DNA from: Bacteroidales bacterium
GTDB lineage: Bacteria; Bacteroidota; Bacteroidia; Bacteroidales; UBA7960
Direction of reading: 5' to 3'
Assembly (NCBI GenBank): GCA_012521995.1
Contig: JAAYLH010000045.1
Location: 4,138 to 68,137 of the forward strand
DNA: 64,000 nucleotides
This document shows positions 1-64,000 of the stretch, one piece after another. How positions within the stretch are numbered: the stretch's first letter is position 1; every line of letters begins with the position of its first letter. The notes beneath the pieces are model-generated. The model was not told the origin of the DNA. It was given only the letters and a program-made list of their open reading frames with translations, and searched no databases. A program made the position numbers and the translations under genes.

Positions 1-1525
1 TCATATAGGCGCCAAAAAGGGCCAGGGCAGTAAGGGCAGCAGACCCGATAGCAAATCCTTTACCGATGGCTGCGGTGGTATTGCCCACGGCATCCAGCTT
101 ATCGGTTTTTTCGCGAACATCGGGAGGAAGCTCCGACATTTCAGCAATACCCCCGGCATTGTCAGAGATGGGGCCATAAGCATCCACCGAAAGCTGGATA
201 CCCAGGTTGGAAAGCATGCCGACAGCAGCAATGGCGATACCATAAAGCCCACTGAGGTTGAACACCACCATGATGGTCACAGCAATGGTCAAAACGGGGA
301 TGATTGTTGAGAACATACCGATACCCAGGCCTGAGATGATGTTGGTGGCGCTGCCTGAAGTGGACTGGCGTGCAATGATGCGAACGGGAAGATAATTCAG
401 GCCCGTGAAATATTCAGTGGAATAGCCAATGATCAAACCAGCAACCAAACCGATCATTGAGGAGAGAAATACATTAAAGGAAGTGATGGTCCTTTCAATT
501 CCGCCATACAACAAATCCTTGAAAACGATTTGCTCAGGAAGGATGCTGGTGATCAGGAAATACGACATAATAACCATCAGGAATGCAGCAAGAAGCTGCC
601 CTATATTCAAGGCTGACTGAGGGTTTCCGCCCTCCTTCACCCGGACGAAAAAGGTTCCGATAATAGAGGAGAGTATCCCGGCCGTGGCCAGGAACATGGG
701 AAGCACGACAGGCGAAAGGCCGCTGAAACTATCTGTATAGGTAGCGGTCAGCAGTGAAACACCAAGCACCATGGCGGCAATGATTGAGCTAACATACGAC
801 TCAAAGAGGTCAGCACCCATCCCGGCCACATCGCCCACGTTATCGCCGACGTTATCAGCAACTGTTGCAGGATTCATGGGATGGTCTTCAGGAATGCCTG
901 ATTCTACTTTTCCAACCAGGTCGGCACCAACGTCAGCGGCTTTGGTAAAAATCCCGCCACCCACTCGGCTAAAGAGCGCAATGGTGGAGGCGCCAAACGA
1001 AAATCCTGTTATGATGGACAGGATTCTGTTAACGGTTGAGGGGGTATCAAAACCAAAAATATTGGTATAAAGGATAAACAGGAAACCAAGCCCCAGCATA
1101 CCCAGTCCAACCACACTTAGCCCCATGACACTGCCTCCTGTAAAAGCGACCTTCAGTGCGGCGTTCAGGCTGGTGCGTGCAGCATTGGCGGTACGAACAT
1201 TAGCCTTGGTTGCGATGCGCATCCCTATAAATCCTGCCAGGGCAGAACTGGATGCGCCCAGAATAAAGGAAAAGGCCACCAGCGGAGAAGAGGTCTCAGG
1301 GTCAGCCACAAAGATCAGCACCAGGGTGATGAGCACTATAAAAATAGCCAGAATTTTATACTCGGCCTTGATAAAAGCCATGGCGCCATCGGAAATAAAG
1401 GCCGAGATCTTCTTCATCTTTTCATTCCCGACTTCCTGCTTATTGATCCAGGAGGTGCGAAAAAAGGTAAATATCAGCGCGACCACACCGATGAGGGGTA
1501 CAAGGTAAATCAAAAAATTGTCCAT
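1..1525 (-). CDS. hppA: Membrane-bound K+-dependent (probably Na+-translocating) pyrophosphatase, 3'-truncated by the window edge
   Basis: Not in the ORF track because it has no stop in the window. My translation from ATG 1525 starts [17 protein letters not shown] and contains [41 protein letters not shown] and [24 protein letters not shown], all mPPase signature motifs. Confidence 0.95.
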
Positions 1526-1748
1526 ACGTGATACATTAATTGTACATACTTAACTTCATTCATTGATTGGGTTGTTATGTGCAAAAAAACAATCGAATAA
1601 AAAAAAGGTTCATCAAATGTTTAATTATTTGTTTAAATGTTTATTAATAGTCTGATTTGTTGATAAAGTATCATGAAAAACATCATCCAAAGGAATACAG
1701 GAATGGGCATTTCCCTTTAAATTTTTACCTTTGCTTAAATTCAAAATC

Positions 1749-2873
1749 ATGCACCTCCAGAAGCTTTCGCTAATCAATTTCAGGAACTACTCCGAGATCG
1801 CCCTGGAGTTCTCGCCTAAATTTAATTGCTTTGCAGGCAATAACGGGACGGGGAAGACCAACCTGCTGGAGGCCATCTATTATCTCTCATTTTGCAAGAG
1901 TTTTTCAAACCCAATTGACAGTCAGAATATCCTTTTCGGGCAGGATTATTTCATGATCCAGGGGCAGTACCAGGTAAACGGAAGCCAGGATGAGTTGTAT
2001 TGCGGGGTCAAGCAGCAGCAGCGAAAGGTTTTCAAGCGCAACAAAAAAGAATATGAGCGCCTGTCAGACCACATTGGGTTGTATCCCCTGGTGCTGATTA
2101 GTCCGAAAGACGCCCAGCTTATCCTGGGAGGAAGTGAAGAGCGCAGAAAATTTGTGGATGGGGTCATTTCGCAATACCAGCACGATTATCTGCAGCACCT
2201 GCTCAATTACAATAAAGCCCTGGCGCAACGCAATGCGCTGCTAAAGCTGTTTGCCGAGCGCCGGAAGTTTGACGCTGCTTCTCTTGAGATTTGGGATGAA
2301 CAACTGCTGACTCAGGGGGGAAAGATCTTTGAGGAGCGTAAAGCATTTTTTGATGCCTTTCTCCCTGTATTCAATGAATATTATGCTGCCCTCTCGGGCG
2401 GGAATGAAACTGTTAATATCGATTATCAAAGCACCCTGCTTGAAGGGGATTTTGCGGCTCAGCTTATGGAAACGCGGGAAAAGGACCGCATCATGCAATT
2501 CACCACAACGGGGATTCATAAGGATGAGCTGGTGTTTTATATCCACGATGTGCCTGTAAAACGTTTTGGAAGCCAGGGCCAGCAGAAATCCTTTCTGATC
2601 GCCCTGAAGCTTGCGCAGTTCAGTTTCACCAGGAAGGTGAAGGGGCTTAGCCCCATCCTGCTGTTTGATGACATCTTCGACAAGCTGGATGAAGACCGCG
2701 TTGAACATTTAATGAGGCTGGTAAGCGATGACAGCTTTGGTCAGGTATTCGTTACTGACACCAATCTTGAGCGGCTGGTGAGCCTTTTCCAAAAAATCGG
2801 GGGTGAAAGCAGGATATTCCTTGTGGAATCGGGCAACATCACTAAAATATCGAATGCAAACCCTCAAAAATAG
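1749..2873 (+). CDS. recF: DNA replication/repair protein RecF
   Basis: NFRNY motif, Walker A GNNGTGKTN, GSQGQQKS signature, Walker B LLFDD. ATG 1749 is preferred over TTG 1731, which overlaps the TACCTTTG promoter at 1726-1733. Confidence 0.95.
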   Translation: MHLQKLSLINFRNYSEIALEFSPKFNCFAGNNGTGKTNLLEAIYYLSFCKSFSNPIDSQNILFGQDYFMIQGQYQVNGSQDELYCGVKQQQRKVFKRNKKEYERLSDHIGLYPLVLISPKDAQLILGGSEERRKFVDGVISQYQHDYLQHLLNYNKALAQRNALLKLFAERRKFDAASLEIWDEQLLTQGGKIFEERKAFFDAFLPVFNEYYAALSGGNETVNIDYQSTLLEGDFAAQLMETREKDRIMQFTTTGIHKDELVFYIHDVPVKRFGSQGQQKSFLIALKLAQFSFTRKVKGLSPILLFDDIFDKLDEDRVEHLMRLVSDDSFGQVFVTDTNLERLVSLFQKIGGESRIFLVESGNITKISNANPQK

Positions 2874-2876
2874 GCA

Positions 2877-3167
2877 ATGCGACATTCAAATCAACAAACC
2901 CTGGGAGAAGTGATCAGGGAGTTTCTCAAGAATTTTGGCCTTGAAGAAAAGGTGACAGAGACCCGCATCTCTGAAGTCTGGGAGAAAGTCATGGGGCAAG
3001 GGATTTCGAAGTATACACAGCGCATCAGCTTGAGGAACAAGACCCTTACCATCTACCTCACCTCCCCTGCCCTGCGACAAGAGCTTTCTTACGGAAAAAC
3101 CAAGATCATCAAAATGATCAACGATGAATTGGGAAGGGCTGCAATTGAAGATTTGGCCTTTCGTTAG
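2877..3167 (+). CDS. DUF721/DciA-like protein
   Basis: 96 aa directly after recF, the usual context; WEKVMG and SPALRQELSYGKTKIIKMIN pattern. Confidence 0.8.
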   Translation: MRHSNQQTLGEVIREFLKNFGLEEKVTETRISEVWEKVMGQGISKYTQRISLRNKTLTIYLTSPALRQELSYGKTKIIKMINDELGRAAIEDLAFR

Positions 3168-3296
3168 CTTTTGGTTTGTTTACCGCTTTACCCCTTCCCT
3201 TGGCAGGCACACCAAGAAGACTTCATTACCATCTATTTTTTTTTATCCGGCCATAAAGATTGTGCGGAGCGCCGTAAAGCATCCCTTTAATAATAT

Positions 3297-3304
3297 TATT
3301 TTTG
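3297..3304 (+). promoter_or_regulatory. Bacteroidota -7 promoter element (TATTTTTG), 4 nt before the ROK start codon
   Basis: Exact TAnnTTTG match followed by CTGC-ATG. Confidence 0.6.
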
Positions 3305-3308
3305 CTGC

Positions 3309-4253
3309 ATGAGAAAGGTTCTCCTGGGGATTGACATAGGGGGTACGAGCATCAAGGCCGGGCTCTTTACTGAAGAGCTGGTATTGCTTAAACGTTTTTG
3401 CACCGCAGTATGCCGTGAAGACCAGCCTAGGGTTCCCATCAATAAGTTGCTAAAGTGGATAAAAGAAAAAGAAACCGATGATGAGGTGGCTTTGCTCTCT
3501 GCGGCAGCGGGAATTCCCGGAATCCTTGATCAAGAAAAGGGCATGCTTTCGCTGGCTGCCAATTTGCCGCTTTGGGTGGGTTTCCCCATAAGGGATTACT
3601 TTAAAGAGCGCTTGGGAGTGGCCGTTTCCATTGGAAATGACGGCAACATGGCTGCCTTGGGAGAATACCATTGCGGTAGTGGCAAAGACATGGTAACAAT
3701 GGTTATGTTAACGCTTGGCACAGGGGTTGGAGGCGCCATCATTGACCATGGAAGACTCCTGGAATACAATAATTTCTCAGGAGAAATAGGGCATATGATC
3801 ATTGATATGCACGGGGCAGAATGCCATTGCGGAAGGAGGGGTTGCCTTGAGACCATGGCCGCCAAGTCGGGAATGATGCGATTACTTGGTGAAGAGCTGA
3901 AAACCTCCCCCCACAACAAGGAAGAATACGCAAACCTTTCAAAAGTCTCCCCACTTAGGTTGTCTCAGCTGGCTGCTTCAGGTGACCCCATTGCCATGGA
4001 GGTATACCGCAAATCCGGGGAGGCTGTAGGCATTGGAATCGGAAATGTGATGAACATCCTTCGATTGGATGGAGCTGTTATTGGTGGAGGCATTGCCGGG
4101 GCATGGGAAGGGTTTTTCAAGGCAATTGAGGAAGCTCTTGCAAAAACAGCCTTTGATTACAATCCCGAAAGGATCAGGATAAAAAAAGCAAGCCTGGGTG
4201 AGCACGCAGGCTTATATGGTGCGGCCGTGGCTGCAAAGCAGTTAATGGATTAA
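3309..4253 (+). CDS. ROK family sugar kinase (glucokinase-like)
   Basis: GIDIGGT, NDGNMAALGE, TLGTGVGG, GEIGH, CHCGRRGCLE. Confidence 0.9.
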   Translation: MRKVLLGIDIGGTSIKAGLFTEELVLLKRFCTAVCREDQPRVPINKLLKWIKEKETDDEVALLSAAAGIPGILDQEKGMLSLAANLPLWVGFPIRDYFKERLGVAVSIGNDGNMAALGEYHCGSGKDMVTMVMLTLGTGVGGAIIDHGRLLEYNNFSGEIGHMIIDMHGAECHCGRRGCLETMAAKSGMMRLLGEELKTSPHNKEEYANLSKVSPLRLSQLAASGDPIAMEVYRKSGEAVGIGIGNVMNILRLDGAVIGGGIAGAWEGFFKAIEEALAKTAFDYNPERIRIKKASLGEHAGLYGAAVAAKQLMD

Positions 4254-5200
4254 GCCCCGGAAAGAATTTCTACCTCTACCCTGCTTTTTCGGATTCTTTT
4301 GACCCTGCACAAAAGCTTTCCCAAAGGAGCCCATTGTTTGCCTTCTTCTTCGTTCACCTGAACCTTAATCTCCTCCCCAAAAGCGTCCTTCAGGACAATG
4401 ATCTTTTGATGCGACCCGTTTGAGAACACATATTCTTCCAGTCTGTCAACAAGAAACCAATATTCTTTTCCAATCTCGTATACAGGATGAATTGGCTCAA
4501 GGAAGGGGGAGCCATCCCCCAGGGTACCATCCACCCTGCAGTAAATTTGTTGTCCTTGGTGCATTCTGTAATGGCGGTAATGCTTTTCCCTGAGCAGATA
4601 CCTTAACCCGTCCTCATACTGTAGAATAAAGTATTTTTGGCCATCCCCCGGATCCGCTTTCTGGTCAACGATCAGAAATGGATAGGTCTCTCCCTGGACA
4701 AATGGCCCGGGATCTTGACCTTCATCGGGCAAACGAAGGAATAACTTTCCCTTTTTAATGCGAACCACCAAGCATTGAATCTTAACCGGAAAGCGGGGTT
4801 CAAGGTTTTTTGGGGCATTTTTTCGTACAGTCCATTGCTTTCCCAGGCAATCAATGATCCTGTAATACCATTCTTCCCCGCCCGAAAGATTACGCTGGTA
4901 CCCCAGGCTAATTACATCAAAATCATAAAGATTACCTTCCTCATACCGGGGGTGGCGTGGTTCGAGATACATTTTTCCCGAGCAACTGATCTTATCCACC
5001 CTGCATATCAATTCCTGCCCTTCCCTGAATCCATATTCAGCATAAAAACCTGCAGGCAAAAGCATTTTATAACCAAAGGGGTCCTGCACCACAAAGAAGT
5101 CCTCTCCCTTGTCAAGGTTCAGCCTGCCTGTTAATCGGAAGACATAGCTTTCCCCTTCCGTGAGCAGGGAATTCCGGATCCTAACCTGATGAAATTCCAT
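4250..5200 (-). CDS. Hypothetical protein with four ~75-aa internal repeats (OB/S1-like by inference)
   Basis: 316-aa ORF abutting the pncA stop codon. Each repeat begins GxxYxF and carries a C(R/L)V motif near its end. Confidence 0.7.
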   Translation of the reverse strand: MEFHQVRIRNSLLTEGESYVFRLTGRLNLDKGEDFFVVQDPFGYKMLLPAGFYAEYGFREGQELICRVDKISCSGKMYLEPRHPRYEEGNLYDFDVISLGYQRNLSGGEEWYYRIIDCLGKQWTVRKNAPKNLEPRFPVKIQCLVVRIKKGKLFLRLPDEGQDPGPFVQGETYPFLIVDQKADPGDGQKYFILQYEDGLRYLLREKHYRHYRMHQGQQIYCRVDGTLGDGSPFLEPIHPVYEIGKEYWFLVDRLEEYVFSNGSHQKIIVLKDAFGEEIKVQVNEEEGKQWAPLGKLLCRVKRIRKSRVEVEILSGA

Positions 5201-5821
5201 TTATTGATTGGCCTGAATAATAGCTGCCGAATGAAGAAACTTTCCTCCCTTATCGGTGATATTTTTTTTCATGATCTCCAAACCGCGGGGATCAATGGGT
5301 CGCGTGGCATCCTCCACAACAAAGGTCCGAAAACCCAGATCCAGTGCATCGAGGGCAGTGTAAGCCACACAATAGTCAGCCGCCAGCCCTGCCAAAAACA
5401 ACTGGGTAACACCCCGTCCCTTAAGGTAAGCCCCTAAGCCTGTATCCTTTAGCCGCCCATTGTCAAAGAAGCCGCTGTAGCTGTCTATACCGGGATCTGT
5501 TCCTTTGCGGAACACCGCTTCAATGGCATTTTGGGCCAAAGACTCAGAAAATGCTGCCCCCGGGCTACCCTGCACACAATGATCAGGCCACAGCACTTGA
5601 TCCATTCCACCCAGAGTACCCACCTCAAAAGGCTTTTTCCCTTCATGGGCCGAAGCAAAACTACCGTGGTTCGAAGGATGCCAGTCTTGTGTTGCCACCA
5701 CCAGGTCAAAGTGGCCTTGCATTTCATTGATCACTTCAACGATTTCATCCCCGGCAGGCACAGCTAGGGCGCCCCCTGGCAGAAAATCGTTCTGAACGTC
5801 AATAATAAGAAGAGCCTTCAT
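5201..5821 (-). CDS. pncA: Nicotinamidase/pyrazinamidase
   Basis: IIDVQNDF, TQDWHP, WPDHCVQ, KG..DSYSGF, GLAADYCV. Confidence 0.93.
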   Translation of the reverse strand: MKALLIIDVQNDFLPGGALAVPAGDEIVEVINEMQGHFDLVVATQDWHPSNHGSFASAHEGKKPFEVGTLGGMDQVLWPDHCVQGSPGAAFSESLAQNAIEAVFRKGTDPGIDSYSGFFDNGRLKDTGLGAYLKGRGVTQLFLAGLAADYCVAYTALDALDLGFRTFVVEDATRPIDPRGLEIMKKNITDKGGKFLHSAAIIQANQ

Positions 5822-5856
5822 ATAAAAAAAGCTTTAATGAAACAAAAAATCAAGAA

Positions 5857-7272
5857 TCAGGATAAGCCTTGGTGCTGATGAATGATTTGAGTACGAAGAT
5901 CAGACAGTCGTTCGGAAATGCCAACCTTATAGATGTGGGGGAAATCGAAACGCTGATGTTCGGCAGGAAGCCTTTTCAGTCTTTCATATACTCTTTCACG
6001 CAATTCAAAAAGAGACTGCGATTTTTGCACCGCCTTGCCATCCACCATTAAAGGAAAAAATACCTCCTCAAAGTCCCGCCCCTCCAAAACCAGAGATTTT
6101 TCCTTTTCAAAGGGATGAATCATTCTCCCGGGTTCTTTCTCTTCTATCAGGGCCACGCAGTCGGAATAAAATTTCCCATCCTGGTCAAGGTAGCGAAGCA
6201 CTTTTTTCTTGCCGGGGAGGGTGGTTTTTTGCACGTTATCTGAGATCTTCAGGCGGGCTTTACCACCCGATGCGGCGAGCTTATAGACCCCGTCAATGGC
6301 CCCGTCAGGCCTTCCAATCACCATATTGGTGCCAACACCAAAGATATCAATGGGCGCCTCTTGGTCAAGCAGGCTTTTTATCACATGTTCATCCAACTGA
6401 TTCGATACAACAATCTTTACATAATCCAGTCCGCTATCATCCAACATCTTCCTCGACTTTCTGGCAAAATAGGCAAGGTCACCACTATCGAGTCGAATGG
6501 CTGACAATCGTTTGCCCTGGGCTTCCATCTCATGGGCCACTTTAATAGCGTTGGGCACCCCAATTTTCAGGGTATTGTAGGTATCAACCAGCAAGACACA
6601 TTGATCGGGAAAGGCTTCGGCATAATGCCTGAAGGCCTCTATTTCGCTGTCGAATGCTTCAATAAAGGAATGGGCCATGGTTCCTGCCGGAGGTATCCCG
6701 TAACGTTCCGCCGCCAAAACATTGGAGGTGGTGTCAAAGCCTCCAATAATGGCTGCCTTGCTTGCATGCAAAGCTCCAAACGATTGCGCCCTGCGAAGAC
6801 CAAAATCACTGAGTTGCCTGTCCCCTGCCGAATGCCTGATACGGCTGGCCTTGGTGGCAATCAGCGACTGGAAATTCAGAATGTTCAGCAACAAGGTTTC
6901 CACAAGTTGCGTCTCAAGCAAACCACCTTCAACGCGCAGAATGGGTTCAAAGGGAAAAACAATTTCCCCTTCCTGCATGCCTGTCAGATGGCCCCTGAAC
7001 TGAAAACTTTCCAGGTAATCGAGATACTCATCCTTGAACCCTTGTTTTTTCAAATAGGAAAGATCTCTTCCCTGGAAGCGAAGCCCTTCGATCATTTCCA
7101 GCAGTTCGCCAAGTCCTGCAAACACAACGTAGCCGCCTTTGTAAGGGATTTTTCTGAAAAAATAATCGAAGCAGGCTTCTGTGTCCTGTTTTTCGTTCAT
7201 GAAATACGCCTGCCCCATGGTAAGTTGGTACAAGTCGGTATAAAGCGGGGAGATTTTTTTAAATTCAAACAT
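5857..7272 (-). CDS. pncB: Nicotinate phosphoribosyltransferase
   Basis: TDLYQLTM, DFGLRRAQ, GTMAHS, LVDTY, RLDSGD, FGVGT. Confidence 0.95.
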   Translation of the reverse strand: MFEFKKISPLYTDLYQLTMGQAYFMNEKQDTEACFDYFFRKIPYKGGYVVFAGLGELLEMIEGLRFQGRDLSYLKKQGFKDEYLDYLESFQFRGHLTGMQEGEIVFPFEPILRVEGGLLETQLVETLLLNILNFQSLIATKASRIRHSAGDRQLSDFGLRRAQSFGALHASKAAIIGGFDTTSNVLAAERYGIPPAGTMAHSFIEAFDSEIEAFRHYAEAFPDQCVLLVDTYNTLKIGVPNAIKVAHEMEAQGKRLSAIRLDSGDLAYFARKSRKMLDDSGLDYVKIVVSNQLDEHVIKSLLDQEAPIDIFGVGTNMVIGRPDGAIDGVYKLAASGGKARLKISDNVQKTTLPGKKKVLRYLDQDGKFYSDCVALIEEKEPGRMIHPFEKEKSLVLEGRDFEEVFFPLMVDGKAVQKSQSLFELRERVYERLKRLPAEHQRFDFPHIYKVGISERLSDLRTQIIHQHQGLS

Positions 7273-7284
7273 GATTGATGTTTT

Positions 7285-7818
7285 TCAAATAAGTTTTTCA
7301 AGTGCATTTCCAAATACCTGGTGGGCATAGTGGCTGAAGAGCACCATCCGAATAGTGCGAAGGCTTTTTAGCGAAGGCATGGCATCCATAACGGCTTTCA
7401 GAGCCACAGGGGCTGCCTCTTCAACCGGATACCCAAATACCCCTGTGGAAATAGCCGGGAAAGCAATGCTTTGAATCCCCCGCTCTTCACAAATACGCAT
7501 AGCATTTTCATAACAATTGGCCAGGTAAAGATCATGTGGAATATCGCGATCATAGACAGGGCCCAGGCAATGGATCACATAATTATTGGGCAAATGATGC
7601 CCTCCGGTGATAACTGCCTCACCAGGCTTCAGGGGACCCAGCGGATGCGCTTCCTTTTCCAGCCCGGTACCTGCAGCACGATGAATGGCCCCATCCACCC
7701 CGCCACCGGCATACAACTGAGCATTGGCAGCATTCGCAATAGCTTCTATATCAGGCTGCTTTGTAATATCACCTTCTATCAATTCAAGCGTAACATCTCC
7801 AAAAATATATCTGTTCAT
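7285..7818 (-). CDS. Macro domain protein (O-acetyl-ADP-ribose deacetylase/YmdB-like)
   Basis: GDIT, NAAN..L..GGGVDGAIH.AAG, SIAFPAISTGVFGYP. Confidence 0.9.
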   Translation of the reverse strand: MNRYIFGDVTLELIEGDITKQPDIEAIANAANAQLYAGGGVDGAIHRAAGTGLEKEAHPLGPLKPGEAVITGGHHLPNNYVIHCLGPVYDRDIPHDLYLANCYENAMRICEERGIQSIAFPAISTGVFGYPVEEAAPVALKAVMDAMPSLKSLRTIRMVLFSHYAHQVFGNALEKLI

Positions 7819-7826
7819 AAGATAAC

Positions 7827-8004
7827 GGTTTCTGGTTTCAGGTTTCTGGTTTAATTAATTTTTTTTATGGTGTTAAGGCTTTTAACTTGGAATCCGCTGG
7901 TAAGGGGACAAGCTTTGGAATCTGGAACCTTGAATCCACCTGTGTCAGACTAGCGTAACTCCTAAACTTCTAAACTAACTTCAAACTCCCAACCCCAAAC
8001 CTCA
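7827..8004. repeat. Three runs of degenerate 7-bp tandem repeats (STRR-like)
   Basis: ggtttct/ggtttca/ggtttct (7827-7852); tttggaa/tctggaa/ccttgaa (7914-7934); aacttca/aactccc/aacccca/aacctca (7977-8004). Confidence 0.65.
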
Positions 8005-9387
8005 AACCTTAACAACAAACGCCTGTGAAGCCTCATATTTCACCACCCTGATCGTCTCTCCTTTTTCGACAAAACCCGTAAGGGCCGTTGCATCATAGAT
8101 GTCGTCCTCCACCTCAATCTTTCCGCTGGGGCGCAACACAGTAAAGGCTGTTCCTGTTTTCCCTACCAGGCTTTTCATTTGGGTGCTCGCCGAGGTAAAA
8201 CCCGAATCGGTTTCCTGAATGGTGTTTAAGGCAAAGCCCTGGAATCGTTTTCCGGGGGTGAACAGCTTTTTCCCAAGAAAAAATGATAAGGTAAGGGAAA
8301 GAAACAGGGCAATAATGACAATACTGAAGGCCAACAGCACTTCCCTTGCCGGCACACCCGTGAAGTCCCAGCCATCGTTGGCCACCATGGACATTGCCAG
8401 GCCTGTAAGGACAAAAATGATGCCAAGGGCCCCGGTCACCCCGAAGCCTGGGATGGCAAAAATTTCGACTGCAATTAATATAACCCCAATGATAAAGAAT
8501 GCAATCTCCCAATGAGAAGCAAGTCCTTCAATATACAGCGGGGCGAAATACAGGAGGGCTGCCACTGCAGCTGCCAGTATGGGAAAACCGATACCTGGCG
8601 TTTGCAGTTCAAAATAAATCCCCCCGATGATCAGCATGATCAGCAATCCGCTGACAACAGGGCTGATCAATAAGCCAATTAGTTTCTCGATCCAGGTAAA
8701 TCCCTGTTCAATGATCTCGTAGTGCTCGATACCTGCCACTTCCATTACCCCTCCAATATCTTCAGAAATACCTTCGCAATAGCCCCACTGCATGGCTTCC
8801 GAGGCAGTAAAAGTAAGGACCTTTCCCTCCTCTACAAGCCCTGGAATCTCAAAGCTGGGATCCACCATGGCCTGCGCAATTTCAGGATCGCGTCCTTTGG
8901 CTTCTGCCGTTGAGCGCATCGTTGAGCGCATATACGACTGGAACTTGTCGGGCACCACCTGCCCGGTAGCATCCACCACAGTGGCAGCACCCATATTGGA
9001 TCCAGTGCGCATATAAATCCTGTCGCAGGCTATCGAGATCAGGGCCCCGGCAGACGCAGCATTGTTATCGATAAAAACCATAACAGGGATTTTCGACTGC
9101 AGGATGCGGGTGCGGATCGAATCGGCGGCATCCACAGCACCCCCGTAGGTGTTCATGTGGATCAGCACCAGGTCAGCGCCCAGGCTGTCAGCCTCTTCAA
9201 AGGCCTTTTGCGTCTTGTAAACAGCCGGACGGGCAATGTCCTCCTTGATATCATATTTATATACCTTGATAGTCTTCCCGGGTTCATTTGCAAGCATTTC
9301 ACCCACGCGGTCCACGCGTTGCGCCTCGACCTGGAAGCCAGTCAATCCCAGAAGAATGCCGGCAAAAACAATACGGAATGTTTTCAT
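8002..9387 (-). CDS. nfeD: NfeD long-form membrane-bound serine protease (ClpP class)
   Basis: Signal peptide, NTYGG, AASAGALI, membrane bundle with ELQTPG, C-terminal OB domain (T.LRPSG). Confidence 0.88.
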   Translation of the reverse strand: MKTFRIVFAGILLGLTGFQVEAQRVDRVGEMLANEPGKTIKVYKYDIKEDIARPAVYKTQKAFEEADSLGADLVLIHMNTYGGAVDAADSIRTRILQSKIPVMVFIDNNAASAGALISIACDRIYMRTGSNMGAATVVDATGQVVPDKFQSYMRSTMRSTAEAKGRDPEIAQAMVDPSFEIPGLVEEGKVLTFTASEAMQWGYCEGISEDIGGVMEVAGIEHYEIIEQGFTWIEKLIGLLISPVVSGLLIMLIIGGIYFELQTPGIGFPILAAAVAALLYFAPLYIEGLASHWEIAFFIIGVILIAVEIFAIPGFGVTGALGIIFVLTGLAMSMVANDGWDFTGVPAREVLLAFSIVIIALFLSLTLSFFLGKKLFTPGKRFQGFALNTIQETDSGFTSASTQMKSLVGKTGTAFTVLRPSGKIEVEDDIYDATALTGFVEKGETIRVVKYEASQAFVVKV

Positions 9388-9541
9388 AGGTTCTGTAAAA
9401 TCAGGGAAAACAAAATGGTTAACGTCACGAAGTTAAACAAAATACCCTAAAAGGACCTTCACCCCTTTATAAAAAACAATCACTACTTTTGAATGGATTT
9501 AGGGTGTCCTCGTCCTGTCAAAAAAAAACTTTCCTGCGCTG

Positions 9542-10597
9542 ATGAAACAACTGCTTTATTCCGAAGGCGACTATAAAGTATACCGTGAACCTGGCGTCAA
9601 CCCTGAGGCCATTGAATTCCTCCTGCATACTGAGATTGGCAGCACTGGCCCGGTATACGCCCATCTCGACAAGGAAGAACACATCATGCACTTATCCAAC
9701 CCTACCCTGTTCTCACTGAAGAAAGACAAAAAGTTGCTGGGTATGGCCGTGTTTTGCAATGTGACCGTCCTGCTCAGGCAAATTCCAATCACCTGCCACT
9801 ACATTCGCTATTTCAGTGCCTCAGGGGAGATCCGCGGAAAGGGCCTGATGAAGAAATTCGGCGAAAGGGCAATGACCCTTATCCGGGAAAAGGAAACCCG
9901 CAAGACCATCTTTTATGCCTCTGTTGAGAAGAAGAATTACAGTTCCTTCAAGGTCGTCAGCAATGCCGGCTACAAGCCCATCCGACAGGTCGATACCGTA
10001 GGCTTCAGCCGTTTTTTCCCAAGAAGCAAACCCTGCATCAAAAAAGCCGACACTCCTGAAGCCAAGGAAAAGATCCTTGCCTTGCTAAAGGAATATTACA
10101 AAAATCATTCCCTGGTGCAGTTCGAAAAGATCTTTTTTAACAACGATTTTTATTTTATTGAAGAAAACGGAGAGATCCTGGCCGGCTGCCAGATCCACCG
10201 CATCCATTGGAAGATTTTGAATATGCCGGGCCTGTCAGGAAAGGTCATCCTGAAAGTGGTTCCCCACCTCCCCCTGATCCACAGGGTTTTCAATCCCAAA
10301 AAGTTCGATTTCCTGGCCCTCGAAGGCATTTACTTCAAACCCGGAGGCGTGAAGCACTTTTATGCGCTCTTAGAAGGACTGCTTCACCGGGAAGGCTTAA
10401 ACACCGCTCTGTTCTGGCTCGACAGCCAATGCCCCATATACCAGCAACTAAAGGATTACGGCCGCTTTGGTTTCATCCGTTCCTTCACCCGGGATGCCGG
10501 CACCCACCTGATGGCCTCCTGGAAAAACCTCAGTTTCGAAGAAATTAAATTGCTCGAAGAAAGCCCGGTATATGTGAGCGCGTTTGATTTTACCTGA
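9542..10597 (+). CDS. Hypothetical protein, probable tandem GNAT-fold acyltransferase
   Basis: 351-aa ORF followed by a terminator. YIRYFS..EIRGKGL resembles GNAT motif A, followed by NYSSFKV..GY. Confidence 0.55.
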   Translation: MKQLLYSEGDYKVYREPGVNPEAIEFLLHTEIGSTGPVYAHLDKEEHIMHLSNPTLFSLKKDKKLLGMAVFCNVTVLLRQIPITCHYIRYFSASGEIRGKGLMKKFGERAMTLIREKETRKTIFYASVEKKNYSSFKVVSNAGYKPIRQVDTVGFSRFFPRSKPCIKKADTPEAKEKILALLKEYYKNHSLVQFEKIFFNNDFYFIEENGEILAGCQIHRIHWKILNMPGLSGKVILKVVPHLPLIHRVFNPKKFDFLALEGIYFKPGGVKHFYALLEGLLHREGLNTALFWLDSQCPIYQQLKDYGRFGFIRSFTRDAGTHLMASWKNLSFEEIKLLEESPVYVSAFDFT

Positions 10598-10606
10598 AAA
10601 AACAAT

Positions 10607-10637
10607 AAAGCGCAGCGAAAAATCCCTGCGCTTTTTT
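10607..10637 (+). terminator. Intrinsic terminator
   Basis: aaagcgcag / ctgcgcttt stem followed by a T-tract, just after the 9542-10597 ORF. Confidence 0.7.
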
Positions 10638-10669
10638 AATTTTTCCCTATACATTCAGGGTGACCCTCG

Positions 10670-10850
10670 CCCTACCAACTCCCTACCAACTCCCTTTCAG
10701 AGGTCACTGGAAAGGACGATGGTACGAGGGGGGTATTAGGAGCGGTGAGCGGTGGGTGATGAGTTGTGAGTCCAGAAATAGTTTCCAAAAAAGAAGCCCC
10801 GGCACAAACCAGGGCTTTTTACTTTTTACTTTCTACTTCTTACTACTTAC
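10670..10850. repeat. 11-bp tandem repeat plus 7-bp tandem repeats between convergent genes
   Basis: ccctaccaact x2 (10670-10695); agcggtg/agcggtg/ggtgatg/agttgtg (10741-10768); tttttac/tttttac/tttctac/ttcttac/tacttac (10816-10850). Confidence 0.65.
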
Positions 10851-11500
10851 TGCCCCTTCTTCGCGTCTGCCAGGAACTTCTCCAACCCGATATCGGTCAA
10901 TGGATGCTTAAGCAGGCTGAGTATTGGATCGAGCGGACAGGTGACCACGTCGGCTCCGGCTTCAGCACAGGCCACGATATGCATGGGGTGGCGGATGCTG
11001 GCGGCCAGCACCTGGGTCTCAAAGCCGTGGATACTGTATATGTTTACGATCTGATGGATCAGCGTCAGGCTGTCGGTAGAGATATCGTCGAGGCGGCCCA
11101 GGAATGGCGACACATAAGTGGCGCCGGCTTTGGCTGCCAGGATAGCTTGCCCGGGCGAGAACACCAGGGTGCAGTTGGTCTTGATGCCCTTATTGGAGAA
11201 ATACTTTATCGCCTTGATGCCTTCCTTGATCATCGGCACCTTCACCACGATCTGGGAATGCAATGCCGCAAGGGCTTCTCCTTCGCGCACAATGCCCTCG
11301 AAGTCGGTGGCCAGCACCTCGGCGCTGACATCGCCTTCCACAATATTGCAGATATCCACATAATGATTCAGGATGTTCTCCTTGCCCTTGATGCCTTCTT
11401 TGGCCATCAGCGAGGGGTTGGTGGTCACCCCATCGAGGATGCCCAGGTCGTTGGCCTCACGGATCTGGTCAAGATTTGCGGTGTCAATAAAGAATTTCAT
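10847..11500 (-). CDS. tal: Transaldolase / fructose-6-phosphate aldolase family
   Basis: FFIDTAN, GVTTNPSL, Schiff-base VVKVP, TNCTLVFS, YVSPFLGR, LAASIR. Confidence 0.92.
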   Translation of the reverse strand: MKFFIDTANLDQIREANDLGILDGVTTNPSLMAKEGIKGKENILNHYVDICNIVEGDVSAEVLATDFEGIVREGEALAALHSQIVVKVPMIKEGIKAIKYFSNKGIKTNCTLVFSPGQAILAAKAGATYVSPFLGRLDDISTDSLTLIHQIVNIYSIHGFETQVLAASIRHPMHIVACAEAGADVVTCPLDPILSLLKHPLTDIGLEKFLADAKKGQ

Positions 11501-11554
11501 TTGAAAGGATTTTAGGATTTGTTATGAATGAATAGCCCGGGGGAAATAAAAAAT

Positions 11555-11649
11555 GGGCAAGTATGATATCGCACCGCTACGACCGCCTACCCTTGCTACC
11601 TTCCGATCCTGGGGGAGTTCAGCGGGAGCTGGTCGTACCAAACTTACCC
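11555..11649 (-). ncRNA. ffs: Signal recognition particle RNA (small bacterial type)
   Basis: The minus strand has closing stem gggtaagt/acttgccc and core CAGGATCGGAAGGTAGC (GGAA tetraloop, Ffh-binding domain IV pattern). TACTTTTG lies 4 nt upstream (11654-11661). Confidence 0.88.
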
Positions 11650-11833
11650 GCTGCAAAAGTACTAAAATTATTGGTGCTGCCAAAAAAAAATCTTTCTCCA
11701 TAAAGGCCTTCTTCCTCCTGCCGATAATTCCCCTGACACGTGATAAAGGAAAATTCAATTCCAATGCCGGCATACTGAAATTATTGAAAAAATAAATGTA
11801 AGTTTGTTTCCTCTTTATAAACCAAAATGTATC

Positions 11834-12373
11834 ATGGAAAATAATGAAACCACTGCCCGCCCGGGCATGTTTAAGTCAGCACTTACCTATGGCTTGTTGA
11901 TTGGCATATTGCTGATCGTGATTCACCTGGTGTTTTATTTTGCGGGCGCTATGACCAGCAAGTATATGGCCTATCTTTATTATGCAGTCATGCTTGCAGC
12001 CATTATCCTGGCCACTAAGGCCTGGCGTGACGAAGTGATGGGCGGATATATCCGCTATGGGCAGGCCCTTGGCTTTGGCACCCTGACTATTTTCCTTGCC
12101 GCGGCAATGGTAGGGATATACATTTTTATCTTTTACAAATTTGTCGACCCGGGTGCACTGAACGAACTCATGGTAGGCGCTGAACAACAGATGATTGAAA
12201 AAAATCCAAACATTACCGATGAAGAACTGGACATGGCCCTTACGGTTTCGCAAAAATTCATGAAGCCAGGGTTCTTGGGCATTACCTCCATCTTTAATTA
12301 CACCTTCCTGGGCTTTGTGATGTCGCTCATCACGTCCATCTTTATGAAGAAAACCAACCCCGAGGAATTGTAA
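11834..12373 (+). CDS. DUF4199-type membrane protein
   Basis: Four hydrophobic segments with GGYIRYGQALGFG and a C-terminal SLITSIFMKK pattern. ATG 11834 is preferred because TAAGTTTG lies at 11799-11806. Confidence 0.75.
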   Translation: MENNETTARPGMFKSALTYGLLIGILLIVIHLVFYFAGAMTSKYMAYLYYAVMLAAIILATKAWRDEVMGGYIRYGQALGFGTLTIFLAAAMVGIYIFIFYKFVDPGALNELMVGAEQQMIEKNPNITDEELDMALTVSQKFMKPGFLGITSIFNYTFLGFVMSLITSIFMKKTNPEEL

Positions 12374-12396
12374 GACTTTCAAACAAAACAAAACAC

Positions 12397-12428
12397 AAGC
12401 CGGTTTTGCACTTTGCAGCCGGCTTTTT
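12397..12428 (+). terminator. Intrinsic terminator
   Basis: aagccgg / ccggctt stem plus T-tract. Confidence 0.65.
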
Positions 12429-12437
12429 CGTTTTTCT

Positions 12438-12596
12438 GATTACACGGATTAGGGCGGATTTCACAGATGATGGCAATGAGCAAGGGGTATGGGGCGTGGA
12501 GCGTGGGGTACGAGGCTATTGTTGGCTGGCCCGCTTTGCAGGGGTGTCCTTGAACCCAGAACCTGGAACTTTAAACCTGGAACCTTCAACCCCAAA
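12438..12596. repeat. Mosaic of 9-bp and 7-bp degenerate tandem repeats upstream of typA
   Basis: gattacacg/gattagggc/gatttcaca (12438-12468); gggtatg/gggcgtg/gagcgtg/gggtacg (12485-12512); seven cctggaa-like units (12548-12596). Confidence 0.7.
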
Positions 12597-12630
12597 CTTT
12601 TTTGTACCTTTGCAGGCCGAAAAAAAATCC

Positions 12631-14436
12631 ATGACCGAAATACGTAACATTGCCATCATCGCCCATGTAGACCATGGGAAGACTACCCTTGTCGACCGTA
12701 TCCTGCACCAGGTAAAGCTTTTCCGCGACAACCAGGAAACAGGAGATCTCATTCTCGACAGCAACGACCTGGAACGCGAGCGGGGCATCACCATCCTGGC
12801 CAAGAACTGCTCTGTCCGCTATAAGGACACCAAGATCAACATCATCGACACCCCCGGCCACGCTGACTTCGGCGGAGAGGTGGAACGCGTCCTCAATATG
12901 GCAGATGGCGTGTTGCTCATCGTAGATGCCTTTGAGGGGCCCATGCCCCAGACCCGCTTTGTGCTTGAAAAGGCCATACTGTTGGAGAAGAAACCCATCC
13001 TGGTCATCAACAAGGTCGATAAGCCTAACTGCGACCCTGAGCTGGTGCAGGAAAAGGTGTTCGACCTGATGTTCAGCCTCAATGCCACGGAAGACCAGCT
13101 CAATTTCCCCACCGTTTACGGTTCGGCCAAAGGGGGCTGGATGTCGGATGATTGGAAAAACCCAACAACCGATATCCTGTACCTGCTCGACGTAATCCTC
13201 GAACATATCCCCCCGTCCCTACGGGCCGAAGGCAATCCCCAAATGCAGATCACTTCCCTCGACTATAGCTCCTATGTAGGGCGCATAGCAGTAGGGAAAC
13301 TGACCCGCGGCACCCTCGAACAGAACCAGCCCGTATCGCTCGTAAAGCGCGATGGCAGCATCCAAAAGTCGCGCATCAAGGAACTGTATGTCTTTGAAGG
13401 CCTGGGCAAGGAAAGGATCAAGACTCCAATACACGCAGGCGAGATCTGTGCCGTGCTGGGCGTGGAGGACTTCGAAATCGGCGACACCATTGCCGATTTT
13501 GAAAACCCTGAGGCCATCAAGGCCATTGCCATCGACGAGCCTACGATGAGTATGCTATTTACGATAAACACCTCCCCTTTCTATGGCAAGGACGGGAAAT
13601 TTGTCACCAGCCGGCACTTGCGCGACCGCCTGTTTCACGAAACAGAAAAGAACCTGGCCCTGCGGGTAGAAGAGTCGGGCAGCCCCGACGCCTACATCGT
13701 TTACGGCCGCGGCATCCTCCACCTGTCCATCCTCATCGAGACCATGCGCCGCGAAGGCTATGAACTTCAGGTGGGGCAGCCACAGGTCATCATCAAGGAA
13801 GTTGAAGGCAAAAAGCACGAACCCATTGAATACCTTACGGTTCACGTGCCCGGGGAATTTAGCGGAAAGGTAATTGAGCTGGTGTCGCAGCGAAAAGGCG
13901 AACTCGTCAATATGGAGCACAAAAACGAGCGCACCATCCTGGAGTTTGAAATACCCTCACGCGGCCTTATCGGCCTCAGGAACAATATGCTGACCCTCAC
14001 CGAAGGCGAGGCCGTCATGGCCCACCGTCTGAAGGGCTACGAGCCCTTTAAGGGTGAGTTTGGGGTGAAACGCAACGGCGCCCTCATCGCCATGGAGACA
14101 GGGCAAGCCATCGCCTATTCCATCGACAAGCTCCAGGACCGCGGAAAATTCTTTGTCGAACCCGGCGAGGATATCTATGCAGGGCAAGTAGTGGGCGAAA
14201 ACACCCGTCAGGACGACCTGATGGTGAACCTGATCAAGACCAAGAAACTGACCAACGTCAGGGCATCGGGCTCCGACGACAAGGCCAGCATCACCCCTGC
14301 CACAAAGTTCTCGATGGAAGAAGCCCTCGAATATATACGCGAGGACGAATATGTGGAATTCACCCCCAAGCACATACGCATGCGCAAGGTTATCCTTGAT
14401 GAACACGAACGCAAGCGTCAGAAAAAGAGCTCTTAA
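12631..14436 (+). CDS. typA: Translational GTPase TypA/BipA
   Basis: RNIAIIAHVDHGKTTL, ERGITILAKN, DTPGHADFGGEVER, NKVD. The true start is ATG 12631, with TACCTTTG at 12605-12612. Confidence 0.97.
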   Translation: MTEIRNIAIIAHVDHGKTTLVDRILHQVKLFRDNQETGDLILDSNDLERERGITILAKNCSVRYKDTKINIIDTPGHADFGGEVERVLNMADGVLLIVDAFEGPMPQTRFVLEKAILLEKKPILVINKVDKPNCDPELVQEKVFDLMFSLNATEDQLNFPTVYGSAKGGWMSDDWKNPTTDILYLLDVILEHIPPSLRAEGNPQMQITSLDYSSYVGRIAVGKLTRGTLEQNQPVSLVKRDGSIQKSRIKELYVFEGLGKERIKTPIHAGEICAVLGVEDFEIGDTIADFENPEAIKAIAIDEPTMSMLFTINTSPFYGKDGKFVTSRHLRDRLFHETEKNLALRVEESGSPDAYIVYGRGILHLSILIETMRREGYELQVGQPQVIIKEVEGKKHEPIEYLTVHVPGEFSGKVIELVSQRKGELVNMEHKNERTILEFEIPSRGLIGLRNNMLTLTEGEAVMAHRLKGYEPFKGEFGVKRNGALIAMETGQAIAYSIDKLQDRGKFFVEPGEDIYAGQVVGENTRQDDLMVNLIKTKKLTNVRASGSDDKASITPATKFSMEEALEYIREDEYVEFTPKHIRMRKVILDEHERKRQKKSS

Positions 14437-14447
14437 TCCTTTGCCCC

Positions 14448-15668
14448 ATGTCTGCCGACCGTACCCTGCACATAGCCATCCCGGCCATGAACGAAGGGGC
14501 GTTCCTGCACGCCACCCTGGAATGCCTGAAACGGCAGTCTGTCGGCAATTACCAGATATGGATTTGCGTCAACCAGCCTGATACCTGGTGGGCAGATCCT
14601 TCCAAAGAGAACATCTGTCGCGACAACCAATCCACCCTTGCATTCTTGCTGTCGCTGGCCTGGGATAAGCTGCACATCATCGATCACAGCAGCCCCGGCA
14701 AGGGCTGGCAAGGAAAAGCCCACGGCGTGGGTCAGGCACGGAAGGTCCTGATGGATGCCATCAGCCGGATTGCTCTTGACACCGACCTGATTGTCAGCCT
14801 GGATGCCGACACCCTTTTCGAAAATGATTATCTGGCCTCGTTGGCGGCAGTATTCGACCGTCATCCCGAAGCGGTGGCCTTGTCCAACCCCTATTTCCAT
14901 ACCCTTACCGGAACAGAGAACCTCGACCGGGCCATGCTGCGTTACGAGATCTATATGAGGCATTACGCCATCAACCTCTGGCGCATTCGCTCTCCCTATT
15001 CCTTTACAGCCCTGGGCTCGGCCATCACCCTGCCCGTCAGCGCCTACCGAAAGATCGGCGGGATGACTGCCAAAAAAAGCGGCGAGGACTTTTACCTTTT
15101 GCAAAAGCTGAGGAAAACAGGATGGATCGTCAACCACAACACCAGCCTCGTTTACCCTGCCACCCGCTTTTCCGACCGCGTGTTCTTTGGCACGGGCCCT
15201 GCACTCATCAAAGGAAGCCAGGGATTGTGGGACAGCTACCCCATCTACGACCACAGGCTCTTCGACCGGGTTGCCGCGACTTATTCACTTTTCCCCGCCC
15301 TCTTCCACAAGCCCCTGGAAACGCCCATGAGCGCATTCCTCAACAGGCAGTTTGGGGAGGAAGACATTTTTGAACCCCTGCGCAAAAACAATAAAACAAG
15401 TGAACGTTTTATCCATGCCTGCCACCATAAGGTCGACGGCCTCAGGGTGTTACAATTCTTAAAACATCACCAGGCTCAGGTAAATCTCCGCGACGAAGAC
15501 AATCTCCTGGACTTTTTTGAGGTTTTTTATCCCGATTTTTTTATTAAATTTGGGTTAGAGGTAAAGAAAACCCTCGATTTCCAGGCTTCACCCATCGCCT
15601 TGCTGAACGGCATCCGCAATTTCCTGATGGAAAAGGAGCGCATTTACCAGGAAAACGACCGTCCATGA
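14448..15668 (+). CDS. GT-A fold (family 2-like) glycosyltransferase
   Basis: IAIPAMNE, DxD motif SLDADT, GEDFYLLQKL, SDRVFFGTG. Confidence 0.7.
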   Translation: MSADRTLHIAIPAMNEGAFLHATLECLKRQSVGNYQIWICVNQPDTWWADPSKENICRDNQSTLAFLLSLAWDKLHIIDHSSPGKGWQGKAHGVGQARKVLMDAISRIALDTDLIVSLDADTLFENDYLASLAAVFDRHPEAVALSNPYFHTLTGTENLDRAMLRYEIYMRHYAINLWRIRSPYSFTALGSAITLPVSAYRKIGGMTAKKSGEDFYLLQKLRKTGWIVNHNTSLVYPATRFSDRVFFGTGPALIKGSQGLWDSYPIYDHRLFDRVAATYSLFPALFHKPLETPMSAFLNRQFGEEDIFEPLRKNNKTSERFIHACHHKVDGLRVLQFLKHHQAQVNLRDEDNLLDFFEVFYPDFFIKFGLEVKKTLDFQASPIALLNGIRNFLMEKERIYQENDRP

Positions 15669-16606
15669 AACGTCCCGAACCAGGCATCCTGATTGTCATA
15701 ACAGGCCCCACAGCCACGGGCAAGACCCGCCTGGCAGCCTGTGTGGCCGCACAGTGCGAAGGTGAGGTGATCAGCGCCGATTCAAGGCAGGTATACAGAG
15801 GCATGGACCTTGGCACTGGAAAAGACCTGCACGATTTTATGGTAGGCAATACCCTGGTCCCATACCACCTGATCGACATTGCCGAGCCCGGATACGAGTA
15901 TAATGTTTTCGAATTTCAGCAGGATTTTTTCAAAGCCCACAGCCATATCCGGAAACGCAATAAGCAGCCCATCCTTTGCGGAGGCACCGGACTGTATATA
16001 GAGGTGGCCCTAAAAGCTTATCCCCTGCAGAAAGTGGTCCCCAACCCCGAGCTGCGCGAAAACCTGCAACTGCTTACCAACGATGAACTGGGAAGGATCC
16101 TAGCCACCTACCGACCCCTGCACAATACCACCGACCTCAGCGACCGTGAGCGGCTCATCAGGGCGGTAGAAATTGAAACCTTTCAAAAAAACAACCCCCC
16201 CAAGGAAGCTACCCGTCCAAACTTCAAAGCGGTCCTCTTTGCCATCCATTTCGAACGGACCATCTTAAGGGAAAGGATTACAGAACGGCTGAAAAGACGC
16301 CTTGAAGCAGGTATGCTCGACGAGATCCAAAGGCTGCTCGATCAGGGGCTCTCCGATGAACAACTCAAATTCTACGGCCTCGAATACCGTATCCTCACCC
16401 AATACGTGACAGGCGAGATCTCTTACGATGAGATGTTTCGCACCCTGAACACAGCCATCCACCAGTTTGCTAAGCGCCAGATGACCTGGTTTCGCAGGAT
16501 GGAACGCCAGGGAATGACCATCCACTGGATCGATGGAAACCTTTCGGAAGAAGAAAAAACGATGCAGGTGCTGAATATTGTCAACCTGCCGGACATAAAA
16601 CAATGA
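15665..16606 (+). CDS. miaA: tRNA dimethylallyltransferase (MiaA family, DSRQVY variant)
   Basis: Walker A GPTATGKT, ISADSRQVYRGMDLGTGK, GGTGLY, FAKRQMTWFR. Confidence 0.9.
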   Translation: MKRPEPGILIVITGPTATGKTRLAACVAAQCEGEVISADSRQVYRGMDLGTGKDLHDFMVGNTLVPYHLIDIAEPGYEYNVFEFQQDFFKAHSHIRKRNKQPILCGGTGLYIEVALKAYPLQKVVPNPELRENLQLLTNDELGRILATYRPLHNTTDLSDRERLIRAVEIETFQKNNPPKEATRPNFKAVLFAIHFERTILRERITERLKRRLEAGMLDEIQRLLDQGLSDEQLKFYGLEYRILTQYVTGEISYDEMFRTLNTAIHQFAKRQMTWFRRMERQGMTIHWIDGNLSEEEKTMQVLNIVNLPDIKQ

Positions 16607-16612
16607 TTTTTC

Positions 16613-16698
16613 TTATCACCCCCCCATTTTTTATCAACTTTTTGTTGAAAAAGTTATTTTTTTTATCACCTCCCCCTTTATTTTTTACATTACATTTG
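16613..16698 (+). promoter_or_regulatory. glnN promoter region: two TTATCACCYCCCC boxes 50 bp apart, a central 8-bp inverted repeat, and the -7 element TACATTTG
   Basis: Boxes at 16613-16629 and 16663-16679; aacttttt-gttg-aaaaagtt at 16636-16655; TACATTTG at 16691-16698. Confidence 0.55.
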
Positions 16699-16717
16699 AA
16701 ATAATAACCTTTTTCAA

Positions 16718-18904
16718 ATGAACCAGCGACACATTGCAGTTCAAACTGCAATTTCACGACCTTATGCCGAGCCCATCCTCATCTCGGCCAAGGTTTCAGA
16801 GTATTTTGGCACCAATGTCTTCTCGCGCCTGGTGATGCGCGAATACCTTCCCGAGGATGTGTACCGGCAATTGACGGAAGCCATCGACAAGGGCGGCCAG
16901 ATCGATCGCCGCATCTCCGATCAGGTCGCCTCAGCCATGAAAGCCTGGGCCATCAGCAAGGGCGCCAGCCATTACACCCACTGGTTCCTTCCCCTTAACG
17001 GGGCCACAGCCGAAAAACACGACGCCTTCTTCAGCCCTGTAGAGCCCAACCTGAGCATCGAGCAGTTCGACGGCTCCAAGCTGGTGCAGCAAGAGCCCGA
17101 CGCCAGCAGCTTTCCCAGCGGTGGGCTGCGCAATACCTTTGAGGCACGGGGCTATTCGGCCTGGGATCCCTCCTCGCCTGCCTTCATCATGGACGGGACC
17201 CTGTGCATCCCCACGATTTTCCTAGCCTTTACGGGTGAAGCCCTCGACTTCAAGACACCCCTGCTTAAAGCCCTGACCCTCATCGACCAGGTGGCCGTTG
17301 ATGTCTGTCAGTTGTTCGACCGCAACATCACAAGGGTCTACCCTACCCTGGGCTGGGAACAGGAGTATTTCGTGGTGGATGAAGCCCTTTATTATGCCCG
17401 CCCCGACCTGGTGATGACAGGGAGAACGCTTACCGGCCATATCCCTGCCCGTGGGCAGCAACTCGAAGACCACTACTTCGGCGCCATTCCCCACAGGATA
17501 GCGGCTTTTATGAAAGAGTTCGAAACAGAGGCCTGGAAACTGGGCATCCCCGTTAAGACCCGCCACAATGAAGTGGCGCCCAATCAGTTTGAACTGGCCC
17601 CTGTTTATGAGGAGGTGAACATCGCCATTGACCACAACCAGCTGATCATGGTATTGATGGATAAGGTTGCCCGCAAACATCGTTTCCGCGTGCTCTTCCA
17701 CGAGAAGCCTTTCGAAGGGGTCAATGGCAGCGGCAAGCACAACAACTGGTCGTTGGCCACAAATACGGGCAAAAACCTGCTCAGCCCCGGGCATACCCCA
17801 AAAACCAACCTGCTGTTCCTGACCTTCTTTATCAACATCATTCGGGCCATTCACGAGCATTCAGACCTGCTGCGGGCTGCCATTGCCTCGGCAGGCAACG
17901 ACCACCGCCTGGGCGCCAACGAAGCCCCTCCAGCCATCATTTCGATCTTTATCGGCAGGCAACTCACCGGTGTGCTCGATGATCTTGAGAAAAGAGTCAA
18001 AGACAGAAAAATGACCCCGGACGAAAAGAGCGATCTGAAACTCAACATCGGCAAGATCCCCCGCATCATCATCGACAATACCGACCGCAACCGCACTTCG
18101 CCCATGGCCTTTACGGGCAACAAGTTTGAATTCAGGGCGGTAGGCGCTTCGGCCAATTGCGGACCCGCCATGATCGTACTCAACACAATCCTGGCCAACC
18201 GGCTGAAACAGTTCAAATCGGAGGTTGACAAAAACATGGACAAGGGCATTGAGAAAGACGAAGCCATCTTCAGGGTCTTGCGCAAATACATACGCGAGTC
18301 AAAAAACATCCTCTTCGAAGGCAATGGCTACAGCCGGGAGTGGCTGGAAGAAGCCGCCAGGCGCGGACTGCCCAACCTGAAAAACACCCCGGAAGCCCTG
18401 CATTCATACGTTTCAAAAAAAACAATAGCCTTGTTTGAACGCCATGCCATTTTTTCTGAAAAGGAGTTGCATGCCCGTTTTGAGATACGGCTGGAAAACT
18501 ATTCTAAGGTGTTGCAAATCGAGTCGCGGGTGCTTGCCGACCTTTCGGGCAACCACATTATCCCCGCGGCCATCGCTTACCAAAACATCCTTGTCGAAAA
18601 CGTCAGAGGCCTCAAGGATGTCTTGCCCCCTGAGCTCTTCCGGGAGCACTCGGCCCAGCAAATCCATTCCATCTCAAAGATCTCTGAGCACGTCACCCAG
18701 ATCCGGGCCATGGTGCGCCAGATGATCGCCGAACGTAAGGAGGCCAACCAGCAGGAAGACCCCCCGGCCTGCGCCAAGGCCTATTGCAACAAGGTGAAGC
18801 CCCTGATGGAGGAGATCCGCTACCACATCGACAAGCTCGAAATCCTGGTGGATGACCAAATGTGGCCATTGCCCAAGTACCGCGAGCTGATGTTTATAAA
18901 ATAA
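16718..18904 (+). CDS. glnN: Glutamine synthetase type III
   Basis: 728 aa; HYTHWF.PL, AEKHD, QQEPDASSFPSGG.R.TFEARGY, EKPFEGVNGSGKHNNWS, NRTSP.AFTGNKFEFRAVG. Confidence 0.95.
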   Translation: MNQRHIAVQTAISRPYAEPILISAKVSEYFGTNVFSRLVMREYLPEDVYRQLTEAIDKGGQIDRRISDQVASAMKAWAISKGASHYTHWFLPLNGATAEKHDAFFSPVEPNLSIEQFDGSKLVQQEPDASSFPSGGLRNTFEARGYSAWDPSSPAFIMDGTLCIPTIFLAFTGEALDFKTPLLKALTLIDQVAVDVCQLFDRNITRVYPTLGWEQEYFVVDEALYYARPDLVMTGRTLTGHIPARGQQLEDHYFGAIPHRIAAFMKEFETEAWKLGIPVKTRHNEVAPNQFELAPVYEEVNIAIDHNQLIMVLMDKVARKHRFRVLFHEKPFEGVNGSGKHNNWSLATNTGKNLLSPGHTPKTNLLFLTFFINIIRAIHEHSDLLRAAIASAGNDHRLGANEAPPAIISIFIGRQLTGVLDDLEKRVKDRKMTPDEKSDLKLNIGKIPRIIIDNTDRNRTSPMAFTGNKFEFRAVGASANCGPAMIVLNTILANRLKQFKSEVDKNMDKGIEKDEAIFRVLRKYIRESKNILFEGNGYSREWLEEAARRGLPNLKNTPEALHSYVSKKTIALFERHAIFSEKELHARFEIRLENYSKVLQIESRVLADLSGNHIIPAAIAYQNILVENVRGLKDVLPPELFREHSAQQIHSISKISEHVTQIRAMVRQMIAERKEANQQEDPPACAKAYCNKVKPLMEEIRYHIDKLEILVDDQMWPLPKYRELMFIK

Positions 18905-19033
18905 GGCAATACCATAAAAATTTCTGGCGGGTAATAGCACTTCGACCGGCCTTCAGGAAAGGTTCCTTATATTTTCAGGGATCGTCCCTTTCACCATATT
19001 AACCCCTTCAAAAACCGGAATTTATTTGAAGTT

Positions 19034-19097
19034 TAACCGTAGTTTAACCGTACTTTAACCAATTGTAATTGGTTAAAGTACGGTTAAACTACGGTTA
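19034..19097. repeat. Perfect inverted repeat (31-bp arms, 2-nt spacer) built from 11-bp units gtttaaccgta
   Basis: Checked base by base: 19034-19064 pairs with 19067-19097. Confidence 0.9.
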
Positions 19098-19194
19098 TGA
19101 TAGGTCTTTAATTCCTGTTAATACCTGCTCTTAAACAGGGATTAACCCAAGGATGAAGAAATCCCATCCGGCAGCAAACGGGAAGGTAATGCAT

Positions 19195-19225
19195 AAAAAA
19201 AGCCGCCTCTAACAGGGGGCGGCTT
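19195..19225 (-). terminator. Intrinsic terminator for the DUF3078 gene
   Basis: aagccgcc / ggcggctt stem, preceded on + by an A-tract. Confidence 0.7.
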
Positions 19226-19244
19226 AAGAAATTCAAAAGAGGAA

Positions 19245-20174
19245 TTATCTTTTGAAGTTATACGAAAGGCCGATACCAAGCAGCTGCTTGAATTGGGTGC
19301 GGGGTCCTGTGCCTGTCTGAACTTCCTCACCGCCAACATTAGTAAAGAGCGGCACCGGGATATCGTGGTCGTAAATGAGGTTGAAGCCCATGCTGGCAGT
19401 GATGAATTTGTTCACTTTCATATTGAGCATCGTTTGCCAGTTTACGTCGGTGTTTTTGCGATTTGGCTTGTTGCTGTCGGTGTAGTTGTTAAAGAGATCG
19501 ATCTTTGAGGCCAGGTTTACGTTCTCAAAAATATCCTTTACCAGGGCGATGGAAGCCAATGCCCCAAACTCAGGGCGGAAGGTTTTTCCGGGTTCCACAC
19601 CGTAAGCGCCGAGGGCAGACAGGGTTTCATCGTTGACGAAAGTAAATTTTCCGGTAGCGGGCGACAAATAGAGGGAGAGAAATTCGACGGGTTTGTAGTC
19701 GAAACCAAGGGAAGCCAGCAGGTAACCCGGAGCCATAAAGGCAGAGACCAGATCCTCATCGTTGGGATAATTATACCCGGCCGTAAACTGGCTCTTGAAG
19801 TTCAGCAGTGCTGTGGCTGCGATTTTCGGGCTGACGCTGCGGCCATATTTCGAAAGAAAATCAATTCTGTCCTCGTTTTTGCGGGTGGGGGTGTCCTGGG
19901 TTTTGATAAGACCATAAGCCAGGTCGAGTTTGTTTTCCCAAGTCCGCTTTTCTTTTTTGTAATTGGCAGTCAGCACGGCAATGCTGGTAGAAGCGAAGCT
20001 GTTTTCACCGCCTGCGGCCCAGTTGGTGAATGACACTTGGTTGAGCTGCTGGCTGAAAAAGCCATCATAGGCCCAGGGACGCACAACAGTGGTGTCTTCC
20101 TGGGCAAAAAGCCCGATGGAAAACACCATCAGAAGGGAAAAGAAGATCTTTCTCATTGGGTTCGATTTTTTCAT
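19245..20174 (-). CDS. DUF3078 family outer-membrane protein
   Basis: Signal peptide ending LFA-Q; QVSFTNWAAGGE, KNEDRI, F.SQF..GY, FMAPGY, C-terminal GIGLSYNF. Confidence 0.85.
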   Translation of the reverse strand: MKKSNPMRKIFFSLLMVFSIGLFAQEDTTVVRPWAYDGFFSQQLNQVSFTNWAAGGENSFASTSIAVLTANYKKEKRTWENKLDLAYGLIKTQDTPTRKNEDRIDFLSKYGRSVSPKIAATALLNFKSQFTAGYNYPNDEDLVSAFMAPGYLLASLGFDYKPVEFLSLYLSPATGKFTFVNDETLSALGAYGVEPGKTFRPEFGALASIALVKDIFENVNLASKIDLFNNYTDSNKPNRKNTDVNWQTMLNMKVNKFITASMGFNLIYDHDIPVPLFTNVGGEEVQTGTGPRTQFKQLLGIGLSYNFKR

Positions 20175-20293
20175 TTAAATTTAAGTCAAATTAATCTTGT
20201 CAAAATTAGCAAACAATTTAATATGTTTTTGGTTCAAAAAAAAATCAGCTTTTGCCGATAAGCATTAATTTTATACAATAAATTCATTGAAAC

Positions 20294-21076
20294 ATGAAGC
20301 ATATCCTGATAACAGGAGGCAGTTCAGGCATCGGGCTTGCCATTGCCAAGAAGCTAATGGAAGAAGGGAACCGGAAGGTCATCTCACTGAGCCGCAGCCA
20401 GGAAAAGATTGAGCGGGCCCTGTTTACGCACCCGGAAATGGAAGGGGAAGTCGACTTTATAACGGGCGACGTCAGCAAGGCGGGCGACTGTCAAAAGGTT
20501 GCCGGCTACCTGAAGGATCGGTACGGAAAACTCGATGGCCTTGTAAACAACGCAGGCATGCTTACAGCCGGGGGTATTCATGACATTGATTATGAGCTAT
20601 GGAAAGCAAACCTGGACATCAACCTCAATGCCCCCTATCTGCTGACCCAGATGATGCTTCCCTTGCTGAAGGCTTCGGGAAATGCGTCGGTGGTAAACAT
20701 CTCGTCCGTAGCATCACGTATCCCCGGGCGCAGCATAGCTTATTCGGTATCGAAGGCAGGCCTCGATATGATCACGGAGTTCCTGGCCGGTGAATTGGGC
20801 CCATATCAAATAAGGGTCAATGCCGTGAACCCCGGCCTTGTGGAGACGCCCCTGCATCTTGACAGCAAAGTCGTTGATGACGAAAGCATGTACCGCGAGA
20901 TGCTGGCGAAGTCGGCAGGCAAATATCCAATCGGACGCATTGGAAAACCTGAAGATATTGCCCAGATGGTTTGCTTTCTCCTTTCTGAAAAGGCATCGTG
21001 GGTTACCGGATCAATTATTCGTGTTGACGGCGGAAGTAGCGTTTTTAACGAAATTTTAAAAAGGAAAAACCGGTAA
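20294..21076 (+). CDS. Short-chain dehydrogenase/reductase (FabG-like)
   Basis: TGGSSGIG, NNAG, YSVSK (YxxxK), VNAVNPG, GSIIRVDGG. Confidence 0.9.
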   Translation: MKHILITGGSSGIGLAIAKKLMEEGNRKVISLSRSQEKIERALFTHPEMEGEVDFITGDVSKAGDCQKVAGYLKDRYGKLDGLVNNAGMLTAGGIHDIDYELWKANLDINLNAPYLLTQMMLPLLKASGNASVVNISSVASRIPGRSIAYSVSKAGLDMITEFLAGELGPYQIRVNAVNPGLVETPLHLDSKVVDDESMYREMLAKSAGKYPIGRIGKPEDIAQMVCFLLSEKASWVTGSIIRVDGGSSVFNEILKRKNR

Positions 21077-21325
21077 AACCGGTCATTTCTTTGCAATTAC
21101 GTCATTCCTAAATAATGGACAAAAAAGTTCAGGGAAAAAAACCTAACCTCTTTATTCCTAATACAAATCATTTTTTTTTCGGAAAAATGTGAATGTTTAT
21201 ATTGTGGTAAATACTTAGATTAATTTTAGTAAATTAACGAATTGATAGGTTGAGCATGTTGGGTTACCTTTGGTTTGTTAACTCTTCAGGAGGTTTTGAG
21301 TTTTTGAAATAATGAATTGAATTAT

Positions 21326-21504
21326 AAGCGACCCGGGCGGAACCTCATCAGTAGCAATCCTTTGGCTTGTTGCTGTCAAAATTGACCCGGGGGTTATTAA
21401 CATTCAACTTGTCGGACAAACTTTGAATTAGTAGTTTTTCCGGGCAGTTTTGATCTGAAAGGGGAGGTATCAGAGTTAGCATGGGATCTTGCCTTGGGTC
21501 GCTT
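21326..21504 (+). ncRNA. Candidate 6S-like rod-shaped ncRNA (~180 nt)
   Basis: Hand folding: closing stem aagcgacccgggcgg / cttgccttgggtcgctt; central loosely paired region; long apical stem gtcaaaattgacccgggg / ttccgggcagttttgat. G-U pairs favour the + strand. TACCTTTG at 21265-21272 upstream and a terminator downstream. Confidence 0.65.
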
Positions 21505-21507
21505 TCT

Positions 21508-21546
21508 AAAAAAAAAGACCACCATGTCCGGGTGGTCTTTTTTTTT
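21508..21546. terminator. Bidirectional intrinsic terminator
   Basis: A9-gaccacc-atgtccg-ggtggtc-T9. Confidence 0.85.
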
Positions 21547-21560
21547 ATTTTCTTAAGTTC

Positions 21561-21755
21561 TCAAGTAAGTGTTTGGATCTGGCGCCCCTGCTCATAGCAG
21601 GAGATCAGCCAGTCGAGCGAAGGGATATTGATACTGGTTGCGGAAAGCAAGACCCTGAATATTCCCCCTTCCTTTCGGACCAGCCTCACCTGGTACTCAC
21701 CAGGCTTCCTGAGGCTTACCATCATATTGTATTTTCTGGAGGCAGATTTAGGCAT
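21561..21755 (-). CDS. Small hypothetical protein (64 aa)
   Basis: TAATTTTG on the minus strand at 21772-21779, 16 nt before the ATG; the stop lies just before the bidirectional terminator. Confidence 0.45.
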   Translation of the reverse strand: MPKSASRKYNMMVSLRKPGEYQVRLVRKEGGIFRVLLSATSINIPSLDWLISCYEQGRQIQTLT

Positions 21756-21891
21756 GGCTGAGATTCTGCCACAAAATTAAGCCCTGAGCAGCCCTCTGCA
21801 CAAGGGGGAAATCACCTGTTTTTCCGGGGGAAAACACCTGGAAAGAAGGGCTCCGAGGGTCTGCTGAGCAAAAATCCGCCGCGAAGTAAGC

Positions 21892-22281
21892 CTAAATCAC
21901 TTCGTTCAGGGCCTGGGAGGTAAGAGGTTTGTTGAGGAAACGTACAACAAAAGGATTCTCGAGCGCCCTGCGATGGTCGTCGGCATCAATGGAAGAAGAA
22001 AGCATCGCAATCTTGCAGCGCTTGTGGATGGATTTGTCCAGGTGGGCAAAAGCATCCAGGAAGCCGAAGCCATCCATATCAGGCATGCGGATATCAAGGA
22101 AAATCAGATCGGGCAAGGCCTCGGGTTCCCGGTTGAAGGTTTCAACGAGGAAATCAAGGGCCGCCCGGGCACTTTTCTTGATTACGACCTGAGCGGCAAA
22201 ACCATTCTTTTCAATGATCCGCCGGTTGATCATATTGTCGATATCGCTGTCATCAATAAGGAGGAGGTAGTTTACAGCCAT
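21892..22281 (-). CDS. Stand-alone response regulator receiver (CheY-like)
   Basis: LLIDDS, PDLIFLDIRMP, MLSSS, FLNKPL. Confidence 0.9.
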   Translation of the reverse strand: MAVNYLLLIDDSDIDNMINRRIIEKNGFAAQVVIKKSARAALDFLVETFNREPEALPDLIFLDIRMPDMDGFGFLDAFAHLDKSIHKRCKIAMLSSSIDADDHRRALENPFVVRFLNKPLTSQALNEVI

Positions 22282-22284
22282 ATT

Positions 22285-23754
22285 TCAAAGGGATTGATAT
22301 TGGTTAGGCAGCGTAATAGTGAAGGCACTCCCCTTCCCTTCTTCCGATTCCACCCGTATGGTGCCGTTAAGTTTTTCAACAATTTCCCTGACGATATACA
22401 GCCCGATACCGCTTCCGGTGCTTTGTTCATAGCCCCTGAAGAACATCTCAAAGATCCTTGGAAGGTGCTTGGCTGGGATGCCTATTCCATTGTCCTTCAC
22501 CCGGATCAGCACCTGCTTGGCGGTAGTTTGGATCATCACATCCACAAAAGATTGTGCTGCGTCAGGATTGTAAAACCTCAGGCTGTTCGACAAGAGGTTG
22601 TTCAGGATGATCTCAACCCTTCGCTTGTCGGATAAGAACAGTGCATCGCCCTGGACATTGAGCCTGATGTCAATCATTTCAAATCCGGGGATGTATTTGA
22701 GGTTATTGATTGTTTTTTCGAGCAGGAAATTAAAATCGACGGGCGATAATTTCACGTCAAAGCGTGCATTGCGCGAATAATCGATAATATCATGAATGAT
22801 CTGGTCGAGTTTTTGAATGCTCTCCTTCATCAGGTCCACATACATCACATGTTCGACCGTATTGGTTTCCAACTCCAAAAGGTTTATCAGGCCAAGGACA
22901 GACATCAGGGGAGCGCGAAGTTCGTGCGAGGTGCTGTACACAAAATTGTCGAGTTCAGCATTGGTCTTGCGCAACTCCATATTTTTCTGGGTCAGGATCT
23001 TTTCGGCCTTCTTGGTACCGGAGATATCCTGGATATTCAGGAACAGGAAGTTTTGTTTTCCCAGTTCAATTTTGGAGGCAAAGAATGCCAGGTCCTTCAT
23101 TTCATCACCGTCAATAAAGAACTGGCAATGAAACAGGCTTTCTCCGCATTTGATGGCTTCTTTACATTTTTCGCGCATCAGAGCTGCCTCTCCAGGGTGC
23201 AGCTCAACCAGTGACATGCCTTTAAGGGCAGGGGGTTCATCCTTTCCATAGAGCTCAGCAGCGGCCTTATTGGCATCAATAATGATCAGGTCACAGGGGT
23301 TCACCAGCAATTGCACCACGGGGGCTTTGTGAAACAAGATCTTATACTTCTCCATTTCGCCCAGGGCAGATACCTTTTTACGGTTCTGGATCAGGCTTGC
23401 GGCCAGGGCCCTTAACTGCGGGGCATCAACGGGCAGAAACACCGGGAAGCATTTTACCCTGAAGGCTTCAGAAGCGCACAAGGCAGCCTGCTCAGGAGTC
23501 ACCAGCACCAGGAAGTAGGGCAAAGTCAGGGCTTCCTCAACGGAGAAAGCTTCATTTACTTTTTTGGAAAAGTAGTCATAGCCGGTAATAACCAGGTCTA
23601 TTTCAGGCATATCGGGCCTACCATGGAGCTTTTTAAGAAGCTTGCCATGTTTATCGTGGCTGATGAAATACTCCTGTTCAAGGGTTCTAAGCATTTCGAG
23701 CAAGCGATCATCGCTGCTGATCAGATAAAGATGCTTTTTCCCGAAGTGGCTCAA
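22285..23754 (-). CDS. PAS-domain sensor histidine kinase with an N-terminal pseudo-receiver
   Basis: H-box SHELRAPL, N-box LNNLLSNS, DNGIGI, FEMFFRG, GSGIGL, GKGSAF. Confidence 0.9.
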   Translation of the reverse strand: MSHFGKKHLYLISSDDRLLEMLRTLEQEYFISHDKHGKLLKKLHGRPDMPEIDLVITGYDYFSKKVNEAFSVEEALTLPYFLVLVTPEQAALCASEAFRVKCFPVFLPVDAPQLRALAASLIQNRKKVSALGEMEKYKILFHKAPVVQLLVNPCDLIIIDANKAAAELYGKDEPPALKGMSLVELHPGEAALMREKCKEAIKCGESLFHCQFFIDGDEMKDLAFFASKIELGKQNFLFLNIQDISGTKKAEKILTQKNMELRKTNAELDNFVYSTSHELRAPLMSVLGLINLLELETNTVEHVMYVDLMKESIQKLDQIIHDIIDYSRNARFDVKLSPVDFNFLLEKTINNLKYIPGFEMIDIRLNVQGDALFLSDKRRVEIILNNLLSNSLRFYNPDAAQSFVDVMIQTTAKQVLIRVKDNGIGIPAKHLPRIFEMFFRGYEQSTGSGIGLYIVREIVEKLNGTIRVESEEGKGSAFTITLPNQYQSL

Positions 23755-23851
23755 TTTGGTTATAATGTTTTAGGAACCTGCAAATATAGGGGCAAAAACC
23801 AGACACAGCAAAGGAAAAGAAAAAATTTCAAACAGGTGTTTGGGTGCCTGA

Positions 23852-24553
23852 TTAAGCCTTATGCAGACCACATTCCTTAGAATCAGGGTTTTCCCACCAC
23901 CACCGGCCGGCCCTGACATCCTCCCCGGCTTCGATGGCGCGGGTGCAAGGCTGGCATCCTATGCTTGGGAAGCCTTTATCGTGTAAAGTGTTATAGGGGA
24001 TCTTGTGCTGATGGATATAGTCCCAAACCTGCTTTTCCGTCCAGTCGAGCAAGGGATTGACCTTAATGATGCTGTTTCCCTCGTCCCATTCGGAATAACG
24101 CATGTCGAGACGGGTAGGCGACTGTTCACGCCTGAGGCCTGTGATCCAGACCTGGTTTCCCCTGAGCGCCCTTTTCAGGGGCTCGATCTTGCGGATATGG
24201 CAGCAAAGCTTGCGGTTTTCGATGCTGTAGTAGAAAAGATTAATTCCACGGGTGTTTACCATATGTTCTACCGCCTTGTAATCGGGGAAGAAGACGCGGA
24301 TGCGCATATTATAACGGGCTTCGGTTTTTTCAATCACCTCGTAGGTCTCAGGAAACATCCGCCCTGTATCCAGGGTAAAGATCTTTGCTTCGGGATTGAT
24401 TTGCATCAGCATATGGGTGATCACCTGGTCTTCAGCGCCCAGGCTGGTTGAAAACACCGCTTTATCACCATGTAATTCAAGGATTTGCCTGAGCATATCC
24501 TCTGCAGTCACACCCGAGAATTGCTTATTGTAATGGTCTGCTTTCTTTTTCAT
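23852..24553 (-). CDS. cysH: Adenylylsulfate/phosphoadenylylsulfate reductase
   Basis: LDTGRMF, CCHIRKIEPL (Fe-S cysteine pair, APS-reductase type), SIGCQPCT, C-terminal ECGLH. Confidence 0.92.
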   Translation of the reverse strand: MKKKADHYNKQFSGVTAEDMLRQILELHGDKAVFSTSLGAEDQVITHMLMQINPEAKIFTLDTGRMFPETYEVIEKTEARYNMRIRVFFPDYKAVEHMVNTRGINLFYYSIENRKLCCHIRKIEPLKRALRGNQVWITGLRREQSPTRLDMRYSEWDEGNSIIKVNPLLDWTEKQVWDYIHQHKIPYNTLHDKGFPSIGCQPCTRAIEAGEDVRAGRWWWENPDSKECGLHKA

Positions 24554-24561
24554 AGTCGAGG

Positions 24562-25401
24562 CTAAATATCGGCCAGTTTAAACAGTTCCTTTTCACGGAT
24601 CCCCTTTTCGGTTTTCTGCAGGGTGCAACATTCGTTGAAGTGGTCGTGCTGAAAACACAGGATGTAATCCTCCTTCAGGGCCCTTTCGAGAAAGGCTTCC
24701 TTTTCCTTCATCGACTCCAGGGGCTTTACATCAAAGCCGGGCACATAAGCAAGGGGCAGGTTATGGAGCATGGCAATAAAATCGCCTGTAAAGACCACTT
24801 TTCGGCCTTTATAATCGATGATAGGCACCATAAGTCCACGGGTATGCCCGTTCATAAAGACGATCTCAATCCCTTCGGCAAAGCGCCCCGGCTCATGAAT
24901 CAGTTCAAGCCGGCCGCTCTCATACAGGGGCATATAATTCTCGGGGAAAAAGGAGGCTTTTTCACGGGGATTGGGGTTTATTGCCCACTCCCATTGGTCT
25001 TTACTGACGTAATGATTAGCATTGGGAAAAACTGGCTCATAAGTGGCGGGTTTCTGCCCGTGCTTAAGAGCCCCTCCCACGTGGTCGAAATGAAGATGGG
25101 TCAAGATGACATCGGTCACCTGTTCGAAGGAATATCCGGCCCTGGCAAAAGAGTTCTCCAGGCTCTCCTGGCCAAAACGGTGAAAGAAACTGAAATACTT
25201 CTCGCTTTGCTTGTTGCCCATGCCTGTATCGACCAGGATCAGCCTGTCGCCGGTATCGGCGAGCAGGCAACGGGAAGTGACTTTTACCAGGTTATGCTCG
25301 TCGGCAGGGAGGAACTTTTGCCATATAGTCTTGGGGACCACCCCAAAACAGGCGCCTCCATCCAGTTTAAAATGCTCGGCGGTAATGGGAAATAACTTCA
25401 T
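24562..25401 (-). CDS. MBL-fold metallo-hydrolase (YtnP-like)
   Basis: LDGGACFGVVPK, THLHFDHVGG, GHT, HD. Confidence 0.88.
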   Translation of the reverse strand: MKLFPITAEHFKLDGGACFGVVPKTIWQKFLPADEHNLVKVTSRCLLADTGDRLILVDTGMGNKQSEKYFSFFHRFGQESLENSFARAGYSFEQVTDVILTHLHFDHVGGALKHGQKPATYEPVFPNANHYVSKDQWEWAINPNPREKASFFPENYMPLYESGRLELIHEPGRFAEGIEIVFMNGHTRGLMVPIIDYKGRKVVFTGDFIAMLHNLPLAYVPGFDVKPLESMKEKEAFLERALKEDYILCFQHDHFNECCTLQKTEKGIREKELFKLADI

Positions 25402-25610
25402 ACGCGAAAAAAGCTGGTGCTAAAGATATATAACCAAAAAACGGTCAAAGTGTTTCAAAGGGCAAAGATAATAATTCAGCAGGAATCCTCCGGCAATGAC
25501 AGCAAACCCCAAAGGATGCAAGGATGAGGGAAATGAATCGCTTGTTAATGGGCGGGGGCTATTCATCAAAAAAAATTAACTTTACACACCTGAGCAAATA
25601 CCTGTTTTGC

Positions 25611-26984
25611 ATGAAAATTCACTTTATCGCCATTGGGGGCAGTGCCATGCACAACCTGGCCATCGCCCTGCACAAAAAAGGATACCGTGTCAGCGGATCG
25701 GATGACGAGATCTTTGACCCCTCGCGCCGGCGGCTGCTTCAGTATGGCTTGCTGCCCGAAGCCTACGGATGGTTTCCTGAAAAGATCACTTCAGATCTGG
25801 ATGCCGTTATCCTGGGCATGCACGCCAGGGCCGACAACCCCGAGCTGCTCCGTGCCCGCGAGCAGGGCCTCAGGGTGTATTCCTATCCTGAGTTCCTTTA
25901 TGAGCAGTCGAAGGACAAGACGCGGGTGGTCATCGGAGGCAGCCACGGGAAAACCACCATAACCTCCATGATCCTCCATGTGCTGCATTACCACAAGATC
26001 GACACGGATTACATGGTGGGAGCTCAATTGGAGGGCTTTGAGGTGATGGTCAGGCTTAGCGGGAAGGCGCCCTTTATGATCATGGAAGGCGACGAATACC
26101 TCAGCTCGCCCATCGACAGACGCCCTAAATTTCACTTATACAAGCCCCACATCGCCTTGCTGAGCGGCATTGCCTGGGATCATATCAACGTGTTCCCCAG
26201 CTTCGAAACCTACCTGGAGCAGTTCAGGCAGTTTATCAGGATCATTGAGGAAAATGGGAAGCTGATTTATTGCGAAGAAGATCCAGAGCTCAGGAAACTC
26301 AGTGGGGAAGCCCTGCACCCTAGCCTGAACCTGTATCCGTACAGTCTCCCGAAGCACGAGATTAAGGACGGCAATACCTTTATCGCGCATAAGGACCAAA
26401 GGTACAGCCTGAGGATTTTTGGCAAACACAACTTACTGAACCTGAACGGTGCACGACTGGTTTGCCAGCAGCTGGGGGTGAACGACGAGATGTTTTTTGA
26501 AGCCATTGAGAGCTTCCAGGGTGCCAGCAACCGCCTGGAGAAAATCTTTGAGCAGAATGGCACGGTCATTTTCCGTGACTTTGCCCACGCCCCTTCCAAG
26601 CTTAGGGCCACCACCGCAGCCGTGAAGGAGCAATATCCGGAGAAGACTGTAGTGGCCTGTATGGAATTACACACTTTCAGCAGCCTGAACCAGGACTTCC
26701 TGGATCAGTATGCAGGCGCCATGGATGCAGCGGATGTGGCCCTGGTGTTTTTCAGCCCCCACGCCCTGCAAATGAAGAAACTGCCCGACCTTGACCCCGC
26801 GACGGTAAGAAAAGCTTTCGGGAAAGAGGGTCTTGAAGTGTACACCGATACATCCTTACTCAAAGGCAGGCTTGAAAAGCTGGGGCAAAGGCAAGCCTGT
26901 TTCCTGTTTATGAGTTCGGGCAACTTTGGCGGGCTGAACTTCAATGCCTTTGCAACAGACCTAAAAAGCAGGCTGAACGAATAA
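25611..26984 (+). CDS. mpl: Murein peptide ligase Mpl / MurC-like ligase
   Basis: [41 protein letters not shown]. The start is taken at ATG 25611. Confidence 0.85.
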
Positions 26985-26997
26985 TAATAATGTGCCC

Positions 26998-27687
26998 ATG
27001 AGTGAAGCCAAAGTCAACCCTCAAATTGAAGAAAGCTGGAAAGAGATACTGGAAGAAGAGTTCAGTGCACCCTATTTCGGGGCCTTGAAAGCCTTCCTAA
27101 TAGAAGAGAAGAAAAAACACACGGTTTACCCTCCGGGCCCGCTGATCTTTTCGGCTTTTGACCACACCCCATTCAACAAAGTCAAGGTGGTCATCCTCGG
27201 ACAGGACCCCTATCACGGCCCCGGGCAAGCCCACGGCCTCTGCTTTTCGGTAAACCGCGGGGTCGATAAACCCCCATCGCTTATGAACATTTTTAAGGAG
27301 ATTGAACGCGACCTTAGGATTCCTGCGCCGCCTCACGGCAATCTTGAGCATTGGGCTGATCAGGGGGTATTGCTGCTCAATGCCACCCTTACGGTAAGAG
27401 CCAGACAAGCGGGGTCGCACCAGAACAAAGGTTGGGAGCGCTTTACAGATGCAGCCATACGGGCATTGTCAGAAAAGCGAAACGGGCTGGTGTTCCTGCT
27501 ATGGGGCAATTACGCGGGAGCCAAGGAAGCCCTGATCGACCGCGGCAAACACCACGTGCTGAAAGCCCCCCATCCCTCTCCCCTGTCAGCCTCCCGTGGC
27601 TTCTTTGGTTGCAGCCACTTCTCGAAAACCAATGAGTTGCTGCAGTCCCAGGGCCTGGAGCCCATCGACTGGCAGCAAAAAAAATAA
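26998..27687 (+). CDS. ung: Uracil-DNA glycosylase
   Basis: [29 protein letters not shown]. Confidence 0.97.
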
Positions 27688-27693
27688 AAATCC

Positions 27694-29421
27694 ATGCGTC
27701 AGGTGGTCATCATCCTTTTCCTTTTGTTTTCCCTTGAGGGTGCAGGCCAGGGGGTGGTCAGACTAAAGGCTGAGGTCAGGGATGTGGCGGGGGGTGCCTT
27801 TGAGGAACTTTCAAATCCCAGGACCTATCCCGACAGCCTTTTTTTGCGGCAGGGGCTTGATTCCATCACGACCCACCTCCACAAACAGGGATACCTTGAG
27901 GCCCGCCTTTATGGCTTTCAACCCGACACCCTGGGTTATACAGCCGTTATTGATACAGGGCCGCTTTATGTGTGGCAACTAAGAAATGTCAACATCAGCA
28001 ATGAGGCGATAAGAAAGGGAAAGCTCACCCACTATTTCGAGGGGACGCCCCTGCCCTTTTCAGGCTATAAAAACCTGCAGCAGAAGATTATAGGCTGGTA
28101 CGAGGATCAGGGCTATCCCTTTGCAAGTCTGCAGGCTGAAGATATCAGGATAGAGGAGCAAATACTGAATGCCGCTTTGAAGGTCGATCCTTCCTGGCTG
28201 ATAGTAAACGACACCTTGCGGCTTACGGGCGACGTAAGCCTTTCGGCTGGGTTCCTGGCGGCACATACAGGAATAAGGCCCGGGCAGCCTTATAGCGAAA
28301 GCAGGGCAAGGAATGCAGCAGGGTTGATTGCTGACCTGCCCTATGTGCAGATAAACGGAGACCCTCAGCTGCGGTTTTCCCCCGGCAGTGCGGAGCTTTC
28401 CCTTCCCGTAAGGAAACGTCCGGCCAACCGTTTCGATGGCATTGCAGGCATTTCAAGCAACACCCTCGATGAAAACCGCTTGCAGCTAAGCGGGCAATTT
28501 AACCTTTCGTTGGTAAACCTGATGTCCAGGGGAGAACAACTGGCCATTGTGTGGCAGGGCTTGGGGCAGGGCACGCAGCGCCTGAGCCTCGACGCCTCCT
28601 TTCCCTATCTTGTCTCCACTCCATTTATTACCGCCTGGATGTTTTCCCTGCATAAACAGGACACCTCATACCTGAACCTGAGAAACCGCCCTTCCTTTAG
28701 CTGGACCAGCCCACGAAGGCTGCAGTTCAGTGTTTTTGCCGATCTGCAAAGCACCGAATTGTTGAGCACAAGCAGGTTTTCAGGATATACCTCTATGCCC
28801 CCGCAAATCGACTCCAGAACCTATCTATATGGTCTTCAAGGAGCCCTTTACAGCAAGGGGTTCTTTGCAGGGCTTATGGACGGGCACGGGCTTAAGATAA
28901 GCCTTGCTGCTGGAACGCGTAACATCCGCAAAAACGCCAACCTGCCTGAGGTCATTTATAAAGACATCACCTTAAAACAAAATCAATACGCCTTTGGGAT
29001 AGAGGCCGAGAGCAGGCTTCCCCTGGGGCGCCGCACCCGCCTGGTGTTGCAAATGACCAGCAGAGGTTTAAGCAGCCGGCAATTTTTCGAGAATGAGCTG
29101 TTTCGCATCGGTGGATTTCGCAGCCTGAAAGGATTTGATGAGGAAGCCATCCCGGCTTCCCTGTATGGCATCCTGACAGGCGAGATCAGATATTTCACGG
29201 GGGAACAGTCCTTCTTCAGCCTGCTGTTTAACGGAGCTTATTTTGAAAGAAATTTGGGAGAAAATCTTGTCAGTGGCCGGCCCTGGGGAGCCGCGGCAGG
29301 GATCACACTGGAAACCGCCCCAGGCATTATCTCTGTATATTATGCCATGGGCAAGGGGCCCGAAACCCGCTTGGCTTTCAGAAATGCCCGTGTGCACATA
29401 GGCTTTGTTAGCCTTTTCTGA
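27694..29421 (+). CDS. POTRA/Omp85 (BamA/TamA-like) outer-membrane protein
   Basis: Signal peptide, POTRA-like segments (GYLEA, GYPFA), beta-barrel with FRIGG..SLKGFDEE and terminal HIGFVSLF. Confidence 0.7.
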   Translation: MRQVVIILFLLFSLEGAGQGVVRLKAEVRDVAGGAFEELSNPRTYPDSLFLRQGLDSITTHLHKQGYLEARLYGFQPDTLGYTAVIDTGPLYVWQLRNVNISNEAIRKGKLTHYFEGTPLPFSGYKNLQQKIIGWYEDQGYPFASLQAEDIRIEEQILNAALKVDPSWLIVNDTLRLTGDVSLSAGFLAAHTGIRPGQPYSESRARNAAGLIADLPYVQINGDPQLRFSPGSAELSLPVRKRPANRFDGIAGISSNTLDENRLQLSGQFNLSLVNLMSRGEQLAIVWQGLGQGTQRLSLDASFPYLVSTPFITAWMFSLHKQDTSYLNLRNRPSFSWTSPRRLQFSVFADLQSTELLSTSRFSGYTSMPPQIDSRTYLYGLQGALYSKGFFAGLMDGHGLKISLAAGTRNIRKNANLPEVIYKDITLKQNQYAFGIEAESRLPLGRRTRLVLQMTSRGLSSRQFFENELFRIGGFRSLKGFDEEAIPASLYGILTGEIRYFTGEQSFFSLLFNGAYFERNLGENLVSGRPWGAAAGITLETAPGIISVYYAMGKGPETRLAFRNARVHIGFVSLF

Positions 29422-29560
29422 TTAATTTTGCAGAAGAATTGAATCATAACGTTTAAGGCCAGGTACTGATAGTTCTGTTCCTGAAAGGACAAAATCTTTT
29501 TCGTTCAGAATCACATCATACATTTGACTCAAAGACATTAACCCACCAAATCCGTACATT

Positions 29561-30298
29561 TTGGAAAATTACATTTTCGGTATCCGCCCACTGATAGAGG
29601 CCCTGGAGAAAGGGGAAAGGCCGGAAAAGGTGCTGATACAGCAAGGCCTGATCGGCGAGAATTACCAACAAATGTTTCAGATTATTCGCCAGGAGAAAAT
29701 CCCCTTTCAAATGGTGCCTGTTGAGAAGTTGAACCGGGTGACCCGAAAGAATCATCAGGGGGTGATCGCCTTTATTGCTCTGATAAGCTATCAGCCTTTG
29801 CATCAGTTATTGCCCATGATCTACGATCGTGGAGAATTTCCCCTGCTGGTACTGCTTGACAGGGTTACGGATGTAAGGAATCTTGGGGCTATAGCCCGTT
29901 CGGCAGAATGTTTTGGGGCCCATGGCCTGGTCATCCCCGACAAGGGAAGTGCCCCTGTCAACGCCGATGCCATCAAGACTTCGGCAGGGGCTCTTTCACG
30001 GATACCTGTTTGTCGTGAAGGAAACATCCTGGAGACCATTGCATTTTTAAAGGAGAGCGGCATCAGGATCGTTGCCGCCAGCGAGAAAAGCCGTGAAGAG
30101 GCCTTTAATGCCGACCTGAAAGGGCCGCTGGCTGTCCTGATGGGGTCGGAAGACAAAGGCATCTCACCCTCCCTGCTAAGAATGGCAGACAGCGTGGTGT
30201 CCATTCCAATGAGCGGAAAGACAGCCTCATTGAACGTCTCGGTTGCAGCAGGCATCTTCCTGTATGAAGTCCACAGGCAGCGGCTTGGTCCGAAATAA
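29561..30298 (+). CDS. rlmB: 23S rRNA (guanosine-2'-O)-methyltransferase, SPOUT family
   Basis: NHQGV, DRVTDVRNLGAIARSA, MGSEDKGIS, IPMSG..SLNVSVA; TTG start. Confidence 0.92.
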   Translation: MENYIFGIRPLIEALEKGERPEKVLIQQGLIGENYQQMFQIIRQEKIPFQMVPVEKLNRVTRKNHQGVIAFIALISYQPLHQLLPMIYDRGEFPLLVLLDRVTDVRNLGAIARSAECFGAHGLVIPDKGSAPVNADAIKTSAGALSRIPVCREGNILETIAFLKESGIRIVAASEKSREEAFNADLKGPLAVLMGSEDKGISPSLLRMADSVVSIPMSGKTASLNVSVAAGIFLYEVHRQRLGPK

Positions 30299-30357
30299 AA
30301 ACAATTGGGCACAGTGTTGCCAGCTTTGATTATTTTTGTGTCGAAAATCCCAATAAA

Positions 30358-31080
30358 ATGGAAGTTGGAATATTCATTCCCTGTTTTATAGACCAGGTAC
30401 TCCCGGAAACAGGGATGAGCATGGTGAAGGTGCTAAAGCATGTAAGGGTGAAACCCCTGTACAATCCTGAACAGACTTGCTGCGGGCAGATCGCCTTCAA
30501 CGGCGGGTATTGGGATGAAGCCAAGCACGTAGCCGAGAAGTTTATCCGTGACTTCGTGCAATATAGGTATGTAGTAGGGCCATCGGCATCCTGCATAGGC
30601 ATGGTAAAAAAGTATTACCCGCAGATGTTTGACAACTCGGCCCTTCACAACGAGAACCGCTGGCTAGGGAAAAAGATCTTTGAACTGACCGACTTCCTTG
30701 TCAATGTAGTCAAGGTTGAGAACCTGGGCGGGCGTTTTCAGGCCAGGGTCACCTTCCACGACTCTTGTGCAGCCCTCAGGGAATACGGCTTAAAAGATGA
30801 GCCCCGCCGGCTGCTTTCGAATATAGAAGGCCTGGAGGTTGTGGAAATGAAGGACCACGACGTCTGCTGCGGCTTTGGGGGCACCTTTGCCGTCAAGAAC
30901 GAGGCCGTAAGTACTGCCATGGCCGAACAAAAGGTCCAGCACGCCCTCGACACAGGGGCAAAGTATATTGTCTCGACAGAGGCCTCCTGCCTGATGCACC
31001 TGGAGGGGTACATCAAAAGAAACAATCTGCCCATCCAAACCCTTCACATTGCCGATTTGCTTGCCAAAAGCATTTCCTAA
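30358..31080 (+). CDS. lutA: LutA/YkgE-like Fe-S (CCG domain) protein
   Basis: QTCCGQ, SASC, HDSC, CCGFGGTF, EASCLMH; TATTTTTG at 30331-30338. Confidence 0.85.
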   Translation: MEVGIFIPCFIDQVLPETGMSMVKVLKHVRVKPLYNPEQTCCGQIAFNGGYWDEAKHVAEKFIRDFVQYRYVVGPSASCIGMVKKYYPQMFDNSALHNENRWLGKKIFELTDFLVNVVKVENLGGRFQARVTFHDSCAALREYGLKDEPRRLLSNIEGLEVVEMKDHDVCCGFGGTFAVKNEAVSTAMAEQKVQHALDTGAKYIVSTEASCLMHLEGYIKRNNLPIQTLHIADLLAKSIS

Positions 31081-31105
31081 TAATAACCCTTTTTTTCAAG
31101 AGTCT

Positions 31106-32293
31106 ATGCTGAAAAAAAAATTGACCGGGATGGTGTTGCTCTTGCTGTCTCTTTCATTGGCCGCCCAAACCGAGGTAGATGAACGGGCCATGATCAGTTT
31201 TGACAAAGGGCTGGGATTTTTTGACCCCGATTCGACCTTTGGGCTGAACCTCAGGTTCAGGATACAGAACCGAATAGGAATGAACACAGTCTCTGCCAGT
31301 GACTTCAGCCCTGATCAGTTTGAGGCCAATGTCAGGCGGCTGCGCCTGCGCTTTGACGGTTACCTGGGGTCCTCAAAACTGACCTATTATCTTCAACTCA
31401 GTTTCTCGCGAGGCGATCAGGACTGGGACAATACGGGCTTTCCCAGCTTGGTGCGCGACGCCATGGTGTTTTATAACTTCAACAAGAAATTCTATATGGG
31501 CATGGGCCAGGGGAAATTGCCCGGAAACCGCCAACGGGTTACTTCAAGCGGGCAACAGCAATTTGTTGACAGGTCCTTGGTAAACGCCATCTTTAACATA
31601 GACAGGGACTTTGGACTGATGGCATATTACCACAACCATCTGGGCGTCTTCCATTACAACCTGAAAGGGGCTGTAAGCACGGGTGAGGGAAGGAATATCC
31701 AGCGAACAGATAAGGGTCTGGCCTACACCTTGCGACTGGAATTGCTGCCTCTGGGTGACTTTGTAAACGACGGCGATTTCTCAGAAGGTGATCTTGAAAG
31801 GGAAGTAAGTCCAAAGCTGTCCCTAGGCGCGGCTTATTCATTCAACAACAAAGCTGTAAAATCGTCAGGGCAAAGAGGAAGTACACTAACAACCCCCACC
31901 GACATTTCCAGCCTGTTTTTTGATCTCATTGCAAAATACCAGGGTTGGGCCCTGAGCTCTGAATATGCCAATCGTTCGGTCAACCTGAACCATGGCTTGT
32001 GGTCACAAGAACCTACGCCACATATCTTTACAGGGAATGGCATCAACACCCAGTTGAGTTATGTTTTTCCCTCCTACTGGGAAGTTGCAGGACGCTATAC
32101 CCGGGTTAATCCTCATGAAGAACTACAGGGCATCGAAGCACAAACCGACATCTACACCCTGGGTTTGACCAAATACTTAAGGAAACACCGCAACAAGTTC
32201 CAATTGAATCTTTCTTATCAGAAGGATCAGTTGAAGCCTTTCTCCGACAAGGAATTCCTGAACATCATGTTCCAGGTCGAGGTTGGAATTTAA
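31106..32293 (+). CDS. OprO/OprP-like anion-selective porin
   Basis: Signal peptide ending LAA-Q; VRRLRLRFDG, GQGKLPGNRQRV.SSG, DRDFG; C-terminal FQVEVGI. Confidence 0.8.
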   Translation: MLKKKLTGMVLLLLSLSLAAQTEVDERAMISFDKGLGFFDPDSTFGLNLRFRIQNRIGMNTVSASDFSPDQFEANVRRLRLRFDGYLGSSKLTYYLQLSFSRGDQDWDNTGFPSLVRDAMVFYNFNKKFYMGMGQGKLPGNRQRVTSSGQQQFVDRSLVNAIFNIDRDFGLMAYYHNHLGVFHYNLKGAVSTGEGRNIQRTDKGLAYTLRLELLPLGDFVNDGDFSEGDLEREVSPKLSLGAAYSFNNKAVKSSGQRGSTLTTPTDISSLFFDLIAKYQGWALSSEYANRSVNLNHGLWSQEPTPHIFTGNGINTQLSYVFPSYWEVAGRYTRVNPHEELQGIEAQTDIYTLGLTKYLRKHRNKFQLNLSYQKDQLKPFSDKEFLNIMFQVEVGI

Positions 32294-32348
32294 CCTCATT
32301 CCTTGTCATACCTGAACTATTCATTAGATTTGTAAAAAATTTTCAGTC

Positions 32349-33182
32349 ATGATCTTAGGAATCGACATTGGAGGCAGCACAACCAAAATTGTAGGCATCA
32401 AAGGCGGCCAGATCATTGAGCCCCTTACGGTAGAAGCCAAAGACCCGGTTGCATCTGCTTCGGGTGCCCTTGGGAAGTTTCTCAACGTAAATAAACTCAG
32501 GCTGGAAAACATTGAAAAGGTGATCATCACGGGTGTGGGTGCTTCCTTCATCTCCGACGAACTATTGGGACTACCAGTGGAGAAGATCGAAGAGTTCAAG
32601 GCCCTGGGATATGGCGGATTATTCCTTTCGGGATTAAAAAAAGCCATCATCATCAGCATGGGGACAGGCACTGCTTTTGTAAAAGCAAACAAAGCCTGCA
32701 TTCAGCATCTTGGGGGCACCGGAGTGGGCGGAGGCACCATCCTGGGACTCTCCAAAGCCATGGTCAACCTCAGCAGCTTTGATACAATTATCGAAACGGC
32801 CAAAACAGGCAGACCGGAACCGGTAGACCTCAGCGTAGGAGACATCTCCCGCAATGAGGTGGGTAATCTGCCCAACACCATTACCGCCTCCAATTTCGGA
32901 AAGATGACGGACCAGGCCACCAAAAATGACATTACCCGCGGGATACTTACTATGGTGTTCCAGGTCATTGGCATGATGGCCATTTTTGCTGCCCGGGCAC
33001 AAAAAGATACCGATATTGTCCTCAGTGGAAAGCTTGTCAACATCTTCCAGGCACAGAAAACCTTTTCTGAACTGGGCAACCTTTATGGAGTGAAGTTTCA
33101 TGTCCCTGAGCATGCTGAATACTGCACGGCAATTGGCGCCGGGATCTCGGCAGATCTCGACTATTTCATCCTGAATGAGTAG
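32349..33182 (+). CDS. Type II (fumble family) pantothenate kinase
   Basis: GIDIGGSTTK, ITGVGA, SMGTGT, GGTGVGGGT.LGL, DL.VGDI, ASNFGK, AIGA. Confidence 0.85.
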   Translation: MILGIDIGGSTTKIVGIKGGQIIEPLTVEAKDPVASASGALGKFLNVNKLRLENIEKVIITGVGASFISDELLGLPVEKIEEFKALGYGGLFLSGLKKAIIISMGTGTAFVKANKACIQHLGGTGVGGGTILGLSKAMVNLSSFDTIIETAKTGRPEPVDLSVGDISRNEVGNLPNTITASNFGKMTDQATKNDITRGILTMVFQVIGMMAIFAARAQKDTDIVLSGKLVNIFQAQKTFSELGNLYGVKFHVPEHAEYCTAIGAGISADLDYFILNE

Positions 33183-33387
33183 GATAAGACATCCAGAAAC
33201 CTATATATGTAAAAAAAAATTCCTCAAATGACAGAGGGATTATAATTTATTGTACATTTGCATCGAATTCATTAACACCGTTGTATTGATCTCCGCTTAA
33301 CAGACCCCTGAACCCTTTCCTCGAGAATAACTTCAATTTCTTTTTCGCGTATTTCAATACACATTAACATTAATCACAATTACATTT

Positions 33388-33579
33388 ATGAAAACTGGAA
33401 CAGTAAAGTTCTTCAACGAACTTAAAGGCTTTGGATTCATCAAAGATTCAGAATCAGAAAAAGAGTATTTCGTACACGCAACGGGGCTGGTGGATAAGAT
33501 CCGCGAAGCCGATGAAGTTACTTATGAACTTCAGGAAGGCAAAAAAGGTCTCAATGCTGTAAACGTACGTCTCGCGTAA
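33388..33579 (+). CDS. csp: Cold-shock domain protein
   Basis: GTVKFFNELKGFGFI, YFVH, GLNAVNV. TACATTTG at 33253-33260 implies a long 5' UTR, typical of csp genes. Confidence 0.95.
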   Translation: MKTGTVKFFNELKGFGFIKDSESEKEYFVHATGLVDKIREADEVTYELQEGKKGLNAVNVRLA

Positions 33580-33600
33580 TACAGACCGCAGAATCTTTTA

Positions 33601-33640
33601 AAAAACCCCCTCTTTATAGCAAGGAGGGGGTTTTTATTTT
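33601..33640. terminator. Bidirectional intrinsic terminator
   Basis: aaaaaccccctc / gagggggttttt between csp and the convergent ORF. Confidence 0.8.
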
Positions 33641-34351
33641 GTCCAGGGGGTTGATTCCCTTGATGGTTCCCCTGTGGCCTGTCACCTGGAAAGCGGCATA
33701 CAAGGCTTCCTTAAATTCATTATCCTTCCGGCTGGCTTTCACAGCAACCTGATGGTTATTGTCCTCCCCATAAGCATATCGTTTCAACGCTTCCATGCTT
33801 TCCCAAATACTGAAGGTTGACTCATGGATCCGGGGCCTTTCGCCTACACCCCGGCTGAAAAGCGGCCCCCTACAATCTTTTGCCGAGCGGCTCACCCCGC
33901 ACATCCTTAGCCGGAATGGAAGGAGCAAACGCAGTTTTGACCTTGCACGGCTTAGTATTGCAATGGGATATTTCTCGGGAAGCATAGCCTGGGGCTCAAA
34001 TACATCAGATCCAGCCCATTTCTTCCCGGACCTTACCGGGCGTAAAAGAACGGAATAATCCTCAGAGCTTTTCAGGCGATAGTCATCCATGATGTTTGAA
34101 TTCCAGTAAAAATCAAGGGCATCATCTGCTGAAGGCCATACAGTAAGCAAAGCCCCCTGCTTGAAATTAAGGCTGCCCATGCAGCCCAAACCGCCGCTTG
34201 TTCCCAGGGTCTTGAAAAACAAGATGCCCTTTTGCTGCCTGAGCCTGTCCGGCATCTTGACCACCTGGCGCATCGCCCAAAGCCTGTTGCGGCCATAGAA
34301 CTGGAAAAAACTCATGAGGGCAACCTGGCCTGAAAAAGTCTTTTCACCCAT
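33614..34351 (-). CDS. Divergent CrtA (spheroidene monooxygenase)-like protein
   Basis: FFKTLGTSGG, LLTVW, PIAILSRA, GVGERP..STFSIW, YAY...H match my recollection of CrtA-like family motifs, with a degenerate C-terminus. Confidence 0.6.
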   Translation of the reverse strand: MGEKTFSGQVALMSFFQFYGRNRLWAMRQVVKMPDRLRQQKGILFFKTLGTSGGLGCMGSLNFKQGALLTVWPSADDALDFYWNSNIMDDYRLKSSEDYSVLLRPVRSGKKWAGSDVFEPQAMLPEKYPIAILSRARSKLRLLLPFRLRMCGVSRSAKDCRGPLFSRGVGERPRIHESTFSIWESMEALKRYAYGEDNNHQVAVKASRKDNEFKEALYAAFQVTGHRGTIKGINPLDKIKTPSLL

Positions 34352-34446
34352 GTATGCGGCAATTCTTAAAACAATATAAGTTTTTCTTCAAAACCTGCAA
34401 ACGCGTAAAAATGTTTAAGAGGATTAACCTCCAGACAAAAAAAGTA

Positions 34447-35358
34447 TTATGGCCATAGATTATCAGGGTAAGCCCCCAAATCGATCATCTTCCGGATGGA
34501 CTCCATCACCTTTTCCTTGTCTTCACGATAGGTGACACCAAACCACGAAGCGTCGCAGGGCAATACCCTCACCTTGACCTTACCCCTGCTAACCAATTCA
34601 TCGACAACCTTAGGGATAAAGAATTCTGCTTTCAGGTCATAGGCATTCACTTTCATGAAATACAAAAGCTTTTCCTCCAGGTGCTGAAACAGGTCTTTTC
34701 CAAAGCCCCAGAAGTTCATTGAAACGATGTCATCGGCACTCAAAGTAACGGGTGCCTGCTCATTTTCCTCGCTGACAATCCTTCCGTCCTCAAGGCGATG
34801 GATGGCATTGTGTTCCTTTACCCCCTCAAGGAAGCCATTGGGGTCTACCTTACAAATGCCCCGGGCCACCTTCCCATGGTCTGAGAGGGTGTTTTCAATC
34901 ATATAGCCCGCCATGGCATATAATCCTGTAGTCTTCGACACATTCGATTTAAGGTATCTTGCCATGGTATCGTATGCACTGAAGCCATAGAAATCATCGG
35001 CGTTGATCATGGCAAAAGGCTCGTTAATCAAGTGTTTGGCCACCCAGATGGCATGGCCTGTCCCCCAGGGCTTCTCGCGTTCGGGCGAAAAGTGAATTTC
35101 CATGGGCAGGTTATCCAGTTCCTGAAATGCAAGCTCCACCTGTATCTTACCCTTCAGCCTTTCGACAAAGACTTCCCTGAACTCCTGCTCAAAACTGCGG
35201 CGGATCACAAACACCACCTTATTGAACCCCGCCCTGATGGCATCGTATACAGAGTAATCCATGATGGTTTCGCCCGAGGGGCCCACGCGGTCCAGTTGTT
35301 TCATGCCCCCATAGCGGCTGCCTTTGCCTGCTGCAAGAACCAATAATGTTAAATCCAT
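34447..35358 (-). CDS. Sugar-phosphate nucleotidyltransferase family protein
   Basis: LAAGKGSRYGG.KQ, KPWGTGHA, INADDFYG, VSMNFWGF, WFGVTY.EDK. Confidence 0.88.
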   Translation of the reverse strand: MDLTLLVLAAGKGSRYGGMKQLDRVGPSGETIMDYSVYDAIRAGFNKVVFVIRRSFEQEFREVFVERLKGKIQVELAFQELDNLPMEIHFSPEREKPWGTGHAIWVAKHLINEPFAMINADDFYGFSAYDTMARYLKSNVSKTTGLYAMAGYMIENTLSDHGKVARGICKVDPNGFLEGVKEHNAIHRLEDGRIVSEENEQAPVTLSADDIVSMNFWGFGKDLFQHLEEKLLYFMKVNAYDLKAEFFIPKVVDELVSRGKVKVRVLPCDASWFGVTYREDKEKVMESIRKMIDLGAYPDNLWP

Positions 35359-35502
35359 AATTTCCTTTCAATGGTTTATAAAAACAGGGTGAAAAGTGTT
35401 TAACCTTTTCACCCTGCAAAATTAACACCTCCTGATGGATTTTCATCCGGACCTGTGTGGCTTTTTAGAAAATACTTCCCCTTTCGGGGAAGTTGTATGG
35501 CG

Positions 35503-35631
35503 TTAATGAGCTTTGGCAGACGGTTGGTCGCCCTCGTTTCCTTTCTTTTTTGAATTGCGGGAAATCAAATAAAAGGGGACGATAAAAATGGCCAGGATAA
35601 TCAATCCTGTAATGATAACAGAAATATTCAT
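35503..35631 (-). CDS. Small single-pass membrane protein (42 aa)
   Basis: MNISVIITGLIILAIFIVPFYLISRNSKKK: hydrophobic stretch then a basic tail. Followed by a cttcccc-gaaa-ggggaag hairpin and T-tract on the minus strand (~35470-35493). Confidence 0.55.
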   Translation of the reverse strand: MNISVIITGLIILAIFIVPFYLISRNSKKKGNEGDQPSAKAH

Positions 35632-35718
35632 GGTCTTACTTTCTTTTTTGTAAATAAAATAAGGATTTCCCGACAAGATAATCCGTATCGAGAAATTCAA
35701 CAGGAAAAGAAAAGCAGG

Positions 35719-36099
35719 CTACCAGAACTCATGAAAAGGAAAGATGATCTGAACCGACTCCAGCCCCGGAATCAGGTCAACAACGGTCGATTTATATAAA
35801 CCCGATCGAACCTCAGGGACCCTAAGCCTTGAAAGGATGTCGCCCTGTGAAATCCAGTCAGGGCAAACCATCTGAATGATTCTTCCTGAAAAAAGGAAGG
35901 GGGTGCCTGTTCCGGAACAGGAAAAACCTACAATATCCACAATACCCGTTTGCTCAACAGGCGGGTAATCAGGCACAATGGCGTTTTCAACGGAGAAAGG
36001 GAAAACCGGATCGCCAGGCAATACAGGAAACAAGCCTGCCTGTGCAATGGACAGGATAAGCACCAGGCCTGCTGTTAAGGTATGAATGGTTTTTCCCAT
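35719..36099 (-). CDS. Hypothetical protein with an N-terminal hydrophobic segment and C-terminal IIFPFHEFW
   Basis: ATG 36099 lies 3 nt after TATTTTTG (minus strand, 36103-36110). Confidence 0.55.
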   Translation of the reverse strand: MGKTIHTLTAGLVLILSIAQAGLFPVLPGDPVFPFSVENAIVPDYPPVEQTGIVDIVGFSCSGTGTPFLFSGRIIQMVCPDWISQGDILSRLRVPEVRSGLYKSTVVDLIPGLESVQIIFPFHEFW

Positions 36100-36227
36100 A
36101 TGCAAAAATACACTGAAAATGAGTTGTTTCTTAACTGCAGCAGAATTAAATTATTTTAACAGGGACATGGCCTTCGGGCGTATTGTTTATGAAAATCAAT
36201 TACTTTTATTTGAAAATTCCCTGCCTT

Positions 36228-36938
36228 ATGAAATATCTGAACCTGATCGCCTTTGTTTTCATGATCACCATGAATTACCTGGCCAATGCCCTGCCCCTGA
36301 ACGGAAAAACTACAGGACAATTATCTGATCAATACCCCAACCTGTTCACCCCTGCCGGCATCACTTTTTCCATCTGGGGAGTGATTTATCTCCTGCTCCT
36401 GGTATTTATCATCCTTCAGCTTTGGGGTTCCCAGCAAAAGCTTGTCTCTTCAATGGGCTGGGCCTTTGTGGCCAGTGCCCTGTTCAACGGCTTGTGGATC
36501 CTTGCATGGCATTACGAGCGAACGGGGCTTTCTGTCCTCATCATGTTGGGCCTGCTGGCAAGCCTGATCTTTATCAATCAACGCCTTGCCCTTCAGCCCT
36601 TCAGCATTACCAAGTTCGCTTTCGGCATTTATCTTGGCTGGATCTGCATTGCCACCATCGCCAACATCACAGCCTTGCTGGTAAGCCTCAACTTTGCAGG
36701 CTGGAGCATTTCTGCTGAGGCCTGGACCATCGCCCTGATCGGAATCGGGGCCATCATCACCATGATCACCATGGCTCGCCTGAACAATCCCTGGCTGGCA
36801 CTTGCCGTGGGCTGGGCTTTTGCAGGCATCATCATCAAACGCCATACCGACTATCAAAGCATAGTAATTGCATCTGCCATTGCATTGGTGCTTGTTTTGG
36901 CTGCGGGAGCCTGGCTGCTGTCCCGTAAAATTGCCTGA
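36228..36938 (+). CDS. TspO/MBR-related tryptophan-rich multi-pass membrane protein
   Basis: NYLANALPLNG.TTG.LSD.YPNLFTPAG.TFSIWG.IY, N.LWILAWHY, YLGWI.IATIAN. Confidence 0.75.
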   Translation: MKYLNLIAFVFMITMNYLANALPLNGKTTGQLSDQYPNLFTPAGITFSIWGVIYLLLLVFIILQLWGSQQKLVSSMGWAFVASALFNGLWILAWHYERTGLSVLIMLGLLASLIFINQRLALQPFSITKFAFGIYLGWICIATIANITALLVSLNFAGWSISAEAWTIALIGIGAIITMITMARLNNPWLALAVGWAFAGIIIKRHTDYQSIVIASAIALVLVLAAGAWLLSRKIA

Positions 36939-36941
36939 TCA

Positions 36942-38456
36942 ATGAAAAGCAAGTCCTTCTTCAATTACAGGCTCCTGGTATGGATGCTGCTCCTCATCGC
37001 CATGGTGATGGGTGGCGGATACCTGATCATCGCCTATATTTATAACCTGCAAAAGGATACCGAACAAAGAATTGACGCCGCCCGCCAAAGCGTCAACGTG
37101 GCCAAGGAGATGGAAATGGAGCTTGTCAGGCTCAGGGGCTTCACCTTCACCTACCTCGTTGACCCCACCCCTCAGTGGCTCGACTCGATTCATACCAGGG
37201 AGACCCGCTTTGTCATTTTACTCGAACGTGCCAGGTACAATGCCAATACCGAGGAAGAAAAGCAGGTAATCCAGCAGATATCAGGCCTGTTTTCCAATTA
37301 CAACCAAAGCATAATCCAGGCCCAGAAGCTGATAAAGAGATGGCAAATCACCAAGGCCAATGCCTTGCTTGTTTATGCCGCCAAAGACTTGCTTAGCACC
37401 ATTCACGAAAAAAGCCGCCATTTCATCACCCTGAACATCCAGGCTGAAGAAAGCTATGAACTGAACATTGCACAGGCCAACAACATCATGCTTCGCACCA
37501 TGATCATCCTGGGATTTGGGGGCATTATGACAGGCTTGCTGCTGGGCTGGATCATCTCAAGGATGGTATTGAACCCCATCAACCAATTGATCCTGCAGGT
37601 CAGGGGCGCCTCAGGAGGCACCTATCTCGAAAAGCTGGAGGTGGCAGGACACGGTGACCTGGAAGAGCTGGACAACCGCATCCGCTCGCTCATCGAACGC
37701 ATCAACAAAACCCAGGAAGCCCTCGAAAAGAACCGCGAGCTGTTGCAGTACTCTAATAAATATGCTGTGTTGGGGAAAGTGGCCCCTACCCTTGCCCATG
37801 AGATTCGCAACCCCCTGGCGGCAATTAAGATGCTCATCTATTCCTTGAAGGAGGAAGAGGACAAGGAAAGTCCACTGCAACAGGATCTTGAGATTATCTC
37901 CAGTGAAATCGACCGTATGGAGGTTTTCATACGTAACTTCCTTAAATTTGCGCGTCCCGCCGATCCTGTTTTCGAAAAGACCAATCCCCTGGAAGTCCTC
38001 ATGGAAGTCACCCACCTCCTTATGCCCAAATTCAGGACCAACAAAGTCGCCCTCATTGACAACACCGAAGGGCACCAATATACGGTTAATGCCGATGCAA
38101 GCCAGTTAAAGCAATTGTTCATGAATCTGGTGATCAATGCCGTTGAGGCTATGCCTTCAGGCGGCTCGATGAGCCTGGACACAGCCTTACAGGAAGGTCC
38201 TGAAGTTCCCGAAGGAGAAAACGGCACCAAATACCTGGTGATCAGCATTGAGGATACAGGCCCGGGAATCCCCAAAAAAGTCCTTGACCACCTGTTCGAG
38301 CCCTTTATCAAAGGCAACGACCAGGGCGTGGGCCTGGGGCTTTCCATTTCACAAAACATTGCCAGCATGCATAAGGGCTGGATAGAAGCAAAAAACAAAC
38401 CCGCGAAGGAAGGGGCCGTGTTTTCCGTGGTCCTGCCCCTGGCTCCTGAGGATTAA
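36942..38456 (+). CDS. Membrane sensor histidine kinase (helical periplasmic sensor; NtrB/AtoS-like)
   Basis: Two TM helices; LAHEIRNPL, QLFMNLVINA, DTGPGI, FEPF, GLGLSI. Confidence 0.92.
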   Translation: MKSKSFFNYRLLVWMLLLIAMVMGGGYLIIAYIYNLQKDTEQRIDAARQSVNVAKEMEMELVRLRGFTFTYLVDPTPQWLDSIHTRETRFVILLERARYNANTEEEKQVIQQISGLFSNYNQSIIQAQKLIKRWQITKANALLVYAAKDLLSTIHEKSRHFITLNIQAEESYELNIAQANNIMLRTMIILGFGGIMTGLLLGWIISRMVLNPINQLILQVRGASGGTYLEKLEVAGHGDLEELDNRIRSLIERINKTQEALEKNRELLQYSNKYAVLGKVAPTLAHEIRNPLAAIKMLIYSLKEEEDKESPLQQDLEIISSEIDRMEVFIRNFLKFARPADPVFEKTNPLEVLMEVTHLLMPKFRTNKVALIDNTEGHQYTVNADASQLKQLFMNLVINAVEAMPSGGSMSLDTALQEGPEVPEGENGTKYLVISIEDTGPGIPKKVLDHLFEPFIKGNDQGVGLGLSISQNIASMHKGWIEAKNKPAKEGAVFSVVLPLAPED

Positions 38457-38467
38457 TACTTTGGTGT

Positions 38468-39889
38468 ATGTATAAGATTTTGATTGTTGATGATGAAAGC
38501 AGCGTGAGGTATTCCTTTCGGAAGCTCCTGGCAGGCTCACGCTATGTTTTGTCGGAAGCAGAAAACTATGAAGTGGGAATAAAGGTTTTTGGCGAGCTGA
38601 AACCCGACCTGGCCATTGTCGACATTGAAATGCCCGGCAAAAGCGGCCTGGAGTTGCTGCAATCTTTCAAAGAAATGGCTCCGCACACCCCCGTGATCGT
38701 CATCACTGCTTTCGGCTCCGGCGACAGAGTGATCAAAGCCATGAAATACGGCGCCTACGAATATATCGAGAAACCTTTTGAAATACCCCAGCTCATTTCC
38801 CTTATAGAGGAAGCCCTGAAAACCACCCAGGCCATCCCTGTCGATGAGATCACCGTTTCGCCTGCCAATCCTAAAAAAAAGCGCTTCTCACACCGTGAGG
38901 ACGACAAGATCATTGGCGAAAGCTCCGCCATCAAGGAAGTGTACAAACTGATCGGAAGGGTGGCCGCCAGCGATGCCAGCATCCTGGTCACAGGCGAAAG
39001 CGGCACAGGAAAAGAACTGGTAGCCAGGGCTATTCACTCATATAGCGAGCGCTCTTCCAAGCCTTTCATTACCCTGAACTGCGCTGCCATCCCCGAGACC
39101 CTGCTCGAAAGCGAGCTCTTTGGCTATGACAAGGGAGCTTTTACAGGCGCGAATAAAGATAAGCCCGGCAAATTTGAAGAAGCCAATGGGGGCACCCTGT
39201 TCCTGGATGAAATTGGCGACATGGGGCTGGCAATACAGGCAAAGCTTCTCAGGATGCTGCAGGAAGGCAGTTTTGAACGACTGGGAAGCCTCCGAACCCA
39301 GTATGCCAATGTCAGGATCATTACGGCCACCAACGCCAACCTGGAAGCCCTGATACAAAAGAAGATATTTCGTGAAGACCTGTATTACCGCATCCGCGTG
39401 GTGACCATTGCCTTGCCGCCCCTGCGCCTGCGCAAAGAAGACATTCCCCTCCTGGCCAAACATTTCCTGAAAAAACATACCCACGAAACCAGGCTTGAAA
39501 ATATCACAATCCATCCTGAAGCCCTTGAAAAAATGATGGATTACCCCTGGCCGGGCAACATCAGGGAACTTGAAAACACGATCAAACGGGCCATGATCCT
39601 CGCCAAGGGAAACGTCATCACCGCTGAACTCCTCAGCAAGGAATTTATGCCTCCTGTAGTCCTTCCAACACAGCTCGAAGAAGGGCTCAATCATTACCTG
39701 AAGGACGAGTTTATCCCCCGTGAAGGAGCAATTTTTGAACTCGTCATTAGCTCGGTTGAAAAAGACATCATCAGCTGGGCTCTTGAAAAAACAGGATGGA
39801 ACCGCGCCGCTGCAGCCAGGTTGCTGGGAATCTCCAGGGTAATGATTCACGAACGCATGGAAAAATACGGCCTTGAGAAAAAGCAATAA
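38468..39889 (+). CDS. Sigma54-dependent response regulator (NtrC/AtoC family)
   Basis: Receiver (VDDE, DIEMP, KPF), GESGTGKE, GAFTGA, LFLDEIGD, WPGNIREL, Fis-type HTH. Confidence 0.95.
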   Translation: MYKILIVDDESSVRYSFRKLLAGSRYVLSEAENYEVGIKVFGELKPDLAIVDIEMPGKSGLELLQSFKEMAPHTPVIVITAFGSGDRVIKAMKYGAYEYIEKPFEIPQLISLIEEALKTTQAIPVDEITVSPANPKKKRFSHREDDKIIGESSAIKEVYKLIGRVAASDASILVTGESGTGKELVARAIHSYSERSSKPFITLNCAAIPETLLESELFGYDKGAFTGANKDKPGKFEEANGGTLFLDEIGDMGLAIQAKLLRMLQEGSFERLGSLRTQYANVRIITATNANLEALIQKKIFREDLYYRIRVVTIALPPLRLRKEDIPLLAKHFLKKHTHETRLENITIHPEALEKMMDYPWPGNIRELENTIKRAMILAKGNVITAELLSKEFMPPVVLPTQLEEGLNHYLKDEFIPREGAIFELVISSVEKDIISWALEKTGWNRAAAARLLGISRVMIHERMEKYGLEKKQ

Positions 39890-39938
39890 AGCCCTTTTCT
39901 CCTTTTTAAAAACCCTTTTATGGATAATTTCTTTACCG

Positions 39939-39959
39939 GGTGTAAAAAAACTTTACACC
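39939..39959. promoter_or_regulatory. Candidate enhancer (UAS) for the sigma54 activator
   Basis: ggtgtaaa-N5-tttacacc, containing TGT-N11-ACA, ~145 bp upstream of the -24 box. Confidence 0.55.
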
Positions 39960-40102
39960 TGCTTAATACCCTGCCCTTTCATTAAAACCTCCTAAAAACA
40001 AGGCTCCGGCTAAGCTTTTACCCCCAATTTCCGTATTCTGATCATAAGTAAAGAAAACAGCTCATTTTCATAAAAAACACATCTTCACTTCTTTATAAAG
40101 AG

Positions 40103-40118
40103 TGGCACGGACATTGAT
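40103..40118 (+). promoter_or_regulatory. Sigma54 -24/-12 promoter
   Basis: TGGCACG-GACA-TTGAT: perfect -24 box and correct spacing, with -12 GA instead of the consensus GC. Confidence 0.65.
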
Positions 40119-40176
40119 AATGTAAGGCATCTGCAAAAGCAGAAAAAATAAGAAACAACACAACCTTTAAAATCCA

Positions 40177-40761
40177 ATGAAAATGAAAAAAATGATGTTG
40201 GGCTTTGCCACCCTGATTATGGCAGTAGTAATGATTTCATGCAACAAAGTTCCCCAGCTTGCTATTGACAACGCAACAGCCGCTGTTGAAGCCCTGAAAA
40301 CGGTTGAAGCCGATCGTTATCTTGCTTCAGAATTTACAGCAATCAACGATTCACTGACCACTGTTATGGCAGCTATTGAGGCCGAAAAAACCGGCGCCAA
40401 GAATTTCAAGCCCCTGACTGAGAAACTGGAATGGATTGCCACCACTGCCGAAACCATGAAGGCTGATGCTGAAACCCGTAAGGCTGAAGTACGCACCGAG
40501 GTTGAGAACGTTCTTGCAGGTCTGACCACCATGGTTGGCCAGGAGAAAGACCTCCTTGGAAAAGTGAACATCAACAACCGCAACCGCACTGCTATTGAAA
40601 CCATTCAGAACGAAATCACCGTGCTCGAATCAGCCGTTAGCGAAGTAAATACCCTTGTTAGCAATGGCGACTACCTCACCGCCCTCGAAAAAGTCAATGT
40701 AGCTCAAATCAAAGCCACTTCCATCCACAACGATCTTATGGCATTCGCACCTGCCAACTAA
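40177..40761 (+). CDS. All-helical lipoprotein (DUF4398-like)
   Basis: Lipobox VMISC; A/E/K-rich amphipathic helices. Confidence 0.7.
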   Translation: MKMKKMMLGFATLIMAVVMISCNKVPQLAIDNATAAVEALKTVEADRYLASEFTAINDSLTTVMAAIEAEKTGAKNFKPLTEKLEWIATTAETMKADAETRKAEVRTEVENVLAGLTTMVGQEKDLLGKVNINNRNRTAIETIQNEITVLESAVSEVNTLVSNGDYLTALEKVNVAQIKATSIHNDLMAFAPAN

Positions 40762-40797
40762 TTTGTTTACCAGGGGTGTTGTTTCACCCCCCCTCGC

Positions 40798-40834
40798 AAA
40801 AGACCCGGTCCGTTTGGGCCAGGGTCTTTTTTTT
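40798..40834 (+). terminator. Intrinsic terminator
   Basis: aaaagaccc / gggtctttt stem plus T-tract. Confidence 0.75.
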
Positions 40835-40904
40835 GCCTTACCTCTATAATTTGTGTCAGGAAATTCCGGTAATTTGGTATTTTTATTCAATAAATTTAAG
40901 GCTT

Positions 40905-41363
40905 ATGAAACCCTGGTTCCTTTCCATCCTCCTGCTTACGCTAAGTTTTTCCTGTACCACGCAAACCGGCGAATCCACCTACGATGCCGAACTGGCCCAA
41001 AAACTGGGCGCTGATGAAATGGGCATGAAAAGCTACACCCTCGTGATTCTGAAAACCGGCCCTTCCATCGTTGAAGACAAAGCCCTGCGCGACAGCCTGT
41101 TTGCCGGGCATTTCTCAAACATGAACATCATGTCGGAAGCAGGGAAATTGATCCTTGCCGGCCCCCTTTCCCAAAACAAACAAAACTACCGGGGTATCTT
41201 CATCCTCAACACCACCTCTGAGGAAGAAGTCAGGGAACTGCTCAGCGCTGACCCCACCATTGCCAAGGGGATCTTTGAAGTGGAACTCTTTACCTGGTAC
41301 GGCTCTGCTGCATTGCCCGAATACCTTGTAGCACACGAAAAAATCCAAAGAACAGGCTTATAA
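40905..41363 (+). CDS. YciI-like lipoprotein
   Basis: Lipobox SFSC; YTLVILKTG, FAGHF.NM, GKLILAGP, RGIFIL, ADP.I. The start is taken at ATG 40905. Confidence 0.8.
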   Translation: MKPWFLSILLLTLSFSCTTQTGESTYDAELAQKLGADEMGMKSYTLVILKTGPSIVEDKALRDSLFAGHFSNMNIMSEAGKLILAGPLSQNKQNYRGIFILNTTSEEEVRELLSADPTIAKGIFEVELFTWYGSAALPEYLVAHEKIQRTGL

Positions 41364-41536
41364 ACCCGCCAGTTTAGCAATTCTTCACCCTATTGACCAA
41401 TACTTTCAGCCGGTTAAAGTATTGAATGGTTCCTGCTATTGGCTGTTGGTTCTAATCCTGAAGGTATTAGACCAAAATTCTGGCAAACAGTGCTTACTCC
41501 ATTTATCAGGAGCTACAAAATTCTTAGTTAATACGG

Positions 41537-41586
41537 AGTTTATACGGAGTTTATACGCTTTAAAGCGTATAAACTCCGTATAAACT
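41537..41586. repeat. Perfect 50-bp palindrome built from 11-bp units gtttatacgga
   Basis: Checked base by base: 25-bp arms with no loop; tandem atacggagttt x2 at 41531-41552. Confidence 0.9.
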
Positions 41587-41699
41587 ATGACTCAAATTCA
41601 AATTAAGTCCGGGTTTCATATCCGGAATATTCCAAAAAGGAACTTTTCTTGGAAGCTTTTGCCCAGAATATGCTCTTGTAAAAGAGAAGGAAAGAATGA

Positions 41700-42797
41700 T
41701 CAGGCAGGAAAGGGGTGATATTCCCTTCCAAGGCGTTTCAGGGTGTGCAGGTGGGCACGCATGGCCTCGCCGAAGGTTTCATACACTTTGTAAGGGATAT
41801 TAAACTCTCGGGTGGTGGCTTCTACTATTTTGGCGATGGCAGGGTAATGAACGTGGCAAACCTTGGGATACAGGTGATGCTCGATCTGGAAGTTAAGCCC
41901 CCCCACATACCACGAGATCAGTTTGTTTCCCTTTGAGAAGTCGGCAGTTGATTTGAGCTGATGAACGATCAGCGAGTCGTGAATGCGTCCATTCCCGTCG
42001 GGGACAGCCTGTACTGTGCCTTCCACCACATGGGCCATCTGGAAGATAATGCTCATAATGGTGCCTGCCACCAGGTGCATCAGCAGAAATCCCAGCAGGA
42101 CCTGCCACCAGAGTAAGCCGGTGAGGATGATTGGCAAACCAATGATGATCCCGAAGTATAAAATTTTTGAAAGCACAAGCCAGGCCATTGACCGCCTGAA
42201 TGCCTGCACCGAAATATTGGTCAGGCCCCGCTTGCGGTTGCTGATGCGTTTTGAGATATCGCCAAACATCATCGAGAGCGTCATCAGGGCATAGAAGAAC
42301 CAGGCATAGAGGTATTGAAATCGGTGGTATCCCTTCAGGGGGGCGCTAAAGGCAAACCTCAGGATTACCCGGCTGTTGATGTCCTCGTCCTTGCCATAAA
42401 TGTTTGTAAACACGTGATGGAGCTTGTTGTGCTTAATTTTCCAGTTGTAGGCATCGGCGCCCAGCAGGTTCATTGTCAACCCCATCAGGCGGTTTATCTT
42501 ATGGCTTTCAGAATACCCGTAATGATTGCCGTCGTGCATCACCGACATTCCCACTCCGGCAACGCCTATGCCCATCACCAGGTAAAGCACCAGCACGAGC
42601 CAATAAGGCATTGGCAGGCTGAGTATGAGGATAAAGGGAAGGATATAAAGCGATAGCATCACGATGGTCTTGACCACCATGGCCTTGTTGTGTTTTTTCG
42701 ACAGGCCTGTTTGGGTAAAATATTCGTTGACGCGCTGGTGAAGCGTCTTCTTAAACTCATTGTCGCGCTGTCGGGCAAAGCTTACTACCTTTTCCAT
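41700..42797 (-). CDS. Membrane fatty-acid (acyl-CoA/acyl-lipid) desaturase
   Basis: Three His boxes: HDGNH, HNKLHH, QIEHH. Confidence 0.9.
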   Translation of the reverse strand: MEKVVSFARQRDNEFKKTLHQRVNEYFTQTGLSKKHNKAMVVKTIVMLSLYILPFILILSLPMPYWLVLVLYLVMGIGVAGVGMSVMHDGNHYGYSESHKINRLMGLTMNLLGADAYNWKIKHNKLHHVFTNIYGKDEDINSRVILRFAFSAPLKGYHRFQYLYAWFFYALMTLSMMFGDISKRISNRKRGLTNISVQAFRRSMAWLVLSKILYFGIIIGLPIILTGLLWWQVLLGFLLMHLVAGTIMSIIFQMAHVVEGTVQAVPDGNGRIHDSLIVHQLKSTADFSKGNKLISWYVGGLNFQIEHHLYPKVCHVHYPAIAKIVEATTREFNIPYKVYETFGEAMRAHLHTLKRLGREYHPFPA

Positions 42798-43065
42798 GGG
42801 ACCGGATTAAAATGCCTTTGGCTTTTCCTTGCAGGGAAAAGGGCCGCAGGCTTAATGATCATATAAAATTACTACTTATTTGGAAGGCATAAAAATCCAA
42901 TCAATAAAATAATTACAGACTCCCGGGCTTGGGCAGCATTTTCAGATATCCTGAAAGACAAAGAATCATGCTTATCCGATTATTTTAAATATTTTTTAAA
43001 AACACCCATCCGTTATTTCTTTATTTGGTCATACATTTGTTTGTTGATTTCCAGAAAACAAGAAA

Positions 43066-44580
43066 ATGAATCATGAAAACACCTCAGAATCTGTCATCAT
43101 TATAGGTGCAGGTTTTGCCGGTTTGGCAGCCGGGATTTATGCCCAAATGAACGGATATAAAACAGAGATCTTTGAGTTGCACGATCAGCCCGGAGGCCTG
43201 TGCACGGCCTGGAAACGGAAAGGCTATACTATAGATGCCTGCATCCACTGGCTGGTGGGCTCTTCGCCCCGGAGCGCGATCCACGATATGTGGGACGAGG
43301 TTGGCATTGCCCGGGAGCTTGACATCATCAACCTGGAGGAATACCTCCGGGTGAAAGGGACAGACGGACGCACGCTTATTTTTTATTCGGACCTCGACCG
43401 CCTGGAGCAAAGCCTGCTCGCTTTTTCGCCCCGGGATGAAAAACCCATCCGTGACTTCATCCGCGGGGTCAGGATGTGCTTCCCCTTTGAACAGCCCTCC
43501 AGGAACAGCCCTGCCCGAAAAAAACTGTCGGTGGGCCTCCGGCTGATGTGGACCTTGATGACAAAAGGCCCTGCCATGAAACGATGGCTTAATACAAGCG
43601 CAGCTGATTTTTCAGCCCGTTTTAAGGACCCCCTCTTGCGGGAAGCCTTTACGCAATTGTGGATCCCCGAGTTTTCAATGTTCTTTCTCCAGTTCACCTT
43701 TTCCTGGCTCCACAACAAGAATGCAGGCTATCCCCTTGGCGGATCAATGCCCATGTCGCGGGCCCTTGAGCGAAGGTACCTTGCGCTGGGAGGCAGCATT
43801 CATTATAAACAGCAGGTGGAAAAAATCCTCACCGCCGGTAACCGGGCCACGGGCATCCGTTTGACAAACGGCGAAGAACACCTTGCCGACAAAGTCATTT
43901 CGGCTGCCGATGGCTATACCACCCTGTACAAGATGCTGGAAGGGAAATTTGGCAAGGAGGAGACCTTCAGGCCCTATAAGGAATGGAAACCCTTCAGTGG
44001 CTTACTGGTGGTGGCCCTGGGAATCAAAAACCCGTTTGAAAATGAACCCAGGACTGTTTCAGGGATAGTGTTCAAGTTAAATGAGAAGGTAAGGGTGGCT
44101 GATGCCGATATTGAATGGCTGCCCGTTCATTACTACAACCACGACCCCTCAATGGCTCCTGAAGGAAAAACAATTCTGACGGTGATGCTTTCAAGCGACT
44201 ACGATTTCTGGAAAGCCCTTGACGCAGAATCGTACAAAAAAGAGAAGGCAGACGCTGCACAAAAAATCATTGAAATCCTCGACCTGCACTATCCTGGGCT
44301 GGCATCACAACTGGAGATGGTTGATGTAGCTACACCCCTGACGTTTGAGCGCTATACAGGCAACTGGAAGGGCAGTTTTGAAGGTTGGATGCTCACCCCT
44401 TCCAATTCATCCTACGCCATGAAGAAGATGCCCCAGCAGATCCCCGGCCTTAATAACTGCTATATGTGCGGACAATGGGTGGAGCCGGGGGGAGGCCTGC
44501 CCACATCGGTCCTTTCAGGAAAACGCCTTGTAAAAATCCTTTGCAGATCGGACAGGAAAAAGTTCAAAGTCACTTGTTGA
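43066..44580 (+). CDS. Phytoene-dehydrogenase-like FAD-dependent oxidoreductase
   Basis: IIGAGFAGL, E....PGGLC..W.RKGY..D, VATPLTFERYT, YMCGQW..PGGGLP; TACATTTG at 43032-43039. Confidence 0.85.
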   Translation: MNHENTSESVIIIGAGFAGLAAGIYAQMNGYKTEIFELHDQPGGLCTAWKRKGYTIDACIHWLVGSSPRSAIHDMWDEVGIARELDIINLEEYLRVKGTDGRTLIFYSDLDRLEQSLLAFSPRDEKPIRDFIRGVRMCFPFEQPSRNSPARKKLSVGLRLMWTLMTKGPAMKRWLNTSAADFSARFKDPLLREAFTQLWIPEFSMFFLQFTFSWLHNKNAGYPLGGSMPMSRALERRYLALGGSIHYKQQVEKILTAGNRATGIRLTNGEEHLADKVISAADGYTTLYKMLEGKFGKEETFRPYKEWKPFSGLLVVALGIKNPFENEPRTVSGIVFKLNEKVRVADADIEWLPVHYYNHDPSMAPEGKTILTVMLSSDYDFWKALDAESYKKEKADAAQKIIEILDLHYPGLASQLEMVDVATPLTFERYTGNWKGSFEGWMLTPSNSSYAMKKMPQQIPGLNNCYMCGQWVEPGGGLPTSVLSGKRLVKILCRSDRKKFKVTC

Positions 44581-44600
44581 CATCCAAACCACATTATCCC

Positions 44601-45029
44601 ATGAAAACAATAAAATCCGCCGCGAACCGGAAGATCATCCGCTACATGACGGGAGGGCTGCTTGCATTCCTTGCTTTGAATGCTTTTGGTGGGGGCTATT
44701 ACGCGATGGCAGGGGCAGATGGAGTCCCCCTTGAATTGCTCGAAGGAAGTCCTTTTAAAAGCTATTTCATCCCGGGGCTCTTTCTTTTTGTGGTTTTGGG
44801 AGGCAGTTTCCTGTTTGCCGCCATTGCCATGTTTGCCGGCCTAAGGACTGCCCCCAGGGCTTCCTTCTTCGCTGCCCTGCTGGTGCTGCTTTGGCTGATC
44901 GTCCAGGTGTCCATCATTGGCTTTATCTCGTGGATGCAGCCGGTGACAGCAGCACTTGCCCTAATTATCCTGCTGCTGACCCGGATCCGGACCGGGAAAA
45001 CCGCGGGTGCTGCGCTCCAACAACCATAG
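44601..45029 (+). CDS. Hypothetical four-helix membrane protein
   Basis: Four hydrophobic segments with GSPFKSYFIPGLFLFVVLG. The start is taken at ATG 44601. Confidence 0.65.
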   Translation: MKTIKSAANRKIIRYMTGGLLAFLALNAFGGGYYAMAGADGVPLELLEGSPFKSYFIPGLFLFVVLGGSFLFAAIAMFAGLRTAPRASFFAALLVLLWLIVQVSIIGFISWMQPVTAALALIILLLTRIRTGKTAGAALQQP

Positions 45030-45055
45030 GAACGCAAGCTTTTAAGTGTTAAAAT

Positions 45056-45104
45056 AAAAAAGCCCGTGGAACATGCTGTTCAGGCATTGTCCACGGGCTG
45101 TTTT
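45056..45104. terminator. Bidirectional intrinsic terminator
   Basis: agcccgtgga / tccacgggct stem flanked by A- and T-tracts, between convergent genes. Confidence 0.75.
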
Positions 45105-45158
45105 CTAAAATCAGAGACCGGTCTTTACCCCTAAAGGGAAAAAGTATTGGATTATTGT

Positions 45159-45452
45159 TTAATATTGCTTCTCAACGTTCATGACGAAGGCACGGATGCC
45201 CACTTCCTTGTTCACCTCATCCAGCTTACGTATGGCTTCCAGGAGGGGATCGACTTTTTCATCGGGGATGATTGTCAGGGCAGAGGAATTGAGCTCAGGC
45301 CAGGTATGGGTTCCCATGCGGGGTTCACCAGACTCGGAGCCGCGTCCGCTTACTTCATTCCACCAGCTAAACCCCCTGATTTCTAAACGGTCGAAGATAA
45401 ACGCTACCCTTTCGCTGTGGGCCTGGTTGAACATGATCATTACTGCTTTCAT
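45159..45452 (-). CDS. PII/GlnB-fold-like transporter-associated protein (PG0541 type)
   Basis: 97 aa, 5 nt after the RND permease; RGFSWW..V.GRGS..GEPRMGTHTWPELN. Confidence 0.75.
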   Translation of the reverse strand: MKAVMIMFNQAHSERVAFIFDRLEIRGFSWWNEVSGRGSESGEPRMGTHTWPELNSSALTIIPDEKVDPLLEAIRKLDEVNKEVGIRAFVMNVEKQY

Positions 45453-45457
45453 AGAAC

Positions 45458-48400
45458 TTAATCGTTATGTTCGTTTAAAAATGTAAACTTCTCCCTGACC
45501 TTACGCATCTTGTCACGTTCACCCCTGCGGGAGAAAATGCCGTATACCACGGGTACCAACACCATGGTAACAATGGTGGAGAACACCAGGCCGCCGATCA
45601 GTGAGATTCCCATGGGGCTCCATATCTCCGAACCTTCGCCACGGCTCAGCGCCATGGGCACCATAGCCAGGATTGTGGTAAATGCCGTCATCAATACGGG
45701 ACGCAGACGCAGACGGCCTGAAACGGCAATGGCTTCGTTCAGCGCATAGCCACGGTCACGCATCAGGTTGATATAGTCAACCAGCACGATCCCGTTCTTA
45801 ACAACGATCCCGATAAGCAATACGGCACCCAAACCGGCAATCACACTAAGGGTGGTGTTGGTGATGAGCAGGGCCAGGATAACCCCTGTGAACGAGAAGG
45901 GGATGGAGAACATAATCACAAAGGGCATCACAAAGGATTCGAACTGCGAGGCCATCACCAGGAAAACCAGGATTAGGCTGATGAGCAGCAGCAAGCCAAG
46001 GTCCATGAATGAGTCCATCATTTCCTCGTAAGCCCCTCCAACATTGATAATGATACCCTGGGGAACGTCAGCCCGGGCCACAACGGCATTGATTTCCTGG
46101 GCCAGGTCTCCCAGGGCAACGCCTGAAGGAACTGCCGAAACGGTAACCACCCTTTCCCTGCGTTTGCGTTCGATGTTTGGCGGATTCCAGTATTCCTGAA
46201 CCTCTCCGATCTCTCCCAGTTTCACTCTAGTACCCATAGGGCTTGTGATGGAGAACGATTCAAGGTCGGAGATGGAACTCCTGAACTCTTCACCAAACCG
46301 GACCACAATATCATACTCCTCCCCTTCTTCCCGGAAGATGGAGGCGGTCATACCTGCCACACGATTACGCAGGGCGGCCGACACCATTGCAGTGTTGAGG
46401 CCGCTCTCAGCCATTTTTTTGCGGTCAAGCACCACCTGCAGCTCGGGGCGGTCGTCTTTACGGCTGACCTTCACATCGGAAGCGCCGGGGATGGCTTCTA
46501 TCTTTTCACTGAGTTCGTTGGCAAGCCGGCTGGTCACTTCAAAATCGTAACCAAAGATCTCTACATCCACAGAAGTGCCACCCATATTCATCCCACCCGT
46601 TGAGACGGTATATTCAACCACCTCGGGGATCTGGTTGAGTTGATCCCTGAAGTCATCCGCAATCGCCCATACCGAGCGCTCGCGTTCATCCCGGGGAGAC
46701 AGACGCATCATCACGCTGATGGTGTTGGAGCCCGACTGGCCGAACAGGCCTGCCATACCCCCTTCATCATCCGAACCCGCCATCATGGCATGGATCTCGG
46801 CTTCAGGATATCGCTCCCCTATGATGCCTTCAATACGGTCGGCAACCTTTATGGTTTCCTCCACACGCAGGCCCGTGGTCAGCTCTATTTCTACGGAAAC
46901 CTGCGCCTCATCCGATTCAGGGATAAATTCAGAGCTCACAAAACGGGCCAGGAACAGAGACCCTACAAAAATGACAAGCGCCAGGATCAATACAAGCTTT
47001 TTATGCAGCAGGGCAAACCTGAGCGTTTTCTCATAAAAATCCTCAACCCATGTCAGGAAGGGTTCAACCACTTTCTCGTGTGAGAAAGGCAGCGGCACCC
47101 TTCTTTTGGTTTTCAGGCCAAGAAGTTTGGAAGCCAGCATCGGCGTAAGCGTGATGGCAGCCAGGGTTGAGGTGGTCACCGTAATACTTACGATCCATCC
47201 CAGCTGCTTAAACAATACGCCTGTCATGCCACCCACCAGGGTAAGGGGAAAGAATACCGCCACGATCACAAGGGTGGTGATGATTACCGACAGCCACACC
47301 TCGTTGGTGGCGTATATGGCTGCCTCGCGCGGACTGGTACCCCGTTCAATGTGCCTGGTGATGTTCTCAAGTACCACGATGGCATCGTCGACCACCATAC
47401 CCAAGGCTATAGAAAGTGAGGCAAGGGATATGATGTTTAATGACCCTCCCGTGGCAAAGAGGTATATGAAGGAAACGATAAGGGAAATCGGGATGGTAAG
47501 GACCACTATAAATGTAGCCCTCCATTTCCCGAGGAAAAACAAGACTACGACCACCACAAAGAAAAGGGCCCAAAGCATGGTTTGGGTGAGGTTCGTCACC
47601 GAGTCGCTGATAAACTCGGAGGAGTCCATCACCTCCAGCACCTCCACATCAGGAGGCAGGTTTTTCTTCAGATTTTCAATGGTTTTTCTCACTTGGTCGG
47701 CCACTTTTACCGTATTCGCTCCCGACTGCTTCATGACCATCATTCGCACGCCCTGGCTGCCTTGAATCCTCGATTCAAGCATCAGGTCCTTGGTGGTATC
47801 ACGAACCACGGCAACATCTTTAAGCAAGACAACACCGCCCTGGAAACTGCCTACCACGAGGTTCTCCAGCTCCTGGCTCTCCCTCACTTCACCCTCTACC
47901 CTTAGCTGGTAGTCCATCTTGCCCATCTTGATATTTCCCGAGGGCATGTCCAGGTTTTCCGCCTGTATGATGTTGCCGATTTGTTCTATGGTCAGGTTAT
48001 AGGCATCCAGTTTTACAGGGTCGGCTTCCACATATATCCTTCGCTGGGGCGTACCGATGACCATCACCGACCCAATGCCGTCGATGCGGTTCAGGGGGTT
48101 TACTACCGCCTCCTCCAGGATTTGTTCCAGCCCCAGATAGCTGTCGCCTGCCTTAAAAGCATAGACCGCGATAGGCATCATGCTTAAGTCGAATTTAAAG
48201 ATGGTGGGACGGCTCACCCCATCGGGCAGGTAATCGTACATCAGGTCAATGGCATCCCTGATCCCATTGGATGCCTCATTAAGATCTGACTCCCATTCAA
48301 ATTCAAGAAAAATCACCGAGAGGTTATCACTCGAGGTAGAGGTGATTTCCTTCAGGTTGTCGATACTGTTGAAGGCATCCTCCATGGGCCGTGTGATGTT

Positions 48401-48583
48401 GACCTCGATATCGCTGGCATTCGCTCCCGGATAACTGGTAATGACCGAAATATAGGGCGGGTCCATCTCGGGAAACAGGTCAACCGGCAGGTAGATCAGC
48501 GAATAGATACCCAGCACAATCACCCCAATGAAAACCATTAAGGTGGTGATGGGCTTGTTGACTGCGGTTTTGTATATACTCAT
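45458..48583 (-). CDS. RND efflux permease (AcrB/AcrD/AcrF family)
   Basis: 1041 aa; proton-relay motifs VVDDAIVVLEN, KNGIVLVD, RLRPVLMT. Confidence 0.95.
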   Translation of the reverse strand: MSIYKTAVNKPITTLMVFIGVIVLGIYSLIYLPVDLFPEMDPPYISVITSYPGANASDIEVNITRPMEDAFNSIDNLKEITSTSSDNLSVIFLEFEWESDLNEASNGIRDAIDLMYDYLPDGVSRPTIFKFDLSMMPIAVYAFKAGDSYLGLEQILEEAVVNPLNRIDGIGSVMVIGTPQRRIYVEADPVKLDAYNLTIEQIGNIIQAENLDMPSGNIKMGKMDYQLRVEGEVRESQELENLVVGSFQGGVVLLKDVAVVRDTTKDLMLESRIQGSQGVRMMVMKQSGANTVKVADQVRKTIENLKKNLPPDVEVLEVMDSSEFISDSVTNLTQTMLWALFFVVVVVLFFLGKWRATFIVVLTIPISLIVSFIYLFATGGSLNIISLASLSIALGMVVDDAIVVLENITRHIERGTSPREAAIYATNEVWLSVIITTLVIVAVFFPLTLVGGMTGVLFKQLGWIVSITVTTSTLAAITLTPMLASKLLGLKTKRRVPLPFSHEKVVEPFLTWVEDFYEKTLRFALLHKKLVLILALVIFVGSLFLARFVSSEFIPESDEAQVSVEIELTTGLRVEETIKVADRIEGIIGERYPEAEIHAMMAGSDDEGGMAGLFGQSGSNTISVMMRLSPRDERERSVWAIADDFRDQLNQIPEVVEYTVSTGGMNMGGTSVDVEIFGYDFEVTSRLANELSEKIEAIPGASDVKVSRKDDRPELQVVLDRKKMAESGLNTAMVSAALRNRVAGMTASIFREEGEEYDIVVRFGEEFRSSISDLESFSITSPMGTRVKLGEIGEVQEYWNPPNIERKRRERVVTVSAVPSGVALGDLAQEINAVVARADVPQGIIINVGGAYEEMMDSFMDLGLLLLISLILVFLVMASQFESFVMPFVIMFSIPFSFTGVILALLITNTTLSVIAGLGAVLLIGIVVKNGIVLVDYINLMRDRGYALNEAIAVSGRLRLRPVLMTAFTTILAMVPMALSRGEGSEIWSPMGISLIGGLVFSTIVTMVLVPVVYGIFSRRGERDKMRKVREKFTFLNEHND

Positions 48584-48627
48584 TGTACAATAATATTAGA
48601 TGCAAAAACAAATATCAACCCGGGACA

Positions 48628-49695
48628 TTACGGCTGCACTGTAACGGCAACGCCGTCCACCAACCTCGCCTGCCCGGCCACGATGACCTTGTCGCCGGGT
48701 TTAAGATCATCCGAGATAAGCTCCACCATATCGTCAAAACGTTCGCCAAGTTCCACAGACACCCGCTTTGCCTTTCCATTCTCTTCCAGGAAGACGTAGC
48801 GCTCATTCGAGCCTTGAAGCTTCAGGATGGCCAGCGCAGGCACAAGGAAGACATCCACCTGGTCGAAGTCGAGGCTGGCACGGGCAAACATCCCCGGACG
48901 CAGTTTCTCCCGGGAATTGGGCACTGCGAGCTCCGCCTTGAAGGTGCGTGTGGCCGCATCAATCGTGGGATAAACCATAGACACGGTACCCGTAAACACT
49001 TCGCCGGGGTATACATCCGTGCTGATCTTAACTTCCATTCCTCGTTTGACATTGGGATAATAGCGTTCGGCAATATTCACGATGGCCTTGAGCCTGCTGG
49101 TCTGCACCAACGAAAGGATGGCGGCCTTGCCTGCCTGGGTATTCGGGGCGCCCGAATACATCTCCCCATTTTCGAAATATTTCCCTGAGACCGATCCGGC
49201 AAAAGGCGCCACCAGACGGGTGTTTTCGCGCAGGAAGGTGACATTGCTTTTCGCCAGGTCATATTGTGTCTTAACCTGATCGTACTGCTGCTGTGAGATG
49301 CTGCCGGCCTTTCGCAGGGTATCCAGTCGGCGGAAGTCCAATTCAAGGCTTGCCAACTGGATCTCGGCTTGCTTGAGTTGGGTCTGATCCATCTGCACCA
49401 GCAACTGCCCCTGGTTAAAACCTTGTCCTGCTTCCACAAAGATACGCTCAATGCGCCCCGGAGAGGCCGAGGCTAAATGTACTTCCCTGAAGGCCTGAAG
49501 ATGAGCTGTATAATTGGCCGATCGTGATACCTCACGAAAAGCAAGCTCCTGTACCCTGACCATTTCAACCCGCCCGGAGAGGTCTTCCTGGGTGGCTGCC
49601 TGGTCCTGTTTCTTGGAACTGCAACCGCCAAGCATTATTCCTGGAATTAAGGCGATAAGGCTGAGCCTGATGATGTTATTGATTTTCATTTTCAA
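48628..49695 (-). CDS. RND periplasmic adaptor (MFP), lipoprotein
   Basis: Lipobox LGGC; GRIERIFV..G, APFAG.V, PTID.ATRTF, LRPGMFA. Confidence 0.92.
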   Translation of the reverse strand: MKMKINNIIRLSLIALIPGIMLGGCSSKKQDQAATQEDLSGRVEMVRVQELAFREVSRSANYTAHLQAFREVHLASASPGRIERIFVEAGQGFNQGQLLVQMDQTQLKQAEIQLASLELDFRRLDTLRKAGSISQQQYDQVKTQYDLAKSNVTFLRENTRLVAPFAGSVSGKYFENGEMYSGAPNTQAGKAAILSLVQTSRLKAIVNIAERYYPNVKRGMEVKISTDVYPGEVFTGTVSMVYPTIDAATRTFKAELAVPNSREKLRPGMFARASLDFDQVDVFLVPALAILKLQGSNERYVFLEENGKAKRVSVELGERFDDMVELISDDLKPGDKVIVAGQARLVDGVAVTVQP

Positions 49696-49745
49696 AAGGT
49701 TATGAAGGTTAAGTCGTATATGTTCAGTTAAAGAAATTCTGTAGT

Positions 49746-51047
49746 TTAAAAACCGTTGAGCAATTTGTTCAGGGCAAGGCTTGCTTCAAGCAGTTGCAGC
49801 ACGGCATTGATGTAGCTGCCCTCGGCCTGAAGGTAATTGCCGTTGGCGGTGATCAGGTCGAGGCTCGAGACCATCCCCTGCTCATATTTGTTGTTGAGGT
49901 TCTGGTTCACCCTGCGTGCCACTTCCAGGTTTGCCTGCTCGCTCTCATATTGCTCGATGGCGGTATTCAGGTTGAACCTGAGTTGCTTTTCCTGGATCAG
50001 CAACTGCTCGGCCACCAGTTCTTTCTGGTTGAGGGCCACTTCATGGTTGATGCGTGCCTGGTCAACACGAGCCTTCCTCAGCCCGCTCGAGAAAATGGGG
50101 ATTTCAAGGTTCACCCCGATGACGTGTTTGGGCTGAATGTCAAACTCGGGTTTTAAAAGCTTCTCGGTATAATTGTAGAACCCCGCCAGGGTAGGCAGGT
50201 ATGCGGCCCTTTCCATATTGACCTGTTTCTCGGCCATCCCGGTTTGCAGCTCCAGCAACCTGAAGTCCACGTTGTCACGCAACGAAAACGTACGTGCCAT
50301 CTGGGCAGTGAGATCGGTGCCCCTTGCCAGAGATTCCAGCTTGTCGGTAAGTTCAATTTCGACTTCAGCACTTAAGCCCATCTGCAGCCTGAGCATGTTG
50401 TAAGCCAGTTCCTGTTGCCGCTCTGTCGACCTGAGGGTATTGCTCAGCATGGCCACCTGCACGGCCAGCTGGTCGTAATCAAGCTCTTCTGCTACACCCG
50501 CATACACCATGGCACGGGTCTTCTGAAGGATGTCGCGCATGTTTTCGAGGTTGGCCTCCACCAGTTCTTTCGACCGGCCCGAGATCAGGGCCAGGTAATA
50601 AGCCTGGGATACCTGCTGTATGATGTCGAGCTCTGTCTTCTCACGGCTGGCTTCAGCCACCTCCTGATAGAGCTTGGCCATTTGTATGCCTACAATATAG
50701 CTTCCGCTAAACACCAACTGCCCCAACGACAGGCTCAGATTGCTTGTGGGATTGAACTCAATTTCAAATCCCGGCATCATACCCAGCGAAGCTTTAGAGC
50801 CAAAGAAGTTCGAGTAATCAACCGCCGCATTGATCTGTGGAAGCCCGTTGGCAATGGTTTCCTTCAGGCGGGCCTGGGCCTCACGGGTGCTGAGCTCGGC
50901 ATTGGCCATGTTCTTATTGTATTCAAGCGCGTGCTGGCGGGCGCCCTCCAGGCTGAAACGCAAGGGCTCCTGGGCAAGAACCTTGCCCCCAAATACTAGC
51001 ATGGCAAGAACAATGAAACATAATGTTGTGAAAAAATTCCTGATCAT
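49746..51047 (-). CDS. TolC family outer-membrane efflux channel
   Basis: Signal peptide ending VLA-Q; two OEP repeats (GLPQIN, YLPTL, IPIFSSG, YEQG..S.LDL). Confidence 0.9.
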   Translation of the reverse strand: MIRNFFTTLCFIVLAMLVFGGKVLAQEPLRFSLEGARQHALEYNKNMANAELSTREAQARLKETIANGLPQINAAVDYSNFFGSKASLGMMPGFEIEFNPTSNLSLSLGQLVFSGSYIVGIQMAKLYQEVAEASREKTELDIIQQVSQAYYLALISGRSKELVEANLENMRDILQKTRAMVYAGVAEELDYDQLAVQVAMLSNTLRSTERQQELAYNMLRLQMGLSAEVEIELTDKLESLARGTDLTAQMARTFSLRDNVDFRLLELQTGMAEKQVNMERAAYLPTLAGFYNYTEKLLKPEFDIQPKHVIGVNLEIPIFSSGLRKARVDQARINHEVALNQKELVAEQLLIQEKQLRFNLNTAIEQYESEQANLEVARRVNQNLNNKYEQGMVSSLDLITANGNYLQAEGSYINAVLQLLEASLALNKLLNGF

Positions 51048-51093
51048 TTTCTTCTTATTTTAATTTTAGTGCCTGAGTCTTTTTTATGAGCTG

Positions 51094-51153
51094 CAAAATT
51101 ACTTTAATTTATTCAAAATTAGGCATTCATCATGCTGAAACGGACAAATTTCC
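51094..51153 (-). promoter_or_regulatory. tolC operon promoter: -7 TAATTTTG plus a candidate LytTR site
   Basis: TAATTTTG at 51094-51101; + strand ctgaaacggacaaatttcc at 51135-51153 resembles the repeats upstream of the kinase gene. Confidence 0.55.
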
Positions 51154-51172
51154 ATGCAAAAATTCAATGCTC

Positions 51173-51931
51173 TCAATGCCCGCTTAACCAGTTCAGGTAT
51201 TCGGTCACCTTGGTTTTGCTGATGGTGATCTTTTCCTCAAAGGGGACAACCAGGTTCACCGCCAGCTTACGGGCGAAATACTGCGAAGAATCCTTTATGG
51301 CCCTGCGGTTGACAAGGAATTGCCTGTTTGCCCTGAAGAAACTCCCGGGCGACAAACGCTCCATCTCCTCCAGACTCTTGTTGAGCTTGTATTCCCTGCG
51401 ATCAAAAGTCAGTATATGGGTCACATCCTCCTTGATAAAAAACAAGGCGATGTCCTCAAGTTTTACCGCCACGATGCGGTCGCCCTGATACACAAGCACT
51501 GAGCTGGTGTTCTTGCGTTCGTTCAGCATTTCGATGATGGCCTGGTAAGAAGGCAACTCAGGGCTCATTGTTTCCTTCAGCTCCCTGAATTTCGCCAGGG
51601 CCTCAGCTACAGTACGTGCATTGAAAGGCTTCAGCATATAATGGATGCTGTTCACCTTAAAAGCCCTCAAGGCATATTCGTCATAAGCCGTGCAAAACAC
51701 CACAGGGATATGGATGTCCACTTGCCGGAATATCTCGAAGCTCAGCCCGTCGCCCAGTTGTATGTCGGCAAAGATCAGATCAAGCTTCACCTGCTTCCCA
51801 CGGAAATACGACACGGCTTCCCTGACGGATTTCAGTATCCCCAGGATCTCTACCCCGGCATCCACCTGTTCGATGGTGCGGGCCAGATCCTGGGCAGTGT
51901 GCAACTCATCCTCAATGATCAATATCTTCAT
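51173..51931 (-). CDS. LytTR family response regulator
   Basis: IIEDE, DLIFADIQLGDGLSF, FCTAYDEYA, LKPF; LytTR domain with FFRANRQF. Confidence 0.93.
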   Translation of the reverse strand: MKILIIEDELHTAQDLARTIEQVDAGVEILGILKSVREAVSYFRGKQVKLDLIFADIQLGDGLSFEIFRQVDIHIPVVFCTAYDEYALRAFKVNSIHYMLKPFNARTVAEALAKFRELKETMSPELPSYQAIIEMLNERKNTSSVLVYQGDRIVAVKLEDIALFFIKEDVTHILTFDRREYKLNKSLEEMERLSPGSFFRANRQFLVNRRAIKDSSQYFARKLAVNLVVPFEEKITISKTKVTEYLNWLSGH

Positions 51932-52976
51932 CTGTCAGCACTTTTACCTTTACCGTAAATTGCTCTTCCGTTTCCTCCACCACGATGCGGTCGCCCGTAA
52001 GAATGCGGTAGCGATCCGACAGGTTCGCCAGTCCCAGCTTGGTGGTCTGTTCCGACGACAGCTTCTTCTGGATGTTGTTCGAAACACTCAGCCAACCCTG
52101 ACGGCACTCCACAACAATGTGCAGGGGCATATCCTCTGTCAGGACATTGTGCTTGATGGCATTTTCGAGCAGCACCTGCAGTGAAAAACCCGGGACATAT
52201 CCGCTAACAAGCCTGCCCTCAGGAATATGAAACGCAAAATGCAGCGCTTCCCCGAAACGGATCTTCTGCATCTCTATATAGTCGAGGCATAGCTTGTATT
52301 CGTCGGAAAGCTTCACCACATTGGCCTCGTTGGCCGAAATGGAAACACGTAAAAAGTCAGAAAGTTTAATGATATATTCCTCAGCAAGCCCCGGATTCTT
52401 GTTGATCAACGACTTCAGCACACTCATCGAATTGAACAGGAAATGGGGATGGATATGCTGACGCAACTGCTGATTGATGGCCTCTGCATGTTCAATGCGC
52501 AGGCGGGCGTTCTCCAGCTCAATCTTTGCTTTTTTCTCCCTGAGCATCACCAGCTCGAGAATAAACACAACGAATAGGTTGATAAAAACCGTCGAAAACA
52601 AAGGCCTTATAATGCTTACCTTTTGGGGTGCCTCTATGCCGGTATCCATCCTGATCCTTACTGCCAGCGGGAGTGAATGGAAAACCTCCACCAGCAGGCC
52701 GGCAATGACTGCAGTCAGGACAAAACTCAGCAGGAAACGGGTCCAGTAATAGCGCCTGCCTATCTTTTGCTGTTCATAAAAATAAACCAGCGCAATGTTT
52801 ATCTGCCACATCACCAGCACGGTGACAAACAGGCTCATGATGAAAAACACGAAAAATTCGGCGGAAAACACCCGCTGAACCGTAAAAAATGGCGTCACCG
52901 ACACCACCGCCATCAGCAGTGAGGTGAACAGGGATATGCGTAAAAGCCGCCTGAGCAGGTTATCGGTCTTAAACAT
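51912..52976 (-). CDS. LytS/YehU-type membrane histidine kinase
   Basis: Four TM segments; LRQHIHPHFLFNSM, E..RFG, LQVLLENAIKHN, GLANL..RY. Confidence 0.92.
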   Translation of the reverse strand: MFKTDNLLRRLLRISLFTSLLMAVVSVTPFFTVQRVFSAEFFVFFIMSLFVTVLVMWQINIALVYFYEQQKIGRRYYWTRFLLSFVLTAVIAGLLVEVFHSLPLAVRIRMDTGIEAPQKVSIIRPLFSTVFINLFVVFILELVMLREKKAKIELENARLRIEHAEAINQQLRQHIHPHFLFNSMSVLKSLINKNPGLAEEYIIKLSDFLRVSISANEANVVKLSDEYKLCLDYIEMQKIRFGEALHFAFHIPEGRLVSGYVPGFSLQVLLENAIKHNVLTEDMPLHIVVECRQGWLSVSNNIQKKLSSEQTTKLGLANLSDRYRILTGDRIVVEETEEQFTVKVKVLTDEDIDH

Positions 52977-52980
52977 GGCG

Positions 52981-53075
52981 CAAAGGTACTGCTAAAAAAA
53001 TGCCGGAGAATTCATTCTCCGTCTGAAATGACAAAGTCCCGCCCGAAATGGACTAATTCCTTTCTAAAACGGAAA
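52981..53075 (-). promoter_or_regulatory. Kinase promoter: -7 TACCTTTG plus three ~21-bp-period direct repeats (candidate LytTR sites)
   Basis: TACCTTTG at 52981-52988; + strand ctgaaatgac (53023), ccgaaatggac (53043), ctaaaacggaa (53064). Confidence 0.6.
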
Positions 53076-53142
53076 AACAGATATGAAAACCCGCAAAGAA
53101 GCCGGGGAAGGGCCCGTATAGCACAAGCTCAGGACAGAATCA

Positions 53143-53805
53143 TCATGGCTCAAATTCAACAAGACCTTTATTTATGGCAAACTTCATGAGCCCCACTATG
53201 GTCTTGGTCTTGGTTTTGATGAAGATACTCCTTCTATGGGCTTCCACAGTTCGTTCGCTTATAAAGAGTTTATCTGCAATCTGAGCGTTGCTGTACTCCC
53301 TGGCCATCAGCTGCAAAACTTCCAGCTCTCTTGAAGACAACAGGCTTTTTGACTCTTCTTTGGAATCTGAAAGATCAATGGAGCTATTAAGATTATCCAT
53401 CAAAATTTGTTGCGTATAAGCACACAAGTAGCGCTCGCCCCTGTGCACTGCCCTGACAGCCTCAATCACCTCGTGAAGCTTTGTCCGTTTCACAACATAC
53501 CCTGAGGCACCTGCTTCAACCATTTTTGTAATGATCGAGATATCGTCATACATAGTCAGGGCAACGACTTTCACTTCCGGATGCAATTCCTTAATGCTTT
53601 TTGTGGCATCAATTCCTGAACCTCCGGGCATATTAATATCCATGAGTACCACATCAATGGAATTCATCTCAAGAAGATCCAGGGTCTCGGCAAAAGAGTT
53701 CGCCCCTTCAACAAATTGAATATCCTGCTCTCCTTCTAACAGGGACTTCAATCCCTCTATCATTATTTGATGATCGTCAACAATCAATACTTTAATGGGT
53801 TCCAT
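53143..53805 (-). CDS. NarL/LuxR family response regulator
   Basis: VLIVDDH, DVVLMDINMP, ALTMYD; HTH LSSRELEVL..IADKLFISERTVEAHR. Confidence 0.93.
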   Translation of the reverse strand: MEPIKVLIVDDHQIMIEGLKSLLEGEQDIQFVEGANSFAETLDLLEMNSIDVVLMDINMPGGSGIDATKSIKELHPEVKVVALTMYDDISIITKMVEAGASGYVVKRTKLHEVIEAVRAVHRGERYLCAYTQQILMDNLNSSIDLSDSKEESKSLLSSRELEVLQLMAREYSNAQIADKLFISERTVEAHRRSIFIKTKTKTIVGLMKFAINKGLVEFEP

Positions 53806-53818
53806 AATGCATAAACAA

Positions 53819-55819
53819 TTATTCCAATGGGATTAAAATACTAATAATGGTGCCCCTTTGTGGATTTGAATCAATGAACAGGTTGCCTTTGAGGTTTTCA
53901 ATCCTTGACTTCATATTTGATAAGCCGTTTCCGCGATCCGAAATCTCATTGACATCAAAACCGCTGCCATTATCTTCGGCCATCAGGGTGATTTCATTGT
54001 TCCCCTTGACAATTTGCACATAAAGGTCGCTGGCTTTTGAGTGTTTAATCGTGTTATTCACGATTTCCTGAATGGTCCGAAACAGCGTGTTTTCTATCAG
54101 CTTATCAAGCTTCCCGTTCAGGCCAAAAGTTTTATACGTCATTCTCAAATTTGGGCTTTGATTCACCCGGTCAGAAATACTCTTCAGGGCACCCTGAAGC
54201 CCCCTTTCTGACAATAGAGATGGCGCTAAGTTATGGGAAATGGTCCGAACTTCAATGAAGGCATCGTCAATGGTCTTCATCAAAGTTTCAAGCAATTCCT
54301 TCCTTTTGTTTTCCTCGAAATCGTGGTTTCGTTTATGCAACACACTTGCGTGGATTCCTGCAAGCGAAAGCAAATGGCCAAGGCTGTCGTGCAGCTCCTG
54401 GCCAATTCTTTTACGCTCCTGGATCTCAGCCACCAGGGCCGCATGGGCTTTTTTCTTATTCAACTCAATGATGGTCTTCTGAAACTTCACCTCTTGCTTG
54501 TGCCGTAAGTTTACATAAATCAAATACAAGCCCACCAAAAGCAGCACAAATATCAAAAAAGAGAACCCCAAAAGGTAATTCTTCTTACTGATGACCAGCT
54601 CCTTCTTTTCTATTTCAAGCTCCTGCATCTTATTCAAATTATTGAGGTAGTTCAGCTCAATATCATAGACCTGATGAATGGTCGTTTGGTTAACGATCTC
54701 TTGTTGGGCATTGATATATTCCTTATGGTGAAACAAGCTTTTTTCAAAATCACCCCTTCGCTCATAAATCTGAGAAAATAAAAAATGGGCTCCGTTTTTC
54801 AGGCTCAAATTATCCTGCTCATCGGCCATCTTCATTACATTTTGGGTCACCACAAGTGATTCTTCTATTCGCCCCGAGTTAAGGAGTACTTCGGCAATGC
54901 CCATTTCAGAGATGGCCAGCTGAAACTCAAAACTGGTTGACCGGGCAATTTCACTGCTCAGGGCATACGCTTCCAATGCCTTGTCCGGATCGTTAAGCTC
55001 AGAATAGACTTTCCCCTTGATCTGATATGAGATGCACAAACCATAGGTGTTATTTATCTTTTGGGAGAGCTGCAATGCCTCGTCCAAATGTTCGAGTGCT
55101 TCTTTGGCCTTCTCCTGTGATAGCTTGCAAAGTGCAGCATTGTTCAAAACCGAAACGATAAGAATGCTATCCAGGGCTTCTCCTTTATATTCAAGGGCTT
55201 CATTAAAATACCCCATCGCTTTTTCGCAATTGTTCAAATGGAGGTATACAAGGCCAATATTGTTTAATGCCCCTATCTTCTTCCCGTAGTTTTGGGCCAA
55301 ATCATAAAAATCCAATGCTTCAACAAAATGCAAATAAGCCGATTTTATGTCTCCAATTTCTCTGTATACCACCCCAATATTATTATTGATGTTGGCTATT
55401 TCAAAATAATTTTCAACATCCTTTGCGCGCAACAATGCATCATTATAGTACTTAAGGCCTTCAGAATAATTTGCCTCCAGAACATATGAGGATCCCAAAG
55501 CCTTCAGAAGGGAGATCTTCATCAAAACCTTGGCTTCACTCAGGGTATCAAGAATTTGTATCGCTTCTTGCCTGGAGCTCAGAGGGTTTTCATATAAGAT
55601 TTTATGAATGTCTTCTACTATGCTTTCCTCATACGCTGTCAGTGAAAGTTGCAAATGCTTATCTTGCGGTCTGTGACAGGATGACAAGAGGGCCAATAAA
55701 ACAATGGACAAGATGACCCCGCCCATAAAATCAAATATCCGGTGATGCGAATTTATGGGAAATGAGAAAATATTTTCCTTAAACCATTGCATAATTATGA
55801 TGTCTGATGTTTGGTTCAA
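53819..55819 (-). CDS. TPR-repeat sensor histidine kinase (HisKA_3 type); start codon uncertain
   Basis: TPR-like repeats (NNIGVVY, NNIGLVY), one TM helix, ERKRIGQELHDSLG, QEIVNNTIKH, DNGSGF, GNGL.NM. Confidence 0.88.
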   Translation of the reverse strand: MNQTSDIIIMQWFKENIFSFPINSHHRIFDFMGGVILSIVLLALLSSCHRPQDKHLQLSLTAYEESIVEDIHKILYENPLSSRQEAIQILDTLSEAKVLMKISLLKALGSSYVLEANYSEGLKYYNDALLRAKDVENYFEIANINNNIGVVYREIGDIKSAYLHFVEALDFYDLAQNYGKKIGALNNIGLVYLHLNNCEKAMGYFNEALEYKGEALDSILIVSVLNNAALCKLSQEKAKEALEHLDEALQLSQKINNTYGLCISYQIKGKVYSELNDPDKALEAYALSSEIARSTSFEFQLAISEMGIAEVLLNSGRIEESLVVTQNVMKMADEQDNLSLKNGAHFLFSQIYERRGDFEKSLFHHKEYINAQQEIVNQTTIHQVYDIELNYLNNLNKMQELEIEKKELVISKKNYLLGFSFLIFVLLLVGLYLIYVNLRHKQEVKFQKTIIELNKKKAHAALVAEIQERKRIGQELHDSLGHLLSLAGIHASVLHKRNHDFEENKRKELLETLMKTIDDAFIEVRTISHNLAPSLLSERGLQGALKSISDRVNQSPNLRMTYKTFGLNGKLDKLIENTLFRTIQEIVNNTIKHSKASDLYVQIVKGNNEITLMAEDNGSGFDVNEISDRGNGLSNMKSRIENLKGNLFIDSNPQRGTIISILIPLE

Positions 55820-56013
55820 TGTTCTGCGAAATTAAGTCTTATAATGTTTTGGCCTTAAGTTTTCTGCTGAAAATGACCAAAATAGGTAGCAACAACAAGG
55901 GCTATTGTTGCTGGCACTTAATGAAAACAATTCCTAAAAATAGCGTCATTCACCAATTGCGGTAAAAAAACAAATCCCCTTACTTTGTAACCCTAAACCT
56001 AAACCGGAAAATA

Positions 56014-57012
56014 ATGAAAAAAACTGTTCTATATTTCTTTGCATTCTTTTTCTTATGCGTTGGAACATTTGATTCCTTTGCTGCCCGGACAGCGTTTTTC
56101 CAAAACAACGCCCGGCATTCCGGATTCAGGGTAAGAGAGGCAAATCTTTGGGCTTATTCTGATTTATTTGAATTCAACACAAAACAAGGAAACTTTTTTG
56201 GGCTTTCTGACTTATTTACATTTGACACCCAAAGCGAATCCTTTTTTGGTTTTTCCGGTTTATTCACCTTTAACACCGCGCTCAACCAAATCACCGGCAC
56301 TTCGCAACCCTTTGTTTTCAACACCCGGGTACAAGAAATAACAGGGTATTCAGAATTATTCTCTTTTAACACACTAAGCAACACCATCATTGGATACTCA
56401 GAAGCTTTTGTGTTCAACACCCTTGAACCTGCCATCACAGGGCACTCAGGCTTGTTTACCTTTAACACCACCTCAAATGAAATCATTGGCATCTCCGAAC
56501 CTTTTGTGTTTAACACCCTCGCACAGCCTGAATATTTTGAAGTAACGGTCCAAATCCATCCTGAAGGCGCGGGACAGGTCACCGGGACCGGAACCTTTCT
56601 TCCCGGAGCGGAAGTGACGCTGGTGGCGTATCCAAATGAGGATTATGTTTTTGAATCATGGTCGGATGGCTCTGGGGAAGAATTATCTGATCAAGCAACC
56701 TACGTGTTTATTATGCCCGAAACCGATGTGGCCCTTTCAGCCAATTTCTTTACCGACGTCTCCGTAGCCGATTTAAACACCAATACGATTCGCATCTTCC
56801 CAAACCCTGCCGGGGAAAGGATTTTTATTGAGTCAGAAAGAATGATTCAAAGGATCCTGGTTTTTGATGCCTCGGGCAGGCTATTGGAAAACATTAAAGT
56901 GCAAGACTATCAGACTGAGCTACTTACTGCCCATTACAGGGAAGGCACTTATATAATCCGGGTTCACAGTGACCTGGGTGTCCTTACAAGGCAAATTATT
57001 ATTGTTAAATAA
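56014..57012 (+). CDS. T9SS cargo protein: eight 16-aa repeats, a B-repeat/Flg_new-like domain and a type A CTD
   Basis: Signal peptide; GxSxxFxF(N/D)T x8; GQVTGTG..GAEVTLVA.PN..YVF..W; CTD IFPNPA..GRLL..GTYIIRV..RQIII. Confidence 0.85.
   Translation: MKKTVLYFFAFFFLCVGTFDSFAARTAFFQNNARHSGFRVREANLWAYSDLFEFNTKQGNFFGLSDLFTFDTQSESFFGFSGLFTFNTALNQITGTSQPFVFNTRVQEITGYSELFSFNTLSNTIIGYSEAFVFNTLEPAITGHSGLFTFNTTSNEIIGISEPFVFNTLAQPEYFEVTVQIHPEGAGQVTGTGTFLPGAEVTLVAYPNEDYVFESWSDGSGEELSDQATYVFIMPETDVALSANFFTDVSVADLNTNTIRIFPNPAGERIFIESERMIQRILVFDASGRLLENIKVQDYQTELLTAHYREGTYIIRVHSDLGVLTRQIIIVK
56149..56532 (+). repeat. Coding tandem repeat, 8 x 48 bp (16 aa)
   Basis: WAYSDLFEFNTKQGNF/FGLSDLFTFDTQSESF/FGFSGLFTFNTALNQI/TGTSQPFVFNTRVQEI/TGYSELFSFNTLSNTI/IGYSEAFVFNTLEPAI/TGHSGLFTFNTTSNEI/IGISEPFVFNTLAQPE. 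Confidence 0.92.
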
Positions 57013-57068
57013 CACCCGTCTCAAATCGCTGACAAACAAAAACCATCTTAAATTCAAACTAAATCACC

Positions 57069-58106
57069 ATGAAAAAACTCACAACACTTTTTGCGATCCT
57101 GTTTTTAAGTTTCCTCTCTTTTGGACAGGTAGGTTCCATAGAAAACATTGACGTGGAGCAGCGTACCGATGGCTCCGGAATTGTTGACATATACTTTGAC
57201 CTGCTTCACTCCGGCACAGCAAACTACAACATCAGCCTTGAGGCAAGTTTTGATGGCGGAAGTACATTCTCCCCCGTGGCACCTGAATACCTCTCCGGGG
57301 ATTTGGTGGAGGTGGCTCCCGGCACAGGTTTTCAAATCATTTGGGACGGGCTGGCCAGCCACCCCGATATATTCACTGAAGAAGCAATGGTGAAGATTAT
57401 CGCCAACAAAGTGGAAGCCACCGTAACCGATGTTGAAGGCAATGTTTACCCCTATGTGGTGATTGGAACGCAAACCTGGATGGCCAAGAACCTGCAAACC
57501 ACAAAATACAACAACGGTGATGATATCACCACAGGTCTGGCGAACGAAGCCTGGCAGAATACAACATCAGGGGCCTATTCCGTTTTTCCACACACCGGCG
57601 ATAGTTGGGGCAACCCCATAGAGGGCATTGATTCCGATGGGGAAATGATCAACGCCTATGGCATCCTTTATAACTGGTATGCTGTTGTGGATGAAAGAGG
57701 GGTCTGCCCAACAGGTTGGCGAATCCCTACCCTGGAAGACTATGAAGCACTTCGTGACTTTGCCATTGGAGAAGGTTATCCAAATGAATGGAACTCCGTC
57801 GAAGGAGTCGCCGATGCCCTGCGTTCCACAAGCGTGGCCCCTGACCCCCATCCACGATGGGACGCTTATGAATGGGAAGACTATAACCACCTCGATGTGT
57901 ATGGCTTCAATGCCCTCCCCTCCGGTTACAGAACAGGAAACGGTGATTATTATTCCCTTGGACAACACGTTTATTGGTGGACTACTTCCTTGTTCTCAGA
58001 GGATAATGCATGGACCTTCAGGGTGGAATACAGCAGTGGAGACTTCAGCGGAAACCCCACACAACAAACAATGGGTTATTCTGTTCGTTGCATCAAAGAT
58101 GAATAG
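57069..58106 (+). CDS. Secreted protein: N-terminal beta-rich (Ig-like) domain plus FISUMP (Fib_succ_major) domain, no T9SS CTD
   Basis: Signal peptide ending SFG-Q; DVEGNVY..V.IGTQTWMAKNL, YGILYNWYAV, CPTGWRIPT, YGFNALPSGYR, YWWTTS, GYSVRCIKD. Confidence 0.88.
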   Translation: MKKLTTLFAILFLSFLSFGQVGSIENIDVEQRTDGSGIVDIYFDLLHSGTANYNISLEASFDGGSTFSPVAPEYLSGDLVEVAPGTGFQIIWDGLASHPDIFTEEAMVKIIANKVEATVTDVEGNVYPYVVIGTQTWMAKNLQTTKYNNGDDITTGLANEAWQNTTSGAYSVFPHTGDSWGNPIEGIDSDGEMINAYGILYNWYAVVDERGVCPTGWRIPTLEDYEALRDFAIGEGYPNEWNSVEGVADALRSTSVAPDPHPRWDAYEWEDYNHLDVYGFNALPSGYRTGNGDYYSLGQHVYWWTTSLFSEDNAWTFRVEYSSGDFSGNPTQQTMGYSVRCIKDE

Positions 58107-58140
58107 TCCATACCCGGTCTAAAGCAACCATAAACAATAG

Positions 58141-58172
58141 AGGCCTGTGCAGTCCGTTTTCTGCATAGGCCT
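58141..58172 (+). other. 12-bp hairpin between the FISUMP gene and the large T9SS gene
   Basis: aggcctgtgcag-N8-ctgcataggcct with one G-T pair and only a weak T-tract. Confidence 0.55.
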
Positions 58173-58249
58173 TTAACAAAACAGCAAACCTTAGCCAATT
58201 GCCATTTAAGGATCTTTTTCCTCCAAATACTTTCTTGAAACAACCCATT

Positions 58250-61200
58250 ATGAAACGAATAATCCTCCTGTTTGGTTTCTTTACCTTCCTTATCCTTGCA
58301 AATGCCCAATCCCCCTTCCCTGAAACCGAAGGGAGAAGATCAGCCCTTCCTGAAGGCGCAATCAAACAGGAACCTCAAACATGGAAAAGCATGGATCGTG
58401 CACCGGTAAATAAGCGGGATTTTTTGCCTGGGTTTTCTCAGCCCGTCTTTAAAACCGGTCAAAACGCTTATGCCTGGAACACTTTTCCCGGTTCTTCAGG
58501 AGTCCCTACGGGCCCCGTTGCCATTAACTTATCAGCCGGAACCATCACATCCATCCTGGAAATCAACGCCCAGATGATCTGGATGATCGGTGCCGACTTT
58601 GTCGATGATGACTGGTATGCCATTGCCTACCATCCTGACAATTCCGGTTTGTTTATTATCGATGAATATACAGGAGAAGCCATCTTGGCCGGCTCTATGG
58701 GCTACAGCATGACCGGCCTGGCCTGGGACCCCACCGCCGATGTTTTGTATGCCTCAGGGATTATTGAGGAAAGCAGCTATCTCTTTACTGTGGATTTGCA
58801 ATCAGGAAGTGCCTCCCCAATAGGCCTGATTACCGATGGAACCATTATTGGCATTGCAGCCGACGCCAATGGGAATATTTTTGGAATAAACCTGAATGAC
58901 GGAGGTTTGTACGACATCAACCCCAAAAATGGCCATGGGACCCTTATTGGTTTATTGGGCCTGGAGATTAATTATGCCCAGGATATTGCCTGCGACCGTA
59001 CAAACAACCTGCTCTATGGAACCCTCTATGAAGCGACAGAAGAAATTGGTGGGTTCTATCAAATAAACACCGAAACGGGTGAGGCGACCCTTATTCACCA
59101 GTTCATAGCAGAACTGGCCGGTTTTGCAATTCCCTATTCCCTTGCAGGAAATCAGGCCCCTGCCGCTATTGATGATATTACAGCATTGGCTGGATCCATG
59201 GGACAATTGGAAGCCAACATTCAATGGACAAACCCCTCTGCAACTTATGGTGGTTATCCCTTGGACCAGCTCAATTCTGTAGTTTTAGAACGCGATGGCG
59301 AGCCCATTCACACAATCAACAACCCGCAAATCGGAGCGCCGGCAAGCTACCTCGACCAAGACATCGCAGAACCCGGCATTTACACCTACCTGGTTTATGG
59401 CATCAACGAAGCAGGCGCCGGCCCTAAAAAGGCTTATTCTGTCTATATCGGCCTGGATGTCCCTGCAGCTCCTGAGCTGCTTACCTTAACCGCAGTGGGC
59501 AATGATGGCCTCATCTCCTGGGATCCTCCTGAGCAAGGCCTCCATGGTGGTTATTGTGGCACCAACATCAGCTATTCAATCACACGGTTCCCCGACAATG
59601 TTCTGCTTATTGAAGACCTGACCGACACAGAATTCCTCGACACCACCGTCCCTGAAATGGGCAATTACTTCTATTCAGTGACAGCAGCAAACGAGATGGG
59701 AGCCGGTGGTTTCGCCACGTCTGATTATGCTTTGCTGGCCTCAGGCAACGTCATCTTTTATGAACCTTTTCAATATCCTGCCGGCCAGCTGCCCCCGGGC
59801 TGGACCCTCAATGGCACGCAACACACCTGGACCCTTACTGAGAGCCAAATGGCAGGAGGCAACCCTCCTGAGCTTTGCCTCAGCTATTCAATGGCTATGG
59901 GAAACAGCCGCCTGGTTAGCAGCCCTATTCCTACAAATGGTCATCAGTACCTTAACCTCAGCTTTAAACAATACCTCATCAATTACGAAGCCATCAACAA
60001 TGAAAATATTGGTTTTGATGTTTCCTTCGATGGGGGCACTAGCTGGGAGCAGATTTGGGCCATGGACCTGGGCATTGCAAACATCCATCAGGATGAATAC
60101 AGTTATTCCATAACCGTCCCCCAGGAGGCTGAACAGTTTCAACTGGCGATCCGTTTTGATGGCCTTTCCTATGTGATCAACCTGTGGCTTATTGATGACA
60201 TCATCATCAAGCCTGCCCCGGAAAATGACCTCCTTGCCCTTTCCCTTTCGGGAAATACAACCCCTGTTATTGGAACTGAATCGGTGTACACCTTCGATCT
60301 TACCAATGCCGGCAGCCTTTCCCAAAATGATTATTCGGTAAACCTTGTATCCGGCGACGGCAGCATCCTGGCTTCCCTCGATGGAGATCCCATTGCTTTC
60401 GGCGAGCGGATCTCCTATCAAATCCCCTGGACCCCAACGGACGATACAAAAGAAAATCTTAGCATCTTTGGGTCCATTGTGTTTGATGACGATGATCATC
60501 AGGAAAACAATCAAACCGAAGGCCTCCAACTTACAATTCAGGCTGCTGACATTATCATTGTCAGCATAGGCAATGAATCGGAACCGCTTAAGTTTCAACC
60601 CTATAACTTTTTTAACTACCACAGCCTGACCCAAAACCTTTATTATCCTGAAGAGATTGGCCTGAATGGCGGTATCATCAGCGGCATTAAATATGTCAGC
60701 TATTTTGATGAACAAACCGATGATGTTCCCCTTCAAATCTGGATTGGGGAAACCGATGCCGGCGACCTGTCTGAAGGCTGGGTCGAACCCTCCATAATGA
60801 GCAGGGTCTTCGATGGCCTGATGAGTTTTCAAAAAGGTGAAAATGAGCTGTTCATACAATTCTCCGAGCCCTACCTTTATGGCGGCGAAAACCTGGTGAT
60901 TTATTCCCACAAAACCTATGATGAATATCACCTGTTAGGCCGGGCATTCTACAATTCAAGGACACCCGGAGTTTGGCGATCCCGGATTGCTGAAAATGAC
61001 GATGAAGGGTTTAACCCCGACAACCTCCCTCCTTACAGCTACAACAGTGAATACCATCCAAACATCTCTTTCCTTTTTTCAACTTCCGAGATGGGAAGCC
61101 TTGAAGGGATGATCACTTCAAACGGTGAACCCCTGTCAGAGGTAACTGTACAGATCGCTGATTTCAGCATCAGCACCACATCTGATCAAAACGGATACTA

Positions 61201-63076
61201 CGCATTCCCAATGATTCAGGCCGGGACTTATGAGCTGATCTTTTCAAAACACGGATACTTCGACTTCATAGTCGAGGATGTGGTGGTGGAAGAATTTGAA
61301 TCCACCACGGTCAATGCCTCATTGGAAGCCATCCCCTTGGTCACAATAACCGGAAAGGTAGCCGGAATGGACAATCCTGAAAATGGAATAAGCGGGGCTT
61401 TTGTATCATTAAAAGGATATGAAGACTATGCGGTAAGCTCAGCCGACGACGGGCATTTCCTGATCCATGATGTCTTTGCTCAAAACACCTATACTATCAA
61501 AATCCTTGCACAGGGCTACGCCTCTGTCGTTCAAAGCATTGTGGTTGAAGAGAGCGACCTGAACACCGGCACATTCATCCTACAGCCCATTGCTTTCCCT
61601 GTTAGCAATGTAACGGCAGAATTGCTCCCGGGCGGCGTGAAAGTACAATGGACACCGCCTGCCGGCGAATCCCTGCTGAAACTGTTTCAACACGACGGAG
61701 CGCTCCCTGAAATCCCCGATGCATTATACCAGTACCACGACTTAATGTATGGTACCGTTTTCGACCTTTCCGACTTCCCCGATGCCCGCTTGAGTCACCT
61801 CGACTTCCATCATTTGCAATGGGGCGCCCCCATGGATTCATACCAATATATGATCCACCTGGTCGACTTTGAAAATTATGCAATCCTGGCATCCTATGGC
61901 CCTTTCTCTACCCAAAACAACGACGACTGGGAGTCAGAGATCCTTCCGGGTGACTTCGACGCCTCAGGAGTCAATTTACTGGGGGTCTTTATCCAAGCTC
62001 AGGGCGGCAGTCCTTCTGATGCCTATCCCTGTTTAACGGCTGACGGTACCCCGGATGGCTTTTCCGTCCTTGCCCCTGTCAACGACCCGGCTGCCTTTGA
62101 GCTGACCGGTGACATCGGTGATTTCCTCATCAACCTGTGGATATATTCAGGTTACGGCCTCAAGGAACCGCTTAAGGCCAAAACCTTTTATGCAAATAAC
62201 TCAAGCCTCCTGAAATCCAGACGGGGCACAAGCTTATCCGGCCATATAGCCTCCTTGTCCCAGCAGTTTGAAAAGTTAAACCGGACAGACAAAGCTGTTC
62301 AAAACTATTGGGTGTACCGGTTGAAACCAGAAGCCCTTGATGAGGCCGGTCAATGGCAGGAATTGACAAACAGCACGGCCGACACCCTGTTCTTCGACCC
62401 CGCCTGGAATGGCCTCGAGCCTTCACTCTGGCAATATGCCGTCGTGGCTGAATATGCAGCCGAGGCCTTTTCACAGCCGGCATTCTCCAATGCCTTGGAA
62501 AAAACAGGCGGCCATCAGATCACCTTCAGGGTGAATATGGAAAACGTCGAAGGGTTCAACCCCGACAACGACAAAGTGTTCATGGCGGGAATTTTCAACT
62601 GGGATACCCCGGGCGATGATCCCCTCAACCAGCAGATGCAGCCCTCCGATGACAACCCGGTGATCTTCACAAAATCCCTGTGGCTGGAAGAAGACGGCTA
62701 CGAATACAAATATTTCCTGAACCCCGGCTGGGACGGCGCTGAATGGACATCCGAAAACAACCGCTCATTGACGGTATCAGGCCCGCAAATAATCAATGAT
62801 GTCTTTGGGGTGCCGGACAATGTACACGTACCTCAGCACTCCAACAAGCAGATTATAGTATTCCCAAATCCTGCAAACAACCATTTGACAATACAATCCC
62901 CCGTGGCCCTGGAAGAGGTCAGAATTACAGACATTTTCGGAAGGCCGGTTTATCAGCAATCTGTCTTCCAAAGAGAAACAAGCATAGACGTCAGTAATCT
63001 GCCCCAAGGAATGTATATTGTTCAGACGCTTTCTTCTGAAGGTGTCACTGCAACAAAAATACGGATTATCAGGTAA
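58250..63076 (+). CDS. Large multidomain T9SS cargo (beta-propeller, FN3-like, adhesin/Ig-like, carboxypeptidase-regulatory-like, CBM-like, type A CTD)
   Basis: ATG 58250 gives a signal peptide ending ANA-Q. ~40-aa propeller-like repeats; FN3-like WTNP/WDPP..Y.Y.V.A.N..G; GSLEGMIT/VTITGKV repeats; TFRVNM..YEYKY; CTD VFPNPA..G.YIV. Confidence 0.88.
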   Translation: MKRIILLFGFFTFLILANAQSPFPETEGRRSALPEGAIKQEPQTWKSMDRAPVNKRDFLPGFSQPVFKTGQNAYAWNTFPGSSGVPTGPVAINLSAGTITSILEINAQMIWMIGADFVDDDWYAIAYHPDNSGLFIIDEYTGEAILAGSMGYSMTGLAWDPTADVLYASGIIEESSYLFTVDLQSGSASPIGLITDGTIIGIAADANGNIFGINLNDGGLYDINPKNGHGTLIGLLGLEINYAQDIACDRTNNLLYGTLYEATEEIGGFYQINTETGEATLIHQFIAELAGFAIPYSLAGNQAPAAIDDITALAGSMGQLEANIQWTNPSATYGGYPLDQLNSVVLERDGEPIHTINNPQIGAPASYLDQDIAEPGIYTYLVYGINEAGAGPKKAYSVYIGLDVPAAPELLTLTAVGNDGLISWDPPEQGLHGGYCGTNISYSITRFPDNVLLIEDLTDTEFLDTTVPEMGNYFYSVTAANEMGAGGFATSDYALLASGNVIFYEPFQYPAGQLPPGWTLNGTQHTWTLTESQMAGGNPPELCLSYSMAMGNSRLVSSPIPTNGHQYLNLSFKQYLINYEAINNENIGFDVSFDGGTSWEQIWAMDLGIANIHQDEYSYSITVPQEAEQFQLAIRFDGLSYVINLWLIDDIIIKPAPENDLLALSLSGNTTPVIGTESVYTFDLTNAGSLSQNDYSVNLVSGDGSILASLDGDPIAFGERISYQIPWTPTDDTKENLSIFGSIVFDDDDHQENNQTEGLQLTIQAADIIIVSIGNESEPLKFQPYNFFNYHSLTQNLYYPEEIGLNGGIISGIKYVSYFDEQTDDVPLQIWIGETDAGDLSEGWVEPSIMSRVFDGLMSFQKGENELFIQFSEPYLYGGENLVIYSHKTYDEYHLLGRAFYNSRTPGVWRSRIAENDDEGFNPDNLPPYSYNSEYHPNISFLFSTSEMGSLEGMITSNGEPLSEVTVQIADFSISTTSDQNGYYAFPMIQAGTYELIFSKHGYFDFIVEDVVVEEFESTTVNASLEAIPLVTITGKVAGMDNPENGISGAFVSLKGYEDYAVSSADDGHFLIHDVFAQNTYTIKILAQGYASVVQSIVVEESDLNTGTFILQPIAFPVSNVTAELLPGGVKVQWTPPAGESLLKLFQHDGALPEIPDALYQYHDLMYGTVFDLSDFPDARLSHLDFHHLQWGAPMDSYQYMIHLVDFENYAILASYGPFSTQNNDDWESEILPGDFDASGVNLLGVFIQAQGGSPSDAYPCLTADGTPDGFSVLAPVNDPAAFELTGDIGDFLINLWIYSGYGLKEPLKAKTFYANNSSLLKSRRGTSLSGHIASLSQQFEKLNRTDKAVQNYWVYRLKPEALDEAGQWQELTNSTADTLFFDPAWNGLEPSLWQYAVVAEYAAEAFSQPAFSNALEKTGGHQITFRVNMENVEGFNPDNDKVFMAGIFNWDTPGDDPLNQQMQPSDDNPVIFTKSLWLEEDGYEYKYFLNPGWDGAEWTSENNRSLTVSGPQIINDVFGVPDNVHVPQHSNKQIIVFPNPANNHLTIQSPVALEEVRITDIFGRPVYQQSVFQRETSIDVSNLPQGMYIVQTLSSEGVTATKIRIIR

Positions 63077-63094
63077 GGCCTCATCAGCATCTAT

Positions 63095-63131
63095 AAGCCC
63101 GGCCCATGATTCATTGAGCCGGGCTTTTTTT
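63095..63131 (+). terminator. Intrinsic terminator closing the T9SS cluster
   Basis: aagcccggc / gccgggctt stem plus T-tract. Confidence 0.8.
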
Positions 63132-63261
63132 ATCCTTCCCGGATTACCCTGATCAAACCCGGGCCTGTTCAACCCAACAACATCAAGCTTCGCAATGCTT
63201 ACCGGCAGGAAAAGGAAGACGTTAAATCCTTCCCGTCCATTGATCCGATCATGTGAAGGTA

Positions 63262-64000
63262 TCAGGCAATAAATGTACTGCATTGATTCGAAAAGCAAAC
63301 ACTTAATTGGTGCATCGCCCGTGTGCAGGCAATATAAAGCAGGTGCCTGTCGGGTTCTGTTTTATAATTTTGGGCGGAGGCAAAAGGCACGATCACCCGG
63401 TCAAACTCCAGGCCCTTTGACAGATGTATGGACAGAAGCACCACCCCTTTCGAAAACGCCTTACTCTGATCATCAACAAAAGCAAATTCTTCCTGCAGGC
63501 CCTCGAGCTGTTCCCTGAGCCACTCCGCCTGTTTCGGGGTCTTGCAGATGATCCCCATGGACTGATGTCCCGACTGTCTGAATTCCGCAATCTGTTCAGC
63601 AATATACAGCACTTCCTCTTCTTGGCCCGCGAGCTTCTTCACCTGTGGGGGTGCTCCGTGGCGTTCCACTGCGATCAGCAGGCTGTCGGGCAGGATCTGC
63701 TGGGCAAAGCGGGTGATCTCCAAGGTGCTGCGATAGCTGCGCCTGAGCTTCACCACATCGGCATCAGGCATCACCTCACGGATCATCTCCGCCGTGGAGG
63801 AGCCCGACAGGCTCACCTTCTGACTGGCGTCGCCCAGTATGGTCTTGTTGCAGGGGAACAGCCGGGCCAGCAATGCATACTGCACAGGGGTGTAATCCTG
63901 CATTTCGTCCACCAAAAGGTGCTTCACCTGCTCATAGGGCTGGTAGCCTTCAAAACGTATGGCCAGGTAAACCATCGGAAACACATCGGCATACTCAAGC
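63262..64000 (-). CDS. HelD/UvrD-like SF1 helicase, C-terminal part (5'-truncated by the window edge)
   Basis: The frame stays open to the edge (LEYADVFP). VDEMQDY, ILGD..Q, SYRST.EI, SKGLEFDRV, LYIACTRAMH.L. Confidence 0.85.
   Translation of the reverse strand, partial: LEYADVFPMVYLAIRFEGYQPYEQVKHLLVDEMQDYTPVQYALLARLFPCNKTILGDASQKVSLSGSSTAEMIREVMPDADVVKLRRSYRSTLEITRFAQQILPDSLLIAVERHGAPPQVKKLAGQEEEVLYIAEQIAEFRQSGHQSMGIICKTPKQAEWLREQLEGLQEEFAFVDDQSKAFSKGVVLLSIHLSKGLEFDRVIVPFASAQNYKTEPDRHLLYIACTRAMHQLSVCFSNQCSTFIA

Follow-up and report, generated by a model that had tools for sequence, protein, structure and literature searches.

Comparative sequence analysis identified the locus at 21326-21505 (+ strand) as a genuine non-coding RNA gene, whose product is a conserved structured RNA of 180 nt with a four-way junction and a score of 195 bits with our covariance model R1. 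The RNA represents a new family that is restricted to one uncultured Bacteroidales family and is absent from Rfam. We consider it probable that this family-restricted RNA is a trans-acting, base-pairing small RNA (sRNA) that controls a hybrid kinase; a base-pairing regulator is the most likely reading because the mRNA leader of a sensor kinase contains a match to an invariant hairpin loop of the RNA, and the two co-evolve. On the best reading, the RNA belongs to a known kind of regulator, namely a trans-acting antisense sRNA in a signaling circuit. A previous sequence-only reading had claimed that an sRNA is encoded here by a separate, unannotated gene that has both a promoter and a terminator of its own, and the conserved promoter, the terminator and the covarying fold described below bear this out. 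It had also offered a new RNA class as one possibility, which agrees with our finding that no Rfam family matches the locus.

The window (the whole 64,000-nucleotide stretch of DNA that was analyzed) contains the RNA in a gap between the 3′ end of an SDR gene (20294-21076, + strand) and a minus-strand ORF (21561-21755). The gap spans ~480 bp and has no conserved ORF, and the open reading frame list contains no + strand ORF of at least 40 aa within it. The minus-strand ORF is a conserved, convergent frame of 64 aa; as the SDR gene ends at 21076 and this next conserved ORF ends at 21561, the ORF-free gap of ~480 bp that had been described is real. A small terminator-like hairpin is present at the 3′ end of the SDR gene (21069-21083). 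The genes for glutamine synthetase III, DUF3078 and SDR lead into the RNA, which is faced by the small ORF, a CheY-like response regulator and a PAS kinase, followed by PAPS reductase and MBL hydrolase; these are ordinary chromosomal genes. With an SDR gene, a small ORF, a response regulator and a kinase as its context, the locus indeed has none of zapA, rny and ygfA, as the same reading had noted. Elsewhere in the window, the gathering scan with Rfam revealed the Bacteroidales small SRP RNA at 11551-11656.

Upon comparison across genera, we found the RNA directly downstream of, and on the same strand as, an MDR alcohol dehydrogenase gene and/or an SDR gene in all genera that have it, and it was convergent with two-component genes in every case. 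Among the two-component genes facing the RNA in genera g7-g9 are those for a NarL/LuxR-type regulator and for long PAS kinases. Where a genus has no copy of the RNA, the SDR and PAPS reductase genes converge on each other directly. RNA-negative genomes of the window's genus have neither the SDR gene nor the neighboring kinase gene, and the RNA and the signaling genes are therefore present or missing as a block. The neighboring kinase also co-occurs with the RNA across genomes.

The upstream region of the gene contains a conserved promoter element at 21203-21244 (+ strand; TGTGGTAAAT-N12-TTTAGTAAAT-TAACGAATTG), which is conserved in ~26 loci from four genera. The last TTG of this element (21242-21244) is the -33 element, and 20 nt after it lies a -7 box of the Bacteroidetes TAnnTTTG type, TACCTTTG (21265-21272, + strand), as read from the sequence. 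Both elements conform to the -33/-7 promoter consensus of Bacteroidetes (PMC7366714). The ~26 related loci share the arrangement yTGyGGnAA-N3-C-N-TA-N5-AATTTTAGTAAATnAACGAATTG, followed by 19-20 nt, TAnnTTTG and a leader of 45-70 nt, so that the promoter previously claimed at TACCTTTG is found at the same place in each of these relatives. In the window, TGTGGTAAAT-N12-TTTAGTAAAT resembles two half-sites that are approximately two helical turns apart, and the conserved upstream element is probably an activator site. The element is unique in the genome at up to three mismatches, apart from two poor partial matches, and no second copy of the two-half-site pattern or of a direct repeat was convincingly found in the genome.

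The -7 box is followed by a poorly conserved 5′ leader of ~53 nt (21273-21325, + strand) that precedes the conserved RNA, and conservation in BLAST comparisons begins only at ~21324; the 5′ extension of ~50 nt that had been predicted corresponds well to this putative leader. The positions of the transcription start, the RNA 5′ end and, in genus g9, the 3′ end are likewise predicted ones. Directly after the RNA, we found a bidirectional intrinsic terminator (21507-21547, + strand) consisting of an A-run, a 7-bp GC-containing core and a T-run, with 17 pairs before the T-run, and the strong terminator of the sequence-only reading is therefore present. The convergent small ORF (21561-21755) probably uses it as well. 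There is no same-strand gene downstream of the RNA, and an RNA that is followed directly by a terminator, with the next genes on the opposite strand, does not have the arrangement of a riboswitch or cis-acting leader. At the level of sequence, the RNA gene has the features of an independent transcription unit.

The 180-nt RNA is closed by a long stem, P1, in which the 5′ strand (21326-21344) pairs with the 3′ strand (21484-21504), as derived from the covariation alignment. In the alignment of 19 sequences, 15 of the 16 P1 pairs showed changes on both sides, for example GCGAC/GUCGC, GCAGC/GCUGC and GCAAC/GUUGC. Three hairpins are arranged inside this stem, all on the + strand. P2 (21349-21375) is a variable hairpin of 27 nt in which all seven pairs covary, and it grows to 60-110 nt in other genera. 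P3 (21376-21453) is a long hairpin with internal loops, and both-side changes were found in 25 of its 28 pairs; its core UUGUCGGA (21409-21416) is invariant in all members. The proposed seed, ACAUUCAA-CUUGUCGGAC (21400-21417), is located at the P3 tip and was assigned from the invariant core columns and the complementarity to the kinase leader. P4 (21454-21474; UCUGA-AAGGGGAGGUA-UCAGA) consists of a 5-bp stem and a Shine-Dalgarno-like loop of 11 nt (21459-21469). The P4 sequence can be written as UCUGA-A(A/U)GGGGAGGUA-UCAGA, and every member is identical except for one loop base, which is A or U; this invariance covers all 29 pattern-recovered GTDB species genomes as well as the window's genome and genome G001.

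Folding of the 282-nt stretch on the + strand gave -96.6 kcal/mol, with a z-score of -5.1 against shuffled sequences, and the minus strand gave -75.1 kcal/mol. The four-way junction was reached by all 21 homologs when each was folded on its own. In a MAFFT alignment of eight members of ~180 nt, 20 of 70 pairs were changed on both sides, and 88% of the cells were paired, compared with 35-52% when the pairing partners were slid. The model-based alignment of 19 sequences revealed compensatory changes in 50 of 62 pairs and 90% of the cells paired, compared with 34-49% when slid; this alignment was fitted to the structure, so its figures lean toward the structure, and the MAFFT result agrees with it. 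The homologous regions thus contain the compensatory changes for which a covariation analysis had been proposed, and covariation is seen in each helix that varies. As evident from these results, the earlier fold was correct in predicting a folded RNA of ~180 nt (21326-21505), whereas its shape of a closing stem, a central bubble and a long apical stem was not retained, since the RNA has a four-way junction with the additional hairpins P2 and P4. The RNA strand is the + strand, as indicated by the many G-U pairs, the R1 scores at the locus (195 bits on the + strand versus 30 bits on the minus strand) and the side on which the conserved promoter lies; the G-U bias toward the + strand had already been pointed out, and both the G-U pairs and the R1 scores favor it.

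With R1, 22 of the 77 genomes of the family yielded the RNA, each as a single copy, and these genomes belong to four genera. The scores were 70-205 bits in three of these genera and 29-41 bits in the fourth, which shares the motifs. The RNA is absent from 7 of the 11 genera of the family. The window's genus itself includes two genomes without the RNA, G005 and G008, both of which are 100% complete. Scans of 185,579 GTDB species genomes with degenerate sequence patterns recovered 29 loci, all of which are in Bacteroidales-type MAGs, many of them from soda-lake sediments; digester and soil samples are further sources of these MAGs. The loosest pattern, which consisted of P4 only, added just four unrelated chance matches among the GTDB species genomes. 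Together with the window's genome and G001, the 29 loci therefore represent ~31 species-level members, and none of them is outside the lineage. The Rfam gathering scan of the whole window and a scan of the locus at E ≤ 10 found only terminator look-alikes at the locus, such as Thr/Phe leaders and RNAI, and these terminator-type matches were confined to the hairpin at 21507-21547.

A genome-wide search for the complement of the P3 tip revealed one intergenic exact 10-mer match in the 3.26-Mb genome, at 27541-27562 of contig C59 (minus strand). This site lies in the 5′ leader of a gene on that other contig that encodes a hybrid kinase of 921 aa with the architecture PAS-PAS-HisKA-HATPase-REC-HPt. 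The leader of the kinase gene is conserved: its -33/-7 promoter is followed by a short hairpin at the 5′ end, then by the site, and finally by an A/U-rich stretch and a conserved GTG start. The site is directly 3′ of the 5′-terminal hairpin and 20-28 nt after the kinase -7 box, and the GTG start is downstream of it by 35-38 nt in genera g1, g7 and g8 and by 62-72 nt in g9. In the window's genome (G000), the leader sequence GUCCGACAAG-CGAA-UUGAAUGU pairs with ACAUUCAA-CUUGUCGGAC of the sRNA through 10 + 8 bp that are separated by a 4-nt bulge, with an energy of -25.5 kcal/mol. We also considered the possibility that the C59 site belongs to a paralog of the RNA and rejected it; R1 found nothing there, and the P4-like hairpin inside the kinase coding region is on the other strand.

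In g1, the sRNA sequence CUUGUCGGAC pairs with GUCCGACAAG of the mRNA through 10 bp, and the second helix adds 8 bp (-25.5 kcal/mol). Duplexes of 13 bp are formed in g7 between ACUUGUCGGACAA and UUGUCCGACAAGU (approximately -27 kcal/mol) and in g8 between UUGUCGGACAAAC and GUUUGUCCGACAA (-28.9 kcal/mol). In g9, the sRNA sequence (A)GUGUUGUCGGAU(A) pairs with the mRNA sequence (U)AUCCGACAAC(A/G)C(U) through 12-15 bp (-20 to -25 kcal/mol). These values refer to local helices, and RNAduplex runs with the whole RNA against the whole leader gave unrealistic global duplexes. Pairing was kept in 16 of the 17 genome pairs examined: an ungapped helix of 10-15 bp was present in 15 genome pairs from the four genera, and G007 retained nine pairs through a U-G wobble. 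In G002, which is RNA-positive, no recognizable site was found in the closest kinase homolog.

In these aligned genomes, the complementarity of the P3 tip to the kinase leader is not only conserved but co-varies. The bases flanking the invariant 8-mer differ by genus and are changed on both partners, with C/G versus U/A on one side and C/G versus G/C on the other. In particular, g1 and g7 have C...C in the RNA and G...G in the mRNA, in contrast to G...U and A...C in g9. Within g9, the RNA carries GUG and the leader CAC in all genomes except G082, where they are AUG and CAU. The compensatory changes between seed and target represent few independent events, roughly three to five. In every genome pair, the match is antisense to both transcripts. 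Additionally, a homolog of the kinase was present in all 16 RNA-positive relatives tested, and the 18 RNA-negative genomes yielded one weak kinase match only, with 30% identity and without the leader motif. The Fisher test for this co-occurrence gave a p-value of about 1e-8 to 5e-10, with the genomes counted as independent despite their shared phylogeny. Against the base-pairing reading, the seed is partly buried in the P3 apical stem in the window's genus.

From these data, we infer that the RNA is made, pairs with the leader in vivo and alters kinase synthesis. In the proposed mechanism, the + strand would be transcribed from the promoter, which is of the sigma-ABfr type, with the upstream element probably bound by an activator, and transcription would end at the intrinsic terminator. 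P1 and the variable P2 would serve as the scaffold of a mature core of ~180 nt and display the two invariant hairpin tips. The P3 tip CUUGUCGGAC would pair with the kinase leader at the site 35-72 nt upstream of the conserved GTG start, and this pairing would set the translation of the kinase and/or the stability of its mRNA. The effect could be of either sign. The g1 duplex covers -38 to -17, which is near the A-rich initiation region that is used by Bacteroidetes instead of a Shine-Dalgarno (SD) sequence, and this location would favor repression. In g9, the site is 62-72 nt from the start codon and is therefore too far away for simple occlusion of the ribosome. In all g9 genomes examined, a segment made up of the start codon and the bases after it, GUGAAAAGAUU, forms pairs with AAUCUUUUC, which lies ~30 nt further downstream; as the start codon is inside this conserved hairpin, the RNA could act there by remodeling the structure, and activation is possible. 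The RNA, the adjacent two-component genes and the target kinase are present or absent together across genomes, and they probably constitute one signaling module with an RNA feedback arm.

A second contact, between the P4 loop GGGGAGGU and a C-rich site within the initial ~250 nt of the kinase coding sequence, is conceivable as well and would result in a two-point clamp on the initiation region. The kinase mRNA of G000 contains a perfect 10-nt complement of the P4 loop, ACCUCCCCUU, at about +140. When the initial 250 nt of the kinase coding sequence were compared with control windows from the rest of the gene, they matched the P4 loop better than every control in 10 of 15 genomes. The positions of this second site differ between lineages (+55, +90, +130-140, +161 and +212), and its motif is in different reading frames in G000 and G001, which points to selection on the nucleotides. 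We regard a functional second site in the kinase coding region as possible, with the chances tilted against it. Other partners of the P4 loop were examined and rejected. The match to the start of the neighboring response-regulator gene (-16.4 kcal/mol) was comparably good and was unconserved in orthologs, as expected of a chance match; a 13-nt identity, TCCGACAAGCGAA, in the neighboring kinase coding region was found in G000 and G001 only; and the C-rich boxes upstream of the glutamine synthetase III gene are inside the promoter, and the orientation that pairing needs is unconserved. A genome-wide scan for further targets of either loop was dominated by noise.

The anti-SD of Bacteroidota is normally sequestered, and SD pairing is rare among their genes. 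Against this background of initiation that is mostly independent of an SD, the invariant SD-like loop of P4 stands out. It is conceivable, although very improbable in our estimate, that the loop AAGGGGAGGUA is an SD supplied in trans, with the RNA docking on the kinase leader through P3 and presenting the SD to the 30S subunit; ribosomes would then be recruited to a kinase mRNA that is SD-less, GTG-initiated and structurally occluded. The converse, in which the RNA titrates the anti-SD, is also possible. Either activity, if true, would be an sRNA mode of action not described so far.

The 6S-like identity that headed the sequence-only reading did not survive comparison. An RNA of ~180 nt with a long terminal closing stem, encoded by a stand-alone gene with its own promoter and terminator, does have the size and outline of the 6S families (RF00013, RF01685 and RF01693), and 6S sequences diverge so fast that many are missed by the Rfam models. 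However, no 6S, 6S-Flavo or Bacteroidales-1 match was found at 21000-21900 even at E ≤ 10, and RF00013 gave nothing above its cut-off over the whole genome, where its best match of 16.5 bits is at a place other than the locus. On either side of the position where a 6S RNA would have its large open central bubble, the RNA has a stable, covarying hairpin (P2 and P4), and its fold is that of a four-way junction. Its distribution is patchy, with ~31 species among those searched and absence from complete genomes of the same genus. In many phyla, 6S typically lies in the neighborhood of zapA, rny or ygfA, a context other than that of the locus. The proposed check of the zapA-rny interval was rewarding, since this gap, on contig C123 of the same genome, holds another structured RNA, which has 205 nt, a rod-like fold with a long terminal stem and a z-score of -5.2. 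The best 6S-Flavo (RF01685) match of the genome, at 34 bits, coincides with this RNA, and Bacteroidales-1 (RF01693, "6S-Bacteroidales suggested") scored 20 bits on it; both scores are below the cut-off. With the 6S-Flavo model, the control genome of B. thetaiotaomicron likewise yielded a match under the cut-off, which possibly lies at the 6S gene of that species. In B. thetaiotaomicron, 6S RNA and pRNAs have been seen experimentally (PMC7366714). The zapA-rny RNA with its weak 6S-model matches is thus a canonical 6S candidate elsewhere than the locus and is likely the true 6S RNA of this genome, and we judge it extremely unlikely that the RNA described here is the 6S of the lineage or a second 6S paralog that sequesters the RNA polymerase holoenzyme. 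A cis-acting element is scarcely more plausible, either as a 3′-UTR-derived RNA of the SDR or alcohol dehydrogenase gene or as an antisense or terminator element for the operon of the convergent small ORF and response regulator. Such an element would account for the constant position directly downstream of a same-strand oxidoreductase gene and for the bidirectional terminator held in common with the convergent genes. In contrast, a terminator-like hairpin (21069-21083) already closes the SDR gene, a conserved promoter separates the upstream gene from the RNA, the upstream gene varies between an SDR and an MDR dehydrogenase with the RNA constant, and SDR orthologs are found without the RNA in other genera.

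The RNA could instead act mainly through binding of a protein or the ribosome, as a decoy or scaffold for a GGA-loop binder or as an SD mimic on the 16S 3′ end, with the kinase-leader match being secondary or partial. This reading would explain why both the loop and the stem of P4 are invariant, beyond what a seed needs, with no conserved mRNA partner proven for P4. The P4 loop could also form up to nine pairs with a CCUCC-containing 16S 3′ tail, as counted by eye for the anti-SD sequence of Bacteroidia (the MAG sequence is without the 16S 3′ end). Moreover, the four-way junction is more like that of RNP RNAs than typical Bacteroides sRNAs, which have been described as largely unstructured (PMC7366714). 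However, no gene for an RNA-binding protein is consistently adjacent to the RNA, and the co-varying complementarity between the P3 loop and the kinase leader is left unexplained, and we therefore hold this reading to be unlikely. A CsrA sponge of the CsrB/RsmZ type was rejected; no PF02599 was found in the 97.8%-complete genome, in which the controls were detected, and the RNA has only two GGA-containing loops. The shared sequence might also be a DNA operator (TTGTC-N-GACAA with flanks) for one transcription factor, such as a response regulator of the module, with the RNA complementarity as a by-product. The core is an 11-bp palindrome in g1, g7 and g8, as could be read by a DNA-binding dimer, the site in the kinase gene follows the -7 box by 20-28 nt, a position suited to a repressor, and two-component genes are linked to the locus. 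Nevertheless, the g9 sequence GUGUUGUCGGAUA is non-palindromic, and yet its copies are exact reverse complements in the transcript sense; the site in the sRNA gene is ~85 nt into the RNA, at the tip of the covariation-supported P3; and the match changes in length and register from one species to the next, growing at one end and shrinking at the other, as is typical of duplexes and not of fixed operators. An operator thus appears highly improbable to us, and base pairing of the P3 tip with the kinase leader is the reading that we prefer.

As a base-pairing regulator, the RNA has a precedent in the Bacteroides sRNAs that pair with the 5′ regions of mRNAs, such as GibS of B. thetaiotaomicron (PMC7366714). 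Both GibS and the present RNA have an intergenic gene, a Bacteroidetes-type promoter, an intrinsic terminator and a conserved seed to an mRNA 5′ region, and both are from a phylum without Hfq/CsrA-style systems and with little SD pairing. The two RNAs have no similarity in sequence or by model. In particular, GibS has little structure and carries a long, single-stranded seed at its 5′ end, whereas the present RNA is a tightly folded four-way junction with its seed at a hairpin tip. The proposed target of the present RNA, which is known from genomes alone, is a signaling kinase, in contrast to the metabolic enzymes that are targeted by GibS.

Feedback arms formed by sRNAs are found in other signaling systems, such as Qrr with LuxO/LuxU in Vibrio and OmrA/B with OmpR-EnvZ in E. 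coli. In these systems, as proposed here, a two-component system is genetically linked to the sRNA gene and probably controls it, the mRNA of a signaling component is the pairing partner of the sRNA, and the module is inherited together. Qrr and OmrA/B are short, Hfq-dependent RNAs with single-stranded seeds, whereas the present RNA has no known chaperone. Antisense sequences are also presented by loops in the kissing-loop regulators CopA/CopT and RNAI/RNAII, and OxyS pairs with fhlA through two loops. The likeness to these RNAs lies in a recognition sequence that is placed in a hairpin loop and in a possible two-site contact with one mRNA; however, they are mostly plasmid cis-encoded or enterobacterial, and the candidate target of the present RNA is encoded in trans, on another contig.

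To our knowledge, the regulatory RNAs of Bacteroidota are poorly known beyond a small number of Bacteroides from the gut, and knowledge of those in uncultured environmental Bacteroidales is close to nil. The assignment of the lineage's 6S candidate to the zapA-rny interval corrects a plausible mis-annotation. The locus itself adds a new RNA family with a well-supported fold and a specific candidate target, a hybrid sensor kinase, that is backed by co-variation and is uncommonly good for an in-silico prediction. The result is a testable model, derived from genomes alone, in which the RNA would act as the feedback arm of a phosphorelay.

A rod-like RNA of 205 nt was found outside the window, on the minus strand of contig C123 of the same genome (locus L003, positions 1468-1672), where it lies between zapA and rny. 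Its long terminal stem also serves as a terminator, and its fold showed a z-score of -5.2; the scores of 34 bits against 6S-Flavo and 20 bits against Bacteroidales-1 were both below the cut-off. This RNA is likely the true 6S RNA of the genome. Within the window, the Bacteroidales small SRP RNA was identified on the minus strand at 11551-11656 (RF04183, 89 bits), which confirms the taxonomic placement.

Beside the 180-nt four-way-junction sRNA, a 64-aa ORF is located on the minus strand (window 21561-21755), convergent with the sRNA and sharing with it the bidirectional terminator. A search of Pfam gave no match for this ORF, and tblastn revealed it at the same position in the window's genus and in genus g7 of the same family, with 39-62% identity. 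The ORF encodes a conserved small protein, linked to the sRNA and to the response-regulator/kinase operon. Further upstream in the window, two C-rich boxes at 16613-16698, CACCCCCCCATTTTTT and CACCTCCCCCTTTATTTTTT, precede the glutamine synthetase III gene, as do similar boxes in related genomes. One of them is similar to the complement of the sRNA P4 loop; it was rejected as a partner of this loop, as the orientation required for pairing was not conserved and the boxes lie within the promoter. On contig C39 (7290-7360), CCCTAGTATCAATTTTAGGAAATATACGTATTG partly resembles the upstream element of the sRNA promoter and lies approximately 100 nt upstream of a gene whose protein has a predicted signal peptide; this resemblance is probably a chance match.

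The hybrid kinase gene, whose leader holds the proposed sRNA pairing site, is located on the minus strand of contig C59 (24758-27523), with homologous loci L074-L090, and its GTG start codon is conserved. In the kinase mRNA of genus g9, the start region GUGAAAAGAUU pairs with AAUCUUUUC approximately 30 nt downstream in a conserved hairpin, which suggests that kinase translation is intrinsically restrained. We also observed a 13-nt identity, TCCGACAAGCGAA, between the leader site and the coding region of the sRNA-adjacent kinase gene, where it falls in the N-box region (window 22620-22632, minus strand). This identity was seen only in the window's genome and its closest relative and is therefore probably recent or fortuitous.

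In genus g9, the sRNA leader contained the conserved blocks GTTCTTTAAAGATTTGA and ATATCGACATA (loci L039-L049 and L054-L073), and most loci carried a conserved terminator hairpin, GGATTTC...GAAATCC-ATGTTTTTGG, 60-80 nt past the 3' strand of the closing stem P1. Accordingly, the transcript in g9 may be extended at both its 5' and 3' ends by functional sequence that the window's genus lacks.

Follow-up and report, generated by a model that had tools for sequence, protein, structure and literature searches.

We found that a secreted repeat protein, p1, and the separately encoded protein next to it, p2, are on balance best read as a docking pair derived from a naturally split Ig-like domain, with p1 as a scaffold of eight sites. 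Both are encoded in the window, by which we mean the whole stretch of 64,000 nucleotides that was analysed. Judged by sequence comparison, the pairing of their two characteristic elements, a 12-residue beta-strand motif and a domain here called N-dom, extends across several phyla, pointing to an undescribed way to hang proteins on the cell surface. No published description of the motif/N-dom pair was found in the literature.

In current understanding, T9SS substrates need a C-terminal sorting domain (CTD) of their own, and soluble Bacteroidota proteins with an SPase-I signal and no CTD are assumed to be periplasmic. If the reading is true, the predicted surface proteome grows in several phyla of importance to digesters, guts and sediments, N-dom, an unannotated domain, gains a function, and the many FISUMP proteins without an anchoring signal are explained. 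A 12-residue tag and a catcher of ~97 residues, both small and genetically encoded, would also become available for surface display.

The first-pass annotation had described a repeat protein with a CTD, followed after 56 nt by a protein with neither CTD nor lipobox. The ORFs, their coordinates, the gap and both descriptions are confirmed here. The features of p1 are the following (a slash marks a cleavage site):

56014..57012, + strand: p1, predicted T9SS-anchored scaffold protein, 332 aa (ORF; Pfam and NCBIfam domains; orthologue P0011 in the syntenic locus L001)
56014..56082, + strand: putative signal peptide of p1, residues 1-23, ...DSFA/A (from sequence: hydrophobic N-terminus, then an AxA-like site)
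56149..56532, + strand: eight 16-aa units (I/T)xGxSxxFxF(N/D)T, proposed trans-donated docking strands (16-aa period; shuffles and codons; phmmer family)
56542..56748, + strand: InlB B-repeat (Flg_new_2), Ig-like spacer domain (PF18998, E 3.9e-16; pLDDT 77-93)
56794..57003, + strand: T9SS type-A C-terminal sorting domain (PF18962, TIGR04183; SprA in the genome)

The Sec-type N-terminus of p1 reads MKKTVLYFFAFFFLCVGTFDSFA/A and is hydrophobic, as judged from the sequence by eye. The InlB B-repeat covers residues 177-245, with 59.2 bits against a Pfam cut-off of 23.6. Por_Secre_tail (PF18962) follows at residues 261-330 (34 bits, Pfam cut-off 27), and the NCBIfam model TIGR04183 also matches (33.4 bits, cut-off 23). 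The T9SS translocon gene SprA (TIGR04189) is found in the same genome, on contig C132, with 2657.7 bits and above its cut-off. With a CTD, a Sec signal and a translocon in the genome, p1 fits a T9SS type-A CTD cargo; its secretion, cleavage of the CTD and attachment to anionic LPS are predicted. Matches to p1 number 42 in the genome, and in relatives they fall mostly on the half of p1 made of InlB B-repeat and CTD. Four in-frame CGG codons occur in p1.

The 12-residue beta-strand motif is present in eight copies in p1, with the consensus IxGxSxxFxF(N/D)T; one example unit is EITGYSELFSFNTLSN. The pattern S..F.F[ND]T matches eight times, at residues 49, 65 and so on up to 161, exactly every 16 aa. 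Across 20,000 shuffles of p1 the number of matches had a mean of 0.004 and a maximum of 1, and p1 is the only ORF with at least two matches in the 3.26-Mb genome. At the DNA level the units share ~52% identity, with synonymous codons at the invariant S, F, F and T, and Tandem Repeats Finder called no repeat in the DNA, the units being too diverged in nucleotides. The motif has thus been kept by protein-level selection, and not through recent duplication. AlphaFold2 gives the repeat region a pLDDT of 34-51, the remainder of p1 being confident. A word-index protein search with p1 returned essentially p1 alone; the array family surfaced only by exhaustive phmmer.

O-glycosylation of the motif at the Bacteroidota site D(S/T)(A/I/L/V/M/T) was also considered and rejected, as R, K, Q or E often follows the T. 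A second motif match in the window's genome, on contig C5, was discarded as a false positive, belonging to a cytoplasmic-looking ATPase-type protein (PhoH/PIN-like by eye) without signal peptide.

For p2, we distinguish these features:

57069..58106, + strand: p2, secreted protein of N-dom and FISUMP, 345 aa, without CTD, non-lipoprotein (ORF, Pfam, NCBIfam)
57069..57125, + strand: signal peptide of p2, residues 1-19, cleavage ...SFG/Q with Q at +1 (sequence; a junction of A or G with Q is also present in homologues)
57126..57419, + strand: N-dom, unannotated beta-rich domain with signature QRxDGSGxVD, proposed strand acceptor (AlphaFold2; cis-form profile; alignment A4)
57438..58100, + strand: FISUMP (Fib_succ_major), C-type-lectin-type head of p2 (TIGR02145, PF09603, PMC5758913)

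The signal of p2 is of SPase-I type, likely cut at ...SFG/QVG. No CTD was matched in p2 by Pfam, NCBIfam and CTD profile searches, and there is no lipobox, the signal peptide having no Cys. In terms of the head, TIGR02145 covers residues 124-344 (98.4 bits, NCBIfam cut-off 41.65) and Fib_succ_major (PF09603) residues 130-343 (115.6 bits, Pfam cut-off 33.9). The C-terminus, GYSVRCIKDE, matches the FISUMP-family ending ...S(V/I)RC(I/V)(K/R)D. In the AlphaFold2 model of p2 the FISUMP region is mostly below pLDDT 70, and its fold assignment as a C-type-lectin-type domain is taken from the literature on DGR target proteins (PMC5758913). Foldseek found no match of the p2 model to the PDB at E<=0.001, with generic Ig-like matches only, at E>0.01.

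N-dom spans residues 20-117 of p2 (~97 aa) and is modelled by AlphaFold2 with six or seven strands, the last of them AMVKIIA, at pLDDT ~80-92; the modelled fold is probably Ig-like. As a single chain it is modelled confidently on its own, and this fold may be autonomously complete. No match to N-dom was found in Pfam, NCBIfam or the PDB sequences. The possibility that it is a diverged T9SS CTD was rejected, at an hhalign probability of only ~1%. Homologues of N-dom range from Bacteroidota to Planctomycetota, and the heads fused to it include FISUMP, FGE-sulfatase, Peptidase_S8 and GHL15. Since the heads vary, the constant element is N-dom and not the head; with heads ranging from lectin-type to protease, it is unlikely that a head domain modifies the motif enzymatically. 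Covalent isopeptide docking of the SpyCatcher kind was rejected as a general feature, because many homologues have Arg or Gln in place of the candidate residue, a nearly invariant Lys in alignment A4.

The surroundings of the two genes contain the following features:

53143..55819, - strand: divergent two-component pair, candidate regulators of the cassette (Pfam)
53819..55819, - strand: TPR-HisKA_3 kinase of this pair (Pfam)
53143..53805, - strand: LuxR-type response regulator of this pair (Pfam)
55980..55987, + strand: TTACTTTG, near-match to the Bacteroidota -7 element TAnnTTTG, 26 nt 5' of the p1 start codon (putative promoter)
57013..57068, + strand: p1-p2 intergenic spacer, 56 nt, unstructured (fold energy -1.8 kcal/mol, z-score 0.01)
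58138..58175, + strand: 15-bp hairpin after p2, likely terminator of the p1-p2 bicistron (fold energy -30 kcal/mol)

The spacer is unstructured and no terminator-like site was found within it on the + strand, and the strong hairpin lies 3' of p2 (z-score -5.6; none of 200 shuffles folds as well), which suggests that p1 and p2 are co-transcribed as one unit. Bacteroidota promoters are outside the scope of the sigma-70 scan. Metatranscriptome runs labelled as RNA gave contigs of 16-24 kb across the whole region and are therefore uninformative on transcription. In L001 and L012/L013, too, the kinase and regulator pair diverges from the array gene, and from this arrangement we infer that it regulates the p1-p2 cassette.

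The pairing of motif and N-dom was then compared between genomes. Using phmmer with the p1 repeat region, we found ~12 true array proteins among 1.84 billion cluster representatives. These carry from 3 to ~14 motif copies straight after the signal peptide, with units spaced by 16-24 aa and charged or Pro-rich linkers of variable length, and their C-terminal architectures are mutually unrelated. An N-dom gene adjoins the array gene in 11 of the 11 informative loci (the window, L001, L012/13, L014 (=L022), L016, L017, L018/19, L020, L021, L023 and L120). In L023, one eight-copy array is followed by two N-dom-FISUMP paralogues.

Starting from N-dom, the immediate same-strand neighbour has the motif within its first 110 residues in 18 of the 73 loci with the N-dom signature, and in three more the motif gene is one or two genes away. 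The 18 paired loci belong to Bacteroidota and Cloacimonadota; many N-dom genes beyond these two phyla have no recognisable motif neighbour. The background of the motif is 0.1-0.7%, with 7 matches in 1000 non-adjacent ORFs of the same loci and 3 in the 2924 ORFs of the window's genome. In this genome there is exactly one gene of each kind, for an N-dom and for a motif-bearing secreted protein, and the two are adjacent. Co-occurrence of the motif with this domain, a check that the first-pass annotation had put forward, is thus far above background, with adjacency in every informative array locus and, across two phyla or more, in many loci with a single motif.

Copy number varies from 1 to ~14 across partners, and in single-motif partners the motif is found exactly at the mature N-terminus, e.g. 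AQ/QIVGYSDLFSFNT. A T9SS CTD is present in none of the 27 separate N-dom proteins, versus 20 of the 29 motif-bearing partners; those without a detectable CTD are the Cloacimonadota 256-aa proteins, L026 and L032. The minimal partners in loci of Fibrobacteraceae type, of ~250 aa, consist of signal peptide, strand, an unannotated middle of ~100 residues and CTD. In a related Cloacimonadota partner the middle region is a Kre9/KNH-like Ig. By these sequences, a partner normally has one strand, with the eight-copy array standing at the multivalent extreme. The idea that the pair is peculiar to this locus does not hold, as the same gene pairing recurs and single-strand partners are commoner.

A form in cis was also observed. 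In seven proteins (L087, L094 and P0031-P0035) N-dom is internal and S..[FL].[VI]DT comes 8-14 residues after it, N-dom being here within the secreted CTD protein itself. Searching the window's genome with a profile of this form, p2 was the best ORF (E 7.9e-14), matching only profile positions 4-93, so that the match ends before the strand. From the strand onward, the cis segment aligns instead with the mature N-terminus of partners, from residues ~24-28 on (E 1e-9 to 1e-16), and also with the final repeat in P0018, whose eight-copy array and that of p1 are homologous (E 9.8e-15). Sequence comparison places the break in homology between the split genes and the cis form exactly at the strand. 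The cis strand by itself, searched as a 20-column profile, did not recover p1 in the genome, so the equivalence of p1 unit and cis strand rests on the homology chain from p1 through P0018 to the cis form, together with the shared pattern. Bacterial Ig-like domains in general often have S..F.xDT-xPP as their last strand or as a linker, which weighs against the docking reading.

These observations are consistent with the following mechanism. N-dom of p2 would represent the first strands of a domain whose final strand, I-x-x-x-S-x-x-F-x-(F/V/L)-(N/D)-T, is supplied in cis in some proteins. In this lineage that strand would have been relocated to another polypeptide, secreted and anchored by T9SS, at its mature N-terminus; in p1 it would have multiplied to eight copies with short variable linkers between them. 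Through strand complementation or augmentation, each unit would take the place of the edge strand that one N-dom lacks, and one p1, attached to the outer membrane via its cleaved CTD, could display up to eight FISUMP lectin-type heads. Because p2 has neither CTD nor lipobox, it would reach or stay on the surface only by attachment to p1. The simplest export route would be binding of p2 to p1 in the periplasm, with both travelling through T9SS. We found no precedent for T9SS hitchhiking in the literature and, to our knowledge, none is known. Physical binding, the strand-insertion geometry, the 1:8 stoichiometry and this export route are all what we infer. A scaffold recruiting CTD-less partners by strand donation, as the first-pass annotation had hypothesised, draws support from the comparative evidence, and strand donation in particular from the seven cis-form proteins and the homology break, with binding as the predicted step.

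Other explanations can be considered for the same data. The two genes may be linked by fission of one ancestral gene, by a shared substrate and by co-regulation, with no docking through the motif, which would then have another purpose, such as that of a modification site or of a recognition signal for the machinery of secretion or attachment. Adjacency and the cis form are equally expected after simple fission, some partners have no CTD, and N-dom is confidently modelled alone, all in agreement with this explanation. However, the motif is found at the mature N-terminus of unrelated architectures, in up to ~14 copies and always beside an N-dom gene, and such spread and amplification are difficult to account for unless it is the motif itself that counts for the N-dom protein. 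The wide variation of heads on N-dom also makes a shared substrate unlikely. We give fission without docking a minor probability.

If the eight units folded or assembled by themselves, without p2, as an adhesive tip of beta-solenoid or amyloid-like kind, this would agree with the exact 16-aa period, the alternating aromatics and the predicted beta-strands of p1, but pLDDT is only 34-51 there, and the 16-24-aa spacing, the charged or Pro-rich linkers and the single-copy homologues are unfit for regular stacking. Variable linkers in homologues argue against a regular solenoid, and the strict adjacency of N-dom is left unexplained, which makes self-assembly highly improbable. Alternatively, N-dom proteins could be periplasmic helpers that are not themselves displayed and whose transient capping of the exposed N-terminal strands on T9SS cargo would prevent its aggregation or pace its export. 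The strict gene pairing would be expected, the array is aromatic-rich and aggregation-prone with a low-confidence model, and p2 has an SPase-I signal only, for which the default prediction in Bacteroidota is periplasmic. On the contrary, lectin-type, protease and glycosidase-like heads are typical of extracellular proteins, so wide a choice of catalytic or binding heads would be superfluous in a chaperone, and N-dom of the cis form belongs to a secreted CTD protein. A helper role therefore appears improbable to us.

Returning to the docking pair, we tentatively extend it to a natural tag-and-catcher of the FCB group, a wider claim that we regard as possible. N-dom would capture a strand of T9SS cargo, and the CTD-less protein would hitchhike with it and be displayed, arrays serving as multivalent scaffolds. 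This would apply to Bacteroidota, Cloacimonadota, Fibrobacterota and relatives, with catchers on CTD-less lectins, proteases and glycosidase-like proteins. Strand arrays may then be programmable and form the T9SS counterpart of the cellulosome, the strand being a 12-residue element, N-terminal on the cargo.

Among known systems, chaperone-usher pili (Fim, Pap) share with the proposed pair an Ig-like fold without its last strand, completed by the N-terminal strand of another chain, an arrangement proposed here with indirect support from the cis form and the position of the homology break. The donor strand of these pili and the p1 motif both have alternating hydrophobic residues. In contrast, polymerisation is absent here because N-dom proteins themselves lack a donor strand; a T9SS-anchored scaffold bears the proposed donor strands as an array, and lectin or enzyme heads are joined to the acceptor. 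Both the export route and the phyla (FCB group here) differ as well, and no PapD-like chaperone or usher gene was found among the neighbours in the window, L001, L012, L018 and L020. Type V pili of Bacteroidota (FimA/Mfa1) resemble the proposed pair in strand exchange between Ig-like (transthyretin-like) subunits, in forming surface structures and in belonging to the same phylum. Their pilins, however, are lipoprotein precursors, proteolytically activated, with C-terminal strand donors, and polymerise, and no P_gingi_FimA-type domain was matched in p1 or p2 by Pfam and NCBIfam.

Cellulosome scaffoldins also present anchored, repeated docking sites that recruit separately encoded proteins via a small module, with varied heads (enzymes, binding domains) and a copy number that differs between organisms. 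Here, the site is a linear strand of 12 residues and not a cohesin of ~150 aa, the module is Ig-like and not a Ca-binding dockerin, and the anchor is a T9SS CTD and not an SLH or sortase signal. Cohesin and Dockerin families of Pfam gave no match in p1 or p2 at E<=0.1; weak Dockerin_1 matches appear only in some distant partner proteins.

In SpyTag/SpyCatcher (split CnaB2), a terminal Ig-like beta-strand is, as proposed here, split off as a short tag and then binds the truncated domain again. SpyTag/SpyCatcher is an engineered pair joined by a covalent isopeptide bond, whereas the frequent Arg or Gln in place of the N-dom Lys leaves such a bond unsupported. Tat hitchhiker co-export (PaoABC; PMC4273604) resembles the proposed route in that a protein without a pathway signal is exported bound to a signal-bearing partner; pathway and membrane differ, and p2 would be co-exported through T9SS. 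Lastly, T9SS type-B CTD cargo in Flavobacterium is paired with cognate PorP/SprF-like genes, so there too a cargo gene has a cargo-specific neighbour. The Flavobacterium partners act at the CTD end as outer-membrane beta-barrels, while here the partner is soluble, the end is N-terminal and the CTD is of type A.

The p1 and p2 genes very probably form a conserved two-gene module. p1 carries eight copies of a strand-like motif, S..F.x(N/D)T, and a T9SS C-terminal sorting domain (CTD), and p2 begins with an unannotated beta domain (N-dom), the proposed acceptor of the strand. The features in and around the pair are:

53143-55819 (-): TPR-HisKA_3 histidine kinase and LuxR-type response regulator, upstream of and divergent from p1
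56014-57012 (+): p1, ORF of 332 aa with a hydrophobic signal peptide
p1 residues 46-173: eight 16-aa units in exact register, consensus (I/T)-G-x-S-x-(L/P)-F-x-F-(N/D)-T
p1 residues 177-245: InlB B-repeat/Flg_new_2 domain, scoring above the curated cut-off
p1 residues 261-330: T9SS type-A CTD, scoring above the curated cut-off
57069-58106 (+): p2, 345 aa, SPase-I-type signal ...SFG/Q without a lipobox cysteine
57126-57419 (+): N-dom of p2, about 97 aa, beta-rich
58199-63076 (+): T9SS type-A cargo of 1625 aa, downstream of p2, with a DUF4394-like region, two CarboxypepD_reg and a CTD

The first-pass annotation had described 56014-58106 as a CTD-bearing repeat protein followed after 56 nt by a protein with neither CTD nor lipobox, made of a beta domain and FISUMP, and this description is accurate. 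Both genes lie on the same strand, the 56-nt spacer is unstructured by folding, and a 15-bp hairpin (-30 kcal/mol, z -5.6) is found 3' of p2; they look like one transcription unit. RNA-labelled public runs were uninformative on transcription of the window. The divergent kinase/regulator pair recurs upstream of the array gene in loci L001 and L012/L013, which suggests that it controls the cassette. The N-terminus of the 1625-aa cargo is without the docking motif; its counterpart in L001 (1611 aa) is also directly downstream of the pair. SprA is encoded in the same genome. Metagenomes of anaerobic digesters, compost, manure, sludge and bioreactors, drawn from many studies, contain sequence identical to the window at 56014-58106. 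The organism is thus a member of the Bacteroidales that is widely distributed in digesters and compost.

The motif count in p1 is 8, against a mean of 0.004 across 20,000 shuffles of the protein. The units share only about 52% DNA identity, their invariant residues use synonymous codons, and Tandem Repeats Finder reports no DNA repeat in p1, which argues that the repeats are old and kept at the protein level. In the structural model, the B-repeat and CTD reach pLDDT 77-93 and the array 34-51, a low value that fits a segment unfolded by itself. The C-terminal half of p1 has the look of a general-purpose anchoring cassette that has been reused many times. There are 42 matches to p1 in its own genome and dozens in many relatives, where they fall mostly in the InlB B-repeat and CTD half.

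In p2, the FISUMP domain scores 98.4 bits with TIGR02145 and 115.6 bits with PF09603, and neither domain searches nor a local CTD profile found a CTD. In the literature, FISUMP comes up mainly in work on DGR targets and Fibrobacter surface proteins and in genome surveys. N-dom has no model in Pfam-A or NCBIfam and no PDB relative by sequence, the weak matches there being sialidase Asp-boxes only (E about 0.1). An Asp-box-like segment, S-F-D-G-G-S-T-F, lies near p2 residues 58-67 and reads SxDGGxTW in other phyla. We also considered N-dom as a relative of the T9SS CTD, and comparison shows the two to be unrelated. N-dom is modelled at pLDDT of about 80-92 and shows one short strand besides six long ones; the FISUMP part is modelled poorly, and Foldseek of the p2 model against the PDB gave just generic Ig-like matches (E>0.01). 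The p2 and p1 models neither prove nor refute a possible open groove in N-dom.

A word-index search with p1 gave almost no matches. Exhaustive phmmer of its repeat region against 1.84 billion cluster representatives returned 14, about 12 of them genuine. In these proteins the array starts directly after the signal peptide, with 3 to about 14 copies spaced 16 to 24 aa apart and linkers that are partly charged or Pro-rich. What follows the array is either one to three InlB B-repeats and a CTD, or CarboxypepD_reg, a dockerin-like segment and a CTD, or an unrelated C-terminal region; P0018 (2732 aa) continues with an Ig domain, an internal FISUMP, LRRs and a CTD.

The first reading had p1 repeats donating strands to p2-type lectin-fold subunits, and the co-occurrence it expected between the motif and the p2 N-terminal domain across genomes is borne out. 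An N-dom gene adjoins the array gene in all 11 judgeable loci (window, L001, L012/13, L014, L016, L017, L018/19, L020, L021, L120, L023), the contigs of L015 and L138 being too short to count. These neighbours are usually N-dom plus FISUMP, with an ...A/Q signal junction and no CTD. The N-dom gene is upstream in L018/19, L020 and L120 and downstream in most loci, with two N-dom-FISUMP paralogues after the array in L023. In the window's genome, N-dom is encoded once only, and a single secreted protein bears the motif.

Beyond its array and N-dom-FISUMP genes, L012 (9881-11661 and downstream; also L013) encodes a CTD-only protein of 160 aa, another FISUMP protein of 431 aa, and T9SS cargo of S8 and trypsin-like type, which makes a larger island of surface proteins under the same kinase/regulator pair. 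As called, the N-dom-FISUMP gene P0008 has a 5' end (L002 6001-6280) that overlaps the gene upstream and encodes a 17-aa unit, ETLHATSLPLANRDISI, four times over before the real signal peptide is reached. A DNA repeat and a mis-called start probably explain this.

A scan with the N-dom alignment, using one genome per species and the signature QR[TDE]DG[ST]GxVD, toward which it is biased, found 75 loci in Bacteroidales, Cloacimonadota, Fibrobacteraceae, Krumholzibacteriota, Planctomycetota and others. Among the 73 best-matching (L022-L094), 18 have an immediate same-strand neighbour with [ST]..[FYW].[FLIVMY][ND]T in its first 110 residues (11 Bacteroidota-like, 7 Cloacimonadota), and 3 more have one a gene or two away. 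The background is 7/1000 for non-adjacent ORFs of the same loci and 3/2924 for ORFs of the window's genome. For many N-dom genes in other phyla, no neighbour with a recognisable motif is seen. The motif-bearing partners mostly carry a single motif, placed right at the start of the mature chain (AQ/QIVGYSDLFSFNT...; AQ/EIIGYSDFFTFDTR...; in Cloacimonadota ...SNTNSAVFTLDTVAP...). In an even sample of the window's order, N-dom is present in only 18/151 genomes, about one copy each, and the strong matches again have a strand-bearing neighbour, with variants including GTSGNFVTDSKAP.

In Fibrobacteraceae-type MAG loci (L037, L043, L044, L046, L064, L068), S8 subtilases carry N-dom at their very C-terminus and end in ...RITADDGS at the stop. 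A conserved upstream gene encodes about 250 aa: signal peptide, divergent strand AVSAPDTLDSKPP, an unannotated middle region of about 100 residues (Kre9/KNH-like Ig in a related Cloacimonadota partner) and a FlgD_ig/Por_Secre_tail CTD. The encoded protein resembles a minimal anchor that would serve only to hold the protease.

By the local profile, a CTD is present in 0/27 separate N-dom proteins and 20/29 strand-bearing partners, with none detected in the Cloacimonadota 256-aa partners, L026 and L032. The heads attached to N-dom are FISUMP, FGE-sulfatase-like, Peptidase_S8 or GHL15 domains. What stays constant in the pair is thus N-dom plus the strand; the heads differ, as does the remainder of the partner. 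This pattern follows the logic of a docking module. Single-strand partners lacking a CTD are encoded at L026 10963-12849, ending in a FISUMP domain, and L032 10968-14660; in these loci the pair would link one soluble protein to another instead of anchoring one.

N-dom also occurs inside long CTD-bearing or multidomain proteins (L087, L094, P0031-P0035; L089 and L092 encode P0031, P0032 or near-identical copies). In 7/7 of these, S..[FL].[VI]DT follows 8-14 residues past the last N-dom strand (e.g. ...VKAKVRLINMENTSNFIEKESSTFTVDTVPPEV...). A profile of this cis unit ranks p2 first among the ORFs of the window's genome (E 7.9e-14); the match covers only profile positions 4-93 of about 110 and ends before the strand. 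From the strand onward, the cis segment aligns with partners from residues 24-28, just past their signal peptides (E 1e-9 to 1e-16), and with the last unit of the eight-copy P0018 array, itself homologous to the p1 array (phmmer, E 9.8e-15). By the profile stop and the reciprocal alignment, the two genes match the two sides of one break in the cis domain, just before its last strand.

The motif S..F.xDT-xPP is a common domain end in bacterial Ig-like proteins. The strand is not part of the Kre9/KNH-like Ig domain that follows; the Pfam model begins 10 residues after it, and in p1, L026 and other loci the sequence after the strand is unrelated. A mini-profile of the cis strand alone did not retrieve p1 from the window's genome, so the link from p1 to the cis strand runs through the homology chain and the shared pattern.

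As the mechanism of the pair, we lean slightly towards strand-complementation docking for T9SS surface display. The N-terminal strand of one chain would complete the Ig fold of N-dom on the other, a binding that we infer from sequence, and this docking would serve surface display. We know of no precedent for a CTD-less partner exported through T9SS, and a literature search found none. Chaperone, usher, cohesin and dockerin, sought by domain search at the pair locus (window, L001, L012), are absent, so the pair belongs to neither the chaperone-usher nor the cellulosome systems. With chaperone-usher pili it would share donor-strand complementation, an N-terminal strand completing the Ig fold of another chain, and with the cellulosome scaffoldin the overall architecture of the proposed scaffold.
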